Source of the DNA: Candidatus Thorarchaeota archaeon
GTDB taxonomy: Archaea > Asgardarchaeota > Thorarchaeia > Thorarchaeales > Thorarchaeaceae
Reading direction: 5' to 3'
Length of the DNA: 64,000 bases
NCBI GenBank assembly: GCA_048882325.1
Contig: JBHLRS010000008.1
Coordinates: 34,056-98,055, forward strand
In this document: positions 1 through 64,000 of the stretch, piece after piece
Position numbering within the stretch: the first letter of the stretch is position 1
Layout: every line of letters begins with the position of its first letter
Program-made: the position numbers and the translations under genes
Notes under the pieces: model-generated
What the model saw: only the letters and a program-made list of their open reading frames with translations
Databases searched by the model: none
What the model was told of the DNA's origin: nothing

Positions 1-501
1 CAATTGATTCAGTCTGTGATTGATGATGAGATGTCAGAATCAAAAATCGAAATCTCAAATGATGAGTTCGAAGGAAAACCGGAAACCATCCTGTTCCTAG
101 ATGCAGCTACTCATTTGTCGAAGTTTAATAGGTCTTTCAAATTCGCGCTAAACCTTCCTGAGAAACACCCCAACATGTCAGTTGCGGCATCATTCTTCAC
201 CGACAGGGAGAAAATAAGTCAAGCACTCCAGGAGGGAGTTCTTGAGTATATGAAAGAGCGTGCATTGATATTCGATCTCCATCCTGCACTCTTTGATATG
301 GCAACAGCACGAATGCCCGTTTCCAAGAAAGCATGGCTCAACGGCAGATTGCAGGAAATGGAAAAGATTCGCTCAGAAGGTGAGGTCGCTTTTCTCGAAT
401 TCTCTAGTACTGACGAGTTCAAATGGGCACTTAGAGTGGTCGACAAACCTGAGAGTGAAGCTCTAGCGAAAATTCGTAGCTGGTTTCGCCGGGGAACCTG
501 A
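1..501 (+). CDS. Hypothetical protein, probably 5'-truncated by the window edge
   Basis: Open frame from base 1 to TGA at 499-501; no recognisable motif. Confidence 0.6.
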   Translation, partial: QLIQSVIDDEMSESKIEISNDEFEGKPETILFLDAATHLSKFNRSFKFALNLPEKHPNMSVAASFFTDREKISQALQEGVLEYMKERALIFDLHPALFDMATARMPVSKKAWLNGRLQEMEKIRSEGEVAFLEFSSTDEFKWALRVVDKPESEALAKIRSWFRRGT

Positions 502-589
502 TAATTATTGGCGCCCGCAAGAGATATAATCAGCCCGAGTTATGTTGTCAAGTGACTCCCGGAGGCAATAATAAGTGACTAAGGGCGAC

Positions 590-988
590 ATGACGCAGGC
601 ACGAGTTATGAAAATCGAGAAGGGTGACAAAATTACCCTGCCGGCGGAATTTGTTGAGAAAATTGGCCAGCAATATGGCCTTGTAATTCTGGTTGTCAAA
701 GATGGTAACGTCAAGATGTACCCTGTTGACAGTAGTAGCGTGATGTATCTCAAGCTGGTCATAGAAAAACTCAGCAAAAGCTTTCTTGAGGAACTAACAA
801 TGGTCTTCATGGAGGTCGGGCTTGAAGATATTCTGTTCACCAGTGGGATTTGTCAAGCGGCTGACGAGTGTTTCTATGAGTGCTATTTCACACCTCAGCA
901 GCTGAATGTGGATGTCAAGAGTCTGGAGAATCGTCTGCGGGGAATAACTGGCGTAAAGGAAGTCATGCTTCACGAAGTGCAGACCTAG
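590..988 (+). CDS. AbrB/SpoVT-like N-terminal domain + ACT-like domain protein (putative regulator)
   Basis: KIEKGDKITLPAEFVEKIG resembles the AbrB swapped hairpin; C-terminal LRGITGVKEV resembles an ACT end; ATG at 590. Confidence 0.55.
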   Translation: MTQARVMKIEKGDKITLPAEFVEKIGQQYGLVILVVKDGNVKMYPVDSSSVMYLKLVIEKLSKSFLEELTMVFMEVGLEDILFTSGICQAADECFYECYFTPQQLNVDVKSLENRLRGITGVKEVMLHEVQT

Positions 989-999
989 TGTTGAGCATC

Positions 1000-2376
1000 A
1001 TGGCAGGTATCGCAGGTCTGCTTGTCACGCGTGAAGGACATGATTCAGATTTCTTGCTACAGAAGATGTCAGAAGCAATCAAGCATAGAAAGTTAGAGTC
1101 TTTCCACACTGCAAAATATAATGACTTAGATTGTATGATTGTTGGACCACGTTCTTTGCAGGGACCGGATGACGAGGTCTTCATCATTGACATGAATCAG
1201 GATCTCGATTTCTCTGCAGAAACCGAGGACATCACTTCAATCTCAGAAACATCAGGGATTGCTACTGTCATTGTTGACAATAATGGTGTTAGTCTTCTCA
1301 GAACTCTAGATGGTACGCGAAGCTTATACTTTGGAAGTAAAGATGACATCTTTGCATTTGCCTCAGAAAGGAAAAGCCTTTGGAGTATTGACATTACATC
1401 AGTACATGCAGTTGAACCTGGTCAGGGAGTCAGATTCACCTGGAATGGAAAGTTAACAGTTGAGAGTTTTGCTACTCTCGAGAAACCTACCAGATCCAAC
1501 GCAACAAAGAAAGAAACATTGAGAACTCTGAAGCGAGAATTACTAGGCTCCATCCAGAGACTCAGGGAGGGCAGCAAGTGTGCAGTGTTATTCTCTGGAG
1601 GTGTTGATAGTTCTCTTGTGGCTGTTCTAGCTGCCAGACAATGCGAGAAGACTTTACTCGTAACAACTAGAGCTGAGGGAACTCATGATGATTCTGCTGC
1701 CACAACAGCAGCAGCTCAATTAGGATTACCCCTTCTAACTGTGGATATGAATTCTCAAGTGATTTGGGAGATCTTGCCTGAGGTTATCCACTCAATTGAA
1801 ACATACAGACAGATGGATGTGGAGATTGCACTACCCTTCTACCTAGCCTCAGAGAGAGCTGCTGAAGAGGGATGTACTACAGTCATCTCAGGTCAAGGAC
1901 CAGATGAGTTGTTCGCGGGGTATGCAAAACATGTCAGGACATACCTTGAGAAAGGTGCTGAAGCTTTGGCAACGCAGCTCTGGAGAGAGGTATCAATTAC
2001 ACACGACGCTAACATCGAGCGTGACGACCGTGCAATAGCAGCTAACGGAGTAGATAGTTTCTTTCCGTATCTTGACCAGAAGTTCGTCACCGCGGCATTA
2101 TCAGTTCCAGTTGAGTGGAAGGTGAACCCTAAAGGGACCCCACAGAGGAAGATCGTTTTCAGAGAGCTTGCTCAACTTATGGGAGTTCCACAGGTAATAG
2201 CTGAAGCGCCAAAGTATGCTACTCAATACAGCTCTGGATCCTCAAAGGCAATCTTAGAGTCAATCGTTGAACATGTCAAGGGATTAAAGGAAATGAGTAA
2301 GAAGACCGCGTCACAAAAAGTCCAAGAAATTCTCTATGAGATTGCTCAAGAAAGTGGGGTGCCACACAGTGAGTAA
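1000..2376 (+). CDS. asnB: Asparagine synthetase B-like protein
   Basis: FSGGVDSS PP-loop, SGQGPDELFAGY, FASERK; start MAGIAG at ATG 1000 corresponds to the usual MCGIAG. Confidence 0.8.
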   Translation: MAGIAGLLVTREGHDSDFLLQKMSEAIKHRKLESFHTAKYNDLDCMIVGPRSLQGPDDEVFIIDMNQDLDFSAETEDITSISETSGIATVIVDNNGVSLLRTLDGTRSLYFGSKDDIFAFASERKSLWSIDITSVHAVEPGQGVRFTWNGKLTVESFATLEKPTRSNATKKETLRTLKRELLGSIQRLREGSKCAVLFSGGVDSSLVAVLAARQCEKTLLVTTRAEGTHDDSAATTAAAQLGLPLLTVDMNSQVIWEILPEVIHSIETYRQMDVEIALPFYLASERAAEEGCTTVISGQGPDELFAGYAKHVRTYLEKGAEALATQLWREVSITHDANIERDDRAIAANGVDSFFPYLDQKFVTAALSVPVEWKVNPKGTPQRKIVFRELAQLMGVPQVIAEAPKYATQYSSGSSKAILESIVEHVKGLKEMSKKTASQKVQEILYEIAQESGVPHSE

Positions 2377-2378
2377 TG

Positions 2379-2597
2379 TTATCCTCCGGCTATCCGTGGA
2401 AGCACAACTACAACATCATTTTCCTTTATCTGATAATCAAGCTGGACTCGCTTACCCTTTATGAGGACAACATGGTCAGATGAAAGATTCAGTTCAATTA
2501 AGAGTTCAGCAACAGTCTTTGGTTCGGTAACAATGAGTCTTTTGATACGAGTCTTGCTGATTGCGTCCGACAAGTGAGTCACCACAGTCAAATTCAC
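2379..2597 (-). CDS. MoaD/ThiS/SAMP-family ubiquitin-like protein
   Basis: 72 aa, beta-grasp pattern, C-terminal LPRIAGG di-glycine. Confidence 0.85.
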   Translation of the reverse strand: MNLTVVTHLSDAISKTRIKRLIVTEPKTVAELLIELNLSSDHVVLIKGKRVQLDYQIKENDVVVVLPRIAGG

Positions 2598-2884
2598 TCA
2601 AAGGCTTATAGGGTTGCTTCACTCAGCATGGAAAATATTCGACAACATTCGAATCAAGAATCAGCAATCATCGGTTTCCATTCGAGCTATTTATTATGCT
2701 GATAGCTAGAAAACACATTGTCGGCAGACTCCAAAGGTGAATCGAAACATTCGAAGAATGCCGTTTGTACCTTGGATGTCGGACAATAAGCTTCATAAGG
2801 GCGTTCAAGCCCAAATCGTAGAATAACTAACTGACGTATAAGAATTCGACATTTAACGAATTGCTAATTGAGGAGAAGAATACT

Positions 2885-3925
2885 ATGGTTGGTATTGTTG
2901 GTTACGGTGTTTACGTACCACGCTATCGAATCAAAACCTCAGATATTGCTGAAGTTTGGGGTGAGGATAGTGCACGAATAGGAAAAGGACTTGGTGTATT
3001 TGAAAAGTCTGTGCCAGGACCAGATGAAGATGTTGCCACAATCTCAGTTGAGGCTGCAAGAAATGCTGTGAAGAGAGCTGATATTGATCCAGTAGACATC
3101 GGAGCCATATATGTTGGGTCAGAATCGCATCCATATGCAGTCAAACCAACAGGAACAATTGTGTCGGAAGCAATCGGATGTTCGCACGAGATGACTTGCG
3201 CAGACTATGAGTTTGCATGCAAGGCAGGTACTGCAGCAATTCAAACAACAATGGGACTAGTAAAGTCAAAGATGATCAAACTAGGTCTTGCGATTGGGTC
3301 AGATACCGCTCAAGGAAGACCTGGTGATGCACTAGAGTATTCAGCTGCTGCAGGAGGCGCGGCATTCATCATAGGGATGAAGAATATAATTGCCACAATA
3401 GAAGACACAGTTTCCTTCACAACGGACACTCCTGATTTCTGGAGGCGTGAGGGCGAGGACTTCCCAAGCCATGGTGCCCGATTCACTGGCGAACCCGCCT
3501 ACTTCAGACATGTTGGTGAAGGAGCACGGCTTTTATTCAAGAAGACAAAGACCACAGTCGATGATTACGATTACTTCGTTTTTCACATGCCAAATGGCAA
3601 GTTCCCAATAGCTATGGGAGGACAACTAAAAGTCCCACCTGAGAAGCTGGAGGACAGCCTTGTAGTACGTCAGATTGGAAACACTTACTCTGGATCAGCC
3701 ATGATCGGTCTTGCTCGAATTTTGGATATTGCTAAACCAGGATCCAAGATATTCATGGTTGCTTATGGTTCTGGAGCAGGAAGCGATGCATTCTCAATCA
3801 CTGTGGAGGATGCGATTGAGGATCGTCGCGGTGAAGTACCTACAGTGGACGATTACATAGAGAGGAAAACATACGTCGACTACGCGACTTATGCAAAATA
3901 CCGACGTAAAATCAAAGCATTGTAG
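2885..3925 (+). CDS. hmgS: Archaeal hydroxymethylglutaryl-CoA synthase
   Basis: [20 protein letters not shown] catalytic Cys, [16 protein letters not shown]; ATG 2885 after GAGG. Confidence 0.95.
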
Positions 3926-3933
3926 GAGGTTTC

Positions 3934-5097
3934 ATGATGAGTGAGAGAGTAGCGATTATCGGTGTAGGAATGTGCAAGTTTGGTGAACTTTGGGATCAAA
4001 ACCTTCGAGACATCACTTTGGAAGCGGGGATGTATGCAATCTTTGATTCAGGAGTGAAGGGATCGGATATCGATGGCATGGTCATTGGAAATATGAGTGC
4101 TGGTCGTTTCACTGGACAAGAACACCTTGGAGCCCAAGCTGCTGATATGGGAGGATTGGGAGATATGGCAGCCTACAGTGTTGAAGCAGCCTGCGCGAGC
4201 GGAGGTGCTGCTGTCCGTCAGGCATACATGGCTATCAAATCGGGAGAGCACAATGTCATGCTGGTCCTTGGTACTGAGAAGATGAGTGACGTCAGTCAGA
4301 CTGAAGCAATGAACACTATCTCAGTTGCCTCAGACTGGGAAAATGAAGGCATGTTTGGGGCCACTTTCCCGGCGCTTTATGCTTTTATGGCACGACGACA
4401 CATGAAAGAGTTTGGAACAACCGAAGAGCAGCTGGCTATGCCAACAGTCAAGAATCACGCAAATGCAGTGCATAATGAGTTGGCACAATTTCAGAGAGCC
4501 GTACCAATTGAGGTTGTGATGAAATCAGGATTACTAGCGGACCCACTCCGGGTTCTTCACTCAGCACCTGTAACTGATGGTGCGGCAGGTCTAGTAATGT
4601 GTAGGGAAGACCTTGCCAAGAAGTACTCAGACACTCCTGTCTTCATCGAGTCCTCAGAACAGCGAAGTGACACGCTTGCCCTTCATGATAGAGAGTCTAT
4701 CACGACAATGAACGCGGTCGTAAATTCTACACGATCTGCGTTGAAAGAAGCTAAACTAGAACTCAAGGATATAGATGTGTTCGAGCTCCATGACAGCTTC
4801 TCAATTGGCGAGATCATTCTCACAGAGGATGTAGGCATTGCCAAGAAAGGAGAGGGTGGAAAGGCTTTGGATGAAGGACTCACAGAGATTGGTGGTAAGT
4901 TCCCAGTTAACACATCTGGCGGGTTGAAAGCAAGAGGACATCCAATAGGAGCAACAGGAGTTGCTCAAATTGTCGAGCTATCTTTGCAGCTCAGAGGTGA
5001 TGCTGAAAAGCGGCAAGTAGACGGTGCAGAGAAGGGACTTGCTGTGAATATCGGAGGAACAGGTGCTACATCTATAACGCACATTCTAGGGAGATGA
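3934..5097 (+). CDS. Acetoacetyl-CoA thiolase (archaeal type)
   Basis: VEAACASGG, ELHDSF, NTSGGLKARGHPIGATG; lies between HMGS and DUF35. Confidence 0.93.
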   Translation: MMSERVAIIGVGMCKFGELWDQNLRDITLEAGMYAIFDSGVKGSDIDGMVIGNMSAGRFTGQEHLGAQAADMGGLGDMAAYSVEAACASGGAAVRQAYMAIKSGEHNVMLVLGTEKMSDVSQTEAMNTISVASDWENEGMFGATFPALYAFMARRHMKEFGTTEEQLAMPTVKNHANAVHNELAQFQRAVPIEVVMKSGLLADPLRVLHSAPVTDGAAGLVMCREDLAKKYSDTPVFIESSEQRSDTLALHDRESITTMNAVVNSTRSALKEAKLELKDIDVFELHDSFSIGEIILTEDVGIAKKGEGGKALDEGLTEIGGKFPVNTSGGLKARGHPIGATGVAQIVELSLQLRGDAEKRQVDGAEKGLAVNIGGTGATSITHILGR

Positions 5098-5103
5098 TAA
5101 GAC

Positions 5104-5529
5104 ATGGCAGAACAAGGCGTAGCTCAAGTCTGGAGGCGAATCAGATCAATCTACAACGTTCAAGGTAATAAATGCGAAACGTGTGAAACTCACTATTTCC
5201 CGCCAAGACCCGTCTGCCCCAAGTGTAGAAGGAAGGGAAAACTTGTAGATTACCAGTTTAAAGGACTCGGTTCAATCTATTCATTCGCAATTGTTCGACA
5301 AGCTCCTGATGACTTCAAGCGACAGGTACCCTATGTCATTGCACAAGTCGAACTGGATGAAGGCACACGATTAACAGCTCAGATTGTCAACGTTGACCTA
5401 GGAGATGTTGAAATCGGAATGCGAGTTCGTGCCTGTTTCAGGAAAATCAAGGAGTTTGGTCAAGGCGGAGTCATTGTGTATGGTTACAAGTTTGAACCTA
5501 CAATGAAAGTCACTGGACATGATGATTAG
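5104..5529 (+). CDS. DUF35 Zn-ribbon/OB-fold scaffold of the thiolase-HMGS complex
   Basis: CETC...FPPRPVCPKC, OB fold, YGYKF end; canonical gene order. Confidence 0.93.
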   Translation: MAEQGVAQVWRRIRSIYNVQGNKCETCETHYFPPRPVCPKCRRKGKLVDYQFKGLGSIYSFAIVRQAPDDFKRQVPYVIAQVELDEGTRLTAQIVNVDLGDVEIGMRVRACFRKIKEFGQGGVIVYGYKFEPTMKVTGHDD

Positions 5530-5660
5530 ACTTAGAAATCAGACTCTGTGATGAACCATTTACAGTGTGTAACATAATTGGGAAATTCAATCATAGCACT
5601 CAAATTGAGTAAGATTGATTCTAATGTCAATATAGGAACTCAGCAAAAGGTGAAATCGAT

Positions 5661-6938
5661 ATGATTTTTGAAACAGCCTTTACGATGGATAGCTCCAGCA
5701 TCAAATTTGGTCCTGGTGTCACCAAAGAAGTAGGCTATGACATGAAGAAACTTGGCTCAAGCCGAATTCTAGTGGTTACCGATTCAAATTTGACTGAAAG
5801 TGAACCAGTGAAGGTAGCCATCGAGTCTTTAAGAAATGAGGGTTTAGAAGCAGTTCTATTTGATCGGACTCGGGTCGAACCTACTGATGGGTCATTTAGA
5901 GATGTGATTAAGTTCGCAGCAAAAGGAAACTTTGATGGATTTCTTGGGGTTGGTGGTGGTTCGAGTATGGATACTGCCAAAGTTGCAAATTTATATTCCA
6001 CCTATCCAGCAGATTTCTTGGATTATGTTAATCGGCCAATCGGTAAAGGGATTCCAGTTCCTGGACCATTAAGACCTATGATTGCTATTCCGACTACAGC
6101 TGGAACAGGGAGTGAAACAACAGGTGTGGCCATTTTTGATTTAGAGAAGATGCATGTGAAAACAGGAATTGCCCACCGCGCATTGCGACCAGATATGGGA
6201 ATTGTAGATCCAAATAATACTAGAACCGTACCAAAGATCATCACAGCGACCTGTGGATTTGACGTTCTTTGTCACGCATTGGAATCTATAACAGCTCTAC
6301 CCTATGACAGTCGCCCTGCTCCAGAAAGTCTTGATTTGAGACCAGCTTATCAAGGTGCTAATCCAATCAGTCACTTATGGGCATCAAAAGCAGTAGAAAT
6401 GGTCTCTCAAAACATTATTCGTGTCGTCCAAAACTCTAATGATGATGAGGCACGATCTAATATGATTCTGGCTGCAACATATGCAGGGATAGGATTTGGA
6501 AATGCTGGTGTACATCTTGCTCATGGAATGTCGTATCCTGTATCTGGTATGGTCAGAGAATATATTCCTGAGGGCCTTAAATCAGACCATCCAATAATTC
6601 CCCATGGGATGGGTGTTGCTTTAGTTTCACCAGCAGTGTTTCGTTATACGTCAGAAACAAATCCAGAATTACATCTATCTGCAGCCAAATTGATGGGAGT
6701 TGATACAACTGGAGCAGATCCGAAGGATGCTGGTGAAATTCTCGTGAGCAGATTCATCGAGTTAATGAAAGCTACTGGAATGCCAAATGGTCTTTCTGCA
6801 GTGGGATTTAGCGAGAGCGATGTTGAGGATCTGGTTCAAGGTACATTGCCTCAACATCGAGTGACCAAATTATCTCCTCGACCAGCTAATGCCGAAGATT
6901 TGAGAATGATGTTTGAAGAATCGATGACAATTTGGTAG
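5661..6938 (+). CDS. Hydroxyacid-oxoacid transhydrogenase (Fe-ADH family)
   Basis: GGGSSMDTAK, PTTAGTGSETT, RPAYQGANP, GVHLAHGMSYPVSG, PHG. Confidence 0.9.
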   Translation: MIFETAFTMDSSSIKFGPGVTKEVGYDMKKLGSSRILVVTDSNLTESEPVKVAIESLRNEGLEAVLFDRTRVEPTDGSFRDVIKFAAKGNFDGFLGVGGGSSMDTAKVANLYSTYPADFLDYVNRPIGKGIPVPGPLRPMIAIPTTAGTGSETTGVAIFDLEKMHVKTGIAHRALRPDMGIVDPNNTRTVPKIITATCGFDVLCHALESITALPYDSRPAPESLDLRPAYQGANPISHLWASKAVEMVSQNIIRVVQNSNDDEARSNMILAATYAGIGFGNAGVHLAHGMSYPVSGMVREYIPEGLKSDHPIIPHGMGVALVSPAVFRYTSETNPELHLSAAKLMGVDTTGADPKDAGEILVSRFIELMKATGMPNGLSAVGFSESDVEDLVQGTLPQHRVTKLSPRPANAEDLRMMFEESMTIW

Positions 6939-6950
6939 TAGATCATTCCT

Positions 6951-7637
6951 TCAGGTCATCTTCGTATCCCAATAATCTATCTCCGTGATTGATTTATTGA
7001 TAGGTAGTGCAACGTTCCAAATAGTCGTTGCACCAATCTCAACTTTCTCTCTAGGTGCATCATGAAGATGTCCATGTATAATGGCGTTTGGAGGATACTG
7101 ACTCACTGCTTCTGCGACCCACCATGTATATTCACTTGGTCTTGTTTCTTGAAGAGGACTAAAGTGCATTAACAGAATGACAATGTTTCCAGATCCTTTT
7201 GCACTTCGTAGAAGGCGTTTAAGCTGCTTTGCCCGTTCTTCGAAGACACCTCGGATTTCAACGGATGATTCTGAAGAAAGATTTGAGACCACAACTGACA
7301 TCCCTATTATGGTGACACTTGACTTTGCAATCGTGATCGTGACAGAGTCGTCATCCAACAGTGTAACTCTTCCTTCTGTCAGAGCAGCTAATTCGTCTCG
7401 ATGAATTGGAGGGTCTTCATTCCCAAAACACGCAATGAGTGGAACATCTTGACCAAATTGCACCTCAACAGCATCTAGAACATTTGTGTATTCATCGATT
7501 TTTCCACGGTTGATCATGTCGCCTGCAAAGAGGAAGAGATCTGGTTTGTTGCATTTTGAGAGTGCCAAATTAAATTCATTCAGATATCGCGGACAATGAA
7601 CATCCGCAATTGCAGCAATTCTAATTGGGTTCATCAC
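6951..7637 (-). CDS. Calcineurin-like metallophosphoesterase (paralog 2)
   Basis: ADVH, AGD, GNED, MH, HGHLH. Confidence 0.85.
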   Translation of the reverse strand: MMNPIRIAAIADVHCPRYLNEFNLALSKCNKPDLFLFAGDMINRGKIDEYTNVLDAVEVQFGQDVPLIACFGNEDPPIHRDELAALTEGRVTLLDDDSVTITIAKSSVTIIGMSVVVSNLSSESSVEIRGVFEERAKQLKRLLRSAKGSGNIVILLMHFSPLQETRPSEYTWWVAEAVSQYPPNAIIHGHLHDAPREKVEIGATTIWNVALPINKSITEIDYWDTKMT

Positions 7638-8410
7638 TGATCAATATCCCAGATGTTCAATTCAGTGATAGCACCTACAGCAGGAAATGACACATTCCTG
7701 ATGATTGAAGCCCCTATCTTCACCTCATGTCGTGTTGAGTTGTGAACATGTCCATGAATGACAAGATCGGGTTGGTGGTTGACAACCACGCTGTAAAACT
7801 TCCGGCTGCCCAACCATGAAAATGCAGTTATGTCCTCACCCTCACAGGTTTCCAGACAGGGGCTATAATGCATTAGTAGAACCTGATAATCCACATTCCC
7901 TTTCATCTTCCTCAAAAGGGACGCAGCCCTCCGCGCCCTTCGCTCAAACACCCCTTTCACACTGGGAATGTTCCTTCGTTGCCAACTAGTCGCTTTGTCT
8001 AGAGATCCCTGTGTTCCCACAATACCTATCTTCTTCCCATCGAACGCGAACGTGTGTGACTTCTCATCGAGTAAAACCATTCGATCGCCAACAAAAGATA
8101 GGATATCTTTTCGAACCTCGTTATACTCTTCGTTTCCAAAGCAACCAATAATTGGGAATTCAGTTCCTATTGTCTGCTCAATGGTATCTAGTACATTTTT
8201 GTACTCCTCTGCATTCCCACGATTTATCATATCCCCTGCAAACAAGAACGCATCTGGTTGCTCGTGTTGAGCAAGAGCCTTTGCAAACTCGTCGAGGTAT
8301 CGGGGGCTATGAATATCTGCAACTGCTAGTAATTTCACCTTAGCCACTTGTCTGTATGATAAGGCGTAATGGCCAAACAAGGATATTAACTGTTTGAAGT
8401 GGTAATCCAA
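7634..8410 (-). CDS. Calcineurin-like metallophosphoesterase (paralog 1; true start probably near 8348)
   Basis: ADIH, AGD, GNEE, MH, HGHVH; overlaps paralog 2 by 4 nt. Confidence 0.85.
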   Translation of the reverse strand: MDYHFKQLISLFGHYALSYRQVAKVKLLAVADIHSPRYLDEFAKALAQHEQPDAFLFAGDMINRGNAEEYKNVLDTIEQTIGTEFPIIGCFGNEEYNEVRKDILSFVGDRMVLLDEKSHTFAFDGKKIGIVGTQGSLDKATSWQRRNIPSVKGVFERRARRAASLLRKMKGNVDYQVLLMHYSPCLETCEGEDITAFSWLGSRKFYSVVVNHQPDLVIHGHVHNSTRHEVKIGASIIRNVSFPAVGAITELNIWDIDQ

Positions 8411-8489
8411 CTGGACAGCAAATAGGCGTTTTCTTTAATACAAGGATGTCATTACTTGTCTTGCTAGTTTCTCATAGGTTGGGTGATTA

Positions 8490-9722
8490 ATGGTGGGTGA
8501 AAACGAAACAAGATATCATACTCCATTGCTTTTAAGATCAGGATTTCTCCATAGTTACAAACGAACAATTCCGGTGATACTTCTCTGGTTAGCTCTTAAC
8601 GTTCTAACGTATTGGCAAATGGGAGTTCTTGGATTTCTGCAGGGTGATATTTGGACCTATTTGTTCCTACCCCTCTTCATAATGGTTGTTCACATTGCTA
8701 GAAAAGCAGTATCGGGTTATGATGATCTCTTTGGTGTACTGGATCCTGAATTCGAGAAGAAATTAAAGCTCTACAAATCCCTTGATCTACCTGTGGATAC
8801 TGTCAATCAGGAAAGAATCAGAACGATCTTCATTGATGATGGAAATTATAGGAAGTTCAAGGATGATGTTAGGAGATTGCTCTTCCATGGCGTTGAACGC
8901 TACTTTGTGTTAGCAATCATCATTGCCAGTCCTTTAGTCGCATACTTCTATGTGGATGCATATCTCTTTGTGGGAGTCTATGGTGTCACTGACCCCCTGA
9001 TTTGGTTGTACATCTATATCGCGACGAACCTCACAATCGGACTCGCAATTGTTTGTTGCCTAGCATCATTAGTCTGGATTGTCTTCTCCATGATTATGAG
9101 TATTTCAAAGCTGGAGAACTATAAAGACAGTTTCAAGATATCTAACTACATCCAGCTTTTAAGAGGGGAGAAACTCGAATCTTTGGACCGTGTAATGGGG
9201 TATGATACATTCTATGAACAGACTACTGCAATCGGTTCTTTCATCTATGGTCTCACTTTGAGGTCGCTAATCATAGTGATCGCATATGCTTTGAACCTCA
9301 TATTCTTCAGTTTTCTTAATCAATTGCAACTTGGATTGGGATTGTATGGGATAGGATTGTCTATTGTTGTCTTCTCAGTAATTCTATTCATGTGGCCACA
9401 ACTGGGTCTTCACAATTTACTGAACAAGCGAAAGAAAGAGATTCTTCGAGAACTGGTCCTCAAGCAGGATTCACTTGATACAGAGGTTATGTTCATCACA
9501 TCCAAGTTCAGTGATTCCAATCAGTCAGGTCTCGCACTAGATGCAGCATCTTTGAAACGGGAGGCTTCTGAGCGTGTCGGCAGTATCTACCGAAATGTCA
9601 AAGCTAGAAGTACATGGGGATTCGAGATTACGACATTCATCAAATTCGTGAGCACCTCAGCTGTACCATTGATTTCAACTGCTTTAAGCTCTTTAGCGGA
9701 GGGTTTGTTACCGTCACCATAG
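8490..9722 (+). CDS. Multi-pass membrane protein of unknown function
   Basis: About 6-7 hydrophobic segments. Confidence 0.7.
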   Translation: MVGENETRYHTPLLLRSGFLHSYKRTIPVILLWLALNVLTYWQMGVLGFLQGDIWTYLFLPLFIMVVHIARKAVSGYDDLFGVLDPEFEKKLKLYKSLDLPVDTVNQERIRTIFIDDGNYRKFKDDVRRLLFHGVERYFVLAIIIASPLVAYFYVDAYLFVGVYGVTDPLIWLYIYIATNLTIGLAIVCCLASLVWIVFSMIMSISKLENYKDSFKISNYIQLLRGEKLESLDRVMGYDTFYEQTTAIGSFIYGLTLRSLIIVIAYALNLIFFSFLNQLQLGLGLYGIGLSIVVFSVILFMWPQLGLHNLLNKRKKEILRELVLKQDSLDTEVMFITSKFSDSNQSGLALDAASLKREASERVGSIYRNVKARSTWGFEITTFIKFVSTSAVPLISTALSSLAEGLLPSP

Positions 9723-9774
9723 AACTGGGTAAGATATTTAGTGCTCCAGTGAGTCTAGGTGTGTTGTGTAACAA

Positions 9775-10767
9775 ATGACAGGCACCTGGACACTCAACCT
9801 TTTCGATCGACTACATATTGGCCACAAAGTCATGATTGACCGGCTATCAGAGATGCCAGATCCTGTTGCTTGTGTCACAGGGGGAGAACTAGTAGGAACA
9901 GGACTTGTATTGGAAGGTCTTATTCAACCCATTGAAGAACGTGAGAGATACCTCAAAGAATACATCCAGAGTGTAAAATTAGGGGAGCTGATATCAGTCA
10001 AGTCATTCACCAAAGTCGAGGACATTGTAGCAATCGAAGGAGATACTACCTTCTTGATGTATCAGGGGCCTTGTTGCACACACATTGAAACAGGCGCACT
10101 GAAAATCAGAAAGGAGAAGTTGGGAGTAACCGACACGGTCGAATATCTCAAACCGATGCGTGCACATGATGGTGAGAAAATAGCCTCCGCGAGAATCCGG
10201 TCTGGAGAGATTGATCGAGAAGGTCGCCGACTTATTGGTACAAAGGAACCACCGAGGAAACTCCAACTGGAAGGTCGTGCTGGTTTGAAGACACCAAAGG
10301 GAGTGGTATTTGCAGTGAAAGATGGACCCCCTGAAGAGCATGTTGTTCGTAAGATCTCTCAGGAAGCGCCCGAGTTGGTCATTGCAGTGGGAGATGTGAC
10401 TTCTAGTACGTTAATCAAAGCAGGATTTACTCCAGAGGTCATGATTGTGGACGGCATAACCAAGAGGGGACCTTTCCAGGAAGATTTCAAAGCTGAGCGA
10501 ATATACAAGATATTCAATCCAGCTGCCACAATCTATCCTGAGGCTTGGTCCGTCATTGAAACAGCAATCAAAAACGACAAGCATTCACTGATAATGGTAG
10601 AAGGAGAGGAGGATCTATTGGGATTTCCAGCTGTCCTCCTTGCTCCGGACAACGCAGCAGTTCTTTATGGTCAACCTGATGTTGGAATTGTCTGGATTCC
10701 AATCAACAAAGAAACGAGGAAGCTAACTCGAGAACTTCTTGAGCAGATGCCAATTATCAAATCGTAG
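9775..10767 (+). CDS. coaD: Fused phosphopantetheine adenylyltransferase + GTP-dependent dephospho-CoA kinase (DUF359)
   Basis: N-term FDRLHIGH (HxGH), KIASARIR; C-term AVGDVT, IVDGITKR, EGEEDL, YGQP. Confidence 0.85.
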   Translation: MTGTWTLNLFDRLHIGHKVMIDRLSEMPDPVACVTGGELVGTGLVLEGLIQPIEERERYLKEYIQSVKLGELISVKSFTKVEDIVAIEGDTTFLMYQGPCCTHIETGALKIRKEKLGVTDTVEYLKPMRAHDGEKIASARIRSGEIDREGRRLIGTKEPPRKLQLEGRAGLKTPKGVVFAVKDGPPEEHVVRKISQEAPELVIAVGDVTSSTLIKAGFTPEVMIVDGITKRGPFQEDFKAERIYKIFNPAATIYPEAWSVIETAIKNDKHSLIMVEGEEDLLGFPAVLLAPDNAAVLYGQPDVGIVWIPINKETRKLTRELLEQMPIIKS

Positions 10768-10778
10768 GACAGGTTGAC

Positions 10779-12299
10779 CTAGTACTTGTCAAACACTCTA
10801 TGGATGTTCTCTATACAGTCTGTAGCAACAATGTGGTTTCCGCGTTCGTTGAATGCCATCTCTCCAGCTACTCCAGAGATGAAAGCAGCTGCGGAAGCAG
10901 CCTGAATTGCTTCACGACCACTCGCTAATAACCCGGCCACGATTCCTGTCAATACGTCGCCAGTGCCACCCACAGTCATTGCAGGCACTCCCGTCCTATT
11001 CAGCTTGAAGGTACCATCTGGCGCTGCAATCACATCAACCGGACCTTTTAGCAGAATAATAGCATTATACTTCTTGGCGCACTCTACTGCTTGATCTACT
11101 CTGTTGGGCAATAAGGTGTCATCACCCAATTCGTGCTCGAGAAGAATGGACAGTTCACCCCAATGTGGAGTCATCACCATCAGTTCAGGATTGAGCTTCA
11201 GCTCAGATGAAGCCAATGCCTTAAGTCCATCAGCATCCAGAACAAGGGGCGTTTTAAGCTTCACCAAGTGTTCCACGATAGAGGTCACAGCAACCTTGGT
11301 TTGCTGTTCGAGACCTATTCCCGGACCTAGTGCAACAACATGATTGGACTTTACGTGCTCAACTACTGTATCAACTGTTTCAGGAAGTAATACTCTACTC
11401 CCAAGACTAGTCACCATCAAGTTGGGACTATATGATCGAATTGCAGAAACTACTGGGTCTGGTACCAGTACACTAACCAAGTCAGCCCCAGTTCTTAGTG
11501 CAGCCATTCCAGCAAGAGCTGGAGCTCCAGAGTATACATCACTCCCACCTATAACCAGTATCCTTCCAAAGTCGCCCTTCTTGGCATAAACGGACCGTAG
11601 TTGCTTGAATGGTCGCAGGTCGCCCGGTCCACAAGTGTATTTGGCTTCAGATGGAATGCCGATTGAAACTACATGCAGTTTTCCAAGATACTCTTTAGCC
11701 TTTGACATCCCGACCTTAGGAGCATGAAGAGTAATTGTATGGTCAGCTTTGACTGCCGCACTATATACTGCTCCTGTTTCTGAGTCAATACCACTGGGTA
11801 CATCAATCGCATACTTGATGGCGGGGGATTTGTTTAGCATCTTTACTGCTGTAAGCATAGGTTCGCGCAGTTTAGACCTAAGACCGAATCCCATTATTCC
11901 ATCAACAAGAATATCCGCTTCTTTGATTGCTCTGCATGTCTTAACGGCAGACTCTGTGGGAAGTTCTTCACTTAGGATATCATGAAGATTCCGTAGAATT
12001 TCCCAGTTGTGAAGCGTGTCTTTGTTTCGAATCATCAATTCATCGCCAAGAAGATAAACATCGACGAATGCACCAGCTTCATCCAGATACCTTGCGGTGA
12101 CCATCCCATCCCCTCCATTTCCGCCAAGACCACATAATATAGCAATGTGCTTGCCGCTGACCTTCGTGGTCTTCTCAATGATTCGAGCAACCTCACGACC
12201 TGCATTCTCCATCAACATACTAATGGTCACACCTAGATACTCAGAGTTGTATTCGAGAATGCGCATCTCTTCAGGGGTTATCGGGTCTTTCTCCATCAC
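10779..12299 (-). CDS. nnr: Bifunctional NAD(P)H-hydrate epimerase/dehydratase
   Basis: GGNGGDG, IDVPSG, KGDFGRILVIGGS, LDADGL, TPHWGE, GGTGDVLTG. Confidence 0.95.
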   Translation of the reverse strand: MMEKDPITPEEMRILEYNSEYLGVTISMLMENAGREVARIIEKTTKVSGKHIAILCGLGGNGGDGMVTARYLDEAGAFVDVYLLGDELMIRNKDTLHNWEILRNLHDILSEELPTESAVKTCRAIKEADILVDGIMGFGLRSKLREPMLTAVKMLNKSPAIKYAIDVPSGIDSETGAVYSAAVKADHTITLHAPKVGMSKAKEYLGKLHVVSIGIPSEAKYTCGPGDLRPFKQLRSVYAKKGDFGRILVIGGSDVYSGAPALAGMAALRTGADLVSVLVPDPVVSAIRSYSPNLMVTSLGSRVLLPETVDTVVEHVKSNHVVALGPGIGLEQQTKVAVTSIVEHLVKLKTPLVLDADGLKALASSELKLNPELMVMTPHWGELSILLEHELGDDTLLPNRVDQAVECAKKYNAIILLKGPVDVIAAPDGTFKLNRTGVPAMTVGGTGDVLTGIVAGLLASGREAIQAASAAAFISGVAGEMAFNERGNHIVATDCIENIHRVFDKY

Positions 12300-12416
12300 A
12301 TCTCACTCTCTTGAGGACTAGTTCTCATTATGGTAGCTGCCTTATATCAATTCATTTCTCAGGATGCGCCACAACATTGATGCGTAAATGAAAGCTCATC
12401 ACATTGAGGCATTTAG

Positions 12417-13088
12417 TTGACACAATACTATTCTGAAAGCCTCTCAGCTGAGAAACTGAAGAGATGTTATGATATAGCTCCACCAAGAATAGTCCAATAT
12501 TTGAAATCTGAAATCGAATTCGTCATGAGTCATATCTCACCTTCAGATAGAGTTCTTGAACTTGGTTGTGGCTATGGTCGGATTCTAACCAATCTTACAT
12601 TAGTGACTCACAATATAGTGGGTATTGACATATCACTACAGAGTTTACTTTATGGTCAAGACAAGGTGGTTAGACGCGGACCATCCATGGTGCAAATGGA
12701 CGCAGCTAATACAGGTTTCAAGAATTACTCGTTTGACAATGTTGTGTGCATCCAAAATGGTATCTCTGCTTTCAAATTGGATCCAATTTCACTCTTCAAA
12801 GAAAGTCTTCGAATAACGAAGAGTGGTGGAAGGTGCTTCTATTCCACTTATTCAAGAAAGATTTGGAAAGATAGACTTGACTGGTTCCAGCTCCAGTCTG
12901 ACGAAGGGCTCATTGGAGAAATTGATTGGAGCAAGACTGGAGATGGAACGATAAGATGCAAGGATGGATTCGTAGCCACAACAGTCTCAGAACGCGACTT
13001 CGTGAGATATGCGGATAAGATATCTGCAACCTACGATATTCAAGAAGTAGATTCATCTAGCTTGTTCTGTATTTTGAGCTCTTCCTAA
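12417..13088 (+). CDS. Class I SAM-dependent methyltransferase
   Basis: VLELGCGYGR motif I, VGIDIS, FDNVVC. Confidence 0.85.
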   Translation: MTQYYSESLSAEKLKRCYDIAPPRIVQYLKSEIEFVMSHISPSDRVLELGCGYGRILTNLTLVTHNIVGIDISLQSLLYGQDKVVRRGPSMVQMDAANTGFKNYSFDNVVCIQNGISAFKLDPISLFKESLRITKSGGRCFYSTYSRKIWKDRLDWFQLQSDEGLIGEIDWSKTGDGTIRCKDGFVATTVSERDFVRYADKISATYDIQEVDSSSLFCILSSS

Positions 13089-13145
13089 CTTTCCCTTATT
13101 CCCATTCCAAATCCTTTTAATGGAAGGAAAAGCGCAGCCGGATTC

Positions 13146-13613
13146 ATGCTCGAACCTTCTAGAGAAGCCCTTGTATCAGAGCTCATCTCTTCTCTACAAA
13201 AGATTCAGCTGCGTTTGGGGTACATTCCTCAGGAAGCCATTCATTGGCTCGCTGAGGAGTTGCATCTAAGCGAGCAGGAGATCTATGGTGTGGCTACCTT
13301 TTACAAGAATTTTCGGTTCACGCCTCCTGGAAAACATCAAGTAAAGATGTGTATGGGAACTGCATGTTTTGTTCAAGGTGGAGAGAGTCTGCTAGCAGCA
13401 ACTACTGAGAGATTAGGAGTTAAGCCTGGTGAAACATCAGAGGATGGAAGATACAGCCTAGAGCGAGTCGCGTGTCTTGGATGCTGTGCACTGGCACCTG
13501 TGACAGTTGTTGACGAGGAGGTCCATGGCAAAATGACTCAACGGAAGATATCCAGGCTCTTCGCTCAGATTGACAAGATGGATCAAGAAGAGAAGAAGGG
13601 AGAAAAACAATGA
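13146..13613 (+). CDS. NuoE/HydC-like [2Fe-2S] subunit
   Basis: VATFY, CMGTAC, CLGCCALAP. Confidence 0.92.
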   Translation: MLEPSREALVSELISSLQKIQLRLGYIPQEAIHWLAEELHLSEQEIYGVATFYKNFRFTPPGKHQVKMCMGTACFVQGGESLLAATTERLGVKPGETSEDGRYSLERVACLGCCALAPVTVVDEEVHGKMTQRKISRLFAQIDKMDQEEKKGEKQ

Positions 13614-15436
13614 GTGATGACATCAAGAGGACCTTGTTTATCTGCAGAGGAACAGGTTGTGAATCATCCAAGTCAGCAATCCTTCATGAGATGCTCAAAG
13701 AAGAGGTCAAAAAACAAGGGTTAGATGAGAAGGTAGAAATCAAGAAAACAGGATGTCACGGATTTTGTCAACAAGGTCCTATTGTAGCTATCGAACCAGA
13801 AGGCACATTCTACGCCATGGTGAAAGACTCAGATATCCCTAGGATTATTGATTCACACATAGGTAAAGGCGAACCTGTTGAAGACCTATATTATGTAGAA
13901 CCCAATACTGGTGAGAAGATTCCGAAGTATGATGACATACCGTTCTATTCCCATCAGCAAAGAATCATTCTCAAGCGTTGTGGTGAGATTGATCCTGAAA
14001 ATATTGATGATTATCTTAATCGAGGAGGATATGACGGTTTCAAAAGAGCAATAACAGAGATGACTCCTGATGAAGTCATTCAAGAGGTACTTGATTCAGG
14101 CCTACGTGGTCGAGGGGGTGCTGGTTTTCCGACAGGCCTGAAATGGAAACTTGGTAGAGAAGCACATGGTGAGCAGAAATATGTCGTCTGTAATGCGGAC
14201 GAAGGCGATCCTGGCGCTTTCATGGATCGTTCATTATTAGAGGCAGACCCACACAGTGTTTTGGAGGGAATACTAATTGCATGTTATGCCATCAGCGCAA
14301 GTGATGGATTCATCTATGTCCGACACGAATATCCGTTAGCAGTTAAGAGATTCAGAAAAGCTCTTGAAGATGCGACTGAACGTGGTTTTGTAGGAGAGAA
14401 AATTCTCGGTACCGAGTTTTCAGTTAAGATACATGTCAAAGAAGGTGCAGGTGCATTTGTCTGCGGAGAAGAAACAGCCCTTCTAGCATCAATCGAGGGC
14501 AAAAGAGGGATGCCAAGACCAAGGCCACCATACCCAACTGAGAGTGGACTATGGGGAAAACCAACTGTTCTAAACAACACTAAATCTTTGGCCTCAACAT
14601 CGCACATCCTTGCCAAAGGTGCAGAATGGTTTGCATCGATTGGGTCTGAAAAGAGCAAGGGTACTGCAGTTTTTGCTTTAACTGGAAAGGTAGAGAACTC
14701 TGGACTTGTGGAGGTCCCAATGGGTGTTACTCTACGAAAAATCATCTATGACATTGGTGGCGGAATTCAGGGCAATGGAGAGTTCAAGGCAGTTCAAACT
14801 GGGGGTCCATCTGGGGGGTGTGTTCCTGCAGAAATGATTGACTTGGATGTTGATTATGATTCATTGACAAAGGCTGGAACAATTATGGGTTCTGGCGGAA
14901 TGATTGTCATGGATGAAACAACTTGTATGGTAGATGTTGCACGGTTTTTCCTCTCCTTTGCTCAAGCAGAATCATGCGGAAAGTGTGCACCATGCAGAGT
15001 CGGCACGCTTCAGATGCTGGAAATCCTGGATAAAATCAAAGCAGGAGATGGAGAACCAGAGGATATCGATAAACTGGGAGAGCTTGCGATCACAGTGAAG
15101 GATGGTTCTCTTTGTGGACTTGGGCAAACAGCACCAAATCCTGTTCTAACCACTTTGCGGTATTTTAGAGAAGAGTATGAAGAACATATCAATGAGAAGA
15201 AATGTCGAGCAATGGTATGTAAGGACCTGATCAGGTATTGGATTGACGAGGAAACGTGCATCGCATGTGGAGCTTGCAAGAGAATTTGTCCAGCCACTGC
15301 CATTTCAGGCGAGAAAGATGTTGTGCACGTAATAGACCAAAATCTGTGTATCAAATGTGGAGCATGCTTTGAGGTGTGTCCACCCAAAGCTTCAGCGGTC
15401 ATTAGAGTGGCCGCATTTGATGAGGGAGGTGCTTAG
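13610..15436 (+). CDS. NuoF/HydB-like FMN/NADH subunit with N-terminal Trx-like [2Fe-2S] and C-terminal 2x[4Fe-4S]
   Basis: GLRGRGGAGFPTG, NADEGDPGAFMDR, CGEETAL, GGPSGG, ESCGKCAPCR, two CxxCxxC. Confidence 0.95.
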   Translation: MSDDIKRTLFICRGTGCESSKSAILHEMLKEEVKKQGLDEKVEIKKTGCHGFCQQGPIVAIEPEGTFYAMVKDSDIPRIIDSHIGKGEPVEDLYYVEPNTGEKIPKYDDIPFYSHQQRIILKRCGEIDPENIDDYLNRGGYDGFKRAITEMTPDEVIQEVLDSGLRGRGGAGFPTGLKWKLGREAHGEQKYVVCNADEGDPGAFMDRSLLEADPHSVLEGILIACYAISASDGFIYVRHEYPLAVKRFRKALEDATERGFVGEKILGTEFSVKIHVKEGAGAFVCGEETALLASIEGKRGMPRPRPPYPTESGLWGKPTVLNNTKSLASTSHILAKGAEWFASIGSEKSKGTAVFALTGKVENSGLVEVPMGVTLRKIIYDIGGGIQGNGEFKAVQTGGPSGGCVPAEMIDLDVDYDSLTKAGTIMGSGGMIVMDETTCMVDVARFFLSFAQAESCGKCAPCRVGTLQMLEILDKIKAGDGEPEDIDKLGELAITVKDGSLCGLGQTAPNPVLTTLRYFREEYEEHINEKKCRAMVCKDLIRYWIDEETCIACGACKRICPATAISGEKDVVHVIDQNLCIKCGACFEVCPPKASAVIRVAAFDEGGA

Positions 15437-15438
15437 TA

Positions 15439-17688
15439 ATGCCTACAATGACCATTGATGGAAAGAAGGTTGAGTTCAAGGAGGATGCTCGATCAGTACT
15501 GGAGGTTGTTCGTTCATCTGGAACTCAGATACCGACTCTCTGTGACCATTCGGAACTAGAGGCTTATGGCGGGTGTCGAATGTGTCTCGTGGAGATTGAA
15601 GGATGGAGAGGTTATGTGGCTTCGTGTACTACACCCCCAAAGGACGGTATGGTAGTCACCACAAAGTCAGATGAACTGTTAAAGATGAAACGCAACATCC
15701 TGCAGTTAATCTTGAGAGAACATCCAAGTGCGTGTATTGTCTGTTATGAATGGCCCGGTTGTTTGGAGTACAGGACTGAGTCTCATAGAGCAGGAGCAGT
15801 AACAGGATGCAACACATGTCCGAGTAGAGAATTCTGTGAACTCCGTGACGTTGCAGAGATGCTTGACATTAGAGATTTACATTATGACCCAGATTACAAG
15901 GCAATTGTTGTAGAACGAGAGGATCCCTTCTTTGATCGTGATTATAATCTCTGCATTCTTTGTGCAAGATGTGTAAGGATTTGTGATGAGGTGAGAGGTA
16001 CAAGTGCAATTACCTTTTCTAGCCGAGGTCACGAAACACGAGTTGACACTGCTTTTGGTTCATCCCACATTGACAGTGGGTGTTGGTTCTGTGGTGCTTG
16101 TGTGGATGTCTGTCCAACTGGAGCCTTAGAACCCAGAATGACAAAGTGGATTGGAGCATCAGACGAGTCCATTGAAACAACTTGCGCTCTGTGTGGTGTT
16201 GGTTGTCAGACTGAGCTTGATATCAAATGGGAGCGAATCATGGGATCGAGATCTGGAAGGAGAGAGAGTGCGCCAAATCATGGACATATGTGCGTTCTCG
16301 GGAGGTTCTGTATCCCATCGCTAGTTAATGCTCCTGACCGTCTCAAAACCCCTCATGTCAAACAGAAGGGAGTGGACATTCCCGTTTCTTGGGATGATGC
16401 AATCGCTGAAGTTGCTAGAATTCTGACAGAAGCCAATCCAGACAAGGTCGGATTTCTAGGGAGTCCACAGATGAGTACTGAGTCAGCATACTTGTTCAAC
16501 AAACTCGCAAGAGTAGGTGTTGAGAGTGCCAATGTTGATTTTCAGGGGTCAGATTTTGCAGCACTCGTTCACAGGGAAGTTCCTGACCTTGATAGAATTG
16601 GAACTATTGATGGTCTAAACAATGTCGATTGGATACTCTCAGTTGGTGGCGACTTTGTAAAGACTCATCAACCGGTTGCCAAAGCAGTATATGATGTTGT
16701 GAAGAAAGGGACTCCCCTCATCGTTATCGGAGAGGTGGGTGTCAATCTTCGGAGATGGGCAACTCAATATTTCAAAGCCTCTCCAAAACAGATACCATCA
16801 GTACTTGACCAGCTTTCAGAACACGATCCGAAAACCAGTAAAAGTAGGACAGGAGCCATTTTGATAGGACCAAGACTGCTGGAACTCAAAGATCCAAGTC
16901 AGGCTTTACGTACGCTGGTGAAACTTGCTGGAGATGCAGGTCTTCTATATCCATTGTTTCCATTGGGCAATGAAGCAGGCGTCATCATGGCAGGTCTGAG
17001 ACCAGAGATGTTACCTGGACCATCTTCAATCACCATGAGTGACGCAAAATCAAAAACTGAGAATACGTGGAACGGTGGTAACTTCTCTGATGGTCTGCAC
17101 CTTGTAGAGATGCGTGAAAAGGCAAAGAAAGGAGAATTAGACGTCCTTTACGTCGTAGATGGTTCAATTTCCAGTGATGGATTCGAAAAGGTTCCGACAA
17201 TCATCTATCAGTCTCCATATCCCTCAGAGTGGGTCGAATTAGCCTCAGTTAACATGCCCACCACCACTTTCGTCGAGGAAGATGGAACGTTCGTGAATCT
17301 TGAGATGAGGCCTCTCAGAATGAAAGCTACTGCAAAGCCACCAGGAGTTGCCAGGATGGATTGGGTGATTTTCTCAGAAATAGGAAAGAAGATTGGAGCT
17401 AGTGGTTTCGAATTTAACAAAGTAGAAGAAGTGTGGGATGAACTCTCACAATTTACTCGTGGTATTGAATCAAGCGGAGAAGGACTACGAGCATCATGGA
17501 AGCCAACATCAAAGGAAGAGAACGACTGGTACCCCAGATATCGAGGTGCAGCACTGGCTGAACGGATACAAGATCTTGCAACATTCATTGATGCTTTGCC
17601 AGACCGTGATAGACCTGCAACTAAGGAGTCTCTGGATCAACTGGTTAAGCGAATAGAGAAAGAGCAAGCAGAGGAGGTAGCCAAATGA
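15439..17688 (+). CDS. NuoG/FdhA-like poly-FeS subunit lacking the catalytic Cys/Sec-His
   Basis: IPTLC..GGCRMC, CILCARCVRIC, CWFCGACVDVCP, CALCGVGC; EEDGTFVNLE; catalytic region reads NVDFQGSDF. Confidence 0.85.
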   Translation: MPTMTIDGKKVEFKEDARSVLEVVRSSGTQIPTLCDHSELEAYGGCRMCLVEIEGWRGYVASCTTPPKDGMVVTTKSDELLKMKRNILQLILREHPSACIVCYEWPGCLEYRTESHRAGAVTGCNTCPSREFCELRDVAEMLDIRDLHYDPDYKAIVVEREDPFFDRDYNLCILCARCVRICDEVRGTSAITFSSRGHETRVDTAFGSSHIDSGCWFCGACVDVCPTGALEPRMTKWIGASDESIETTCALCGVGCQTELDIKWERIMGSRSGRRESAPNHGHMCVLGRFCIPSLVNAPDRLKTPHVKQKGVDIPVSWDDAIAEVARILTEANPDKVGFLGSPQMSTESAYLFNKLARVGVESANVDFQGSDFAALVHREVPDLDRIGTIDGLNNVDWILSVGGDFVKTHQPVAKAVYDVVKKGTPLIVIGEVGVNLRRWATQYFKASPKQIPSVLDQLSEHDPKTSKSRTGAILIGPRLLELKDPSQALRTLVKLAGDAGLLYPLFPLGNEAGVIMAGLRPEMLPGPSSITMSDAKSKTENTWNGGNFSDGLHLVEMREKAKKGELDVLYVVDGSISSDGFEKVPTIIYQSPYPSEWVELASVNMPTTTFVEEDGTFVNLEMRPLRMKATAKPPGVARMDWVIFSEIGKKIGASGFEFNKVEEVWDELSQFTRGIESSGEGLRASWKPTSKEENDWYPRYRGAALAERIQDLATFIDALPDRDRPATKESLDQLVKRIEKEQAEEVAK

Positions 17689-18560
17689 TCGGCAGAATCC
17701 TAGTGAACGAAGAGGTCGTTCCCAATACACACAAACTTGTCCTAGAGGCACCTGCAATTTCTGAACGTGCCAAACCGGGACAGTTCATCATGGTCATTCC
17801 GGATGAGGTTGGAGAAAGAGTACCATTCACTCTATCTGACTGGGATGCAGAAGCGGGGACCATTACAGTGTTCTATCTTGAAGCCGGAGTTTCAACTATG
17901 AAACTCAGTCGAATGAAGCCTGGTGAAACTGTGCATACAGTCGTAGGTCCACTTGGCAGACCTACGAAGGTTGAGAAGTGGGGCACGGTCCTACTAGGCG
18001 GTGGTTGTTATGGCCTTGGTGCCATCTACCCACTAGCCAAGGCGTTCAAAGAGGCAGGCAACAGAGTAATTGGTCTCATGGAAGCTCGAACCTCCTACAT
18101 CGTCTACAACGAGGAAACCCTTAGGGAGGTTGTTGATGACCTTTACATCGTGACAGGTGATGGCTCAGTAGGAATCAAGGGACATATGAAAGAAGCACTC
18201 CCCCACATCCTAGAGAAGGAAGGCAAGATTGACCACGCGCACTTTGTGGGTTGTACCTATATGATGATGGTGTCAAGTCGAGGAACTGAGCCTCATAACA
18301 TTCCAACAATAGTTGCTTTGAATACATTGATGGTCGATGGGACAGGTATGTGCGGCGTCTGTCGTGTGGAAGTGGACGGACAAACAAGATTCGCGTGCGT
18401 AGATGGACCTGATTTTGATGGGCACAAGGTGAACTGGGATATGGTGTTCTCAAGGAAGCGAGCATATGTAACGGAGGAGAACCTCGCGTTTCAGCTTCAT
18501 AGTTGTAGACAAGACGGCGCGATATTAGGTAAGGACACAGCCCAGAAGGAGGTTGCATAA
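17685..18560 (+). CDS. nfnA: NfnA/SudB (small subunit of NADH-dependent ferredoxin:NADP+ oxidoreductase)
   Basis: PGQFI, ERVPFT, GPLG, MVDGTGMCGVCRV, FACVDGPDFDGH. Confidence 0.92.
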   Translation: MIGRILVNEEVVPNTHKLVLEAPAISERAKPGQFIMVIPDEVGERVPFTLSDWDAEAGTITVFYLEAGVSTMKLSRMKPGETVHTVVGPLGRPTKVEKWGTVLLGGGCYGLGAIYPLAKAFKEAGNRVIGLMEARTSYIVYNEETLREVVDDLYIVTGDGSVGIKGHMKEALPHILEKEGKIDHAHFVGCTYMMMVSSRGTEPHNIPTIVALNTLMVDGTGMCGVCRVEVDGQTRFACVDGPDFDGHKVNWDMVFSRKRAYVTEENLAFQLHSCRQDGAILGKDTAQKEVA

Positions 18561-20003
18561 GTGACTGAAAAACTATCTCCTAAGGAAAGGATGGCAATCC
18601 CGCGAGCTAAAATGCCAGAGCAGAATCCAACTGCCCGTGCAGCAAACTTCGAAGAAGTACCGTTAGGACTGACTCCCGAAATGGCTATGCGAGAAGCTGT
18701 CAGATGTCTGGACTGTAGAAAAAAGCCCTGTGTGGGTGGCTGTCCTGTGGGTGTACAGATTCCGGAGTTTCTCGATTTGGTGGTGGAAGGAAAATTCGTT
18801 GAAGCTGCACGGTTGATCAAAGAAACCAATGTTCTTCCCGCTGTCACTGGTCGTGTCTGTCCTCAAGAAACTCAATGCGAAGGATCTTGTACATTGTTCA
18901 AGCGATACGGCGGTGTGTCCATTGGTGCTCTTGAACGATTTGTGGCTGACTATGAGAGAAATAATGACCTGGTGGAAATTCCAGAAAACCCTGCACCCAC
19001 TGGTAAGAAAGTAGCAATAATTGGCTCAGGACCATCAGGACTCACGGTTGCAGGGGACCTTATCCGCCTTGGTCATGGAGTCACAGTCTTCGAGGCGCTC
19101 CATGAGGCCGGAGGGGTTCTTGTCTATGGGATCCCTGAGTTCAGACTTCCAAAAGAGATAGTCCGTGCTGAAGTCGACTACCTAGTCAAGCAGGGTGTCA
19201 AGTTCGAGATGAACATGGTCGCAGGAATGACGGTGTCGATGGAAGAGCTGCTTGAAACATATGATGCTGTATACATTGGTGTGGGAGCTGGTCTTCCATC
19301 TTTCATGAGAATAGAGGGAGAGGAGCTGAATGGTGTGTTCTCTGCAAACGAGTATCTGACAAGGTCAAACCTCATGAAGGGCTACCTCTTCCCAGAATAC
19401 GATTCGCCTCTGCCACCCGGCAAGCACACATGTGTTGTCGGAGGCGGTAATGTTGCGATGGATTCAGCCCGTACAGCAAGGCGACTTGGTGCTGAAGTGA
19501 CCATAGTCTATAGAAGGGCAAGAGAGCAACTACCAGCCCGTGGAGAAGAGGTACATCATGCTGAAGAAGAAGGCATTGACTTCCAGCTGTTGACCAATCC
19601 TGTGAGAATATTCGGTGAGGAAGGAAAGGTGACTGGAATGGAGTGCATTAGAATGGAGCTTGGTGAACCTGATGACAGTGGACGTAGACGACCATTGCCA
19701 ATCGACGGTTCGAACTTTGAGATCGCGTGTGACCAAGTGATTATCTCAATTGGAGCTGGAGCTAACCCATTACTGATTAACACAATGCCTGATCTTGAAC
19801 TCAATCGATGGGGCTACATCGTTGTTGATAAGAACAACAGAACAAGTGTTGACAGGGTCTGGGCAGGCGGCGATATCGTAACAGGATCAGCAACAGTCAT
19901 AGAAGCCATGGGAGCAGGCAGGATCGCCGCGAGATCAATTCAAGCTTACCTGACTGGGCAACCTCAACCAGGAACTGAAGAGCAAGAAGAAACGTCTGAA
20001 TAA
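18561..20003 (+). CDS. nfnB: NfnB/SudA (GltD-like large subunit)
   Basis: RCLDC..PCVGGCP, GRVCPQETQCE, GSGPSG, YGIPEFRLP, GGGNVAMD, AGGDIVTG. Confidence 0.93.
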   Translation: MTEKLSPKERMAIPRAKMPEQNPTARAANFEEVPLGLTPEMAMREAVRCLDCRKKPCVGGCPVGVQIPEFLDLVVEGKFVEAARLIKETNVLPAVTGRVCPQETQCEGSCTLFKRYGGVSIGALERFVADYERNNDLVEIPENPAPTGKKVAIIGSGPSGLTVAGDLIRLGHGVTVFEALHEAGGVLVYGIPEFRLPKEIVRAEVDYLVKQGVKFEMNMVAGMTVSMEELLETYDAVYIGVGAGLPSFMRIEGEELNGVFSANEYLTRSNLMKGYLFPEYDSPLPPGKHTCVVGGGNVAMDSARTARRLGAEVTIVYRRAREQLPARGEEVHHAEEEGIDFQLLTNPVRIFGEEGKVTGMECIRMELGEPDDSGRRRPLPIDGSNFEIACDQVIISIGAGANPLLINTMPDLELNRWGYIVVDKNNRTSVDRVWAGGDIVTGSATVIEAMGAGRIAARSIQAYLTGQPQPGTEEQEETSE

Positions 20004-20009
20004 GCTAGA

Positions 20010-21746
20010 CTACTCTACGTAGACTTGTCGGACCTCCCTGATAACAAGACCAGGTAGGTCCTTTGCGGACTTTATAGGATACACGTTGGCTCCAACATCC
20101 TCAAGCGCTCTTTGTGTCTTCGTCTTCCGCTTTGAACTTCCTCCTATATGGAACAAGAACAGTTTGTGACCTCTATTGGTCAATAAACGGATGGACTCGA
20201 CAAACTTATCCCAATTTGCTATCTCCGCGTCGGTCATCATAAGAACCATGACTTTTGATTCCGCGTTCTCGCAAGCACTTTCTATCTTCTTGATTGGAGC
20301 GACCGTACCACCACCCTGATAGGCAAGTAGAATATGTTCAACCTCAAACTTAGATTTCGACCATTTACTTGACCGACTTCCACTTGAGAAGTTAATCGCA
20401 GCTACTCTAGAACCTCGTCGCAGAGCTACTTCCATAGCAGCAAAAGCAGCCACCAATGCAGTATGATATGGACCCCTCATCGTCTTGGATGTCATCCCCC
20501 ATGTCATCGACCCACTTGAATCAATCACTAATAGCATGTCAGGTAGTGACTTGGAATGCTCAAGTCCCTCTGAACTCATCTTCAGCCACTTGCGAGTTGA
20601 AAGATTGGGTATGAGAACCGGGAATGCTTGAAGTGATTGAACAATGTCCAACTCTTCGATGGGGTCGCCCATTCTCCAGACCAGTGGAGTGAGAGGAGCC
20701 AAGCCTGCGAACGTTCGCGCCTGCACCTCAATCCGAAGCATATCTTTTGCCTTTGCGCGATACCAGAAGCGTATCCATGATTCTCGAGGATCACCATATC
20801 CTGCGGTGAGATACACTCCCTCTAGATCTTGGAGATCTCCACCACGTTGCTCGACCTCAGCGGCCAATTCCTCCATTTCAGCTTCTAGATCAGAATGCGA
20901 GTCTTTCTTTAGACATCTTCGGGCCATGTCACCGTTTCTAACCTCAATTGGACTACCTATGACCGTATCGACATCTAGAGGAACCATAATCGTGGTTACC
21001 TCGCCACCAGCTTCACTCCCAGCTTCCTTTCCTTTTGTCTGTCTGCCAATTCCAGGTAACTGTTCATCTTCATCTTGGGGAAACCAATCTGCTATTATCT
21101 CAGCGATCTTCTCACAGGCCCTAGGCCATCGTTTCTCAACATCAATGGATTTCCGTGCCACGTCAGCTATAGAAGCCGCAGCTTCAGATGTTCGTTGGTC
21201 TATTTTCACTCTTGCTGGAAGGGGAAATCCCCACATCGCCCGATATATAGCAACAATAAGGTTCCAAAGCGGGCTATGGTTACGAACTCTCATCGCTGAG
21301 TCATGGATGGAATCATTGATTCTGCTATGTGTTAGTGTAGGATATCGTTTCAAGAGCTTCGAGTCGACCACCAAATCAGCGTAAAGATTGCATACAAACA
21401 TTGCCGTTGCATCATTCACCTTCTTTCGTGCTGCAGCAAACATCATCCCATTTGTGACCCCATCATAAGGACAAAGAAGATAGTGCTGAATCTCATGATG
21501 ACATACTGAGCGAAGATATGGCTCAGCCTCATTCGCATCCATGTGCAGTGGTACACCCGCAGTGTTGAGGTGGACCGTCCAGTTGCTGGAATCAATGTAG
21601 AAAAAGCTCGCTGCCTCAGCAACATTCTCTATCTCCGGCTCTGGAAGCGGAGGGTGATAAAAATCGATGAGCGCCTGACCCCATGCGCGCAGAGCAACCT
21701 CGATGAGGCTCTGTCCATGGGATGTTCCAGAAGTCGCTCGTGACAC
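20010..21746 (-). CDS. VWA-domain protein with N-terminal HExxH metallopeptidase-like domain
   Basis: HHEIQH; MIDAS VIDSSGSM, GGT, MTD. Confidence 0.85.
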   Translation of the reverse strand: MSRATSGTSHGQSLIEVALRAWGQALIDFYHPPLPEPEIENVAEAASFFYIDSSNWTVHLNTAGVPLHMDANEAEPYLRSVCHHEIQHYLLCPYDGVTNGMMFAAARKKVNDATAMFVCNLYADLVVDSKLLKRYPTLTHSRINDSIHDSAMRVRNHSPLWNLIVAIYRAMWGFPLPARVKIDQRTSEAAASIADVARKSIDVEKRWPRACEKIAEIIADWFPQDEDEQLPGIGRQTKGKEAGSEAGGEVTTIMVPLDVDTVIGSPIEVRNGDMARRCLKKDSHSDLEAEMEELAAEVEQRGGDLQDLEGVYLTAGYGDPRESWIRFWYRAKAKDMLRIEVQARTFAGLAPLTPLVWRMGDPIEELDIVQSLQAFPVLIPNLSTRKWLKMSSEGLEHSKSLPDMLLVIDSSGSMTWGMTSKTMRGPYHTALVAAFAAMEVALRRGSRVAAINFSSGSRSSKWSKSKFEVEHILLAYQGGGTVAPIKKIESACENAESKVMVLMMTDAEIANWDKFVESIRLLTNRGHKLFLFHIGGSSKRKTKTQRALEDVGANVYPIKSAKDLPGLVIREVRQVYVE

Positions 21747-21752
21747 AGCATA

Positions 21753-23471
21753 TCAGTCTCCTATATGTTGTTCAATTTCTTTCTTCAAGTTGAGTGCATC
21801 AGTACCTCCAGATATCTCTAAGAATACAGAGGAGTCAGGGGAGTCACCTGTTGTATAAATGACCACCGTGAGACCGTCAGTTCTCACAATCTTTCTTTTC
21901 GGAGGTGACAGGGTTTCCTTCAGGATGCTTGTCAACTTAGGATACTGGAGACTAATCACAGTCCAAAGGTCTTGCCACTGCTCAAAGGTAATAGAAAATT
22001 GTGTCAGTGTTAGTCTATGCAGAGCATCTGAAACTTGCTTCAACAGCATACTCCTATTTGGAAATTCTGTGTTCACCAACAGTTCATCATAAATATCTGT
22101 GAGCTGTTCGACATTTCTATCCTTGATGCCTTTCTCGATGTTCTTCACAGTCTTTGTGTAGCCTGATTTTCTCAGTTCCTTAGCAAAGGATGTGTAATCA
22201 AGACGAACCAACAAATCACTCTTAGCCATCTCCTTGAGTTCATCCATTCCATCCTTTGACTCCTGGCCTAACTTCAACTTCTCTAGAATGGCTATTGCAG
22301 GAGTGCGTTGGGCGAATCTGGATGAGGCCAGCTCAACAAGATGTTTCGTATAGGCATAGATATCACCAAAAAATGGCGAACGTTCAAGCTCATCACGGGT
22401 CAGTCTAGTTCGGTGCCAGAAAACAAGCGGTGCTAAGGACTTGACAATCTCAACACTAACCTCCTGAGCACCCACTAGCCATGCAGCAGCTTTGGAGTAT
22501 CTATTGAGGTCCTTCGCAGCTCGGACGCTCAGGGGAATTATCACCTTGTTACATACACTCTTGCCCGTATTGAAATGACAGCCATCGCACAGACCAGTTT
22601 CTACTGTCAGACCGGAAGACTGGCTCTTATCGGCACGGATACACGCTCCAAACTCTCGAACCAATGATCGCATGAACTCTGATGCCTCTGTTGAAACATG
22701 AACCTTGTCCGCCAAATTCCAGATTGTCAATAAGTTCTCTTCTGTGAGCATTGCAGGAACCTGCCAGAGCTCGTCAAAACCAAAGAGTCGTTCATCGCGA
22801 GCTGCAAGAATAAGTTCCAAGTCATTTACAGTAGGCATTGTGATAGGTACAGCAAGTCCAAACCGGTCAAGGAATGGAGGTCCCATATCAAAGGTGCCTG
22901 CATCAGCAGGGTTCAGTGTTGCATAGAGACAGTATTCCTCACACCTTTTAATCTCATCGTAGTACTTTACCTCTCCCTCAGCCAATAATGAGAGCAGGAT
23001 GTTTTGAGCATGCGGAGTGAGTCGGTTAACCTCGTCAATTATCTTCCAGAAGTCGGTGACGAAACGACGCCAGACAACAACCTCAATCCCATCTTTCATG
23101 AGTGGACCAGGTTTTAATGTTGCCACCATTTTCTCTTCTGTAAGTTGCGGATGTCCTCGTAGAATGCCGTCCTCGATATCATCAAGTTTCTTTCCTGTCA
23201 TCATTCTTCCTAACAACTTCACAAGTGTAGTTTTCCCACCACCATGACCCCCTACTAAGAGCATAGCTGATCTCGGAACAAGAGCATTCAACACGCATGA
23301 ACCTACAATCAAAGGGAATCTAGTTGTTTTGATGGACCTCTTCTTTGAGCTTGGATCGTTATACTTGACCTCAAGATCTGACGAGTGGACAAAGAGACCC
23401 CTACTTTCAACCGTGGACATCACACTCAATACTAGCTCTCGAAGCTTCTCACTCTGACTCATAAGAACCAC
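21753..23471 (-). CDS. MoxR-family AAA+ ATPase
   Basis: GGHGGGKTT, IIDEVNR, ATLNP, FLDRF; directly upstream of the VWA gene. Confidence 0.85.
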   Translation of the reverse strand: MVLMSQSEKLRELVLSVMSTVESRGLFVHSSDLEVKYNDPSSKKRSIKTTRFPLIVGSCVLNALVPRSAMLLVGGHGGGKTTLVKLLGRMMTGKKLDDIEDGILRGHPQLTEEKMVATLKPGPLMKDGIEVVVWRRFVTDFWKIIDEVNRLTPHAQNILLSLLAEGEVKYYDEIKRCEEYCLYATLNPADAGTFDMGPPFLDRFGLAVPITMPTVNDLELILAARDERLFGFDELWQVPAMLTEENLLTIWNLADKVHVSTEASEFMRSLVREFGACIRADKSQSSGLTVETGLCDGCHFNTGKSVCNKVIIPLSVRAAKDLNRYSKAAAWLVGAQEVSVEIVKSLAPLVFWHRTRLTRDELERSPFFGDIYAYTKHLVELASSRFAQRTPAIAILEKLKLGQESKDGMDELKEMAKSDLLVRLDYTSFAKELRKSGYTKTVKNIEKGIKDRNVEQLTDIYDELLVNTEFPNRSMLLKQVSDALHRLTLTQFSITFEQWQDLWTVISLQYPKLTSILKETLSPPKRKIVRTDGLTVVIYTTGDSPDSSVFLEISGGTDALNLKKEIEQHIGD

Positions 23472-23640
23472 CTACCACGATGTATTGTCAGTCTTAACCG
23501 TTATGAACTTAGCACAGAACGGCGCGAATGTGCGGAAAAGTTGCGAAGAAAGCGTGTAGCAAGGTACAAAAGGAAGACAATAGGCCTATTGGAGCCTCGT
23601 GAAGTGGACATTTGAGGCAAAATAGTTAGGATGGATTTTC

Positions 23641-24627
23641 GTGCAACCACTGATTTTTGAGTTCTCTACAATTGTCTTAATCGCAGTTGGAGTGGGAACT
23701 CTCTCAGCTATGACAGGCATCAGTGGTGGAGCTTTTAAAACACCAATCCTTATCATTTTCTTCTCGGTCACTGCTGAAATTGCAGCTGCGGCATCTTTGT
23801 TGTCTGCTCTGTTCGTATCAATTGTTACAGCACCGGGATATTATCGACAGAATCCTGAACTTATCGAGTTACGAATTGGTTCTCTAGCAGTAATAGCTAC
23901 AATTCCAGGAAGTTATCTGGGTGTTGCATTGCGAACCATCGCGGCTCACGCAAACCTCTTGCATCTGGTCTTTGGGATTATTCTATTTCCGGTTGCTGTG
24001 AAGCTTTTGTTTGCTATGCCAGAAGACAAGGAACATGCTAACGGAAGGAAGAAGTTACGATCTTTTTCTGAACTAAGTCCTGTGCGTCGCGTCGTTTCAA
24101 TCCTAGCTATTTTCCTAGCTGGAGTTTCAGCCGGATTGCTTGGGTTAGGTGGGGGAATTATTATCGTTCCGGTATTTTGCATCATCCTCGAATTCCCAAT
24201 ACTCAAGGCTGCAGCAACATCATTGTATATTATGATTTTTACAACAACTGCAGGTTCGATTATCAATTACTATGTACTGGCCCCAACTGACGGGCTCAGT
24301 ACATTCTTGTATTACGGACTTGCAATGGGACTGGGGATGGTTATTGGAGGTCTTATTGGTACAAAGTATGCTTCTAGGTTAGATGCTGCATGGCTACAAA
24401 GACTCTTTGGATTTCTGCTAATTTTCCCTCTAGTCAAAATGATGCGACTGGGACATATGTGGTTAGATCCCGGTGGTTCAGATTACATTCTTGCTACAAT
24501 TGGAGATGCAATAATCTGGCTATTGCTTGCCATTCCACTCTGGTTATTATCAGACCTTCAGAGAATGTATATTCGAAGGAAGGCTAAAGCCAAAGCAAAT
24601 AGTGATATGACAAGCCCATGTGCATAA
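23641..24627 (+). CDS. TauE/SafE-family membrane protein
   Basis: Repeated GISGG..P and GLGGG..VP, AAATSL, multiple TMs. Confidence 0.85.
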   Translation: MQPLIFEFSTIVLIAVGVGTLSAMTGISGGAFKTPILIIFFSVTAEIAAAASLLSALFVSIVTAPGYYRQNPELIELRIGSLAVIATIPGSYLGVALRTIAAHANLLHLVFGIILFPVAVKLLFAMPEDKEHANGRKKLRSFSELSPVRRVVSILAIFLAGVSAGLLGLGGGIIIVPVFCIILEFPILKAAATSLYIMIFTTTAGSIINYYVLAPTDGLSTFLYYGLAMGLGMVIGGLIGTKYASRLDAAWLQRLFGFLLIFPLVKMMRLGHMWLDPGGSDYILATIGDAIIWLLLAIPLWLLSDLQRMYIRRKAKAKANSDMTSPCA

Positions 24628-24651
24628 TACCGAACGGCGCGGAATTATACC

Positions 24652-25791
24652 TTGTCCGAAGACGTAATATGCCTTCAGACGAACGACCGAAAAGCCAGCA
24701 GTCAGTGGGGAAGAAAGTTGGGTGATAATAAGGAATTCATAGAAACAGTAACCCTCACCACTCCGGAACAGGTTCCAACAGAGAGAGTAAGCCAGTACTC
24801 TGTGGTGACTTTTGCAACTGAATTTCTTCAACGTCTCAGAAGATATGATGTCCTGAAAGTGCAGATGAATGAACGCGGGTTAGAATTTGGAGGAAGAGTT
24901 TTACTGATAGGACCTTCGGGTACTGACTTTGGAGCCTTTCCACACTTTCTTGCGCGGGAGGTACCAGTCAAAATCATCCGTTTCAAAATGGAGGGTTTTT
25001 TTGACGAGAACAAAAGGAGTAATGCTGCACTAAGAGAAGGGTTTGAGTTCGCAAGACGAAACTCACCCGCTTTGCTCTATATAGAGAAACTCGAGGCACT
25101 TGCACCAAGAGATTCAGTGCAGTCAATTGTGTTTCAAGATGAACTCAAGACCACAGGATGGAGTGGGGAAGAAGTGGTGGTGGTCACTGCTACAACACGA
25201 CCTGAAAAGGTTGACAGGGAACTCCTTGCACTGTATGATAGAACCTACATTGTAGAAGGTACAACCATAGACGACCGGATTAGGATTCTTGAACAAGTCC
25301 TGAAAGACCGTGATGACATTGATGTGACGACTATAGCAGAGCTTACTGAGGGATGGGGCTTTTCCGATATAACCCATCTCGCAACAAGTCTCTACATGCA
25401 AGAACCATCAGAGGGTGGTGAGATGCCGCGAGATATGATCGAGGAATTGATTGAACACAGTCGTGTAGGAGCTTTCGGTGATTCCAAGTTCCTTGATTCA
25501 GTCGTAAGAAAGACTAGGGGTACTAAGCAACCTGAAATTAGTAAGTTGAGTGAAGAATATCCGGATGACTTTCTTGATCAGCTGTACTTGATGGCGGTCG
25601 GGGATGATTATTCAGAAACTCAACGTGTGATTGAGGTCCTTAATGAAGGACTACCTCTATCAGCAAAAGACAGGGAGTTTCTTAGTAGGCATCCATTCCT
25701 CTTAACTGGAACCGCAGAGGACAGACTGACGAGGCTCCTTAGAGCAAAGAAAAGCAGCGATAGACTTCATAGGATAATGGGAAGACAGTAG
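24652..25791 (+). CDS. Degenerate (probably inactive) classical AAA+ domain protein; start uncertain
   Basis: GRVLLIGPSGTDFG, ARRNSPALLYIEKLE, ATTRPEKVD, TEGWGFSDI follow the CDC48/FtsH-type AAA layout. Confidence 0.75.
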   Translation: MSEDVICLQTNDRKASSQWGRKLGDNKEFIETVTLTTPEQVPTERVSQYSVVTFATEFLQRLRRYDVLKVQMNERGLEFGGRVLLIGPSGTDFGAFPHFLAREVPVKIIRFKMEGFFDENKRSNAALREGFEFARRNSPALLYIEKLEALAPRDSVQSIVFQDELKTTGWSGEEVVVVTATTRPEKVDRELLALYDRTYIVEGTTIDDRIRILEQVLKDRDDIDVTTIAELTEGWGFSDITHLATSLYMQEPSEGGEMPRDMIEELIEHSRVGAFGDSKFLDSVVRKTRGTKQPEISKLSEEYPDDFLDQLYLMAVGDDYSETQRVIEVLNEGLPLSAKDREFLSRHPFLLTGTAEDRLTRLLRAKKSSDRLHRIMGRQ

Positions 25792-28700
25792 ATGAGTGAA
25801 ACGAAGGTAAATATCGAATCAGTGAGGTTGGGAAATTTCCTGTCCTTCTACGAAGGAACCGTTGAGTTTGACAAAGGGCTCACTGTATTAGCTGGTCCTA
25901 ACGGATCCGGAAAAACCTCAATCTTCCATGCAATGAAATTTGCCCTTGGATCAAACCAGAGAGAGAATCGATACAGCAAATGGAGTGACTTTATCAGACA
26001 TGGAGCGAGCACAGCCGAAGTGGAAATAAGAGTCAGGGTGAACGGTCAGAGTCGCAAATTCCTTAGACGAATTGATAGAGATGGCATCCCACGAGCATAT
26101 ACAGATGGACGCCGTGTCAAGGCTGCAGAACACAAGCAGATGATTAGTGCACTTGGTCTTGAAACTGACAATCCTTTGGTCTTTATGCCTCAAGAAAGAA
26201 TTAATGCTGTTCGAGATATGGACCCATTTGAGGTCAGACGCTTGGTGGAAGAGGGAACGGGCCTTGATATTCTCAGAGATAGAATTGGATTACAAGAAAC
26301 TGAGGTGACCCAGAGTCGACTCAAACTGGAAGCAGCATTGACAGAGTCTAGAACAGTTGAACGAGAACTCGAACTTCTACAACACGATCTCTCTCGGTTA
26401 GAAAAGAAGAGAGCTTTACAAGAACAAGAAAGGGAGCTGGAACAGGAGCTAAAGTGGGCCAGCTTTGATGACCTATCAGAGAGAATTCGGCAGACAAAGG
26501 AGGAGATAGAAACAAAGGAGTCAGGACTTGTTGGCGTTCTTGAAGAGCAAACGACCATTGAAGGACAAATCTCAGAGCAGGAAGAAGTGAGTTCTGAGCT
26601 GGAAAGTAATCTCTCGGGCTTACAGACAGAGATTGGTAGAATTGATGCGAAAATAGAGGAAGAAGAGAAGAATCTCGCGAAACTCAAAGGTGACTCCAGA
26701 CAGCAAGTGGCTGAGCTAAAGCAACTTGAAACTAGTATCAAGTCTGAAAAGAGTAAAGAGGAGAAACTCAAAGAAGATCTGGAACGTGTTTCAGCAGCTA
26801 GGGAGCAGTATATGGACCAGCAGAAGATGCTCCGCGAGGAAATAGCAGAGCTAGAGGACGAGCGAGCGAGAATACGTGATGAACTCGCTGCATTCGCAGA
26901 GTGGAACACAAAAAGAGCAGAGGCACATGGGCACTATAAGGCACTTCAAGTAGAGATTGAGGGCAAAGACCTACTGACGAGAAGCCTTCGTGAAAGACTC
27001 CAGGTTGAGGAGGCTGAACTTCAAGCAATAGAAAGCAAGTGGTCACACGTATGGGATAAGATAGAGGCTACAGATGCCAAAGAGTTGGAGCGAAAGAAAT
27101 CACAACTGGAAAGAGAAATCGCATCTCTCAATGAAGAACGATTCAGAAAGACGAGTCTTGTTGCACAACTACAGAAAGACATTGATGATATTAAGGTCAG
27201 ACTGTCTGAAACTTCAAAGCGCATCCCAGAGTCTGTGAGAAGTCTTAAGGAAGCAGTTTCCGAACACAATCTAGAAACTGTTAGGGGTCCACTGATTAGT
27301 CTCTTCACAGCAAATGATGATATTTCAGCGGCCGTGGAAGGAGTCCTCTCAGGTAATCTTCCACTCGCCTTTGTCACCACAGAGTACTCTGACTACCAGC
27401 TTCTCCTCAAACTTCGCAACAAAGAAGAAGCTCCCGCGCCAGTAATCCTACTGAGAGAAGAGGTGAGCAAAGAGAGACCGGATATACCTCAAGGGGCAGG
27501 TGTTGAGGACTGGTTGTGGGACAGACTCAACGCAGACCCTGATGTTCAGAAGCTTCTAGCAAGGGTGTTTGGAGATTTCATACTAGTCAAGAATTCTCAG
27601 ACAGCATCAAGACTTGCGACAAAACATAATCTTAGAGTTGTTACTCTCGATGGAGCAGTCACAATTCCAGATGATACCCAGGTTGTCAGTCACCCTAAAA
27701 GTGAGCCATCAGGAATGGTTTCAACCGCACCACTTCAAACCAGATTGGCAAAGATGGAGAAGGATCTTACGTTTGAACGAAAGAAAGTCACTGAGATAAT
27801 GACGAAACTTGAAACTCTTTCAAATGAACGTGAGGAAACAATGGACCTGATTAGTCAGATGACACGGTGGGGGTCAACATGGGAGCGACGTCGAAAGCTC
27901 AACGAGAGTATTCCGGAGCTTGAGGAACGAATTGTTTCCATCGATGATGAGCTGAAGACTCTGCAACGCGACTATGGCAAAGCGGAAAGAAACCTAAGAA
28001 AACTCGACAGCACACAACCTCCTGAACGGAGTAGATTGGTGGGACAAGAGGCTGCTATCAGGACAAAACACAGACGTCTTCAGAGTGACCTCAATAAAGT
28101 TGACACAAAGGCCCATGCATCGGAAAAGGACGAGGAACTCAAGCGACAAGAATTGAGGAGAGTCAAAGAGAATATCACTGTCCTGTCAGACAGCCTGACG
28201 GATCTACGTCAGGAGATTAAGGATTCAAAGGATGCAACATCATCAATCCTAGAAAGAATCGAGGTGATGCGTGAGGGTAGAGAAGAAACACACAATAGAC
28301 AGATTCAGATTAAGGAAGAGCTGACCCAGATACGATCAACAACTCGAACATTGAGTGAGCGATTAGTCGAACTGAATCTTCTCATTAAGAACCGTAGACT
28401 CGAAGTACTACAATCGAAAAGGCAACTTTCAAACCTAGAATATGACCTTGAATTGATAGAGCAAGAGCTTCAGGGTAAAAATCGACCAGAGAGTGTTCGA
28501 GCTATTGATCTCGTCAGGAGTGAACTCGTAAAGCTTAGACATATCTTGGATGACTATCAGGATGTTTCTGAAACAGTGGCTCACACAGAGAACCAATTGA
28601 AGGACAGACTAAAGGAACTTGTCGAGCGTGTTGCAGAGCTGGGTGAGGAACTAGATGAGGCTGAGTCTGCTGTACGTAACATCAAGGAGCAGTACCACAA

Positions 28701-29160
28701 TGGAATGAATGAAACACTTCGGAAAGTAGAGAAGGGAGTGAATGAGGTTTTAGGACGAGTCCAGTTTCCAGGGAGTGTTAGATTCGAACTCGCACTGAGA
28801 GATGGCAGGTATGGGGTTGAGTTCAAGTCGAGAATCAAGACTGAGGGTTTTGGTTCAATCAGTGCAGGTTCAGGCGGCGAAAGGTCTCTCATCGCAATCG
28901 GATTAATTTTAGCTCTCCAGGGTTTTAATCCTGCACCAGTGTACGTAATGGATGAGGTTGATACATTTCTAGATGCAACAAACACCGAGCTGGTCAGTCG
29001 ATTATTTCATGATGCGTCACGTCGCAGTCAATTTATCATTCTCACACCTGCAAAGAGTACCCACTTGTTGAAACATGCTGACAAAATCCTTGGGGTTGTT
29101 TCACCTAATGGAGTGGATCCTTCTGTGATTATTGAGAGTCCTAAGTTCAAAGCGCAATAG
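25792..29160 (+). CDS. smc: SMC ATPase, SMC5/6-like
   Basis: GPNGSGKT, DNPLVFMPQERI, two long coiled coils around hinge RGPLISL..AAVEGVL..AFVT, SGGERS, VMDEVDTFLD. Confidence 0.92.
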   Translation: MSETKVNIESVRLGNFLSFYEGTVEFDKGLTVLAGPNGSGKTSIFHAMKFALGSNQRENRYSKWSDFIRHGASTAEVEIRVRVNGQSRKFLRRIDRDGIPRAYTDGRRVKAAEHKQMISALGLETDNPLVFMPQERINAVRDMDPFEVRRLVEEGTGLDILRDRIGLQETEVTQSRLKLEAALTESRTVERELELLQHDLSRLEKKRALQEQERELEQELKWASFDDLSERIRQTKEEIETKESGLVGVLEEQTTIEGQISEQEEVSSELESNLSGLQTEIGRIDAKIEEEEKNLAKLKGDSRQQVAELKQLETSIKSEKSKEEKLKEDLERVSAAREQYMDQQKMLREEIAELEDERARIRDELAAFAEWNTKRAEAHGHYKALQVEIEGKDLLTRSLRERLQVEEAELQAIESKWSHVWDKIEATDAKELERKKSQLEREIASLNEERFRKTSLVAQLQKDIDDIKVRLSETSKRIPESVRSLKEAVSEHNLETVRGPLISLFTANDDISAAVEGVLSGNLPLAFVTTEYSDYQLLLKLRNKEEAPAPVILLREEVSKERPDIPQGAGVEDWLWDRLNADPDVQKLLARVFGDFILVKNSQTASRLATKHNLRVVTLDGAVTIPDDTQVVSHPKSEPSGMVSTAPLQTRLAKMEKDLTFERKKVTEIMTKLETLSNEREETMDLISQMTRWGSTWERRRKLNESIPELEERIVSIDDELKTLQRDYGKAERNLRKLDSTQPPERSRLVGQEAAIRTKHRRLQSDLNKVDTKAHASEKDEELKRQELRRVKENITVLSDSLTDLRQEIKDSKDATSSILERIEVMREGREETHNRQIQIKEELTQIRSTTRTLSERLVELNLLIKNRRLEVLQSKRQLSNLEYDLELIEQELQGKNRPESVRAIDLVRSELVKLRHILDDYQDVSETVAHTENQLKDRLKELVERVAELGEELDEAESAVRNIKEQYHNGMNETLRKVEKGVNEVLGRVQFPGSVRFELALRDGRYGVEFKSRIKTEGFGSISAGSGGERSLIAIGLILALQGFNPAPVYVMDEVDTFLDATNTELVSRLFHDASRRSQFIILTPAKSTHLLKHADKILGVVSPNGVDPSVIIESPKFKAQ

Positions 29161-29173
29161 GAGGCGAGGAATC

Positions 29174-29833
29174 ATGAATGAAACTATGAGCCTTGCTGAA
29201 AGCGTGTTCAATATGGTGCAAGCAGTTCGCGCAGGTGAGATTGATCCGCTGGAAATGCGATTGACTCAGGCATACAAGAACCTCCAGGAACTGGTTGCCA
29301 AGATTGACAGGCGGATTGACATAGACGAGATGTTAAACGAGATTCTTAGTACAAAGGTGGATCGAGTGCAGGAGCTTGCACGTATTCTTGCTGCACCTGA
29401 ACTATATGTCAGCCGACTCAAGGATATCTCAATGAGAAACCTCGCAAAACTCGTGACACCGAAGCAACCTGTCGTTATCGGACATCTTGATCACGAATCA
29501 CTTGATGATGCCCTCAACCGAGTGGTGACATTAATCGATGCAATGCAGAGAGAGCCTCCTGAAGACGAGGTCCCGAAGATAGCAGAACTTCCCAATGGTT
29601 TTACACTCGATACAGAAGACTCCGTGTTTTTAGAGGACCTAGACAGTTTTCTTGCTACAATCCCAAATGGCGACAGAACAGAGTTTGATGACCTTGTGAT
29701 GAATGAAGAGCTCGATCTTTTTCTGAAACATTTCCTTTACGTGGTCATCCTAGTTTCAAAGGGAAGACTGAACTATGACCCAGAAACTCGCGAAGTCTGG
29801 AGACCCTCAGTCTCCGAGATTGATATGACATAA
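29174..29833 (+). CDS. Kleisin (ScpA/Nse4-like)
   Basis: N-term VRAGEIDPLEM (ScpA-like GEIDP), C-term winged helix FDDLV..FLYVVILVSKGRL; 13 nt after smc. Confidence 0.75.
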   Translation: MNETMSLAESVFNMVQAVRAGEIDPLEMRLTQAYKNLQELVAKIDRRIDIDEMLNEILSTKVDRVQELARILAAPELYVSRLKDISMRNLAKLVTPKQPVVIGHLDHESLDDALNRVVTLIDAMQREPPEDEVPKIAELPNGFTLDTEDSVFLEDLDSFLATIPNGDRTEFDDLVMNEELDLFLKHFLYVVILVSKGRLNYDPETREVWRPSVSEIDMT

Positions 29834-29840
29834 AAAAAGG
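29831..29840 (-). terminator. Oligo-T tract after the MFS gene
   Basis: T7 on the minus strand 18 nt after the MFS stop. Confidence 0.4.
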
Positions 29841-29856
29841 AGGTCTGCTTGATTTC

Positions 29857-31197
29857 TCAAGCAGGAACCTCGACTAGGAACTCTTGTGAAATATCTGACT
29901 CTTCATCAACTGGTTTTGATAAACCTGCGTGAAGATTCAGTTTGGAAACAACTATGAAACCTAGGAGTGAAACTAGTACAAGTACGAGAGCTGCGCTTGT
30001 CATAGGGGGTCCTGTTGCTGCGACAGTCTCCGCCCAGACTCCGCCAATAGTCATTCCAACAACTTGCAGAGCAGTAAAGACTAAACTTAGGAGTGAGAAG
30101 ACACGTCCTCGAAGTTCATCCTCAACAAGCTCTTGCATGAGTACGTTAAGGGGAATAATCAGAACTACATCCACTGCACCAATAATTGCCCAAGGTAGCA
30201 TAACTGTCACAAAGTCAAATGCAAGGACAAGTCCCAAGATCGCAATACCAGCCAAAAATTCTGCAAATACTACCAGATAGAGAGGTCTATCGATCTCTCT
30301 CTTGCGACTGAAGTAGACTGCCGCAGTGGCTCCTGAAGCAGCTCCTGCACTCAACACAAGACCGACCTGGACTGAACCCAAACCAAGCTCACCCTCTAGG
30401 TATGGCATGAGCAGAGCGTTCAAAATACCCGATGACACTGCAAGGAGCATTGCAAAGACAAAGAGGAATGACAGAATCGAATTTCCAATGACGTAGCGAC
30501 CGCCTTGCTTTATCTGTGCCATCAAGGACTCCTTGTCATCTAGATCTCTATTCGGGATGAGATTAGTCCTGATTCCACGAAGTGCAAGTGCAGAGAAAAG
30601 GAAAGTTGCAGAGTTAATGGCGAACGCGAGGAAATAATCTGGGGCAAGGAGTGCAACGAGAATTCCACCGATTGGAGGGACTACCAACTGAACAACTTGG
30701 AATGTCATCTGAGAGAGAGAGTTCGCTGCTACTAACTCATCACCTTCTACGAGATTGGGGATTGCTGCACTCCTTGCAGGAAAGAACCATGCATTTGCAG
30801 TAGCATAGAGAAATGTGAGTAAGTAAACCCAATAGATTGTTGGCATAGATGTGGGGAAATAAATTGTGAGAGGAATGAGTAGAATTGTGATTGCTCGTAC
30901 TACATCTGATGCAACCATGATCTTCTTGCGGTTCCATTGATCAATATAGACACCAATGGGACCAGCAAAAACAACAACAGGTAATGTCTGAGCAATGGCA
31001 AGAAGCGCCATGGATATGGCAGAGCCTGTTAGGTCGTAGGCATAAAACATGAGAGCAAGATATGCAATCGCTGTTCCAATGTTAGATACTAGTTGACCAG
31101 ACCAGAGCAATGAGAAGTCACGATGAGCTAGAACTGCTCTGAATCCTTTCGGATCATCGTGACTTTCACTTTGAAGTTCTGTGACGACTTCGGTCAT
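29857..31197 (-). CDS. MFS transporter, DHA3/MefA-like
   Basis: LLWSGQLVSNIG, GVYIDQWNRKKIM (motif A), PARSAAIPNLV, ELRGRVFS; about 12 TMs. Confidence 0.9.
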   Translation of the reverse strand: MTEVVTELQSESHDDPKGFRAVLAHRDFSLLWSGQLVSNIGTAIAYLALMFYAYDLTGSAISMALLAIAQTLPVVVFAGPIGVYIDQWNRKKIMVASDVVRAITILLIPLTIYFPTSMPTIYWVYLLTFLYATANAWFFPARSAAIPNLVEGDELVAANSLSQMTFQVVQLVVPPIGGILVALLAPDYFLAFAINSATFLFSALALRGIRTNLIPNRDLDDKESLMAQIKQGGRYVIGNSILSFLFVFAMLLAVSSGILNALLMPYLEGELGLGSVQVGLVLSAGAASGATAAVYFSRKREIDRPLYLVVFAEFLAGIAILGLVLAFDFVTVMLPWAIIGAVDVVLIIPLNVLMQELVEDELRGRVFSLLSLVFTALQVVGMTIGGVWAETVAATGPPMTSAALVLVLVSLLGFIVVSKLNLHAGLSKPVDEESDISQEFLVEVPA

Positions 31198-31202
31198 TCA
31201 GT

Positions 31203-31301
31203 TTATCTCCGGAAGTAAGCACGGGCCACTGCATCAGTGGAAACGACATTCCTTGTCTTCTTCCAAACTCGAGGAGTTCCATTGATCTTTGCAAGTGCCA
31301 T
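31203..31301 (-). CDS. Small peptide 2: MALAKINGTPRVWKKTRNVVSTDAVARAYFRR (32 aa)
   Basis: Manual translation; GGAGG upstream of its ATG; homologous to peptide 1; stop 5 nt before the MFS ATG. Confidence 0.75.
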   Translation of the reverse strand: MALAKINGTPRVWKKTRNVVSTDAVARAYFRR

Positions 31302-31306
31302 TCGAT

Positions 31307-31408
31307 TTACCTCCGATAGGTGTACGCATGAGTAATGGCATCGGTGGAGACCATTGCCTTGTTGTTCTTCAGCACAGATTTAGTTCCTGAGTTAGTTGTT
31401 AAAGCCAT
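31307..31408 (-). CDS. Small peptide 1: MALTTNSGTKSVLKNNKAMVSTDAITHAYTYRR (33 aa)
   Basis: Manual translation; TATA-like box about 33 nt upstream; 16 identical positions with peptide 2. Confidence 0.75.
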   Translation of the reverse strand: MALTTNSGTKSVLKNNKAMVSTDAITHAYTYRR

Positions 31409-31440
31409 GATATTTCACAAAAATCACTGCTCAGATTTAG

Positions 31441-31448
31441 TATATATA
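31441..31448 (-). promoter_or_regulatory. TATA box for the peptide1-peptide2-MFS unit
   Basis: TATATATA 33-40 nt upstream of ATG 31408. Confidence 0.55.
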
Positions 31449-31524
31449 GCGGAGCCACTTCATAGGGTCACAGAAAGAAGTCACATATTGTTACTACTCA
31501 TAGGAAGCAGGTGGTAGAAAAATC

Positions 31525-32307
31525 ATGACGAAGTCGATACTAATTGATGAGAAGACCTTGCAAGTATTTGCTCACTTTGAAGAGTTCTACTTCAATGCGT
31601 TTGGTCAACAGAAAGTACCAAACCCTGCTTACAAGAATAGACTCTCCAAGTTCTTCGAGATTATCAAAGAGAATCACAGCGAAGAGGAACTGGTTGTTGG
31701 ACCAATAACAAGGGAAAACCTGGGAGATGCTTTATGTTTAGTTATATTGACAAGAATTCACGCTTTTTCAGAGGATGAACTGAGGGCGACAGTCGATTTC
31801 CTGCAAAACCCAGAACACAGTCTCCTGTTAATGTCTAATCATAATCCGTTTGAGATGCACGATAACGAACTTACAAGCAAGTTGGGAATATCACTGACAG
31901 GAGGATACTACAGTGGTGAAAGAGGAGTGTATACAGAGATCAGTGAAGATTGCATGACACATCATCCGATAATCGAAGGAGAAGAGTCTGAGAAACCAAT
32001 CTCTAAAATTCTAACAAACACAACCTGCCGTATTGAATCAAAACTTGGCACTCCATTCATCTACTTGCCAGATACAATGGTTGGTCGGTGGTCTTCTGAA
32101 GGTGAGTCGCCACTACGAAATAGAATCTTCGGACTTGCTATTGACGGTCAAAAGGAGCCTAATGAGATTATCAAGGGAAAAGTAATTGTCCTCGGTGATT
32201 CTGGATTTTTAGGAGACAAGGATTCAACATTTCCTGGATTTGGAATGATTGATAGGGGTGACAATGAGATATTCATACAGAGGATGTTCCGATACCTCTT
32301 GGACTGA
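31525..32307 (+). CDS. Hypothetical protein, GIFT/DUF4350 (GATase-like) fold candidate
   Basis: FSEDELRATVDFL, GKVIVLGDSGFL, DNEIFIQRMFRYL. Confidence 0.55.
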   Translation: MTKSILIDEKTLQVFAHFEEFYFNAFGQQKVPNPAYKNRLSKFFEIIKENHSEEELVVGPITRENLGDALCLVILTRIHAFSEDELRATVDFLQNPEHSLLLMSNHNPFEMHDNELTSKLGISLTGGYYSGERGVYTEISEDCMTHHPIIEGEESEKPISKILTNTTCRIESKLGTPFIYLPDTMVGRWSSEGESPLRNRIFGLAIDGQKEPNEIIKGKVIVLGDSGFLGDKDSTFPGFGMIDRGDNEIFIQRMFRYLLD

Positions 32308-32396
32308 TTGCAAAATCGTGGCGCTCTTCTGCAATTCTTCTAACAGAAACCCTCATACTTTAAACAACAACTAGTTTTGAAAGACTGTTGGACATA

Positions 32397-32558
32397 ATGA
32401 ATGAGTATGCTATCCTCATGAAGGTCCTAAGGAGATCTGGAGACCCCATTGGTGAAGGAGTAGAGGACATGCTTGATGCTCTAGGTCTACCAGATGACAT
32501 AGGAAGAGAAACCCTATTCAGGAGAATGAGAGTGCTATACAAACGATTTGATGCCTAA
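32397..32558 (+). pseudogene. Truncated 53-aa duplicate of the KITE-like gene N-terminus (remnant or expressed mini-protein)
   Basis: MNEYAILMKVLRRSGDPIGEGVEDMLDALGLPDDIGRETLF...; 36/53 identical to the ORF starting at 33196. Confidence 0.8.
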
Positions 32559-32630
32559 CAGATATTTTCCAGCAAATTCATCACTATGAAAACTTCAATA
32601 TGAAGCCAGATTCGAGATGTCGATTGAAGA

Positions 32631-33098
32631 TTAATTCTCCTTCTGTTCTCTCGATGTTTCTTTCCTACCTGAAGTTGGTTTGGCAATGTAGATTTGACGT
32701 GAAATAGCCATTCCTAAACACCAACCTGCAAAGAGTGTCAGAAGAATCAACCACCAGATAGGATCTACCAACCCCGAAACTTCATCGATTCCTGCGAGAG
32801 TATCAGCTAACTCACTTGTGATTAGAAGACACATGATGAAAGCAATCAATCCATAACTTGGACTGAACTTGCAATCCTGTTGCGAAACAGCGTCATCCCG
32901 GAAAGTGAAGTATTCGACTAAACCACCAAAACCGACGAAAATCAGTTGCAAGGCTATAAACATCATAAAGAGAGATGAATCTATCAATAGAAGAAGCAAG
33001 ACTCCTGTACAAAATATTGCACAAAAAACGACTGCTTTGACTCTTTCATGTTTGATATCAAATTGCCTACTGGTCATGATCCCACTCAGGAAACACAA
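32631..33098 (-). CDS. Small 4-TM membrane protein
   Basis: Four hydrophobic segments. Confidence 0.6.
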   Translation of the reverse strand: MCFLSGIMTSRQFDIKHERVKAVVFCAIFCTGVLLLLLIDSSLFMMFIALQLIFVGFGGLVEYFTFRDDAVSQQDCKFSPSYGLIAFIMCLLITSELADTLAGIDEVSGLVDPIWWLILLTLFAGWCLGMAISRQIYIAKPTSGRKETSREQKEN

Positions 33099-33195
33099 TC
33101 TGTGATTGGCCTCTATTTTACCTTTACGCGGCGCGCTTCACACAAAGGGACCTCACACTTTATACAGGCTCAGATGATGATGAACAGTGTTTCAG

Positions 33196-33699
33196 ATGAA
33201 CGAGTATGCCATTCTGATGAAGCTCCTCACAAGAGCAGGAGACCCAATCGGCGCAGGTGTCGATGACATGCTTGATGCTCTTGGGCTACCTGAAGACATA
33301 GGACGAGATGTGTTATTCAAGCGACTTGGTGAACTCCACTCAAGACTTGAACCAGTTGGCCTCACCATAAAACACAATCCCGTGAGTGGTGTGTTCTATG
33401 TTGACACTTCAATCCAGTCTAAGATGCAAAAGGACGATTCTGTACTCCCAGACAAATTGGCGGCAACTCTTCTTATTGTCATCACTCTGGCCTATCAAGA
33501 GGGTGGATGGATTTCCTTTGACAGAGTAAGAGAGTTTCGTAAAAAGAGCTTGAGAGGAGTCATGGAGGACCTAAGAGATCTTCAGAAGCTAAACTATGTT
33601 GAGCTAGACCAGCCTAGTAAGCGGGTTCGACTAGGTCTTCGTGTTCCATTTGAGATTGACTATGAGGCATTCTTTAGAGACCTTGTATCTGAGAGTTAG
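33196..33699 (+). CDS. Tandem winged-helix KITE-like protein (ScpB/Nse1/Nse3-like)
   Basis: Two WH-like halves: LHSRLEPVGLTIK..FYV, then ATLLIVITL..GGWIS..LQKLNYVE..RLGLRVPFEID; near smc-kleisin. Confidence 0.6.
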   Translation: MNEYAILMKLLTRAGDPIGAGVDDMLDALGLPEDIGRDVLFKRLGELHSRLEPVGLTIKHNPVSGVFYVDTSIQSKMQKDDSVLPDKLAATLLIVITLAYQEGGWISFDRVREFRKKSLRGVMEDLRDLQKLNYVELDQPSKRVRLGLRVPFEIDYEAFFRDLVSES

Positions 33700-33765
33700 C
33701 TCCAATTGTTCGGCCCCTTCGTTAGTTTTATCAAGGCACCATCTGTGAAAAACTCGGTCGGAATC

Positions 33766-34125
33766 ATGTCACACAGACGTTCACTAAGATTCGCAAAAAC
33801 GACCTGCCCTATCTGTGGCAGCAAGGAAGTCGCCCGTGACGATCACAAGGGAGACCTCCTCTGCACAAACTGTGGACATATCATTGTCCGAACAGAAACC
33901 AGATCTGTAGGTAAGTTTGACATTGCTCAACATATCAAGAGGAATGGAAAGATGACTTTCCCGATGCTCAAGTCAGCCACAGGGGCCTCAGACGACAAGC
34001 TCTTCGGTGTTTTACGAAACATGGTTGAGATGGGACTGCTCTCTGAGATTCAAGGACAGTACTCACTCACCAAGAAGGGAAATAGATGGTACCGTCAGAG
34101 GCAGGGACAGGAGTGGGGTTACTAG
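33766..34125 (+). CDS. TFIIB-type zinc ribbon + winged-helix protein
   Basis: CPICGS..DDHKGDLLCTNCG; LRNMVEMGLL..YSLTKKG. Confidence 0.75.
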   Translation: MSHRRSLRFAKTTCPICGSKEVARDDHKGDLLCTNCGHIIVRTETRSVGKFDIAQHIKRNGKMTFPMLKSATGASDDKLFGVLRNMVEMGLLSEIQGQYSLTKKGNRWYRQRQGQEWGY

Positions 34126-34202
34126 CCCCTGTTGGGGCAACACCCAAGCATTAGTGGACACTATTTTTCACGAAACAATCAGAATTCAGACTTAACCATA
34201 AT

Positions 34203-34380
34203 TTAATTTTTTTAATGTCACTAAGAAATATTTAAAAATCCCAATATTCCAAGCGGAATCAGGATTCGATTCGTTGATTTCTAAAATCTTCAATCTCCCT
34301 CCTACCACGCGATTATCATGCTGGCTAAATATACCGGTATGATTCACACATACCGAATCGAATCCTATCTTCTTCTTACT
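34203..34380. repeat. Degenerate intergenic repeat, copy 1
   Basis: Blocks ttaattttt.taat, cttcaatctccctcctaccacgcga and cctatcttcttct are colinear with 35373-35540. Confidence 0.55.
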
Positions 34381-34474
34381 ATTCCTCCACTAGGATTCGA
34401 ACATCATTCTTGGTGATGCGACGGACTTTGGGTAGACCTCTTCGCATCCACATATGATTCAACGTAGAGTGTTA

Positions 34475-35305
34475 TTATGCTAAATCTTGGAACGCCTTTA
34501 CGATCATCTCGCGCGAAGAATCAATATCCCCAATAACTCTTATCTCATCGAGGTTGATTTCACCTAGTCCTCTCCTGTGAGCCTCTTGGAGGACAGGCAT
34601 TTCAGTTGATTCAAGTCCTACAAGATAGCCCCCAACTGCTTCGACTGCGAACGCGTCAGTCCCTATGATTAGAAGATTGAGCGAAACAGTGACTCTCCTC
34701 TTCCCTATCCCCAAGTAGCAGTTGGTGGCATCGAGTACAGCAAGATCAATCCCACCGATGGCCTCATAGATGTCAAGCAATGCTTTGGGGAGCTGTTTGT
34801 GGAATCTATGCTTCTTTACATCAGGAATCATACCAAGTAAATTCTTGATGGTAAAACCAAGATTCATGAGGTCCTCGAGTCCTGCATCCTCATATCTTCG
34901 CGGAACGTGTGTGCTAATGAATGTGTTTGGCTGTGAGAATATCTTGGGAAATGGTACACTTTCTCCAGCTATTTCAACATCCAACGTATCTTTGTCATCA
35001 GAGAGATTGAATGGAACCACCCGTTCATTGTAGCAGTCTTTCCAGATTTCTAGTCGTTTCAGTCCAGGACCTGCTCCGCTATCAGATTCTGTAATTCGAA
35101 TCTCTGGCGCGTGATTAAACTTGTCAGCAATTTGTTGAACTGTCTTCACTGTCGAACAAATTCCAGTTTTAGGATTGTAAATTCCAACTTTGATGTAGAC
35201 AGGTCTCTCTTTGGTGTTGAGATCAATCAAATCCTCAATCTGTTCACAAGCGTGAGAGAATGAAGCACTGTCAACCACGACCACGGTAGAATTCATAGAA
35301 ATCAC
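34475..35305 (-). CDS. DUF362 family protein
   Basis: VYIKVG, ITESD, FTIKNLLG..KHRFH, DLAVLDA, GTDAFAVE, GLGEINL. Confidence 0.8.
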   Translation of the reverse strand: MISMNSTVVVVDSASFSHACEQIEDLIDLNTKERPVYIKVGIYNPKTGICSTVKTVQQIADKFNHAPEIRITESDSGAGPGLKRLEIWKDCYNERVVPFNLSDDKDTLDVEIAGESVPFPKIFSQPNTFISTHVPRRYEDAGLEDLMNLGFTIKNLLGMIPDVKKHRFHKQLPKALLDIYEAIGGIDLAVLDATNCYLGIGKRRVTVSLNLLIIGTDAFAVEAVGGYLVGLESTEMPVLQEAHRRGLGEINLDEIRVIGDIDSSREMIVKAFQDLA

Positions 35306-35372
35306 TGCTTGAATTCAAATCGAGCGTCTCTATTAAACCATAAAGGACTAAGCAAAGTGAGCGCTTACACAC

Positions 35373-35540
35373 TTAATTTTTCTAATTTCCTCTAAAGTAA
35401 TCCTTAATATACTATAGACCAATTTACCGATAGGGTCTGGTACAGAGGGCTTCAAACTCCCCTCCTAACCACGCGAATACCTACAAAGTAGGATACCTAC
35501 TTTCCCTTTTTACCTCTGCACCGGACCTATCTTATTCTAA
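35373..35540. repeat. Degenerate intergenic repeat, copy 2
   Basis: cttcaaactcccctcctaaccacgcga at 35450-35476 plus colinear flanking blocks. Confidence 0.55.
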
Positions 35541-35598
35541 TGCCTAGATGTCGCCAAGGGAATGGATTCTGATTCTAAGTTTCCTTTTTTGAAATCTT

Positions 35599-36144
35599 GT
35601 GAAAGAGTTAATGTGCCTTCAGATGATTGTAGACATGAGTTTTGGGACTCGTGAGAGGATGTTCAAAGTGAGTCTAGGAACTATGCGAACATCTTGTATG
35701 GCAGTCGCATTAGGATTAATAGTGCTGATTGTAGGATTCATTGTTGCGTGGCTGAGTGGACATGGGTATCTCCCTTTCTTACCACAAACAGTGGTCATGC
35801 TGACAATGATTTTTTTTTGCCTCACCATGTTACTTTCCACAACATCAGCAATGGCAGGTACTGATTACATTGTAAGGCAAGATCTCTCATCAATTCCGGA
35901 TACCCCACCTGATGATGTGTTCAGTCGCGTCATTCGTGATTCCGTGAGTGGAGAAGAGAGGATAATTCAAGCGCACCCCAACTCATCAATCCATGAAGTA
36001 TTGAGAGATGATTGGCCTTTCAGGAAGAAGATATCAGATGATTGGTACCTGATTGATGAGGATGGGAATGATATCACCAACTGGCCTATTTCAAACTGGG
36101 ATGGTGTCGCCATTCTGAGATACAGAGATCAGGATATCTATTGA
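35599..36144 (+). CDS. 2-TM membrane protein with soluble C-terminal domain
   Basis: Two hydrophobic helices then about 90 polar residues; start uncertain. Confidence 0.6.
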   Translation: MKELMCLQMIVDMSFGTRERMFKVSLGTMRTSCMAVALGLIVLIVGFIVAWLSGHGYLPFLPQTVVMLTMIFFCLTMLLSTTSAMAGTDYIVRQDLSSIPDTPPDDVFSRVIRDSVSGEERIIQAHPNSSIHEVLRDDWPFRKKISDDWYLIDEDGNDITNWPISNWDGVAILRYRDQDIY

Positions 36145-36219
36145 TCATAGAAGAAACGTTCGTTTCATTCATTCTCCTCAGAAACATTGAAACCCACAGA
36201 GTGCGGTGGATAAAAGAGA

Positions 36220-36552
36220 TTGGAAATGAGCGGCGGTAGACGAAGATATCCAGATAGTCGACGACGAAGAAAACTCCGGGTTGTGAAAGAACTTTTGCGA
36301 GTTGGGGTAGGTTCATCTATGTTGTACCTTGTTGCAGGATCTGAGAGAGCGGTCAAACTTCGGAGAGAGGATATGCAGAGATTGGAATATGATACTGGAA
36401 AGCATATCGAGGAGATGTATGAAGAGGAGCTTCAAGAGGGGATACAACGTTTGGAGATAGAAACAATCCCTCTGACAGAAGATGAGAAACAGATAGTCCG
36501 ATTAGCCTCAAAGTATGTGCTTGCAGGTTATTTCATTCTTAGCGATTCTTGA
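36220..36552 (+). CDS. Hypothetical protein
   Basis: 110-aa ORF filling the gap between + strand genes. Confidence 0.55.
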   Translation: MEMSGGRRRYPDSRRRRKLRVVKELLRVGVGSSMLYLVAGSERAVKLRREDMQRLEYDTGKHIEEMYEEELQEGIQRLEIETIPLTEDEKQIVRLASKYVLAGYFILSDS

Positions 36553-36573
36553 GGTTTAGATTCAGGTAATCAA

Positions 36574-37239
36574 TTGTTTTTTAGGGTAATGTATCGAACA
36601 CTGTTCGGAGGACTGTGTTTGACTTCTGGAGAAATGGAAGGAGAGCCCGTTATTGATTGGACAGGTCTTAGACCATCTAAACGGGACGATTTCCAGATGT
36701 ATGTGTTCGCTGTCCATGTTGCAGTGGGAATCTCAATATCTATCTTGAGTTTTCCCGGTGATTTACTTTCCTGGGATCAGGGAATAGGAATACTATTACC
36801 AACTCTTATCGGGCTAACTGGTCTTGCATATTTACTCCCGACAGGAATCAATTGGTATCGGGAAGATTTCTTACCCTTCGTAAATAAAGTCATTGAGATA
36901 CCTAAACCTGAGAGTGATCGATTTCTGAGGTATCAAAGAGTATTCCGATTCATGGTCCTTATTTCAGGATATCTCGATATAGTGGTTTGTCAGTTTGTAT
37001 ATACATGGCTTTTTGCGATTTTCAGTCCAAACTGGGTGGACCTTAGTCCGACACTGGACCCAGAAACTGGTCTCATTTCCGGTGCTGTTATACTCTTCTT
37101 TGTCCTTTGGTTTATCTTCATGGCTTTCTTTGAATTCATTCTGAAATCGGTGTATCCTGATGCTAGGCGGCTCTCACAATTGGAAATGAGCATGACAAGA
37201 GCTACTAGGAAGACTGACGAGGACCAAGAAAACATGTAG
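36574..37239 (+). CDS. 4-TM membrane protein
   Basis: Hydrophobic segments; start probably later than 36574. Confidence 0.6.
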   Translation: MFFRVMYRTLFGGLCLTSGEMEGEPVIDWTGLRPSKRDDFQMYVFAVHVAVGISISILSFPGDLLSWDQGIGILLPTLIGLTGLAYLLPTGINWYREDFLPFVNKVIEIPKPESDRFLRYQRVFRFMVLISGYLDIVVCQFVYTWLFAIFSPNWVDLSPTLDPETGLISGAVILFFVLWFIFMAFFEFILKSVYPDARRLSQLEMSMTRATRKTDEDQENM

Positions 37240-37301
37240 GTGAAGAGGACTATCATGGTTGCTTACCTTGATAGGATGTGAGTGATGTTAAAGTAATAGT
37301 A

Positions 37302-38450
37302 TCACTTTTTTATGACAAGCAGAGGTCCATCTATCTTAACAGGGGTCTCAGGTGGCAGGTCCAACAACCAGTCCTCAAGCTCCTCCATCTTCTCAAATCT
37401 CATTAGTACTGCTAATCGTTCTAATGGGAGAGTATCATATCGAGTGATTATTTTCTTCAATTGGAACATTCGGAAAGCTTCTAGCTCTGCTGCCTGCTCA
37501 GCTTCTTGGTCTTTAGAACGGTCAATCCATGGACTGTCCTTTTCAAAGTCCCAGAGTTCGACATTACCATCCATTGACCCTGTGATGACATGTCGACCAT
37601 CGGGAGTCACCACCATTGAGTGGACATTCTCAGTCGATGATAGATTCTGAAGCAGAACACCGCCCCGCAGTAACCATACTCTTACAGTGCCATCAGACGA
37701 CCCCGTAATAACATGTTGACCATCATTTGTAATATGAATCATGATAATGGACGTATTATGACCTGTCATCGACTTGATCAGAGTGCCGGTTTCCAAGTCC
37801 CACAAATGAACTACTCCATCCTGACCGCCTGAAAGAACATATCGAGAGTCAGCTGTCATAGCAAGAGCAGTCACATGACCTGTATGGCCTTCTAGAGTCT
37901 TCAACTCAATCCCCAATTCAAAATCCCAGATCCAAATCACTCCAGGTGAATCTGAGGTTGGAGCTTTCTTGCTTCCGCAGAGCATGTGCCGCCCATCTGG
38001 GCTAATCATTATGGTGTAGATACCTTGAGAATGTTCTAAATATCTAAGCATGATTCCTCGATCTATATCCCAGAAGCGAGCAATCCCATCATCTCCGCCT
38101 GTCACGATATATCTCTGGTCAGGACTCACGGCAACGGTATTGATGTGTGCTGAATTTGGCGCAAGGGATGTCTTGAGTGATTTTGTTTCAAAATCCCATA
38201 TCTTCACAGCGAGGTCCTTGTCTGCAATAGAAACGAGCTGTCTGTCATCTGGCATCACGATTAGTCCATAGACGGGTCCACTATGTCCAACAAATTTGTG
38301 AAGCTCTTTTCCTGTTGTGACATCCCAGAGGCGTATTGTAGCATCTTGCCCTCCAGAAGCAATAGTCAGTCCATCACTTGTGATTGCTAGTGACCAGACT
38401 GTGAACTCGTGACCTTCTAATTGCAGATTCGGGACTAATTCCCCGTCCAT
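37302..38450 (-). CDS. WD40 beta-propeller (7 repeats) with C-terminal PCI-like winged helix
   Basis: Repeated GH..V.S..SG.D..I.LWD; tail KKIITRYDTLPLERLAVLMRFEKMEELEDWL. Confidence 0.85.
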   Translation of the reverse strand: MDGELVPNLQLEGHEFTVWSLAITSDGLTIASGGQDATIRLWDVTTGKELHKFVGHSGPVYGLIVMPDDRQLVSIADKDLAVKIWDFETKSLKTSLAPNSAHINTVAVSPDQRYIVTGGDDGIARFWDIDRGIMLRYLEHSQGIYTIMISPDGRHMLCGSKKAPTSDSPGVIWIWDFELGIELKTLEGHTGHVTALAMTADSRYVLSGGQDGVVHLWDLETGTLIKSMTGHNTSIIMIHITNDGQHVITGSSDGTVRVWLLRGGVLLQNLSSTENVHSMVVTPDGRHVITGSMDGNVELWDFEKDSPWIDRSKDQEAEQAAELEAFRMFQLKKIITRYDTLPLERLAVLMRFEKMEELEDWLLDLPPETPVKIDGPLLVIKK

Positions 38451-38540
38451 GTGCTCAGCTCCTCTCACATTGTGATGCAGCTAGTACAATTACACTTCAT
38501 CGAACAAAAGGTTGTCGATTTTCTGAAAAATAGGGTAGCG

Positions 38541-38559
38541 GGTGGCACTAAGTGCCACC
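38541..38559 (-). terminator. Hairpin after hppA
   Basis: GGTGGCAC-TAA-GTGCCACC 8-bp stem, T5 about 10 nt downstream on the minus strand. Confidence 0.5.
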
Positions 38560-38567
38560 ACATTTGA

Positions 38568-41009
38568 TTATATACCTACTACTTCGACCTCGTGACCCAT
38601 TCCAAAGTCAGCAGGTTTCATACTCTTTCGAACCGACCAGATGGTCATAATGAAGAGTATGACAAGAGCTAGCACTGCCGCGTAGAATAGCTCAACAGAT
38701 CCACCGTTCTGTATCATGACGAGAACGGGAGCGAGAATCAGGGCTAGAAGGTTTACAACCTTAATCATAGGGTTAAGGGCGGGACCAGCTGTGTCTTTCA
38801 GTGGATCACCGATTGTGTCACCGACAACTCCACATTTGTGGCGCTCTGAACCTTTGCCAGTGTTGTGTTCCGGATCACTGGGTTCATCCTCGATGGCTTT
38901 CTTCGCGTTATCCCAAGCTCCACCAGCGTTAGACATGTACACAGCAAGTAGCTGTCCAGAAACGATGATTCCTCCAAGAAATCCTCCAAGAGCTTCAACT
39001 CCAAACAGGACACCCACAATGATTGGTATTGATACCGTCATTGCAGCTAGGGAGATGAGTTCTTTCTGAGCAGCTGTTGTAGAGATATCGACTGCTCTAT
39101 CATAATCAGGTGGCGTAGTGCCTTCAAGGATTCCGGGAATTCTGAACTGACGCCTGACTTCTTGCACCATTTCACCAGCAGCTCTTGTCACAGCTTTGAT
39201 GTTTACTGCAGAAAAGAGCCATGGGAGTGAAGCACCGAGTAGAAGGCCAGCAAAGACTCTTGGATCATCTAGAAAGATGTGGTCTACTGGAGGTACTAAG
39301 TTATGAAGTGCCACAACTACGAAGCTGTCGAACAGGCTTACTGCTGCAATGACAGCGGATGCAATTGCAACACCTTTAGTGATAGCTTTGGTAGTGTTGC
39401 CAACTGCATCGAGCTCGGCCATAGTCTTCATCGCAGTTTGATCGAAGTCACCAGGTGATAGTTCACCGATACCCGCAGCATTGTCGCTAATAGGACCATA
39501 GGAGTCCATTGCTACATTGTTACCAGTGTGACTAAGCATACCGATACCAATCAATGCAATACCATAGAGCGTCCAAAGGTTACCTACGACAAGATCGGAC
39601 ACTACTAAAGGTGCAGGGAGGATTGCTGTATTGATTACAAATGGAGCTATAGCCAGTGCAATAGGTCCAAAGAACAATGCCCAGGCGATGCCAAAGGTTG
39701 CAACAATAACGACCAATGCTGCAACTGTCGACTCGTAACCTGCAACAATTCCTGATAGGATGAATGTTGCATGTCCAGTATCAGCAGACTTTACAATTTC
39801 AATTACTGGAGGTTTCTTCAATGAGGTGAAGTAACTAGTAATCGGATTGAACGAGACAGCTAGAAGAACACCAACTGCTATGAGAATTCCAAAACGTAAG
39901 TCTCCAACATAAAACCAGGAAAGAATCATTGTAATAGTTATAGTGAAGATGCTTGATGCTTCATATGAAAGGAACATAGCTTTCTCTGCGTACACTGCTC
40001 TCTTTCTCAAGAGCCTTGGCCACACAGGGACCATAACGGTTCCTATCATTGACGAAATCACGCCAATTGCTCTGACAAATAGTGGAAACACTACAACTGC
40101 CAAAGGTGAAAAGAATGGAATTACAGTTCCAATTCCTTCGAATGCCTCGAGCATGTTAAGATATAGTACTATTGCTAGAATCAGAGCTGAAACAATAGTA
40201 ACTTCATATGACTCGAAGATATCGGCAGCCATTCCTGCACAATCTCCGACATTATCACCAACCAGGTCTGCAACAACTGCTGCATTTCGTGGATCGTCTT
40301 CTGGAAGACCCTGCTCAACCTTACCAACAAGGTCTGCGCCTACATCTGCTGCCTTTGTATAAATACCACCACCGACTCGCATGAAGAGAGCCAATAATGT
40401 ACCTCCAAGACCAAATCCTAGAAGTGCATCTGGTGCGGCAATTCCGAATATTATGAAGACGATGGTTCCACCAAGTAGACCGAGTCCATCAGTCAGCATT
40501 CCTGTGAAGGTTCCACCTCTGTATGAGATTGTCAATGCACGATTGTATCTATCTTCGCCAGAACGTGTAGCCTGCGCAACCCTAATGTTCGATTCCACAG
40601 CAATTCGCATGCCAAGCTGCCCCACAGTCAGTGAGAAACTTGCACCTACAACAAAAGCTATTGATCGACCAATTCCAACGAGAACCTTCCCCAACTCTAG
40701 ATTATCTTGAAAGAGTCGTTCGGTACCTCTCTCAGGAACAGTAATGTAAACGGTAAAGAAGAGAAGGACTGCTAAAACTACAATAATGGGACGGATTGTC
40801 TTCAACTGTCTATTCAGATAAGACAACGCACCTTCCCTAATTCCGTTCCAGACCTTCTGCATCTGCTCAGTTCCCTTGTCCTGTTCAAGGACACCTTTCC
40901 TGAGCCACCAAGCATACACGAGACTGACAATTGCGGCTGCAATGACTGTGAGAATCATTGCTCGCTCAACAGGCGACATTTCTAACAAGAATGTGTCGAA
41001 TAATTGCAT
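38568..41009 (-). CDS. hppA: Membrane-bound H+-translocating pyrophosphatase, K+-independent type
   Basis: GGGIYTKAADVGADLVGKVE, DDPRN, GDNVGD, GNTTKA (Lys = K+-independent), GDPLKDT; ATG 41009 after GGTGA (ORF track start 41024). Confidence 0.96.
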   Translation of the reverse strand: MQLFDTFLLEMSPVERAMILTVIAAAIVSLVYAWWLRKGVLEQDKGTEQMQKVWNGIREGALSYLNRQLKTIRPIIVVLAVLLFFTVYITVPERGTERLFQDNLELGKVLVGIGRSIAFVVGASFSLTVGQLGMRIAVESNIRVAQATRSGEDRYNRALTISYRGGTFTGMLTDGLGLLGGTIVFIIFGIAAPDALLGFGLGGTLLALFMRVGGGIYTKAADVGADLVGKVEQGLPEDDPRNAAVVADLVGDNVGDCAGMAADIFESYEVTIVSALILAIVLYLNMLEAFEGIGTVIPFFSPLAVVVFPLFVRAIGVISSMIGTVMVPVWPRLLRKRAVYAEKAMFLSYEASSIFTITITMILSWFYVGDLRFGILIAVGVLLAVSFNPITSYFTSLKKPPVIEIVKSADTGHATFILSGIVAGYESTVAALVVIVATFGIAWALFFGPIALAIAPFVINTAILPAPLVVSDLVVGNLWTLYGIALIGIGMLSHTGNNVAMDSYGPISDNAAGIGELSPGDFDQTAMKTMAELDAVGNTTKAITKGVAIASAVIAAVSLFDSFVVVALHNLVPPVDHIFLDDPRVFAGLLLGASLPWLFSAVNIKAVTRAAGEMVQEVRRQFRIPGILEGTTPPDYDRAVDISTTAAQKELISLAAMTVSIPIIVGVLFGVEALGGFLGGIIVSGQLLAVYMSNAGGAWDNAKKAIEDEPSDPEHNTGKGSERHKCGVVGDTIGDPLKDTAGPALNPMIKVVNLLALILAPVLVMIQNGGSVELFYAAVLALVILFIMTIWSVRKSMKPADFGMGHEVEVVGI

Positions 41010-41237
41010 ATTGTCATTCACCACTTCAGGGGGATTCGAACAACTCTCTACAAGAGAGAAGTGAGTGTTGGCACACTACATAGCCCCTGTCGTTTCGATT
41101 TCCGCGAAGATGGCTCCCTTTAAGGGTTACTTTACGACGCTGTTTATGCAAATACATAATTCAGGATAAAGATTCATATTGAAATACCAGAAAATTGGCA
41201 TAGTCGAATTTAACATTCGCCGTTCTTTCTATGAGGT

Positions 41238-42275
41238 ATGGTCGATTCAAAGGAAATAGAGAAGGAATTGAAGACGCCAGTCTATTTTGATGAAGACACG
41301 AATCTTGAGATATTGGATGGACCAATTGCAATTATTGGATATGGGAACCAAGGAAGAGCTCAGGCGCTCAATCTCAAGGATAGTGGATTGGATGTCATAA
41401 TCGGAAATATCAAGGATGAGTATCGTGAACAAGCTGAAGTAGACGGGTTTCACGTTTCCGAGATTAAGGAGGCGGCTGAGAAAGCCAGAATTCTTCTTTT
41501 TCTCATTCCGGATGAGCTTCAACCAGTCATTTTTGAGGAACAGATTAAACCAGCCCTCACGAAAGGCAAAGTACTTTGTTTCGCATCAGGATACAACATC
41601 ACCTTTGAGACAATCTCAGTTCCTCATGACATCGATACTGTACTCGTAGCTCCGAGAATGATTGGAAAAGGTGTCAGAGAGTCATATGTCAAAGGCAGAG
41701 GATTCTACTCCTTCATTGGAGTGCACAACGATGCATCAGGAAACGCGATGGATATTGCGTTAGCTATAGCGAAGGGTATTGGGTCGACAAAACCTGGTGG
41801 TGCAGTCCTAGAGGTCACATTCAAGCAAGAAACAGAACTTGATCTTTTTAATGAGCAATGCTTTGGTCCAGCTTTTGGACAAGTCTTGACACTCGCTGTG
41901 GATGTTGCGATAGAAGCAGGTTATCCTCCAGAAGCTGTACTTCTTGAACTCTATATGTCAGGGGAGTTCGCATTCACAGCAGAAATGATTGCTAAAATGG
42001 GGACTCTGAAACAGCTTGAACTTCACTCGCCAACCAGCCAATATGGGAGTATGTCAAGAGGTATGCGATACGCGAGTCCAGAGATGCGTGAAGCAATGGA
42101 AACATCACTCAAGGAAATTCAAGACGGATCTTTCGCAAAAGAGTTTGCTACCGAGTACGAGTTAGATTTGGAGATTCTCAATGACATGAAGGAGATGGCA
42201 CAAGACATTCCCATTGTCTATTTCGATAATGCAGTAAGAAAGAAACTAAGATTCGTAGATACTCAAAAGAAATAA
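41238..42275 (+). CDS. ilvC: Ketol-acid reductoisomerase
   Basis: IIGYGNQGRAQALNLKDSG, LIPDE, VAPR, ETELDLFNEQ. Confidence 0.9.
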   Translation: MVDSKEIEKELKTPVYFDEDTNLEILDGPIAIIGYGNQGRAQALNLKDSGLDVIIGNIKDEYREQAEVDGFHVSEIKEAAEKARILLFLIPDELQPVIFEEQIKPALTKGKVLCFASGYNITFETISVPHDIDTVLVAPRMIGKGVRESYVKGRGFYSFIGVHNDASGNAMDIALAIAKGIGSTKPGGAVLEVTFKQETELDLFNEQCFGPAFGQVLTLAVDVAIEAGYPPEAVLLELYMSGEFAFTAEMIAKMGTLKQLELHSPTSQYGSMSRGMRYASPEMREAMETSLKEIQDGSFAKEFATEYELDLEILNDMKEMAQDIPIVYFDNAVRKKLRFVDTQKK

Positions 42276-42294
42276 CGAATTGCTATAAGAAGAG

Positions 42295-42323
42295 ATGGTT
42301 GGCAGAGAGAAATTAGAACTCGC
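42295..42323 (-). repeat. Decayed copy of the tRNA-Ala 3' end (att-like remnant)
   Basis: atggttggcagagagaaattagaactcgc vs spliced-tRNA complement atggtggaccgagcgagatttgaactcgc: 23/29 ungapped. Confidence 0.55.
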
Positions 42324-42418
42324 CATTGAGGGAAATATGATTCTTTCCAAATTTCGAAAGACAATTTAGCATGTGGGAATACATGATAATCAATCGTCGT
42401 GGAAGTTGAGGTGAAGTA

Positions 42419-44254
42419 ATGGTAAGTCTTCGATCATCGAGTTTTGCAGTTATTTTTATCATTATCATGTTGCAGGTCAGCAGTACTTCACCAGAGGTCA
42501 GAAGAGTTTCCCCGGATATAGCTTCACTCAGTGAAATTGGAAGTACGATTGTCATAGGAACAACAAGCGGTGTTGAGTCAACGCTGGATATTGCTCAGTC
42601 CTTTGATATCTTTGGATGGACAATGATATCTTGTCTTTCATCAGGGCTGGTGGAAATTCGACCTAACTCTACAGCAGCGGGTGATGACATAATTCCAGCA
42701 CTTGCAGAGAGCTGGAGTGTTTCTACAGATGCGACTATTTGGGACTTCAATCTGAGAGAGGGAGTTGTTTTCGAAGATGGAGAACCATTCAGTGCAACCC
42801 ATGTAAAATATACATTTGATAGGAATTGTAATTTGACTGGTGTGGGACTACTCACGCTAGATGGCCCGCAATTCAACATCGGGTACAATACCATAATCGA
42901 GAATGTGACACTCCTCAGCGAGTTTGCCGTAAGGTTCTACCTCAAAATACCATTTGCTCCATTTCTCAACCTTCTAGCTATTCCTCCATCCTTTATTGTT
43001 GATCCTACTTATGCACCAATAGATGAACTAGTCACCTACATTGGAGGAAATCCAAGGGGAAGTCACCCCTGCGGTCTTGGGCCTTTTCTTCTTGAGAGCT
43101 GGTCACGAGTCGGTGGAGTAGATAATGAGATTAGGTTGATTGCTAATCCAGATTATTGGGATGGTAGTTCTGGAGAACCAAAGTCTGATGAGGTTATTGT
43201 GAAGTTCTATAGCAGTGAAACAGCACTGGCAGCTGCAATGATGGCTGGCGAAATTGACATTGCTCACAGAGATCTAACACCTGTCCAGCTAGGCGCATTC
43301 AGAGAATTGGAAGACACAGAAGTCTATAGAGAACCAAATGCCCAAATTCAATATCTTTGCTTCAACCAGAATTTCTACCCCTTAAATGAAACCTTGATTC
43401 GACAGGGAATTGGCGCAGCTTTAAACCGAAGTCATGTATGTGAGGTTGTCTTCCAGAACGAAATGATACCGCTTGAGAGTATAGTACCTAGCAATCTAGA
43501 ATATCATTATCCTTCATTTGCGGTTTATGGAGAGAACAACTACTCATTCACAAGAGCTGCTCTTCAGTTATTTGGATATAATGAAAGCAATAAGTTGAAT
43601 CTCGATCTCTATTATGAAAGCTCTGGCCATTATCCACAGAGTGTTGAACAAGCTTTGGTATATGAGAGTCACTTGGAAAGTACAGGTGTCATCAATGTAG
43701 CACTTCACGGGCTTGAATGGCCTTCATATAGATTGGCAAGAAATGCGGGTACTATGCCTATCTTCACCTATGGTTATTATTACTTTTACAGCGATGCGGA
43801 TAATTATGCATTCTTACCTTTTGCAAATTGGTTAAACATCGGCTATAATGAAAGCTATCCACAGGGGGGAGTTGATCAATACAACCTCTGGCTTGAGGGT
43901 CGGTCAACAATTACAGATTCGGAAAGAAGAGCAGCTTACTACAGTTTACAGGAGTTGCAAGCTGCTGAGTGTTCAGTCATCCCAATTTGGCAAGGTCATG
44001 ATGCAGTTGTTGCAGGTTCTGACGTATCTGGAGTCTATCCCGATTTTTCTGGTCTTCTGAGATACTGGCTCTTAGAAACTGTAGATGCAACACCAACAAT
44101 TTCGACATCATCATCATCCACAACGACAACAACCACCACTAATACCACAAACAATGGGCTCCCATTTGATATGATCACTCTGTTTGTTTCACTAACGTCC
44201 GCTGGCGTGATTATTATCATAGTAATTGTGATCATTAACTCAAGGAAAAAGTAA
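42419..44254 (+). CDS. Family 5 (peptide/nickel) ABC solute-binding protein with Ser/Thr linker and C-terminal TM anchor
   Basis: PALAESW, FNLREGVVFEDGEPFSA, GLGPF, NPDYW; SSSSTTTTTTTNTT before a TM helix; no permease nearby. Confidence 0.9.
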   Translation: MVSLRSSSFAVIFIIIMLQVSSTSPEVRRVSPDIASLSEIGSTIVIGTTSGVESTLDIAQSFDIFGWTMISCLSSGLVEIRPNSTAAGDDIIPALAESWSVSTDATIWDFNLREGVVFEDGEPFSATHVKYTFDRNCNLTGVGLLTLDGPQFNIGYNTIIENVTLLSEFAVRFYLKIPFAPFLNLLAIPPSFIVDPTYAPIDELVTYIGGNPRGSHPCGLGPFLLESWSRVGGVDNEIRLIANPDYWDGSSGEPKSDEVIVKFYSSETALAAAMMAGEIDIAHRDLTPVQLGAFRELEDTEVYREPNAQIQYLCFNQNFYPLNETLIRQGIGAALNRSHVCEVVFQNEMIPLESIVPSNLEYHYPSFAVYGENNYSFTRAALQLFGYNESNKLNLDLYYESSGHYPQSVEQALVYESHLESTGVINVALHGLEWPSYRLARNAGTMPIFTYGYYYFYSDADNYAFLPFANWLNIGYNESYPQGGVDQYNLWLEGRSTITDSERRAAYYSLQELQAAECSVIPIWQGHDAVVAGSDVSGVYPDFSGLLRYWLLETVDATPTISTSSSSTTTTTTTNTTNNGLPFDMITLFVSLTSAGVIIIIVIVIINSRKK

Positions 44255-44282
44255 CTGTATCGAAACTTCAGTATGAAAAGAA

Positions 44283-44390
44283 TGGTGGACCGAGCGAGAT
44301 TTGAATTCGCGCTTCGTGTGACTAACACAGCGAAGTCTCGCGACCTTCTGGATGCAAACCAGACGATCTGCCAGGCTGATCTATCGGCCC
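44283..44390 (-). tRNA. tRNA-Ala(UGC) with 31-nt intron at position 53/54 (44306-44336), CCA encoded
   Basis: GGGCCGA/TCGGTCC acceptor with G3:U70, anticodon arm TCTGG-TTTGCAT-CCAGA, T-arm GCGAG/[intron]TTCAAAT/CTCGC, ACCA. Confidence 0.93.
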
Positions 44391-44441
44391 ACGTCTACCG
44401 AGAGGATTTTCGGCTGAGTGTTTTAACCCTTACGCTCACAA

Positions 44442-45059
44442 CTATTTTTCAGACACAAAATCCTCACGAATCGTATCAAGCCAGAACGGGGCTCCCTTTA
44501 GTTGGGAGGCTTCTTCAATCGAGAGTTCCTCGATCGTGACTTTAGACATGTCATCAGGGATGATGCCACTGACACCTGCAGGGTCTTCAATCACAAGTGT
44601 AAAAGAAAACTCACCCTCAATAGCTCGATTCATGTCAGCCAAAATCTTTGCACCCCTCGATTTCTCATCCGGCTTTTCTGCAAATCTAATTGCTGTTTCA
44701 ACAACAGACATGGCTCGATGAAGCACGCCCTCAACATTAGTGATGAATGATTCAGCAGCAGGTCCAGGTTCTATATCAATCCCAAACTCTGGGAGTCTTA
44801 ATGTTCCAGATCCGGAGCGGACAACTCTGGAACGAAGGAGTGCTGGAGCATCAACATGAAGGGTGAAACGTGCAGGTTTTCTCTGTTCAGCTGAAAACAC
44901 ATCATTATGACTGAAGTTGCATACTGGACAGTCCATGGAGAACATGGCTAGCTCGTTAAAGTAAGGAATACTATAGAGCATGGAACGGACTATGAGATTC
45001 GCCTTATTACACGAGGGGCAAACGATACCATGCTCTTCTTTGTTGGACATGTCAACCAA
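44442..45059 (-). CDS. ZPR1 zinc-finger protein (archaeal single module)
   Basis: CPSC..IPYF..CPVC, IEPGP, FITNVEGVL, IEDPAGVS. Confidence 0.93.
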   Translation of the reverse strand: MVDMSNKEEHGIVCPSCNKANLIVRSMLYSIPYFNELAMFSMDCPVCNFSHNDVFSAEQRKPARFTLHVDAPALLRSRVVRSGSGTLRLPEFGIDIEPGPAAESFITNVEGVLHRAMSVVETAIRFAEKPDEKSRGAKILADMNRAIEGEFSFTLVIEDPAGVSGIIPDDMSKVTIEELSIEEASQLKGAPFWLDTIREDFVSEK

Positions 45060-45243
45060 CTTTGCTGGTGTTTGTCATCCTATAAGGATGACCGTGCAGA
45101 CCCATAGTGTTTCGCTAAGTACATCACTAGAAGGCTCAAAAGCCTCTAAGTTCTTATTGAGTACAGACACGCCGAGACTTTGGTCTAGGACTAAGAGGAT
45201 TCAGGAGCAGCGTACGCCATCAATAATCTGAGGTTTGCACACC

Positions 45244-46437
45244 ATGGAGATAAACAGTCTGTATATCATAAAACGAGATACAGGGGTGTGCATATATCAC
45301 AAAGACTTCACAGAATCTGCATTTGACCCACAGCTCCTTTCCTCATTCCTAGTAGCGATGACCTCGTTCTTCGATGAAGCAACACGCTCAGTGACCTCCC
45401 AAGCCCGCGCATTTGAGGGTGCAAACTACAAGATTGTGGTTGAATTCGGTGAATGGACACTCGGTGCAATATCAACTAAAGAGGATACGGCGAATGTTCG
45501 TACCAAGCTAAGGAGAATGATTAATCGGTTTGAGGATCAGTTCAATGTTTTGAGATGGGTAGACATTGATCTTGCAATCCATACTCGTTTTGAACAGAGT
45601 GTGATTGATGAGTTCATCAGAGACCGGATAAAACCAGATTCTGTCATAACTGTACGTGCAGAATGGGAACACTACACAAGACGACCTGATGTGATGTCGT
45701 TTCTTAGGTTAATTCCAGCAATATGCTCAGTCACAGATGCTGCTGATTTCTTAGAAGTTCCTGTTGAGGTTGCGATGAACTTAGCGGCGGAGGCACTCTG
45801 GGAGAAAGCAATCACCATACAGAATCCAGTAAAACCAGATGACATCTACCAAGCAACATCACTGACTGGTCAGAACTCTGAAGAAGAGGAACTCTCACCT
45901 GAAACTGCTAAGGCGTTGACTGAGCTAGATGGAGAAACTCCTGTTTCTATTGCAGCTGAAAGAGTGAGGACATCGGATATGGAGAGGTTTCTCAGAGATG
46001 TGGCTATCCTTGAAAGACGGAAAATGATCGAGCTAGTCACACCAGCTCATGCTGTCGCTGTTCGATACACTTCAGCTTTGCAGTCTCTTCTCAAGGCCTG
46101 CTCGAAAATTGTTGGAATAAATGCAATGAGAAAGGTCTTCTTTGTTTCGAGGGATGATTTGGTTGGTAATTATCCTTGGCTTGCATACGTCACTCTTGAA
46201 GAGGGCATTGACATTGAGATGCGAAGCTCTCTCACTGCTGCAACCATTAGAGGATCCATAGGACCTGATGTCCTGAATGATGGTTTCCGCGCAATAATGC
46301 AGTTCATAACTAGGAAGGTAAAAGATTTGACTGGAGCTCATCCGATGAACAGGATTATAGCTAACACGAGAGTGGAAATCCAGCAACAGTTTCCAAGCAC
46401 AGTTTATGAGATTGAATGGGAAAACTTCGTAGTATGA
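45244..46437 (+). CDS. Longin-domain protein with downstream winged-helix-like modules
   Basis: SLYIIKRDTGVCIY..DPQLLSSFLVAMTSFFDE longin signature. Confidence 0.75.
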   Translation: MEINSLYIIKRDTGVCIYHKDFTESAFDPQLLSSFLVAMTSFFDEATRSVTSQARAFEGANYKIVVEFGEWTLGAISTKEDTANVRTKLRRMINRFEDQFNVLRWVDIDLAIHTRFEQSVIDEFIRDRIKPDSVITVRAEWEHYTRRPDVMSFLRLIPAICSVTDAADFLEVPVEVAMNLAAEALWEKAITIQNPVKPDDIYQATSLTGQNSEEEELSPETAKALTELDGETPVSIAAERVRTSDMERFLRDVAILERRKMIELVTPAHAVAVRYTSALQSLLKACSKIVGINAMRKVFFVSRDDLVGNYPWLAYVTLEEGIDIEMRSSLTAATIRGSIGPDVLNDGFRAIMQFITRKVKDLTGAHPMNRIIANTRVEIQQQFPSTVYEIEWENFVV

Positions 46438-46514
46438 CGCGAATCACATCAACACAACATACAAATCTGGATTTCGAGCCCTAAAGAAGCTGAGCGTTAG
46501 GAGCAGGAAGCATA

Positions 46515-47336
46515 GTGTCGCAATCATCGGGTTGGAAATATGCAGCAATCATTATTTTCACTGGATTTGCTATTCTATTTGTTGCGGAGGTTCTTTATTT
46601 CTCAGGACTTCATTCATTCCTGAATATCTATGCAACAACTCTTAGTCCAATTATGGCATTCTTTCTTGGAATAGTCGGTCTGAATTTCTTTGGTAGGGAG
46701 TCACTGGTTAAAGAGGACAGATTCCATGCAATGAATGTATGGATGGCTTTGGGTCTGATTGTGTTTAGTCTTGCAGAAGTAACTGGGATTCTCATCAGAG
46801 TGACTGGGAATAGTAGTGATATCTACTTCACCATTGGTCTGGTCCAGATGCCTGCGCTACTACTCTGGTGCTTAGGAGTTGTTGGATATCTACGGTCATC
46901 AAACTCCGCTCTCGGTGTGTTTAATGGGGAGAGAATGAGTTCAATTCTGGTTATCTTGAGTTCTCTGGTAGGTCTTGCTTTAGTTGTAATCATGACTCTG
47001 ATTCGTCCGGAGCAGACCATTCTCATAATATTCGTTTCAGTTCCAGTGATAATCGGACTCGGAGTACTCCTGCTCATACTTGGAGGTATAGTCTGGGTGT
47101 TGAGAGAAGGATTAATCGCCAGACCGCTCATACTTATGTTCCTTGGGATACTGCTGCTTCTAATCAGGAGTCTTTTCTGGGGAATTATCAACTACTCTCC
47201 AGGCTCATCCTTTGATTACATCACAGCCATTGAGGGATTTGTTCTCGTTGGAGCAGCCCTTGCGGTAGCTAGTAGAATAGATGATGTCTACTTTGAGGAA
47301 AGTGCGGGAAGCCCAGAGGAAGAAACAGCTGAGTAG
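46515..47336 (+). CDS. 7-8 TM membrane protein
   Basis: Consecutive hydrophobic helices, acidic tail. Confidence 0.7.
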   Translation: MSQSSGWKYAAIIIFTGFAILFVAEVLYFSGLHSFLNIYATTLSPIMAFFLGIVGLNFFGRESLVKEDRFHAMNVWMALGLIVFSLAEVTGILIRVTGNSSDIYFTIGLVQMPALLLWCLGVVGYLRSSNSALGVFNGERMSSILVILSSLVGLALVVIMTLIRPEQTILIIFVSVPVIIGLGVLLLILGGIVWVLREGLIARPLILMFLGILLLLIRSLFWGIINYSPGSSFDYITAIEGFVLVGAALAVASRIDDVYFEESAGSPEEETAE

Positions 47337-47341
47337 TGGTT

Positions 47342-49789
47342 TTACTTCTCAGAAGCTTCATCTGCTGCTATTCTTCTTTCTATCATCGCTCGGACATTTG
47401 GCGGCAATGATTCCGGATCAGTCTTGTACTGCTCTTTCAACTTCTCAATCATCTCTGGACTAGGTCTCCCGGAGCCAATTGGTCCACCATGACCGATTGT
47501 TTCTTTCTTTCCAACATCTTCTTTCTTGTCTTTGCTCACTTTCTCAGCCTCAACCATTTTTTCTATCCATTCTCGTATATGAAGCGGGATCGAGTCAGGG
47601 TCACTCTTGTACCGTTCCTTCATCATATTGATCATCTCTGGTGATGGCCTACCAGAGCCTGCAGGACCAGCATGACCCACCATTTCTTTTCTGAGTCTGT
47701 CCTGTTCAGCTCCTTCGGATTTTCCATCAGAGTCGATCATTTTCTCTATCATGTCGCGCATCGGGGCAGGTATCGAATCAGGGTCCGACTTGTACCGTTC
47801 TTTGATTTTTTCAATCATTTCTGGAGATGGTTTCATTCCACCCATGTGTCCACCCATACCATGATGACTCATCCCACCACCCATTCCCATCATCATTCCT
47901 GGACCAGATGGAGAGAAGGTTTCTTTCACACCATGTTTCTCAACCTCAGACTTAGCGATTTCAGCAACTTCCTCTGTTAATTCTTCCACACCCTGGTGTG
48001 CATAGTAAGTGTCGTACAACGACTTGAAGACACCATTCAACGCAAGTAGTTCCTCATGTGTCCCTTGTTCGACCAAGTTTCCATGATCAAACACAAAGAC
48101 CCTTGAAGCATTAGCAATTGTTGTCAAGCGGTGTGCAATTACGATGGTTGTTCTGTTTGAGAATAATCGTTCTTGAGCATCCTGAACTAGCGACTCACTA
48201 TATGCATCCAGTCGGCTTGTCGCTTCATCAAGTATGAGTATTTTTGGATCAGCTAGCATTGTTCGTGCGATTGTTATCATTTGACGCTGACCAGCACTCA
48301 GGTTCTTCCCACCCTCAATGATAATAGTATCATACCCATCAGCAAGAACCTCAATGAACTCATTAGCTCCAATCTCCTTGCAGATTGCGTAAATCTCCTC
48401 GTCGGTTGCATCTGGACGACCATATCGGATGTTCTCGAATATAGTATCATCGAAGAGATAGGGTTCCTGGGGAATTAGAGACATTGAATTATGCAGAGAT
48501 TCTTGAGTGACCATTCGAAGGTCTTGACCTCCAATGAAGATTCCACCTTCAGTAGGATCATAGAAGCGATTAACCAGTGAAGCGATAGTAGTCTTCCCAG
48601 CTCCTGTGTGACCAACGATGGCAACCATTTCACCGGGCTCGATGGAGAAGTTCACATTGTTCAATACTGGCGTATCTTTCACATATTCAAAACTTACATC
48701 CTGGAAATATATCCCATCACTCTCTTCAGCAAGCGGTTCAGCACCAATAGCATCAGAAATGGCAGGTTTGGATTCTAGTACATCCATAACACGATCCATT
48801 GCAGCCATCGAGGTCTGCACCTGAGTAAACATCATGCTGAGGGCTAATAGAGGCCAGAGGAATCTACTGATGAGAGAAATTCCAAGAAATACCTCACCAA
48901 TTGTCAAGAAGGGCAATGATCCAACAGCCAGGCCCCCTGCAACAAACAACATTGCTGCGAGGGCAAATTGCCCAATTGATCGAACAAGAGGTTGCATCGC
49001 ACTCATTAGAATCATAAATCTGAAACCATGCTGATATGATGTCTGGTTCAGTTCCATCATATTCTCGGCAAGTTCTTTCTCACGATTGAATGCTTTCGCC
49101 ACATGAATCCCACTGAGGTTTTCAGCTATCTGTCCTGAAACAGCTCCAGAAGCTCTTCGAGAAGCTAACATGATTCTCTGACCTACTGTTCCAAATAATA
49201 ATGTGATAAAGCCAATACCAGGGGCAACAACAAGAGTTGTCAGAGCTATGTAGGGATTCACCCACCACAAAAGTATGAATGATGAAACTAACATTAAAGC
49301 TTGACTTGAGAAATCAATTAAAACCTGAACTCCAGTACCAAGTTCAACGGTGTCTGAGGTCACTCTGGCTGTGACATTTCCACTCTGTTGGCTTTTGTGA
49401 TATGATAGATCAGACCGTAGAAGATTTGAATAGAGATCCTCCTGAATATTCTGAACAAATCCAGCTTGTGCACCAGCAAGAATCCAAGTATTGACACTTC
49501 CCATAATCCAAGATGTAACCTTTAGCACGATATACAGTAAAGTCAGGAACATAGTTGTTTCAAACACTGGATTGTTGACAAGTATGGAATCAATTCCAAA
49601 CGCTAGAATCAATGGATCAAAGACTGAAACTATAGTAGCCGCAAGTGACAGAACTGCACCAATTGCCACAATACGTTTGAATCGTCCAAGATATTGAACC
49701 ATTCTGCCAAGCAGTACTCGAATTGGTCGACTTCTTTTCGCTTTTTCTCCTGCTAAAGCAGTCGGACCACGTCTTCCATGCATTGCCAT
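47342..49789 (-). CDS. ABC exporter half (TMD-NBD, consensus site) with repeated C-terminal extension
   Basis: GHTGAGKTT, LSAGQRQ, LILDEATS, IAHRL. Confidence 0.92.
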   Translation of the reverse strand: MAMHGRRGPTALAGEKAKRSRPIRVLLGRMVQYLGRFKRIVAIGAVLSLAATIVSVFDPLILAFGIDSILVNNPVFETTMFLTLLYIVLKVTSWIMGSVNTWILAGAQAGFVQNIQEDLYSNLLRSDLSYHKSQQSGNVTARVTSDTVELGTGVQVLIDFSSQALMLVSSFILLWWVNPYIALTTLVVAPGIGFITLLFGTVGQRIMLASRRASGAVSGQIAENLSGIHVAKAFNREKELAENMMELNQTSYQHGFRFMILMSAMQPLVRSIGQFALAAMLFVAGGLAVGSLPFLTIGEVFLGISLISRFLWPLLALSMMFTQVQTSMAAMDRVMDVLESKPAISDAIGAEPLAEESDGIYFQDVSFEYVKDTPVLNNVNFSIEPGEMVAIVGHTGAGKTTIASLVNRFYDPTEGGIFIGGQDLRMVTQESLHNSMSLIPQEPYLFDDTIFENIRYGRPDATDEEIYAICKEIGANEFIEVLADGYDTIIIEGGKNLSAGQRQMITIARTMLADPKILILDEATSRLDAYSESLVQDAQERLFSNRTTIVIAHRLTTIANASRVFVFDHGNLVEQGTHEELLALNGVFKSLYDTYYAHQGVEELTEEVAEIAKSEVEKHGVKETFSPSGPGMMMGMGGGMSHHGMGGHMGGMKPSPEMIEKIKERYKSDPDSIPAPMRDMIEKMIDSDGKSEGAEQDRLRKEMVGHAGPAGSGRPSPEMINMMKERYKSDPDSIPLHIREWIEKMVEAEKVSKDKKEDVGKKETIGHGGPIGSGRPSPEMIEKLKEQYKTDPESLPPNVRAMIERRIAADEASEK

Positions 49790-51675
49790 TACAGACTGCC
49801 TCCTCTAGTTGTTGCAGTTGCGAGAAGCGTTTGAGCTCCCGGAAGTCGTTCAAAGATTCTCCTATAGTGCCCAGAGTCACGGAGGAGGGCCTCATGACTT
49901 CCTGAAGCAATAATCTCTCCTTTGTCCACAATTATAACTAAATCCGATTCCATCAACGTTCTCAGACGTTGAGTCACGGTGATACTTGTGCGATTAACCA
50001 TCACTTCTTCCAAAGCCTTTCTCATCAGAAACTCAGTCTGAGCGTCCACTGCGCTTACTGAATCGTCTAGCAGGAGAATTTTGGGGTCTTGAATAATGGC
50101 TCGTGCGATAGCTAGGCGTTGACGTTGTCCACCTGAGAGTGTCATCCCGCGCTCTCCAATCATTGCATTATATTTTTCAGGCAGTTCAACAATGAACTCG
50201 TGGGCTTGTGCGCGTCTGGCAGCTTCTTCAATCTCTTCATCACTTGCCTCATGTCTCCCAAATGCAATATTATCACGAACACTCATTCGAAAGAGAAAGA
50301 TGTCTTGCTCGACAAGACCAACAACATCTCGTACGTCCTTGGTCGTAACATCTTGAAGGCTGACACCTCCAACTGTGATTGATCCCTCGGTGGGATCATA
50401 TAATCGTAGAAGAAGTTTCAGAATTGTACTTTTTCCACCACCAGGACCACCAATGAGTGCGACTCTAGAACCTCCAGGTATTGTGATGTTGAAATTCTTC
50501 AGAGCATAGTGGTCGTTTTCGCTATTATTATCACCATATTTGAAACTCACATTGTCAAAAACGATATCCCCGAGCCAATCGATTTCCTGGACTGGATCAG
50601 CTGGTTCGATGAGAATTTCTTTCCAATTCAAAATATCTACGATTCTCTGTGCATTCACATAGCCACCTCTCAGGATGAGCAACATTCGAGGGAGATGGAA
50701 GTTCATTCCTTCTAGAGCCCCAAGCAGAGCTAGAATTGTGACTAGTTCACCAATTGTGAGTGCACCATTGATAACTGCCAATGCCGCGTATAGAAAAGCA
50801 ATGGAGGTCATCGCAACAAGTACCAAGGCGGGAATATAGAAGGAAGCGAGTCTACCTTCTCTTGTAATCGATGTTTCGTATGTCTTACTCACGTCATGGA
50901 ACTTGGTCTGTTCATAATCCTCTTTTCCGAAAGCTCGAACAACCTCAATGCCTGTGAACACTCCTTGGGTTATTGCAGTGAGGTTTTCCATGTCTTCAGC
51001 TCGTTTGCGCCGAACTGGTTCAACAGCATTCGCATAGCGATAGGAAAACACAAGGTACAATGGTGTGCCAATAAGCATGATCAATGTAAAACCATAGATG
51101 GGGATAGTTATTCCGCTAATGGAGATGACAGAGATACTTTGGAGTGCAGGTGAGAAGTCAATCTGGATTAGGATGATTGCAGTTATTCCAAATGAGATGA
51201 AACTCCCTGCAAGGTTGCGTAAGGCTGGATTAAGTGAGAAACGTACCCATGAGATATCTTGCATTGCGACTGAAAGAAGCCGCTTACTGTCAACCTCGTC
51301 ATGAAAAGTCATGCTATAGTCTTGAAGTGCTTCAAAGAAATCTTGACGCGCATCTCGTTCCCAGCGAAGAGTAACAATTGCCCAAACATATCCCACGATG
51401 AAATAGAGACCCATGTAAAGTAAGCCAAGTCCGATGATTAACCAGACATAGAAAATGAATTGTGGGGTTAGAGAAAGGACAGGTGTTATGCCATCCGGTT
51501 GAAGCAGTTCATTCACAGCCATACCCACAATTATCGAGGGTATTGTTACCAGTAAGGTCGATATGACTGTGAGAAGCAATGCAAAGAAGGTGATTCCCTT
51601 GTTTCTCATCAATCCACTAAGCATATAGCGAGCAGGGCTCTTTCTGATGGTGTGCCCACCATTGTTTCTAGCCAA
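49789..51675 (-). CDS. ABC exporter half (TMD-NBD, degenerate site); heterodimer partner
   Basis: GGPGGGKST, LSGGQRQ, LLLDDS (E to D), VTQR (H to Q). Confidence 0.92.
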   Translation of the reverse strand: MARNNGGHTIRKSPARYMLSGLMRNKGITFFALLLTVISTLLVTIPSIIVGMAVNELLQPDGITPVLSLTPQFIFYVWLIIGLGLLYMGLYFIVGYVWAIVTLRWERDARQDFFEALQDYSMTFHDEVDSKRLLSVAMQDISWVRFSLNPALRNLAGSFISFGITAIILIQIDFSPALQSISVISISGITIPIYGFTLIMLIGTPLYLVFSYRYANAVEPVRRKRAEDMENLTAITQGVFTGIEVVRAFGKEDYEQTKFHDVSKTYETSITREGRLASFYIPALVLVAMTSIAFLYAALAVINGALTIGELVTILALLGALEGMNFHLPRMLLILRGGYVNAQRIVDILNWKEILIEPADPVQEIDWLGDIVFDNVSFKYGDNNSENDHYALKNFNITIPGGSRVALIGGPGGGKSTILKLLLRLYDPTEGSITVGGVSLQDVTTKDVRDVVGLVEQDIFLFRMSVRDNIAFGRHEASDEEIEEAARRAQAHEFIVELPEKYNAMIGERGMTLSGGQRQRLAIARAIIQDPKILLLDDSVSAVDAQTEFLMRKALEEVMVNRTSITVTQRLRTLMESDLVIIVDKGEIIASGSHEALLRDSGHYRRIFERLPGAQTLLATATTRGGSL

Positions 51676-51676
51676 T

Positions 51677-52222
51677 CTATGTTCCTCCTGATTTTAGCAT
51701 TTCAATGAGGGATGAGATCCGATTTTTCATCTCCTCGAGATGTTTCAGTAGTTTTTGACGATCTTTTGTTTTGAGAGACTTCACTGTATTTTCTAAGGAT
51801 TCCAATGCAAGGTCAGTGCCATGAATATGGAAATGGATACGTTCAGAGGGGTCAAGTAGCTTCTCCCATATTCTTGGTCCAAGCCGAGCTTTGTGCCCTA
51901 CTGCTCCTCTTCTCTTTTTAATAACCATCACCATATGTTCTCGACCCTGTTCGGTGAGACTGTAGGTCTTACTGCGGCCCTCTTGTTTTACGGTCACGAT
52001 AAGACCTGATTCTTCTAGAGATGCCAATAGTGGGTATATAGTACCAGGACTTGGATTCCACTCGCCATCTGTCAACTCATACAATTCTTGCATGATTTCT
52101 GTTCCTGACATATCTCTCCGCCTGAGCAGTCTCGGAATAATATGACGGAGCAGACCTCTCGGTACAGACTGAGGCATCTCCAAATGATCACATTCCTTCT
52201 GTTGAACATCCTCGTTCGTCAT
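51677..52222 (-). CDS. PadR-family transcriptional regulator
   Basis: PRGLLR, SGTEIM, WNPSPGTIYPLLASLEESGL, YSLTEQG. Confidence 0.92.
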   Translation of the reverse strand: MTNEDVQQKECDHLEMPQSVPRGLLRHIIPRLLRRRDMSGTEIMQELYELTDGEWNPSPGTIYPLLASLEESGLIVTVKQEGRSKTYSLTEQGREHMVMVIKKRRGAVGHKARLGPRIWEKLLDPSERIHFHIHGTDLALESLENTVKSLKTKDRQKLLKHLEEMKNRISSLIEMLKSGGT

Positions 52223-52236
52223 GATCACTCTCAATA

Positions 52237-52290
52237 ATATCGGATACGATTATCGAATGCGATATTTCTCAATATCGAATGCGATATAAA
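52237..52290. promoter_or_regulatory. Three ATATCG-N4-CGATAT-type palindromes overlapping the padR TATA box
   Basis: ATATCGgataCGATTA 52237, TTATCGaatgCGATAT 52250, ATATCGaatgCGATAT 52272; minus-strand TTTATAT at 52284-52290. Confidence 0.75.
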
Positions 52291-52375
52291 TGCATCGGAT
52301 AGGACATTCTGAGTCTTAGGGGAAGTTTGATAAGACCTCTACTGCGGTTGTAGCAAAATAGCGAGTGATGTAACC

Positions 52376-54202
52376 TTGGGAGAGAAGGCGAAAGTCAAGG
52401 AAACAGTTCGGTTGTACTCCAGAGTCTGGCAGTTACCAACTTATCGCCAGATAGTTTTCCAGATGATTCTACTCGTCTCCATTGGTTCTTTTGTTCTGAG
52501 TCTTGTGAAAGGTCTTCTGCTTGATGTATTTCTGTACTACCTAGTGATTCTGGGTGTACCAGTATTTGTCGGGTCAGGTTTGCTTTACCTTATTGCCACA
52601 GAAGAGAACTCCCCCTTAGATGGAAGAAGAACAGCAGGTCTTGTCCAGTTTGGATTGATATTTTGGATTGCATTGAGTATGATAGGAGGGATAGTGGATG
52701 CTGTCTCTTCTTCAGCGTCATTTGAGATCAGGTTCTCGATACTAGGAGTTTCGATAGCTTATCTCGCATTTGCTTTCTTGGTGAACGGACTTAGTGACCA
52801 TCATCCAATAAGAAACACGTTTGCTGCGTTGATGCCACCTGTCCTTTGGATTGGAGTCGAGCTGGCTATTGCACCAATGAGCCCTATGATTCCTGAATTT
52901 CCATCCACTTGGTATATTCCAGTTGTCAGCTCGTTGATCATCGCATCACTTGTTGTGCACTACATCTATAGAGCTGTCAGTGTGCCCTTCGAGAGAGACC
53001 TGGGGATTAATGGTCCACAGCTCCTCAGAGCATTTGGTCATGACTATTTGGCGAATAATCCAGACCCTTTTGAGAAGATTTTAACGGACATTGCCACTAT
53101 CCAAGAGATTCCTGTTGAAATCCTGATGTTTCGAGATGATGATGGGCCAGTAGCTTGTGGAGTCATTCAATATGTCCACCCAGGACCTTTCCGCGATATA
53201 GGTAGCAGCGATTTTCCTTCTGTCATAATAGACCACATTCAGGAGAAACACGGTATCCCTGCATTCATCATGCATGGTAGCTGTACTCACCAGCAGAATC
53301 TGACGACGAAGGATGATTATCCTATTGTACTCGCAGAAATAGACCGTCTCATAGAAGAAACTGAAGTCCATGATCTAGTATCAGGACCACACTGGTCTGA
53401 TGGTGGGAAGTTCAAGGTGTGGAGTCTGTTTGTAGGAAACGATGTTCTCACAATAAGTACAAGTGCCCCAGAGTTCACTGATGACATTTCACTCGATGTG
53501 GGATACGACTTAGCAAATATGATTCGTGAACGACTTCCTCAAATCGGAGGGATTGCTGTCGTTGATGCACACAACTGCATTGATGATAAAGCTGTTTCCG
53601 TGACACAGGGAGATCCAGAAGCAAGTGAGTATGTTGGCACTGTGTCGGGAGCGGTGTTCTCCACAATTAACAATGAGCGGTCCAAGGTGCGACTTGGGAT
53701 GCATCAGGTAATTCCTGATGACATCAGCCAATCTGAGGGCATGGGTTCCGGTGGTGTAATAGCAGTGGTCCTTGATTTTGGAGACCGTGAGATGATATTG
53801 ATTTCTATTGATGGGAATAATATGGAACCAGGTTTCAGAGAGAAAGCTCAAAGTCTCCTCAAGGCACAAGGGTTCGATGATGCAGAACTCATAACAACGG
53901 ACACTCATGTTGTTAACGCAATTTCTCTATCAAGTAGAGGATACCCACCAGTGGGACGGAACAAACCTGATACCACACTTGAACATATTATGACAGCTTC
54001 AGTAAAAGCAAGGGAACGTGTTCAACCGGTCAAGGTCGGTCTTGGTTTTGGAAAAGCAACTAATCTCCGAACTTTCGGTGAGAAAGGTTTTGACACTCTA
54101 ACTCAAGATGTTGCGGAAGCGGCAGGTATAGCAAAAAAAGTCGGAATCAGAGCTGGCGGCGGATCAATCCTTCTCAACATCCTTTTAGCATTCCTATTTT
54201 GA
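52376..54202 (+). CDS. DUF2070 family membrane protein
   Basis: N-terminal TMs; VHPGPFRDIGS, HGSCTH, VDAHN, DGNN, TTDTH. Confidence 0.88.
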   Translation: MGEKAKVKETVRLYSRVWQLPTYRQIVFQMILLVSIGSFVLSLVKGLLLDVFLYYLVILGVPVFVGSGLLYLIATEENSPLDGRRTAGLVQFGLIFWIALSMIGGIVDAVSSSASFEIRFSILGVSIAYLAFAFLVNGLSDHHPIRNTFAALMPPVLWIGVELAIAPMSPMIPEFPSTWYIPVVSSLIIASLVVHYIYRAVSVPFERDLGINGPQLLRAFGHDYLANNPDPFEKILTDIATIQEIPVEILMFRDDDGPVACGVIQYVHPGPFRDIGSSDFPSVIIDHIQEKHGIPAFIMHGSCTHQQNLTTKDDYPIVLAEIDRLIEETEVHDLVSGPHWSDGGKFKVWSLFVGNDVLTISTSAPEFTDDISLDVGYDLANMIRERLPQIGGIAVVDAHNCIDDKAVSVTQGDPEASEYVGTVSGAVFSTINNERSKVRLGMHQVIPDDISQSEGMGSGGVIAVVLDFGDREMILISIDGNNMEPGFREKAQSLLKAQGFDDAELITTDTHVVNAISLSSRGYPPVGRNKPDTTLEHIMTASVKARERVQPVKVGLGFGKATNLRTFGEKGFDTLTQDVAEAAGIAKKVGIRAGGGSILLNILLAFLF

Positions 54203-54264
54203 GAATTCCACCCTTTCGATACAGGTATATGGCAAAATCTGATTCAGAAAATTAAGTTCACCTG

Positions 54265-54837
54265 GTGACAATGATGAAGAAACATGTCCTTGTCTGTATG
54301 ACTGGAGCAAGTGGAGCGATATATGGGATAAGACTACTTAGAGCTCTCAAATCATTAGGCCATGAGGTCCATTTAATTATCAGTAAGTGGGGCGAAGAAA
54401 CCCTCAAGTATGAAACAGGGATTGATACAGACACCCTCAAGAAAGAGGTGGACTTTTTCTACGATGAACATGACTTAGCTGCAGGTCCAGCAAGTGGAAC
54501 CTTTCCAATAGATTCCATGGTCGTAATTCCTTGTTCGATGAAGACACTAGCTGGTATTGCTCATGGATATGCAGACAATCTAATTGGGAGGGCAGCGGAC
54601 TGTAGTCTCAAAGAGCGACGGAAACTTATCATAGTCCCTCGAGAGTCACCAATGAATCTGATTCAAATTAGGAATATGGCTGCTGTGACCGAAGCAGGGG
54701 CTATTGTGATTCCAGCGAGTCCAGCCTTCTGGTCTAAGCCCACGACCATCGAGGAACTTGTGGACTCAGTCATTGAGAGAGTGCTCGCACATCTTGGGAT
54801 TGAAAAAGAATCCGCAGCAAAATGGACCGGAGAATGA
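54265..54837 (+). CDS. ubiX: Flavin prenyltransferase
   Basis: MTGASGAIYG, ASGT, PCSMKTLAGIAHG, KERRKL..PRESP, PAFW. Confidence 0.95.
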   Translation: MTMMKKHVLVCMTGASGAIYGIRLLRALKSLGHEVHLIISKWGEETLKYETGIDTDTLKKEVDFFYDEHDLAAGPASGTFPIDSMVVIPCSMKTLAGIAHGYADNLIGRAADCSLKERRKLIIVPRESPMNLIQIRNMAAVTEAGAIVIPASPAFWSKPTTIEELVDSVIERVLAHLGIEKESAAKWTGE

Positions 54838-54889
54838 AGATCTAGTCTCCTTTTCAAGATTCAGTCTTTCTGATTTCAGTCCATATGGA

Positions 54890-56752
54890 CTAACCCCAAT
54901 GTAGTGGTGTACCACAATGCTCACAGATTACTGTTTCACCTGGAAGAGCCCGTTTTGGTAATGCTGCGCCACATTGAACACACTCGATCTTCTTTGGTGC
55001 AGTATCCCCGGTCTTAGCTTGATGCTTGAGAAGAACCTCCCTTAGATTCTCCTTCATCTCCGAAAGAAGCATTTCCATCTTGCTTTCATCATCGCTTGCC
55101 ACAGAAACCTTCATGGTCAGATTCTCTTTTGATGCGGAACCAATCACAACAAATTCAGTTCCAGCTAGAGCCTTGCCATAATACCATGACTCCTCTCCAT
55201 TCTTAGTACCGCTTTTTTCTCCAACAAACTTCACGCTTTGCTGTTCAATCACATCATTTACAAGATCCAACATCTCTTGAACATCTGCATCCGGTTCCAT
55301 CTGATACTCAGCAGCTCTCTCTGTCTGTAACCGAGTTTCAAGCAAGTGCTCAAGGTCAGGCATGTTCATTGTTGAGAGATATGCATCTCGGGCTATTGAA
55401 GCATGTGCGGTTGGTATCTCCACCTTGCTGTCACCATGATTGTCACAATACAAGTATGCTTCGGACTTATCTCCATTTGTTTCAATATTTGTAAGATTCA
55501 CAGCATTATGGCATTTGTGACATTCGAATAGTTGACGATAGAACCTCTCAATTACAGGCTCACTGGCGCCAACATGTAAGTGTCGATTGTCACCATGACC
55601 ATTACGACATTCCATCTTTAAGTCAACAATATCATCATGAACCTTTGTTCCACGGATTGTCATCAGTGATGTACATTTTTCGCATTTAAGGCTCTCCTCA
55701 GTAGAAGGCATTCTATCTATTTGCTTGTCCCGTTCCTCAACATGCTTGTAAATACCGACAGCTACCCCCTTCTTGAAATCCCCATGAACAGGACAGACTA
55801 GCTTGAGTTCGACGTTATTTCCGCTGACTTTCGTTTCGACAATGTCAGTCACCATGTCACAATCATTGCACTTTATCACTCCACCAACTATGGCATCAAT
55901 CGCCTCCTCATCCAAATCGGAAGGCTGAGAGAGTTCTACACTATGACCATTCATACAGGTACATTTGAGTTTGTACTTCATCTTGTCTAGTTCAACAGAT
56001 CGGATAGACATCGAGTTACCGCAATCTCGGCAATTCAGCATTGACCTGACAATACTCCCCTCAGACATTGCTTCAACTATAGATTCAATCATCCAAGTAT
56101 ACTCAGCTGGGAGTTCCTTCTTCATTTTGCCATGTGCGGGACATGTCATCTCTATCTGAGCCTTGTTGCCTTTTGGCTGAGTTTGTAGAACTTGACATGG
56201 TAGTCCACACTCATCACAATGAATCAATCGTTTTACTGCTGTTTTAAGCACAGAGTCATCAGCTACTTTGGGAATGAACCGCATCTCCTTGTGACCATTT
56301 GGGCATCGTGATTTGACCTCAAGGATTCCCTTCTTATCTGAGATCTCTGCAGCTACAAAGACTTCTCCACACCGAGAACAGCTCAAAGAGTCAAGAATCG
56401 ACTTAGATGTATTCAGACTACCCTGAAGTCCTGTAATTGCAGTGTGGTAGAACGCAGGTATTTCCCTCTTCTGAGGTCCATGAATTGGACAAATGAAAAC
56501 ATATTCCGCTTTATGTCGTCCTACATCTGTATTCATCAAGGTCATGGTTGAGCCACACTCAAGACAGGTGAAAATTCCTTGAAAGACTTCATGAGCCATA
56601 CTATCAGCTTGATATCGTGAAATGTCTCTTTTACCCTTGTGACCATTCAGACATTGGCAATAGACGCGGAGTGTATGTCCTCTCAGTTCTCCAGCGAGAA
56701 CATAGAAAGGTTCCTTACATTTCTTGCACGTGAAAATCGTTCTCTCCTCCAC
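54890..56752 (-). CDS. Poly-zinc-ribbon protein (8 Cys3His ribbons) + platform-like domain + terminal Cys4 ribbon
   Basis: Alternating CxxC..CxxGH / CxxC..CxxHG x4; CVQC..CEHC end. Confidence 0.8.
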   Translation of the reverse strand: MEERTIFTCKKCKEPFYVLAGELRGHTLRVYCQCLNGHKGKRDISRYQADSMAHEVFQGIFTCLECGSTMTLMNTDVGRHKAEYVFICPIHGPQKREIPAFYHTAITGLQGSLNTSKSILDSLSCSRCGEVFVAAEISDKKGILEVKSRCPNGHKEMRFIPKVADDSVLKTAVKRLIHCDECGLPCQVLQTQPKGNKAQIEMTCPAHGKMKKELPAEYTWMIESIVEAMSEGSIVRSMLNCRDCGNSMSIRSVELDKMKYKLKCTCMNGHSVELSQPSDLDEEAIDAIVGGVIKCNDCDMVTDIVETKVSGNNVELKLVCPVHGDFKKGVAVGIYKHVEERDKQIDRMPSTEESLKCEKCTSLMTIRGTKVHDDIVDLKMECRNGHGDNRHLHVGASEPVIERFYRQLFECHKCHNAVNLTNIETNGDKSEAYLYCDNHGDSKVEIPTAHASIARDAYLSTMNMPDLEHLLETRLQTERAAEYQMEPDADVQEMLDLVNDVIEQQSVKFVGEKSGTKNGEESWYYGKALAGTEFVVIGSASKENLTMKVSVASDDESKMEMLLSEMKENLREVLLKHQAKTGDTAPKKIECVQCGAALPKRALPGETVICEHCGTPLHWG

Positions 56753-56827
56753 AAGGTGCGCGGTTGTTAATCCATACCAGATTTGCCTAGCTTCCTAAAA
56801 GGTATTACGTAGACGCCATCTGAGCTC

Positions 56828-59104
56828 CTATTGCAGATATAGAGCGATTGTGAGGGTGTGTGTACAGTATTTGCATCTGATGGGGAGTCGTCGTCCCATC
56901 TCTTCAACCTGCTCGATTTCAAGAGGCGCTCCACAACGAAGACAGACCCATGAGTCCATGGTATCAGCAAGTTCATCAATGGTTGTAGGGAGCATTGCTA
57001 CATCTTCACCAAGTGCCTCAACCTTTACACAGGAATGTCGACCATTTTCAGGACCACTGATTAGGATGATGACAGCGACCTTCTTCTGGGTATATTTGCC
57101 TTCTGCATAACCCCTAATGGTTCCAACAAATTCGCCGCCGACAATTCGTTCTTCAGTGTCAACAAGGTGGAAATTCTTAGCAGGCAGTATCTTCTCTGCC
57201 TTTGTAAAGAGCACCTGTGCGTTCCAATCTAGAGTTTGTTCTTGTTTCGTCTTTTGGAGACTGCTTAGAACGAGATCGAACGCTTCGGATGTCTTCTTCG
57301 AAGGCAATAACAGATCGCAGACAGAGCGAATGAGATATGGCTCAACACTTACAGTGTGAAGCTGGTCCATGAAGTCGATATAGGAAACAGTTGCGATGAC
57401 CTTACCCTGAACACAATCCTTTGTTGGGTAGAAGGTAAATTGTGGGCTTCTGTATCCGCCCACCTCAATTCTCGAGATTGTTTTGACACTTTCTCCAGCT
57501 AACTCCATGCAGTCCTGAGGGTATGCCACAATTGAAACGGTAACATTCGTTATCACATAACCGCTATCATTTTTTATCTTGACCTTGAAGTCAAACTTGC
57601 CACCAACAATCTCACACCCTCGTAATACTGCTATATCCGATTCCCTCGCTGCGGGTGCTGTTGATGAAACATCAAGAACATCAGGATGTGTAGGCTCTGG
57701 GGCTTCAACAGGTGGCTTAATTTTATCAGCCTGCAACTCGTTGTAAGCGTTTTGCATGGCTTCTGCGTGGTCTGGTGGGATATCGAGAACAGTCTTTCCA
57801 TGTAAGGAGCAAAGCAAAACAACACGGTCTTCACGTTCGTGAGGCTCAATATAGACCAGCTCAAGAGACTCGTAACATTCTGGACACTGATACAATCGTT
57901 TGTACAAACCAGTTAGAGTTTCTTGATCTAGACCAGGGACAAACAATCTCTTGCTTCTGTGTCCGTTTCGGCACTCAACATCGAACTCAATCAGACCTCT
58001 ACGTTCCTCAACATCACGAACATTTAGGGGCATACTGCACTTATCACAACTCAGGTTCCGTACGATTGAGGGCATTCGATCAATTTTGGATTGATGCGCA
58101 CTAATGTGCTTGAAAACGTGTGGAGGTGTTTCTCGAGTCATGACACCATGTGTGGGACAGACTATTCTAAAACCAACTTTCTTCTTGGTCTTCTTTGTGT
58201 CAAGAATGTGAGTGAGCCCGCCACACTCTTCACAGGTCAATAGTGCTGCAGCTATCCGATTAACAACTGACTCATTCCAAATTAGGGGCAAGATTCTGTC
58301 TGAGGTGTGTTTTGTCTCAGGACAGATGCATTTCAATTTGTATCCTTGTTTGTTGTCTTCAATACTTCTGATAGCGAGAGGGTGACGACAGTCATGAGCG
58401 GTGAGAGAGGACTTCACAACCGCATCTTCAGGTATCTCGGAAACAGCTTCTTCGAGAAGACCCACCTGAGTTGCAAGGATCTCCTTCTTAGCAATACCAT
58501 GAATGGGACAGGTAGTTGTTAGTCTTGCGGTATTTCCCCTTTTTTCAATCTCCGTGATATGACCTGGGAGACCGCATCTGTCGCAGTGTACAATGCGTTG
58601 AAGGATGTTCTTTAGCAAATTTATATCAAGGCTACTAGGTAGATACCGTGTAGCTTTGTGCCCATTGGCACATCTGGTTTCTACCTCAAGGATACCCCTA
58701 CGCTGATCAATCTCATTGACAGCATAGACAAGTCCACACTGATCACATCGAAAAGAATCAATAATCGAGCGTGGGCTGTCAATATCAGCTCCAGCTATTT
58801 CTACATGAGCATGGAAAGCACGTGGAAACTCTCGCTTCTGAGGGCCATGTATTGGACAGAGGAAGATACTCTCAATATTATTCCCTTGACCTCTTTCTTC
58901 GATATGGGTCATGTTTGAGCCACATTCTGTACAGGTATACAGTTTCTTGAAAACCTCAGTTGCCATGTCTTGCGCTTGATTCTCAGAGAGTCTACGTACA
59001 CTCTTATGGCCTCGTAAGCACTGGACATCCATAGTCAGAATCTTGTCCTTCATCTCAGCGCTAAGGAGATATAGAGGATCACCGCACCTTTTACATGAAA
59101 ACAC
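56828..59104 (-). CDS. Poly-zinc-ribbon protein (8 ribbons) + Ig-like/platform (appendage-like) domain + terminal Cys4 ribbon
   Basis: Same alternating ribbons (5th degenerate), Pro-rich linker, FKVKIKN..ITNV, CLRC..CKYC end. Confidence 0.8.
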   Translation of the reverse strand: MFSCKRCGDPLYLLSAEMKDKILTMDVQCLRGHKSVRRLSENQAQDMATEVFKKLYTCTECGSNMTHIEERGQGNNIESIFLCPIHGPQKREFPRAFHAHVEIAGADIDSPRSIIDSFRCDQCGLVYAVNEIDQRRGILEVETRCANGHKATRYLPSSLDINLLKNILQRIVHCDRCGLPGHITEIEKRGNTARLTTTCPIHGIAKKEILATQVGLLEEAVSEIPEDAVVKSSLTAHDCRHPLAIRSIEDNKQGYKLKCICPETKHTSDRILPLIWNESVVNRIAAALLTCEECGGLTHILDTKKTKKKVGFRIVCPTHGVMTRETPPHVFKHISAHQSKIDRMPSIVRNLSCDKCSMPLNVRDVEERRGLIEFDVECRNGHRSKRLFVPGLDQETLTGLYKRLYQCPECYESLELVYIEPHEREDRVVLLCSLHGKTVLDIPPDHAEAMQNAYNELQADKIKPPVEAPEPTHPDVLDVSSTAPAARESDIAVLRGCEIVGGKFDFKVKIKNDSGYVITNVTVSIVAYPQDCMELAGESVKTISRIEVGGYRSPQFTFYPTKDCVQGKVIATVSYIDFMDQLHTVSVEPYLIRSVCDLLLPSKKTSEAFDLVLSSLQKTKQEQTLDWNAQVLFTKAEKILPAKNFHLVDTEERIVGGEFVGTIRGYAEGKYTQKKVAVIILISGPENGRHSCVKVEALGEDVAMLPTTIDELADTMDSWVCLRCGAPLEIEQVEEMGRRLPIRCKYCTHTLTIALYLQ

Positions 59105-59215
59105 AGCAATGCACCACTGAAAGAGCGAAAGTTATCAGTGACACTTGATTTTCATGATACACTATTAAGGGAATTTCTGCTGAGTCCAGTGTGGATGTCC
59201 GGATAAAACAATGGT

Positions 59216-59692
59216 TTACTGATCGGATGCGTCTTCTTCCTCTACCTCGGTCTTTTCTTCCTTTGGTTTCTCTTTCTTCTTCTTCGAATCAATGAAACCT
59301 TCAATGTCCTTCACTATGGGAATATCAGCCCTTTGAAGTGCAAGGGAGGACCCATAGAAAATAATCAACACACCACCAGCCACAATAAAGAAGGGACGAA
59401 GTATCCCAACCAATGGTATCCAAATTATGTAATATCCTATGACTTGGATTAGTCCGCCCAATAGCAGACCTGGAAACGCAGATGTCACAGGCTTTGTCAT
59501 TGCAGCTTGAACTGTTGTAATAAGTGTCAATCCGAAACCGCACACGACAATCAGGGGGCCTATGATTAAGAGAACTGGTGTATATAGACCCACTAGCCAG
59601 ATGACGGCTCCAATTACAATCATTAGGAAGTTAGGTGCTGATGTTACCTGCTCAATCATGTCAATTGGCCTGTCACTCATTATCCTCACCAA
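59216..59692 (-). CDS. 4-TM membrane protein with charged tail
   Basis: Two internally similar TM hairpins; K/E-rich C-terminus. Confidence 0.7.
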   Translation of the reverse strand: MVRIMSDRPIDMIEQVTSAPNFLMIVIGAVIWLVGLYTPVLLIIGPLIVVCGFGLTLITTVQAAMTKPVTSAFPGLLLGGLIQVIGYYIIWIPLVGILRPFFIVAGGVLIIFYGSSLALQRADIPIVKDIEGFIDSKKKKEKPKEEKTEVEEEDASDQ

Positions 59693-59739
59693 TACCGCAC
59701 TGTACGCGAATGATATTATGTATTTTGTGTCAATGACAC

Positions 59740-61014
59740 CTATTGACTTCCAGCCGCGTCAACACTTTCAAGGACTCGATCTGCAGACTTTTTCACCTTG
59801 GGTCGGTACCCCCTGGTTGTGTAGACACGGACAGGTTTCAGAATCCTTGAGAAACTCCTTGCCATTGGGCTGAGATCCATTGCATGCCAAAACTCGTAGC
59901 CACTGGACCCACGCTCGAACAGCACAAGGTCTTCAAATCCGAATCTTCCGGGATAGAACGTGACTGAAACTCGGTCTGGAAAGTCAACGTAGACGTTGCC
60001 TTGATCAATCCCAGCTTCCTCAGCAATCTCTCGCTCTATTTCATAAAGGCCATCTGCTGTTGCCAGTTTGTTGAGAAAATTTGGGTCAGAGATGGCTCTT
60101 GAGCTGGCCAGTTTAATGAGGTTTCTTCGACTAAAGTCGTCATGAATACTCTGAGCTGTTTGAAGCTCCTCCGTGTCATCAGGGTTGACGTTTATCAACT
60201 TGTGAAGAAATGATAGGTCATCGCACATCAAGAAAGATTCAGAATTCTCAGTCGGAAGTGAGAATAACTGAGATCCTGCCTCATCAAGCACCCTAAGAAG
60301 CATAAGCTCAGCCGCTCTTACTGTCTTGTGGAAGTAAACAGCTTCAAACATGTTTGCTGCAGCAGATAGGTAAGACTCAAGAGTGAACAAAGATCCCCGC
60401 TCAACTGCAATCTTGTTCTTGGCAATCCTCGTAGCAGAAAACAATCTCCTAAATTCCAGCTGAGCATATTCTACGCCAGCAAAGTACGAGTCACGCTCTA
60501 GGTCATCAATGAGTTCAGGATTAATAGGTGTGTGAATAAGGTCGATCCTAAGCCCTTTCATCGGGATTCCTTTATGGATGAGATCAATCACCTCGTTCTT
60601 TGTGAAACCATGTTTCTCAACCAACTCCCCTACTTCGGATTCCTCTACAATGATCTCTGCAATTCTTGGTCGTCCGATCCCTCTCACAGAAAGGTATTCT
60701 TCAGACACATTAGCCCAAGGTCCGTTGGTCAACATGAGCAGGAGGGCAGCCAGACGGCCATTGAGAACCTCTTCAACATTGGCACCAAGATATTCAAGGA
60801 AAACCTCCGTCATATGCATAAAACCTAAAGTCCGACCCATCAGTGAGATTGCCGCCCCGGGGTACACAAGAGAAGTACCTGCGGGTCCCTGAATATAGCG
60901 AAGTCGTTGACTGAGTCGTAAATCGATGATTTCCTTTTCCAATGCTGTGAGTGAAACGTATCCGTGGATAGGATCTTTGATTTTCGCAACTGTGGGAAAA
61001 TCTGTGAGTGGCAT
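59740..61014 (-). CDS. SAMHD1/dNTPase-like HD-family protein with degenerate active site
   Basis: IKDPIHGY, QRLRYI, VYPGA, RDSYFAG, VYFHKTVRAAE retained; HD replaced by LM. Confidence 0.8.
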   Translation of the reverse strand: MPLTDFPTVAKIKDPIHGYVSLTALEKEIIDLRLSQRLRYIQGPAGTSLVYPGAAISLMGRTLGFMHMTEVFLEYLGANVEEVLNGRLAALLLMLTNGPWANVSEEYLSVRGIGRPRIAEIIVEESEVGELVEKHGFTKNEVIDLIHKGIPMKGLRIDLIHTPINPELIDDLERDSYFAGVEYAQLEFRRLFSATRIAKNKIAVERGSLFTLESYLSAAANMFEAVYFHKTVRAAELMLLRVLDEAGSQLFSLPTENSESFLMCDDLSFLHKLINVNPDDTEELQTAQSIHDDFSRRNLIKLASSRAISDPNFLNKLATADGLYEIEREIAEEAGIDQGNVYVDFPDRVSVTFYPGRFGFEDLVLFERGSSGYEFWHAMDLSPMARSFSRILKPVRVYTTRGYRPKVKKSADRVLESVDAAGSQ

Positions 61015-61127
61015 TATTTATCCAACCGTTTTTTGGTCACTTAAAGTGTATAAAAAACCCTGAAATACCTACCCCTCCTTGCTTTTAGGAGAACCTTCAT
61101 CAAGGGTTTTGCATCGGACTGAATAAC

Positions 61128-62963
61128 ATGAAACGGCTGTGTATTCTGAGTCTTCTGGTCCTTCTTTTACTCATACCATCTATACCTAGTACTAGTATCA
61201 TTGTAGAGGATAGAATGACAGCCGCTGATGCTCCGACTCTAAATATTCTGACAAGGGTATACGGTCAAGATTATTCCAGTGCAGTGTACTGGGATGTTCT
61301 CACTGACTCTTACAGGAATTTTGTACAGAAATTCACTGAGAATGGTTCACGTCACATCTTGGACTATACAGCTGCATCAGAAGGAGTCAATATGTATGCC
61401 AGGAACTACATCATTCAGCAACTCAATGAACTCTCATCTGGGAGGATTGAAACTGAAACTATAGGGAATTTGCTCAATGTTGTGGGAAGACTTCCTGGAT
61501 ATCTTCCTGGTGAGAATCCCGCATTTGCAATTAGTGCCCATTATGATTCTGCAGCAGGTTCGCCGGGAGCAAATTGTGATGGTAGTGGTATAGCTGCAGT
61601 TTTAGAGCTGGCACGAGTGCTTTCCAAGTATGAATGGCCATTAGACATTTATTTCATTGCATTCAACGGTCTCTTTACTCAGAGCTTCATGGATGGAAGT
61701 CCACAGGTTGCTAATGAGTTCATGCAAAGAGAACTTGAGTTTCTCATGATCTACAATGTTGACACGCTTCTTGTTCAGGACCCGACGGTTCCCGTGGATG
61801 AGCGAATTCAATTTGGCTATGCGGAAGGACCCTATCATAATGGTCAGTACTGGGCTGATCTTGCTCGCCAACTGAGTAACAACATTGGTATGAATAGAAT
61901 CGTACCGAAACCTTCCTCTATCTTTTACCTGTGGGAGCTTTCTGATCAATATCCATTCTATCAACGCGGGTTCAATGTCATGTGCGCATTTGAGTCCGGA
62001 TTGGCATATGATGGGTCTTACCAGAACTCAAATGACCGGTGGAACAATAGAGACTATCTCTATAGTCTAGGACGTGAAACAACAGCTGTCATCGGAGCAA
62101 GTATTGCTTATACTATGAGTCGTGGATTGGGGCAGTCAGTCACGTCTAATCATGAGTTCACATTGGCCAGCGGCAGCATCGAACAGATCTATATCACGGT
62201 CACTACTCCAACAGTAGTGAATGTATCAGCTAGGTGGTATGGTGGCATCTCATCCTTCTACTTATTCAATCCATCGGGTGCGTTGATCTCAACTAGGGAG
62301 TACAACCATACTTCAGCCTGGGAACCTATGGATGTGCTTAACCGCCCTGTCACTGAAATTGGACAGTACACTCTGATTGTCTATAATAGTGATTTCCGGG
62401 TCGTTGGATATGAGGTCAATGTATCGATTGACACAGACATAGAGAACAATGGCGTATTAGATAGTAGGGAGTACTGGATAGACAGTGATCTCTTTAACCG
62501 AGATCAAGATTCAGATGGGTTGAGTGATGCAGAGGAGCTGCTTCTAGGGACCGATTCCAACCTTGTGGATTCAGATAACGATGCGATGCCGGACAAGTAT
62601 GAAGTTGACAATGGGTTTGATCCTCGTGACCCATCAGACGGAAACGGTGATGAAGACCAAGATGGGCTTACTAACGCTCAGGAATACTCTGGAGGTCTGA
62701 ATCCATTCTCTGATGATTCTGATAATGATATGATGCCGGACCTATGGGAATTGGAAAATGGGTTGAATCCCTTGGTTAATGATGCTGATTTGGATCTTGA
62801 CCAAGACGGGGTCTCAAATCTTGATGAGTACTTGAACGATTCGGACCCACAAGAGCCAGAGCCAATGGAAATACCCACAGAGCTCTTTGTGCTTCCAGTG
62901 ATTCTAGTTGCAGTGACCGGTGCATTTGTTTATATTCTCAGGCGAAAAGACCCTTGGACATAG
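61128..62963 (+). CDS. Surface-anchored M28 peptidase-like protein (degenerate) with DxDxDG Ca-binding repeats
   Basis: Signal peptide, SAHYDS..GANCDGSG, repeated D.D.DG/M.D..E..G.NP, C-terminal TM + RRK. Confidence 0.82.
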   Translation: MKRLCILSLLVLLLLIPSIPSTSIIVEDRMTAADAPTLNILTRVYGQDYSSAVYWDVLTDSYRNFVQKFTENGSRHILDYTAASEGVNMYARNYIIQQLNELSSGRIETETIGNLLNVVGRLPGYLPGENPAFAISAHYDSAAGSPGANCDGSGIAAVLELARVLSKYEWPLDIYFIAFNGLFTQSFMDGSPQVANEFMQRELEFLMIYNVDTLLVQDPTVPVDERIQFGYAEGPYHNGQYWADLARQLSNNIGMNRIVPKPSSIFYLWELSDQYPFYQRGFNVMCAFESGLAYDGSYQNSNDRWNNRDYLYSLGRETTAVIGASIAYTMSRGLGQSVTSNHEFTLASGSIEQIYITVTTPTVVNVSARWYGGISSFYLFNPSGALISTREYNHTSAWEPMDVLNRPVTEIGQYTLIVYNSDFRVVGYEVNVSIDTDIENNGVLDSREYWIDSDLFNRDQDSDGLSDAEELLLGTDSNLVDSDNDAMPDKYEVDNGFDPRDPSDGNGDEDQDGLTNAQEYSGGLNPFSDDSDNDMMPDLWELENGLNPLVNDADLDLDQDGVSNLDEYLNDSDPQEPEPMEIPTELFVLPVILVAVTGAFVYILRRKDPWT

Positions 62964-62976
62964 AAGAGGTCAACAT

Positions 62977-64000
62977 ATGAAACGAGGATTCCCGATCTTC
63001 CTCATTTGTGCATTAATACTTGCGAGTCCAGTCCATAGTGGTTTCATTACTCCAGATCCTGCCTCTTCTAATTCATCTGTAGCGGAAGTCGAGTTTGAGG
63101 TTGAAAGAGTCTATGGTTCTGATTACTCACAACAGGTGTTTAATCTCGTTTCCATGTCCTCGTATCGTGATTTCATCATTGAGCTCACAGAAAATGGATC
63201 AAGAGCAGCAGGCCTTCCTACAAACCTTGGAGCGACCAATATCGCAGCCAGGGAGTGGATTATTGATCAGCTAGAAACCGTGTCCAACGGTAGGATCGAG
63301 GTGGAGGTTCTTGGTGACTATGCATCCGTCCTCGGCAAGCTTCCTGGCTACCTCCCGGTGAATGCACCAGGATTCATGGTCGGAGGACACTATGACTCAG
63401 TGGCTGGTGCCCCAGGAGCAAATGATGATGCTACAGGTGTCGCCGCAGCACTGGAACTTGCGAGAGTCATGTCAAAATACAACTGGCCCCTGGACATCTA
63501 CTTTGGTTTTTGGAATGCAGAAGAAGTCGGTTTGTTGGGTAGTACTGAGGTAGCTCAAATCATGAAAAACAGAGAGATAGAGCTTCTTGCATATTACAAT
63601 GTAGATATGCTCTTAGTTCCAGACCCTAATGCTCCAGCTGGCGGACAAGTTCTGATGGCGTATCCAGTTGGATTCTATCATGAAGGAGCCTATTGGGCAG
63701 AAATCACTAGAGCGATGAGCCAGAACTATGGTCGACACACTATCCAGCCAGTGATGTCCAATGCGTTCTCCGGATGGAGTAGGTCTGATCATTATCCATT
63801 CTGGCAACAAGGATATACAGCTCTTTTTGCACACGAGAGTGGTTTCATCTATGACTCAGCATATCACACACCACAGGACACTTGGAACAACCCGCTGTAC
63901 AACTATCAGACTGCAACTGATGCAGTGAGAGCGATAGGTAGTGCTATGGCATTCACGATGGCCAGGACCTATGGAGAACCCACATCGCACAACTTGAGCT
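62977..64000 (+). CDS. M28 peptidase paralog with intact site, 3'-truncated by the window
   Basis: Manual translation (absent from the ORF track): MKRGFPIF signal, GGHYDS, GANDDATG, WNAEE, SDHYPF, YHTPQD. Confidence 0.9.
   Translation, partial: MKRGFPIFLICALILASPVHSGFITPDPASSNSSVAEVEFEVERVYGSDYSQQVFNLVSMSSYRDFIIELTENGSRAAGLPTNLGATNIAAREWIIDQLETVSNGRIEVEVLGDYASVLGKLPGYLPVNAPGFMVGGHYDSVAGAPGANDDATGVAAALELARVMSKYNWPLDIYFGFWNAEEVGLLGSTEVAQIMKNREIELLAYYNVDMLLVPDPNAPAGGQVLMAYPVGFYHEGAYWAEITRAMSQNYGRHTIQPVMSNAFSGWSRSDHYPFWQQGYTALFAHESGFIYDSAYHTPQDTWNNPLYNYQTATDAVRAIGSAMAFTMARTYGEPTSHNLS

Follow-up and report, generated by a model that had tools for sequence, protein, structure and literature searches.

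Paired micro-proteins of a family restricted to one lineage of Thorarchaeota precede, and appear translationally coupled to, an efflux pump gene

Two very small homologous genes, A and B, precede an efflux pump gene on the minus strand of the window, a stretch of 64,000 nucleotides of a Thorarchaeota genome, and both belong, by sequence comparison, to a multi-copy family of micro-proteins that has not been described before and is confined to a single taxonomic family of Thorarchaeota. The reading that we prefer, while holding it tentatively, is that A and B encode micro-proteins that are indeed translated, most likely act in trans and are coupled to the pump without being its dedicated leader. 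The pump locus is one locus of this family and not a two-gene, pump-specific system, as a sequence-only reading of the same DNA had framed it; that framing was too narrow for a lineage-wide, multi-copy family that shares one promoter.

Peptide A is encoded at positions 31408-31307 (33 codons and TAA; A-type, N terminus MALTTN, C terminus STDAITHAYTYRR) and peptide B at 31301-31203 (32 codons and TAA; B-type, N terminus MALAK, C terminus STDAVARAYFRR), followed at 31197-29857 by the gene of a DHA3-like MFS efflux pump of 446 amino acids, starting with ATG. The order on the minus strand is TATA promoter (TATA box TATATATA, 31448-31441, ahead of A), A, B and pump, with stop-to-start gaps of 5 nt both between A and B and between B and the pump; A and B both terminate in CGG-AG(G/A)-TAA, then 5 nt, then ATG. 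No promoter or terminator was found between A, B and the pump, the only terminator lying 3' of the pump, where a terminator-like hairpin, CTGCTTGA-GAAA-TCAAGCAG (29832..29864, minus strand), overlaps the pump stop codon and is followed by a 7-T run. The hairpin and T-run thus appear to end the operon, which would comprise three genes, with A and B as its first two cistrons, presumably read from a single transcript. Re-reading the sequence bore out the coordinates, sequences and spacing previously given for both peptides. The neighboring genes (SMC/kleisin, KITE-like, GNAT, glyoxalase and similar) vary by locus; as claimed earlier, no RiPP-modifying enzyme is encoded nearby.

The pump matched Pfam MFS_3 (E = 1.1e-32; 113.6 bits, cutoff 27) and MFS_1 (E = 1.1e-29) as well as NCBIfam TIGR00900 (2.A.1.21; E = 2.6e-64), the latter with 217.8 bits, below the curated cutoff of 319.6; EntS, Mef(A/B/C), Tap and Tet(V) were the next NCBIfam matches (1e-13 to 1e-22). 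Pump orthologues were found in 37 loci. Every orthologue of at least 55% identity has family peptides upstream, even in genomes that the genome-wide family search had missed, while distant MFS paralogues have none. The HMM check proposed in the sequence-only reading therefore turned out positive: the peptides are real ORFs, and all Thorarchaeota species examined conserve them upstream of the orthologous MFS gene. The start of the orthologous pump follows the stop codon of a B-type peptide in about 30 species, and the gap is exactly 5 nt in 27 of 29 distinct orthologous loci. These 29 pumps start with ATG (about 15), TTG (about 9) or GTG (5), and an apparent CTG start occurs in one further locus outside this set.

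The last two arginine codons and stop of A, CGG AGG TAA (31307..31315, minus strand), contain the GGAGG that serves as the Shine-Dalgarno site of B and starts 13 nt ahead of its ATG; likewise, the last codons of B, CGG AGA TAA, contain the ribosome-binding site of the pump. Nearly all of 99 family members end in (C/A)GG-AGG/AGA-stop or GTG-AGG-stop, although CGG and AGG are uncommon, making up 8% and 15% of arginine codon usage genome-wide. SD-like pentamers in the source genome peak at -12/-13 before starts, and the SD position in the A and B ends matches this peak. The suggestion that the RR codons double as the ribosome site of the next gene was thus borne out. This arrangement indicates that translation of the pump is chained to that of the peptides. 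Ribosomes would load at A, whose ATG lies only about 32 nt from the TATA box and has no Shine-Dalgarno site, and would be passed from A to B to the pump by termination-reinitiation; with such a chain, the pump would be made only when B is translated to its end, and in proportion. Gaps of 4, 5, 6 and 7 nt are all represented, which led us to reject fusion of A to B by stop codon readthrough or frameshifting.

A and B share 16 of 33 residues (BLASTP E = 6e-9), the number of identities previously counted, and several of the common residues are encoded by different synonymous codons, again as claimed. Family members are 28 to 36 amino acids long and run from an N-terminal MAL through a variable, basic stretch to S-T-x-A-[ILV]-x-x-A-Y-x-x-R(R) at the C terminus. 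A and B show this signature and score E = 5e-17 and 2e-17, respectively, against the 93-member family profile. A family HMM retrieved 9 to 10 copies at 5 loci in the source genome and about 500 copies across 78 related genomes (3 to 14 per genome), all of about 35 codons with open frames and no internal stops. Within one Thorarchaeota family, 77 of 85 genomes carry these genes; none of 314 Asgard genomes covering other taxonomic families of the phylum does. The typical arrangement, also that of the window locus with its 5-nt gaps, is an A-type followed by a B-type gene behind a common promoter block, with gaps of 4 to 7 nt, although the number of tandem peptides per locus ranges from 1 to 4. 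Family genes always come first in their operons, ahead of varied cargo, namely, two kinds of MFS, a GNAT-domain protein or a C-type micro-ORF; this always-first position resembles a portable leader cassette, an observation that speaks against our preferred reading. A second locus in the source genome likewise has an MFS gene downstream, and most family copies have no adjacent pump or transporter. Each locus type keeps its synteny from species to species, and we therefore rejected an origin of the loci in mobile elements.

Neither A nor B occurs in a collection of 15 billion called proteins, showing that gene callers miss them, as had been supposed. Pfam returned only DUF6275 (E = 0.02, below the cutoff), NCBIfam and PADLOC returned nothing, and the best score for a peptide query in the ESM Atlas was 0.76; none of the database families searched matches the peptides, and a full-text literature search found no description of them. 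A profile search of 1.8 billion proteins yielded short family members and, besides these, only long multi-stretch matches, which we rejected as chance motif matches and translated CRISPR repeats (ISTHALTW.AT in one frame, FQLTRSRGAR in another).

The roughly 85 nt ahead of the first peptide are at least 90% conserved in an alignment of about 45 loci, comprising all paralogous positions in many species, and thus seem to constitute one nearly invariant promoter common to all paralogous loci of the family. At the window locus this conserved promoter and 5' block (31496..31409, minus strand) comprises an inverted repeat, TAGTAACA-ATA-TGTGACT (31496-31479), the element CTGTGACCCT (31473-31464) and a BRE/TATA element, GTGGCTCCGCTATATATAC (31458-31440). 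Given archaeal promoter architecture, we infer that the block acts as a promoter and that its repeat, AGT(A/C)ACA-N3-TGTGACT in consensus, binds a factor. In the source genome this block also stands ahead of a GNAT-domain gene and a bactofilin-domain gene.

Pairwise differences at codon positions 1, 2 and 3 were 0.21, 0.18 and 0.37 among 22 A-type sequences and 0.31, 0.21 and 0.55 among 20 B-type orthologues, and the selection-ratio check gave pN/pS values of 0.49 and 0.41, respectively. The codons of the core residues S21, T22, A24, A28 and Y29/Y31 show no variation at positions 1 and 2, while their third position differs in 37 to 76% of pairs, a pattern indicating translated peptides under selection. 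Conservation is concentrated in the last 12 to 13 residues and is strongest in a contiguous 9- to 12-residue motif adjoining the stop codon; this motif and a peptide length close to that of the ribosomal exit tunnel accord just as well with a cis-acting mechanism of the nascent peptide. The N-terminal MALAK of B is also conserved at the amino acid level; A-type genes keep the nucleotides of their first 6 codons, synonymous sites included. Absent ORFs, frame breaks or purely nucleotide-level conservation, the outcomes named beforehand as contrary, were not encountered, amino acid-level conservation being seen instead. By these measures A and B behave as real protein-coding genes under selection.

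At two syntenic positions, with 8 and 7 loci in genomes of the source genus, A-B pairs are followed only by a C micro-ORF (about 35 amino acids, ending in EVLxLEAT and showing synonymous variation) and then directly by an oligo-T terminator. Since the same A-B pairs head these terminator-ended operons, they are not merely leaders of the pump, and their presence in operons made up only of micro-ORFs points to peptides that are products in their own right; the proposal of a leader-only pair fails on this point. In long-form operons, a conserved noncoding element, D, lies between a peptide and its cargo. The D element is conserved at the nucleotide level, independent of frame, and a 39- to 45-codon ORF running through it was rejected as a further peptide, its frame differing by species and one copy in the source genome carrying an in-frame stop.

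The peptides, of about 3.6 kDa, are basic and hydrophilic (median pI, 10.6; median GRAVY, -0.52; no hydrophobic run of more than 5 residues among family members) and are predicted by AlphaFold to form a single helix (residues 6 to 31; mean pLDDT, 70). Conservation over residues 18 to 33 showed no significant helical periodicity (2,297 of 10,000 shuffles were as good), a result that weighs against our preferred reading, and the argument from a buried helix face was not used. Three candidate readings of peptide function, each unproven, were considered: a trans-acting micro-protein, an arrest-type leader and an exported peptide. In the first, which we favor, A and B would most likely be small basic proteins binding a larger partner (a protein, or RNA or the ribosome) in trans, co-regulated with the efflux pump and, at the window locus, stoichiometrically tied to it; a leader peptide dedicated to this pump they probably are not.

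The strongest competitor, to which we give distinctly less credit, is that A and B form a cis-acting regulatory leader cassette in which the nascent peptide gates reinitiation on the next cistron. The C-terminal ST.A(I/L/V)..AY..R(R) motif would contact the exit tunnel, a small molecule or translation stress would cause termination at the stop codon to slow, and the held ribosome would cover the SD and the start codon 5 nt downstream, be it of the pump, an acetyltransferase or the C micro-ORF. A length of 28 to 36 residues, conservation crowded against the stop codon and a promoter-proximal position with translational coupling to varied downstream genes are all in line with this mechanism, as is the noncoding element of the long-form operons. 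Moreover, the pump resembles the DHA3 group (Mef/Tap/Tet(V)/EntS-like), some bacterial members of which are controlled by leader peptides, and weak starts, TTG and GTG, tie pump expression to translation upstream. However, the amino acid-level conservation of MALAK, the variation from 1 to 4 tandem peptides and the terminators closing the peptide-only A-B-C operons do not fit, the peptides contain no arrest motif of known type, and a stall in this geometry would repress and not induce. The 271-nt leader RNA is no more stably folded than shuffled sequence (MFE, -62.6 versus a shuffle mean of -62.7; z = 0.02) and offered no alternative structure, no covariation was found, and Rfam gave only a sub-threshold miRNA match over positions 28500-33000. 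Of the features of an attenuator, a short ORF directly upstream on one (inferred) transcript is thus present, while an alternative or sequestering RNA structure was found neither in the 271-nt fold nor with Rfam, and the peptides do not occur only as leaders of a larger gene, the A-B-C operons terminating at syntenic sites. Of the leader-peptide switch put forward from the sequence alone, the short homologous ORFs coupled to a pump were borne out. A bolder version, which we consider rather unlikely, is that A and B are a portable archaeal sensor leader, in which the conserved C-terminal motif would cause a dwell at the stop codon, dependent on a metabolite or translation inhibitor, that gates any cistron that follows, whether efflux pump, acetyltransferase or third micro-protein; if true, archaea would have their first described gene switch under nascent-peptide control, and this in the lineage nearest to eukaryotes, whose conserved-peptide uORFs work on the same principle.

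It is improbable that A and B are secreted cationic peptides, modified or not, with a signaling or antimicrobial role and the MFS as exporter or immunity pump. Tandem paralogous, leaderless, cationic 30-residue peptides do adjoin an efflux-type transporter, and the second MFS-bearing locus of the source genome repeats this arrangement. The earlier idea of a cationic peptide with a dedicated exporter nevertheless fits poorly with peptides that are hydrophilic (GRAVY, -0.5), lack a signal or leader sequence, an amphipathic or hydrophobic core and Trp-rich character, contain Cys in only 1 of 93 members and are for the most part encoded without a pump or any other transporter. None of the loci examined holds an immunity gene, an ABC transporter or a modifying enzyme, although a RiPP enzyme may be encoded in trans, and the family, syntenic and core in nearly all genomes of the lineage, is the opposite of the strain-variable accessory cluster typical of leaderless bacteriocins. 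In addition, the known substrates of DHA3 pumps are small molecules and not 3.6-kDa peptides. Finally, that the ORFs are incidental and only the DNA or RNA (promoter, operator or structured leader) is conserved is very hard to sustain: nucleotide-level conservation of the promoter block and of the first A-type codons, SD constraint on the terminal arginine codons and the frame-independent D element nearby would agree with it, but the core motif varies at third positions alone in both types, hundreds of copies keep intact frames and a conserved length, and there is no Rfam match or excess RNA stability.

No known organisms are more closely related to eukaryotes than Asgard archaea, of whose small proteome and translational control, to our knowledge, almost nothing is known. 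The family described here is lineage-wide, multi-copy, strongly selected and wholly missed by standard annotation, and provides a concrete unannotated gene set for Thorarchaeota annotations. The locus may serve as a natural example of termination-reinitiation in archaea with an SD inside the ORF and near-cognate start codons, and the family is a testable candidate for trans-acting micro-protein regulation or for uORF-like nascent-peptide control in archaea.

Several known systems resemble this one in part. Like the leader peptides of bacterial resistance genes, among them those of the DHA3 pump mef(E)/mel and of erm and cat, A and B are very short ORFs just upstream of, and presumably on the same transcript as, the gene of an efflux-type MFS related to Mef/Tap/Tet(V), and downstream expression would likewise depend on short-ORF translation. 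In place of one short leader, there are two homologous ORFs of 32 to 33 codons; coupling would rely on a fixed 5-nt gap and an SD within the final codons instead of on alternative hairpins, none of which was detected; the family also stands alone in peptide-only operons; and the host is an archaeon. TnaC and the fungal arginine attenuator peptide are likewise conserved peptides of 20 to 35 amino acids whose conserved part adjoins the stop codon, and in either case a ribosome stalled there would shut off the start downstream; they share no motif with A and B, whose family is not confined to leader positions. The tandem paralogous, leaderless cationic peptides of about 30 to 44 amino acids of aureocin A70 (aurABCD) and enterocin L50A/B also have a transporter nearby, but such bacteriocins are amphipathic or hydrophobic, strain-variable and accompanied by ABC and immunity genes, whereas A and B are hydrophilic, lineage-wide, syntenic and mostly without a transporter. 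In bacteria, AcrZ-AcrB, MntS-MntP, MgtS-MgtA/PitA and SgrT-PtsG involve proteins of fewer than 50 amino acids that are encoded beside, or co-regulated with, a transporter and were missed by annotation. AcrZ and MgtS are membrane helices, in contrast to the soluble, basic, multi-copy and paired A and B, with which they share no sequence similarity, but such small-protein modulators act in trans, as A and B would.

The operon lies on the minus strand of 29857-31520, and its layout was as the sequence-only reading had described it: a TATA box (TATATATA, 31448-31441) is followed by the ORFs of peptide A (31408-31307, 33 codons, ending CGG AGG TAA) and peptide B (31301-31203, 32 codons, ending CGG AGA TAA), each separated by 5 nt from the ATG of the next gene, and then by the gene for a 446-aa major-facilitator (MFS) pump (31197-29857). 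A hairpin and a T7 run lie 3' of the pump's stop codon. The homology proposed for the two peptides also held, with a full-length alignment of 16/33 identities (E 6e-9). The pump is probably a DHA3-like efflux pump; it matched TIGR00900 with an E value of 2.6e-64, below cutoff, and EntS/Mef/Tap/Tet(V) came next. Within 25792-34125, the operon is flanked by SMC and kleisin genes (25792-29833) and by KITE-like and Zn-ribbon/wHTH genes (33187-34125), all on the opposite strand, and the SMC/kleisin, peptide-pump, KITE-like order is kept in 16 to 18 other Thorarchaeota loci. A plus-strand ORF of 56 codons (32388-32558) matches the N-terminus of the KITE-like protein (170 aa, 33187-33699) with 69% identity (E 4e-25) and looks like a truncated duplicate of the 5' end of that gene.

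We compared codons in equal-length sequences, 22 of the A-type and 20 of the B-type, these being the two kinds of the Thorarchaeota micro-protein family to which A and B belong. Averaged over pairs, the differences at codon positions 1/2/3 were 0.21/0.18/0.37 for the A-type and 0.31/0.21/0.55 for the B-type, and pN/pS amounted to 0.49 and 0.41, respectively. At the core residues S21, T22, A24, A28, Y29, and Y31, positions 1 and 2 (almost) never vary while position 3 differs in 37 to 76% of pairs, thus indicating that selection acts on the peptide. A and B are firmly supported as real, selected micro-protein genes. Constraint at the nucleotide level was found too, in the first six codons of the A-type, which extend the conserved promoter/5' block, and in the terminal arginine codons.

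Almost all of 99 family members terminate in (C/A)GG-AGG/AGA-stop or GTG-AGG-stop, spelling GGAGG(T) or GAGGT(G)A, yet CGG and AGG account for only 8 and 15% of arginine codons in long ORFs of the source genome. SD-like pentamers are enriched about tenfold genome-wide, beginning 12 to 13 nt before ATG starts, and in A the terminal GGAGG starts 13 nt ahead of the ATG of B; the proposal that the terminal arginine codons double as a ribosome site was thus supported, with GGAGG(T) at the preferred distance of this genome. Stop-start gaps between family cistrons are 4 to 7 nt. At orthologous pump loci (37 loci), a B-type peptide ends immediately 5' of the pump, the gap being exactly 5 nt in 27 of the 29 distinct loci. 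The pump starts with ATG in about 15 of these, TTG in about 9, and GTG in 5, and at one locus outside the 29 (L068), CTG is the sole in-frame start candidate at that position. Weak start codons tolerated at a constant spacing from the preceding stop are expected under termination-reinitiation, and the pump would be translated in this way after B. The sequence firmly supports the inference that an SD within the ORF couples A and B to the pump.

Homology searches firmly support A and B as members of a lineage-specific micro-protein family, not a private pair. Queried against its own genome, A gave eight matches, and a profile search found 9 to 10 copies, distributed over five loci (contigs C8, C18, C14, C31, and, weakly, C27). 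An A-type peptide (ending THAYTYRR or AYxTVVR) nearly always precedes a B-type one (ending AYFRR or YMYR). The family profile matched 24/24 genomes of the genus, 68/85 of the taxonomic family (77/85 with a broader 93-member profile), and 0/314 among other families of the phylum; copies per genome range from 3 to 14, every frame being open. Both A and B are absent from a collection of 15 billion proteins, which holds a few called homologues, all without a name; no Pfam, NCBIfam, or PADLOC model fits either peptide, and a literature search found no description. The family is thus undescribed in the databases and literature searched. Among public protein hits, P0002, P0004, P0011, P0015, and P0018 are translations of CRISPR arrays (repeats ISTHALTWSAT, FQLTRSRGAR, or FNSRAHVERD), which match short motif profiles spuriously.

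Pump-peptide dependence is one-way. All Thorarchaeota pump orthologues (55% identity or more) carry family peptides upstream, also in genomes whose divergent copies the genome-wide search had missed, distant MFS paralogues (26 to 27% identity) have none, and the peptides often occur without a pump. We sorted the loci into syntenic classes i to v. In class i, the pump locus is inserted into an SMC operon, where it separates the kleisin gene from the KITE-like gene, and occurs either in a short form (A-B-pump, as in the window) or in a long form consisting of A2, a conserved noncoding element (D), a divergent family peptide, B, and the pump. Class iv combines three family peptides and D with a 520-aa MFS_1 protein further downstream, and in class v A2-D precedes a GNAT-domain protein. 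Classes ii and iii are pumpless operons in which an A-B pair is followed by an unrelated micro-ORF, C-type, of about 35 codons (34 to 38 aa) ending EVLxLEAT and directly by an oligo-T terminator (C18 38700-38800, L077:5698-5802, minus strand; C31, L079; and loci L012-L039). The C-type micro-ORF looks like a real gene, since LEAT is kept through synonymous changes.

Conservation is at least 90% in the stretch of about 85 nt that precedes the first peptide, as seen in some 45 loci from every class and from many species. This block comprises an inverted repeat, AGT(A/C)ACA-N3-TGTGACT, a CTGTGACCC box, and GTGGCT(T/C)CGC-TATATATAC, together with a conserved initiator region that leads into ATGGCTCTAACAACTAAC. 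We infer a common regulator and, for A, a short 5' leader that lacks an SD. Shortened blocks (TAGTAACAnnnTGTGACCCTA...GTGGC..CGCT.TATATAC) at C5:7395-7438, C28:37115-37158, and C5:50306-50323 (all minus strand) precede genes other than micro-ORFs, encoding a GNAT-domain protein of 921 aa or more, a bactofilin-domain protein, and a 369-aa protein of unknown function, which suggests a wider regulon. Element D (about 60 nt; C14 ~25030-25125, L078:6948-7099, and C5 ~7290-7360, both minus strand) lies between a family peptide and the downstream cistrons of long-form operons. It reads TGGTCACAGAG TGGTCACAGAAC TGGTCAGnnAG TCTCAGAAACAGCATATCnTGTGACC, with three direct repeats of about 11 nt and an inverted GGTCACA/TGTGACC, and is invariant at the nucleotide level. 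We rejected D as coding because its frame differs between species and the C5 copy holds an in-frame stop. Covariation was looked for in D and none was found; it may be an RNA hairpin or a protein-binding array.

Family members are basic (median pI 10.6, net charge about +4.6) and hydrophilic (GRAVY -0.52), with cysteine in 1/93 and hydrophobic runs of at most five residues. AlphaFold, given the family alignment, predicted a single helix (residues 6-31) at a moderate confidence that peaks over the conserved motif; helical periodicity of conservation was not significant. The 271-nt leader RNA was no more stable than its shuffles (z 0.02) and had no Rfam match. The A-B pair also stands at the head of operons that encode only peptides, are bounded by terminators, and are conserved in synteny, and both B termini are conserved at the amino acid level; on these grounds we tentatively favor A and B as trans-acting small basic proteins, products in their own right, at a little short of an even chance. 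That they are cis-acting, arrest-type leaders is less probable and remains a serious reading: conservation abuts the stop codon, peptide length agrees with that of the exit tunnel, the family invariably stands ahead of varied cargo, and the leader-controlled mef is among the bacterial relatives of the pump. Exported or antimicrobial peptides are improbable, given their hydrophilicity, the lack of accessory genes, and the core-genome distribution. Conservation purely at the nucleotide or RNA level is most improbable, since the codon data contradict it. The observation behind the sequence-only reading is confirmed, and its interpretation is supported in part. As a type of system, the peptides and pump are a variation on known themes in which a transporter is coupled to micro-proteins or uORFs.
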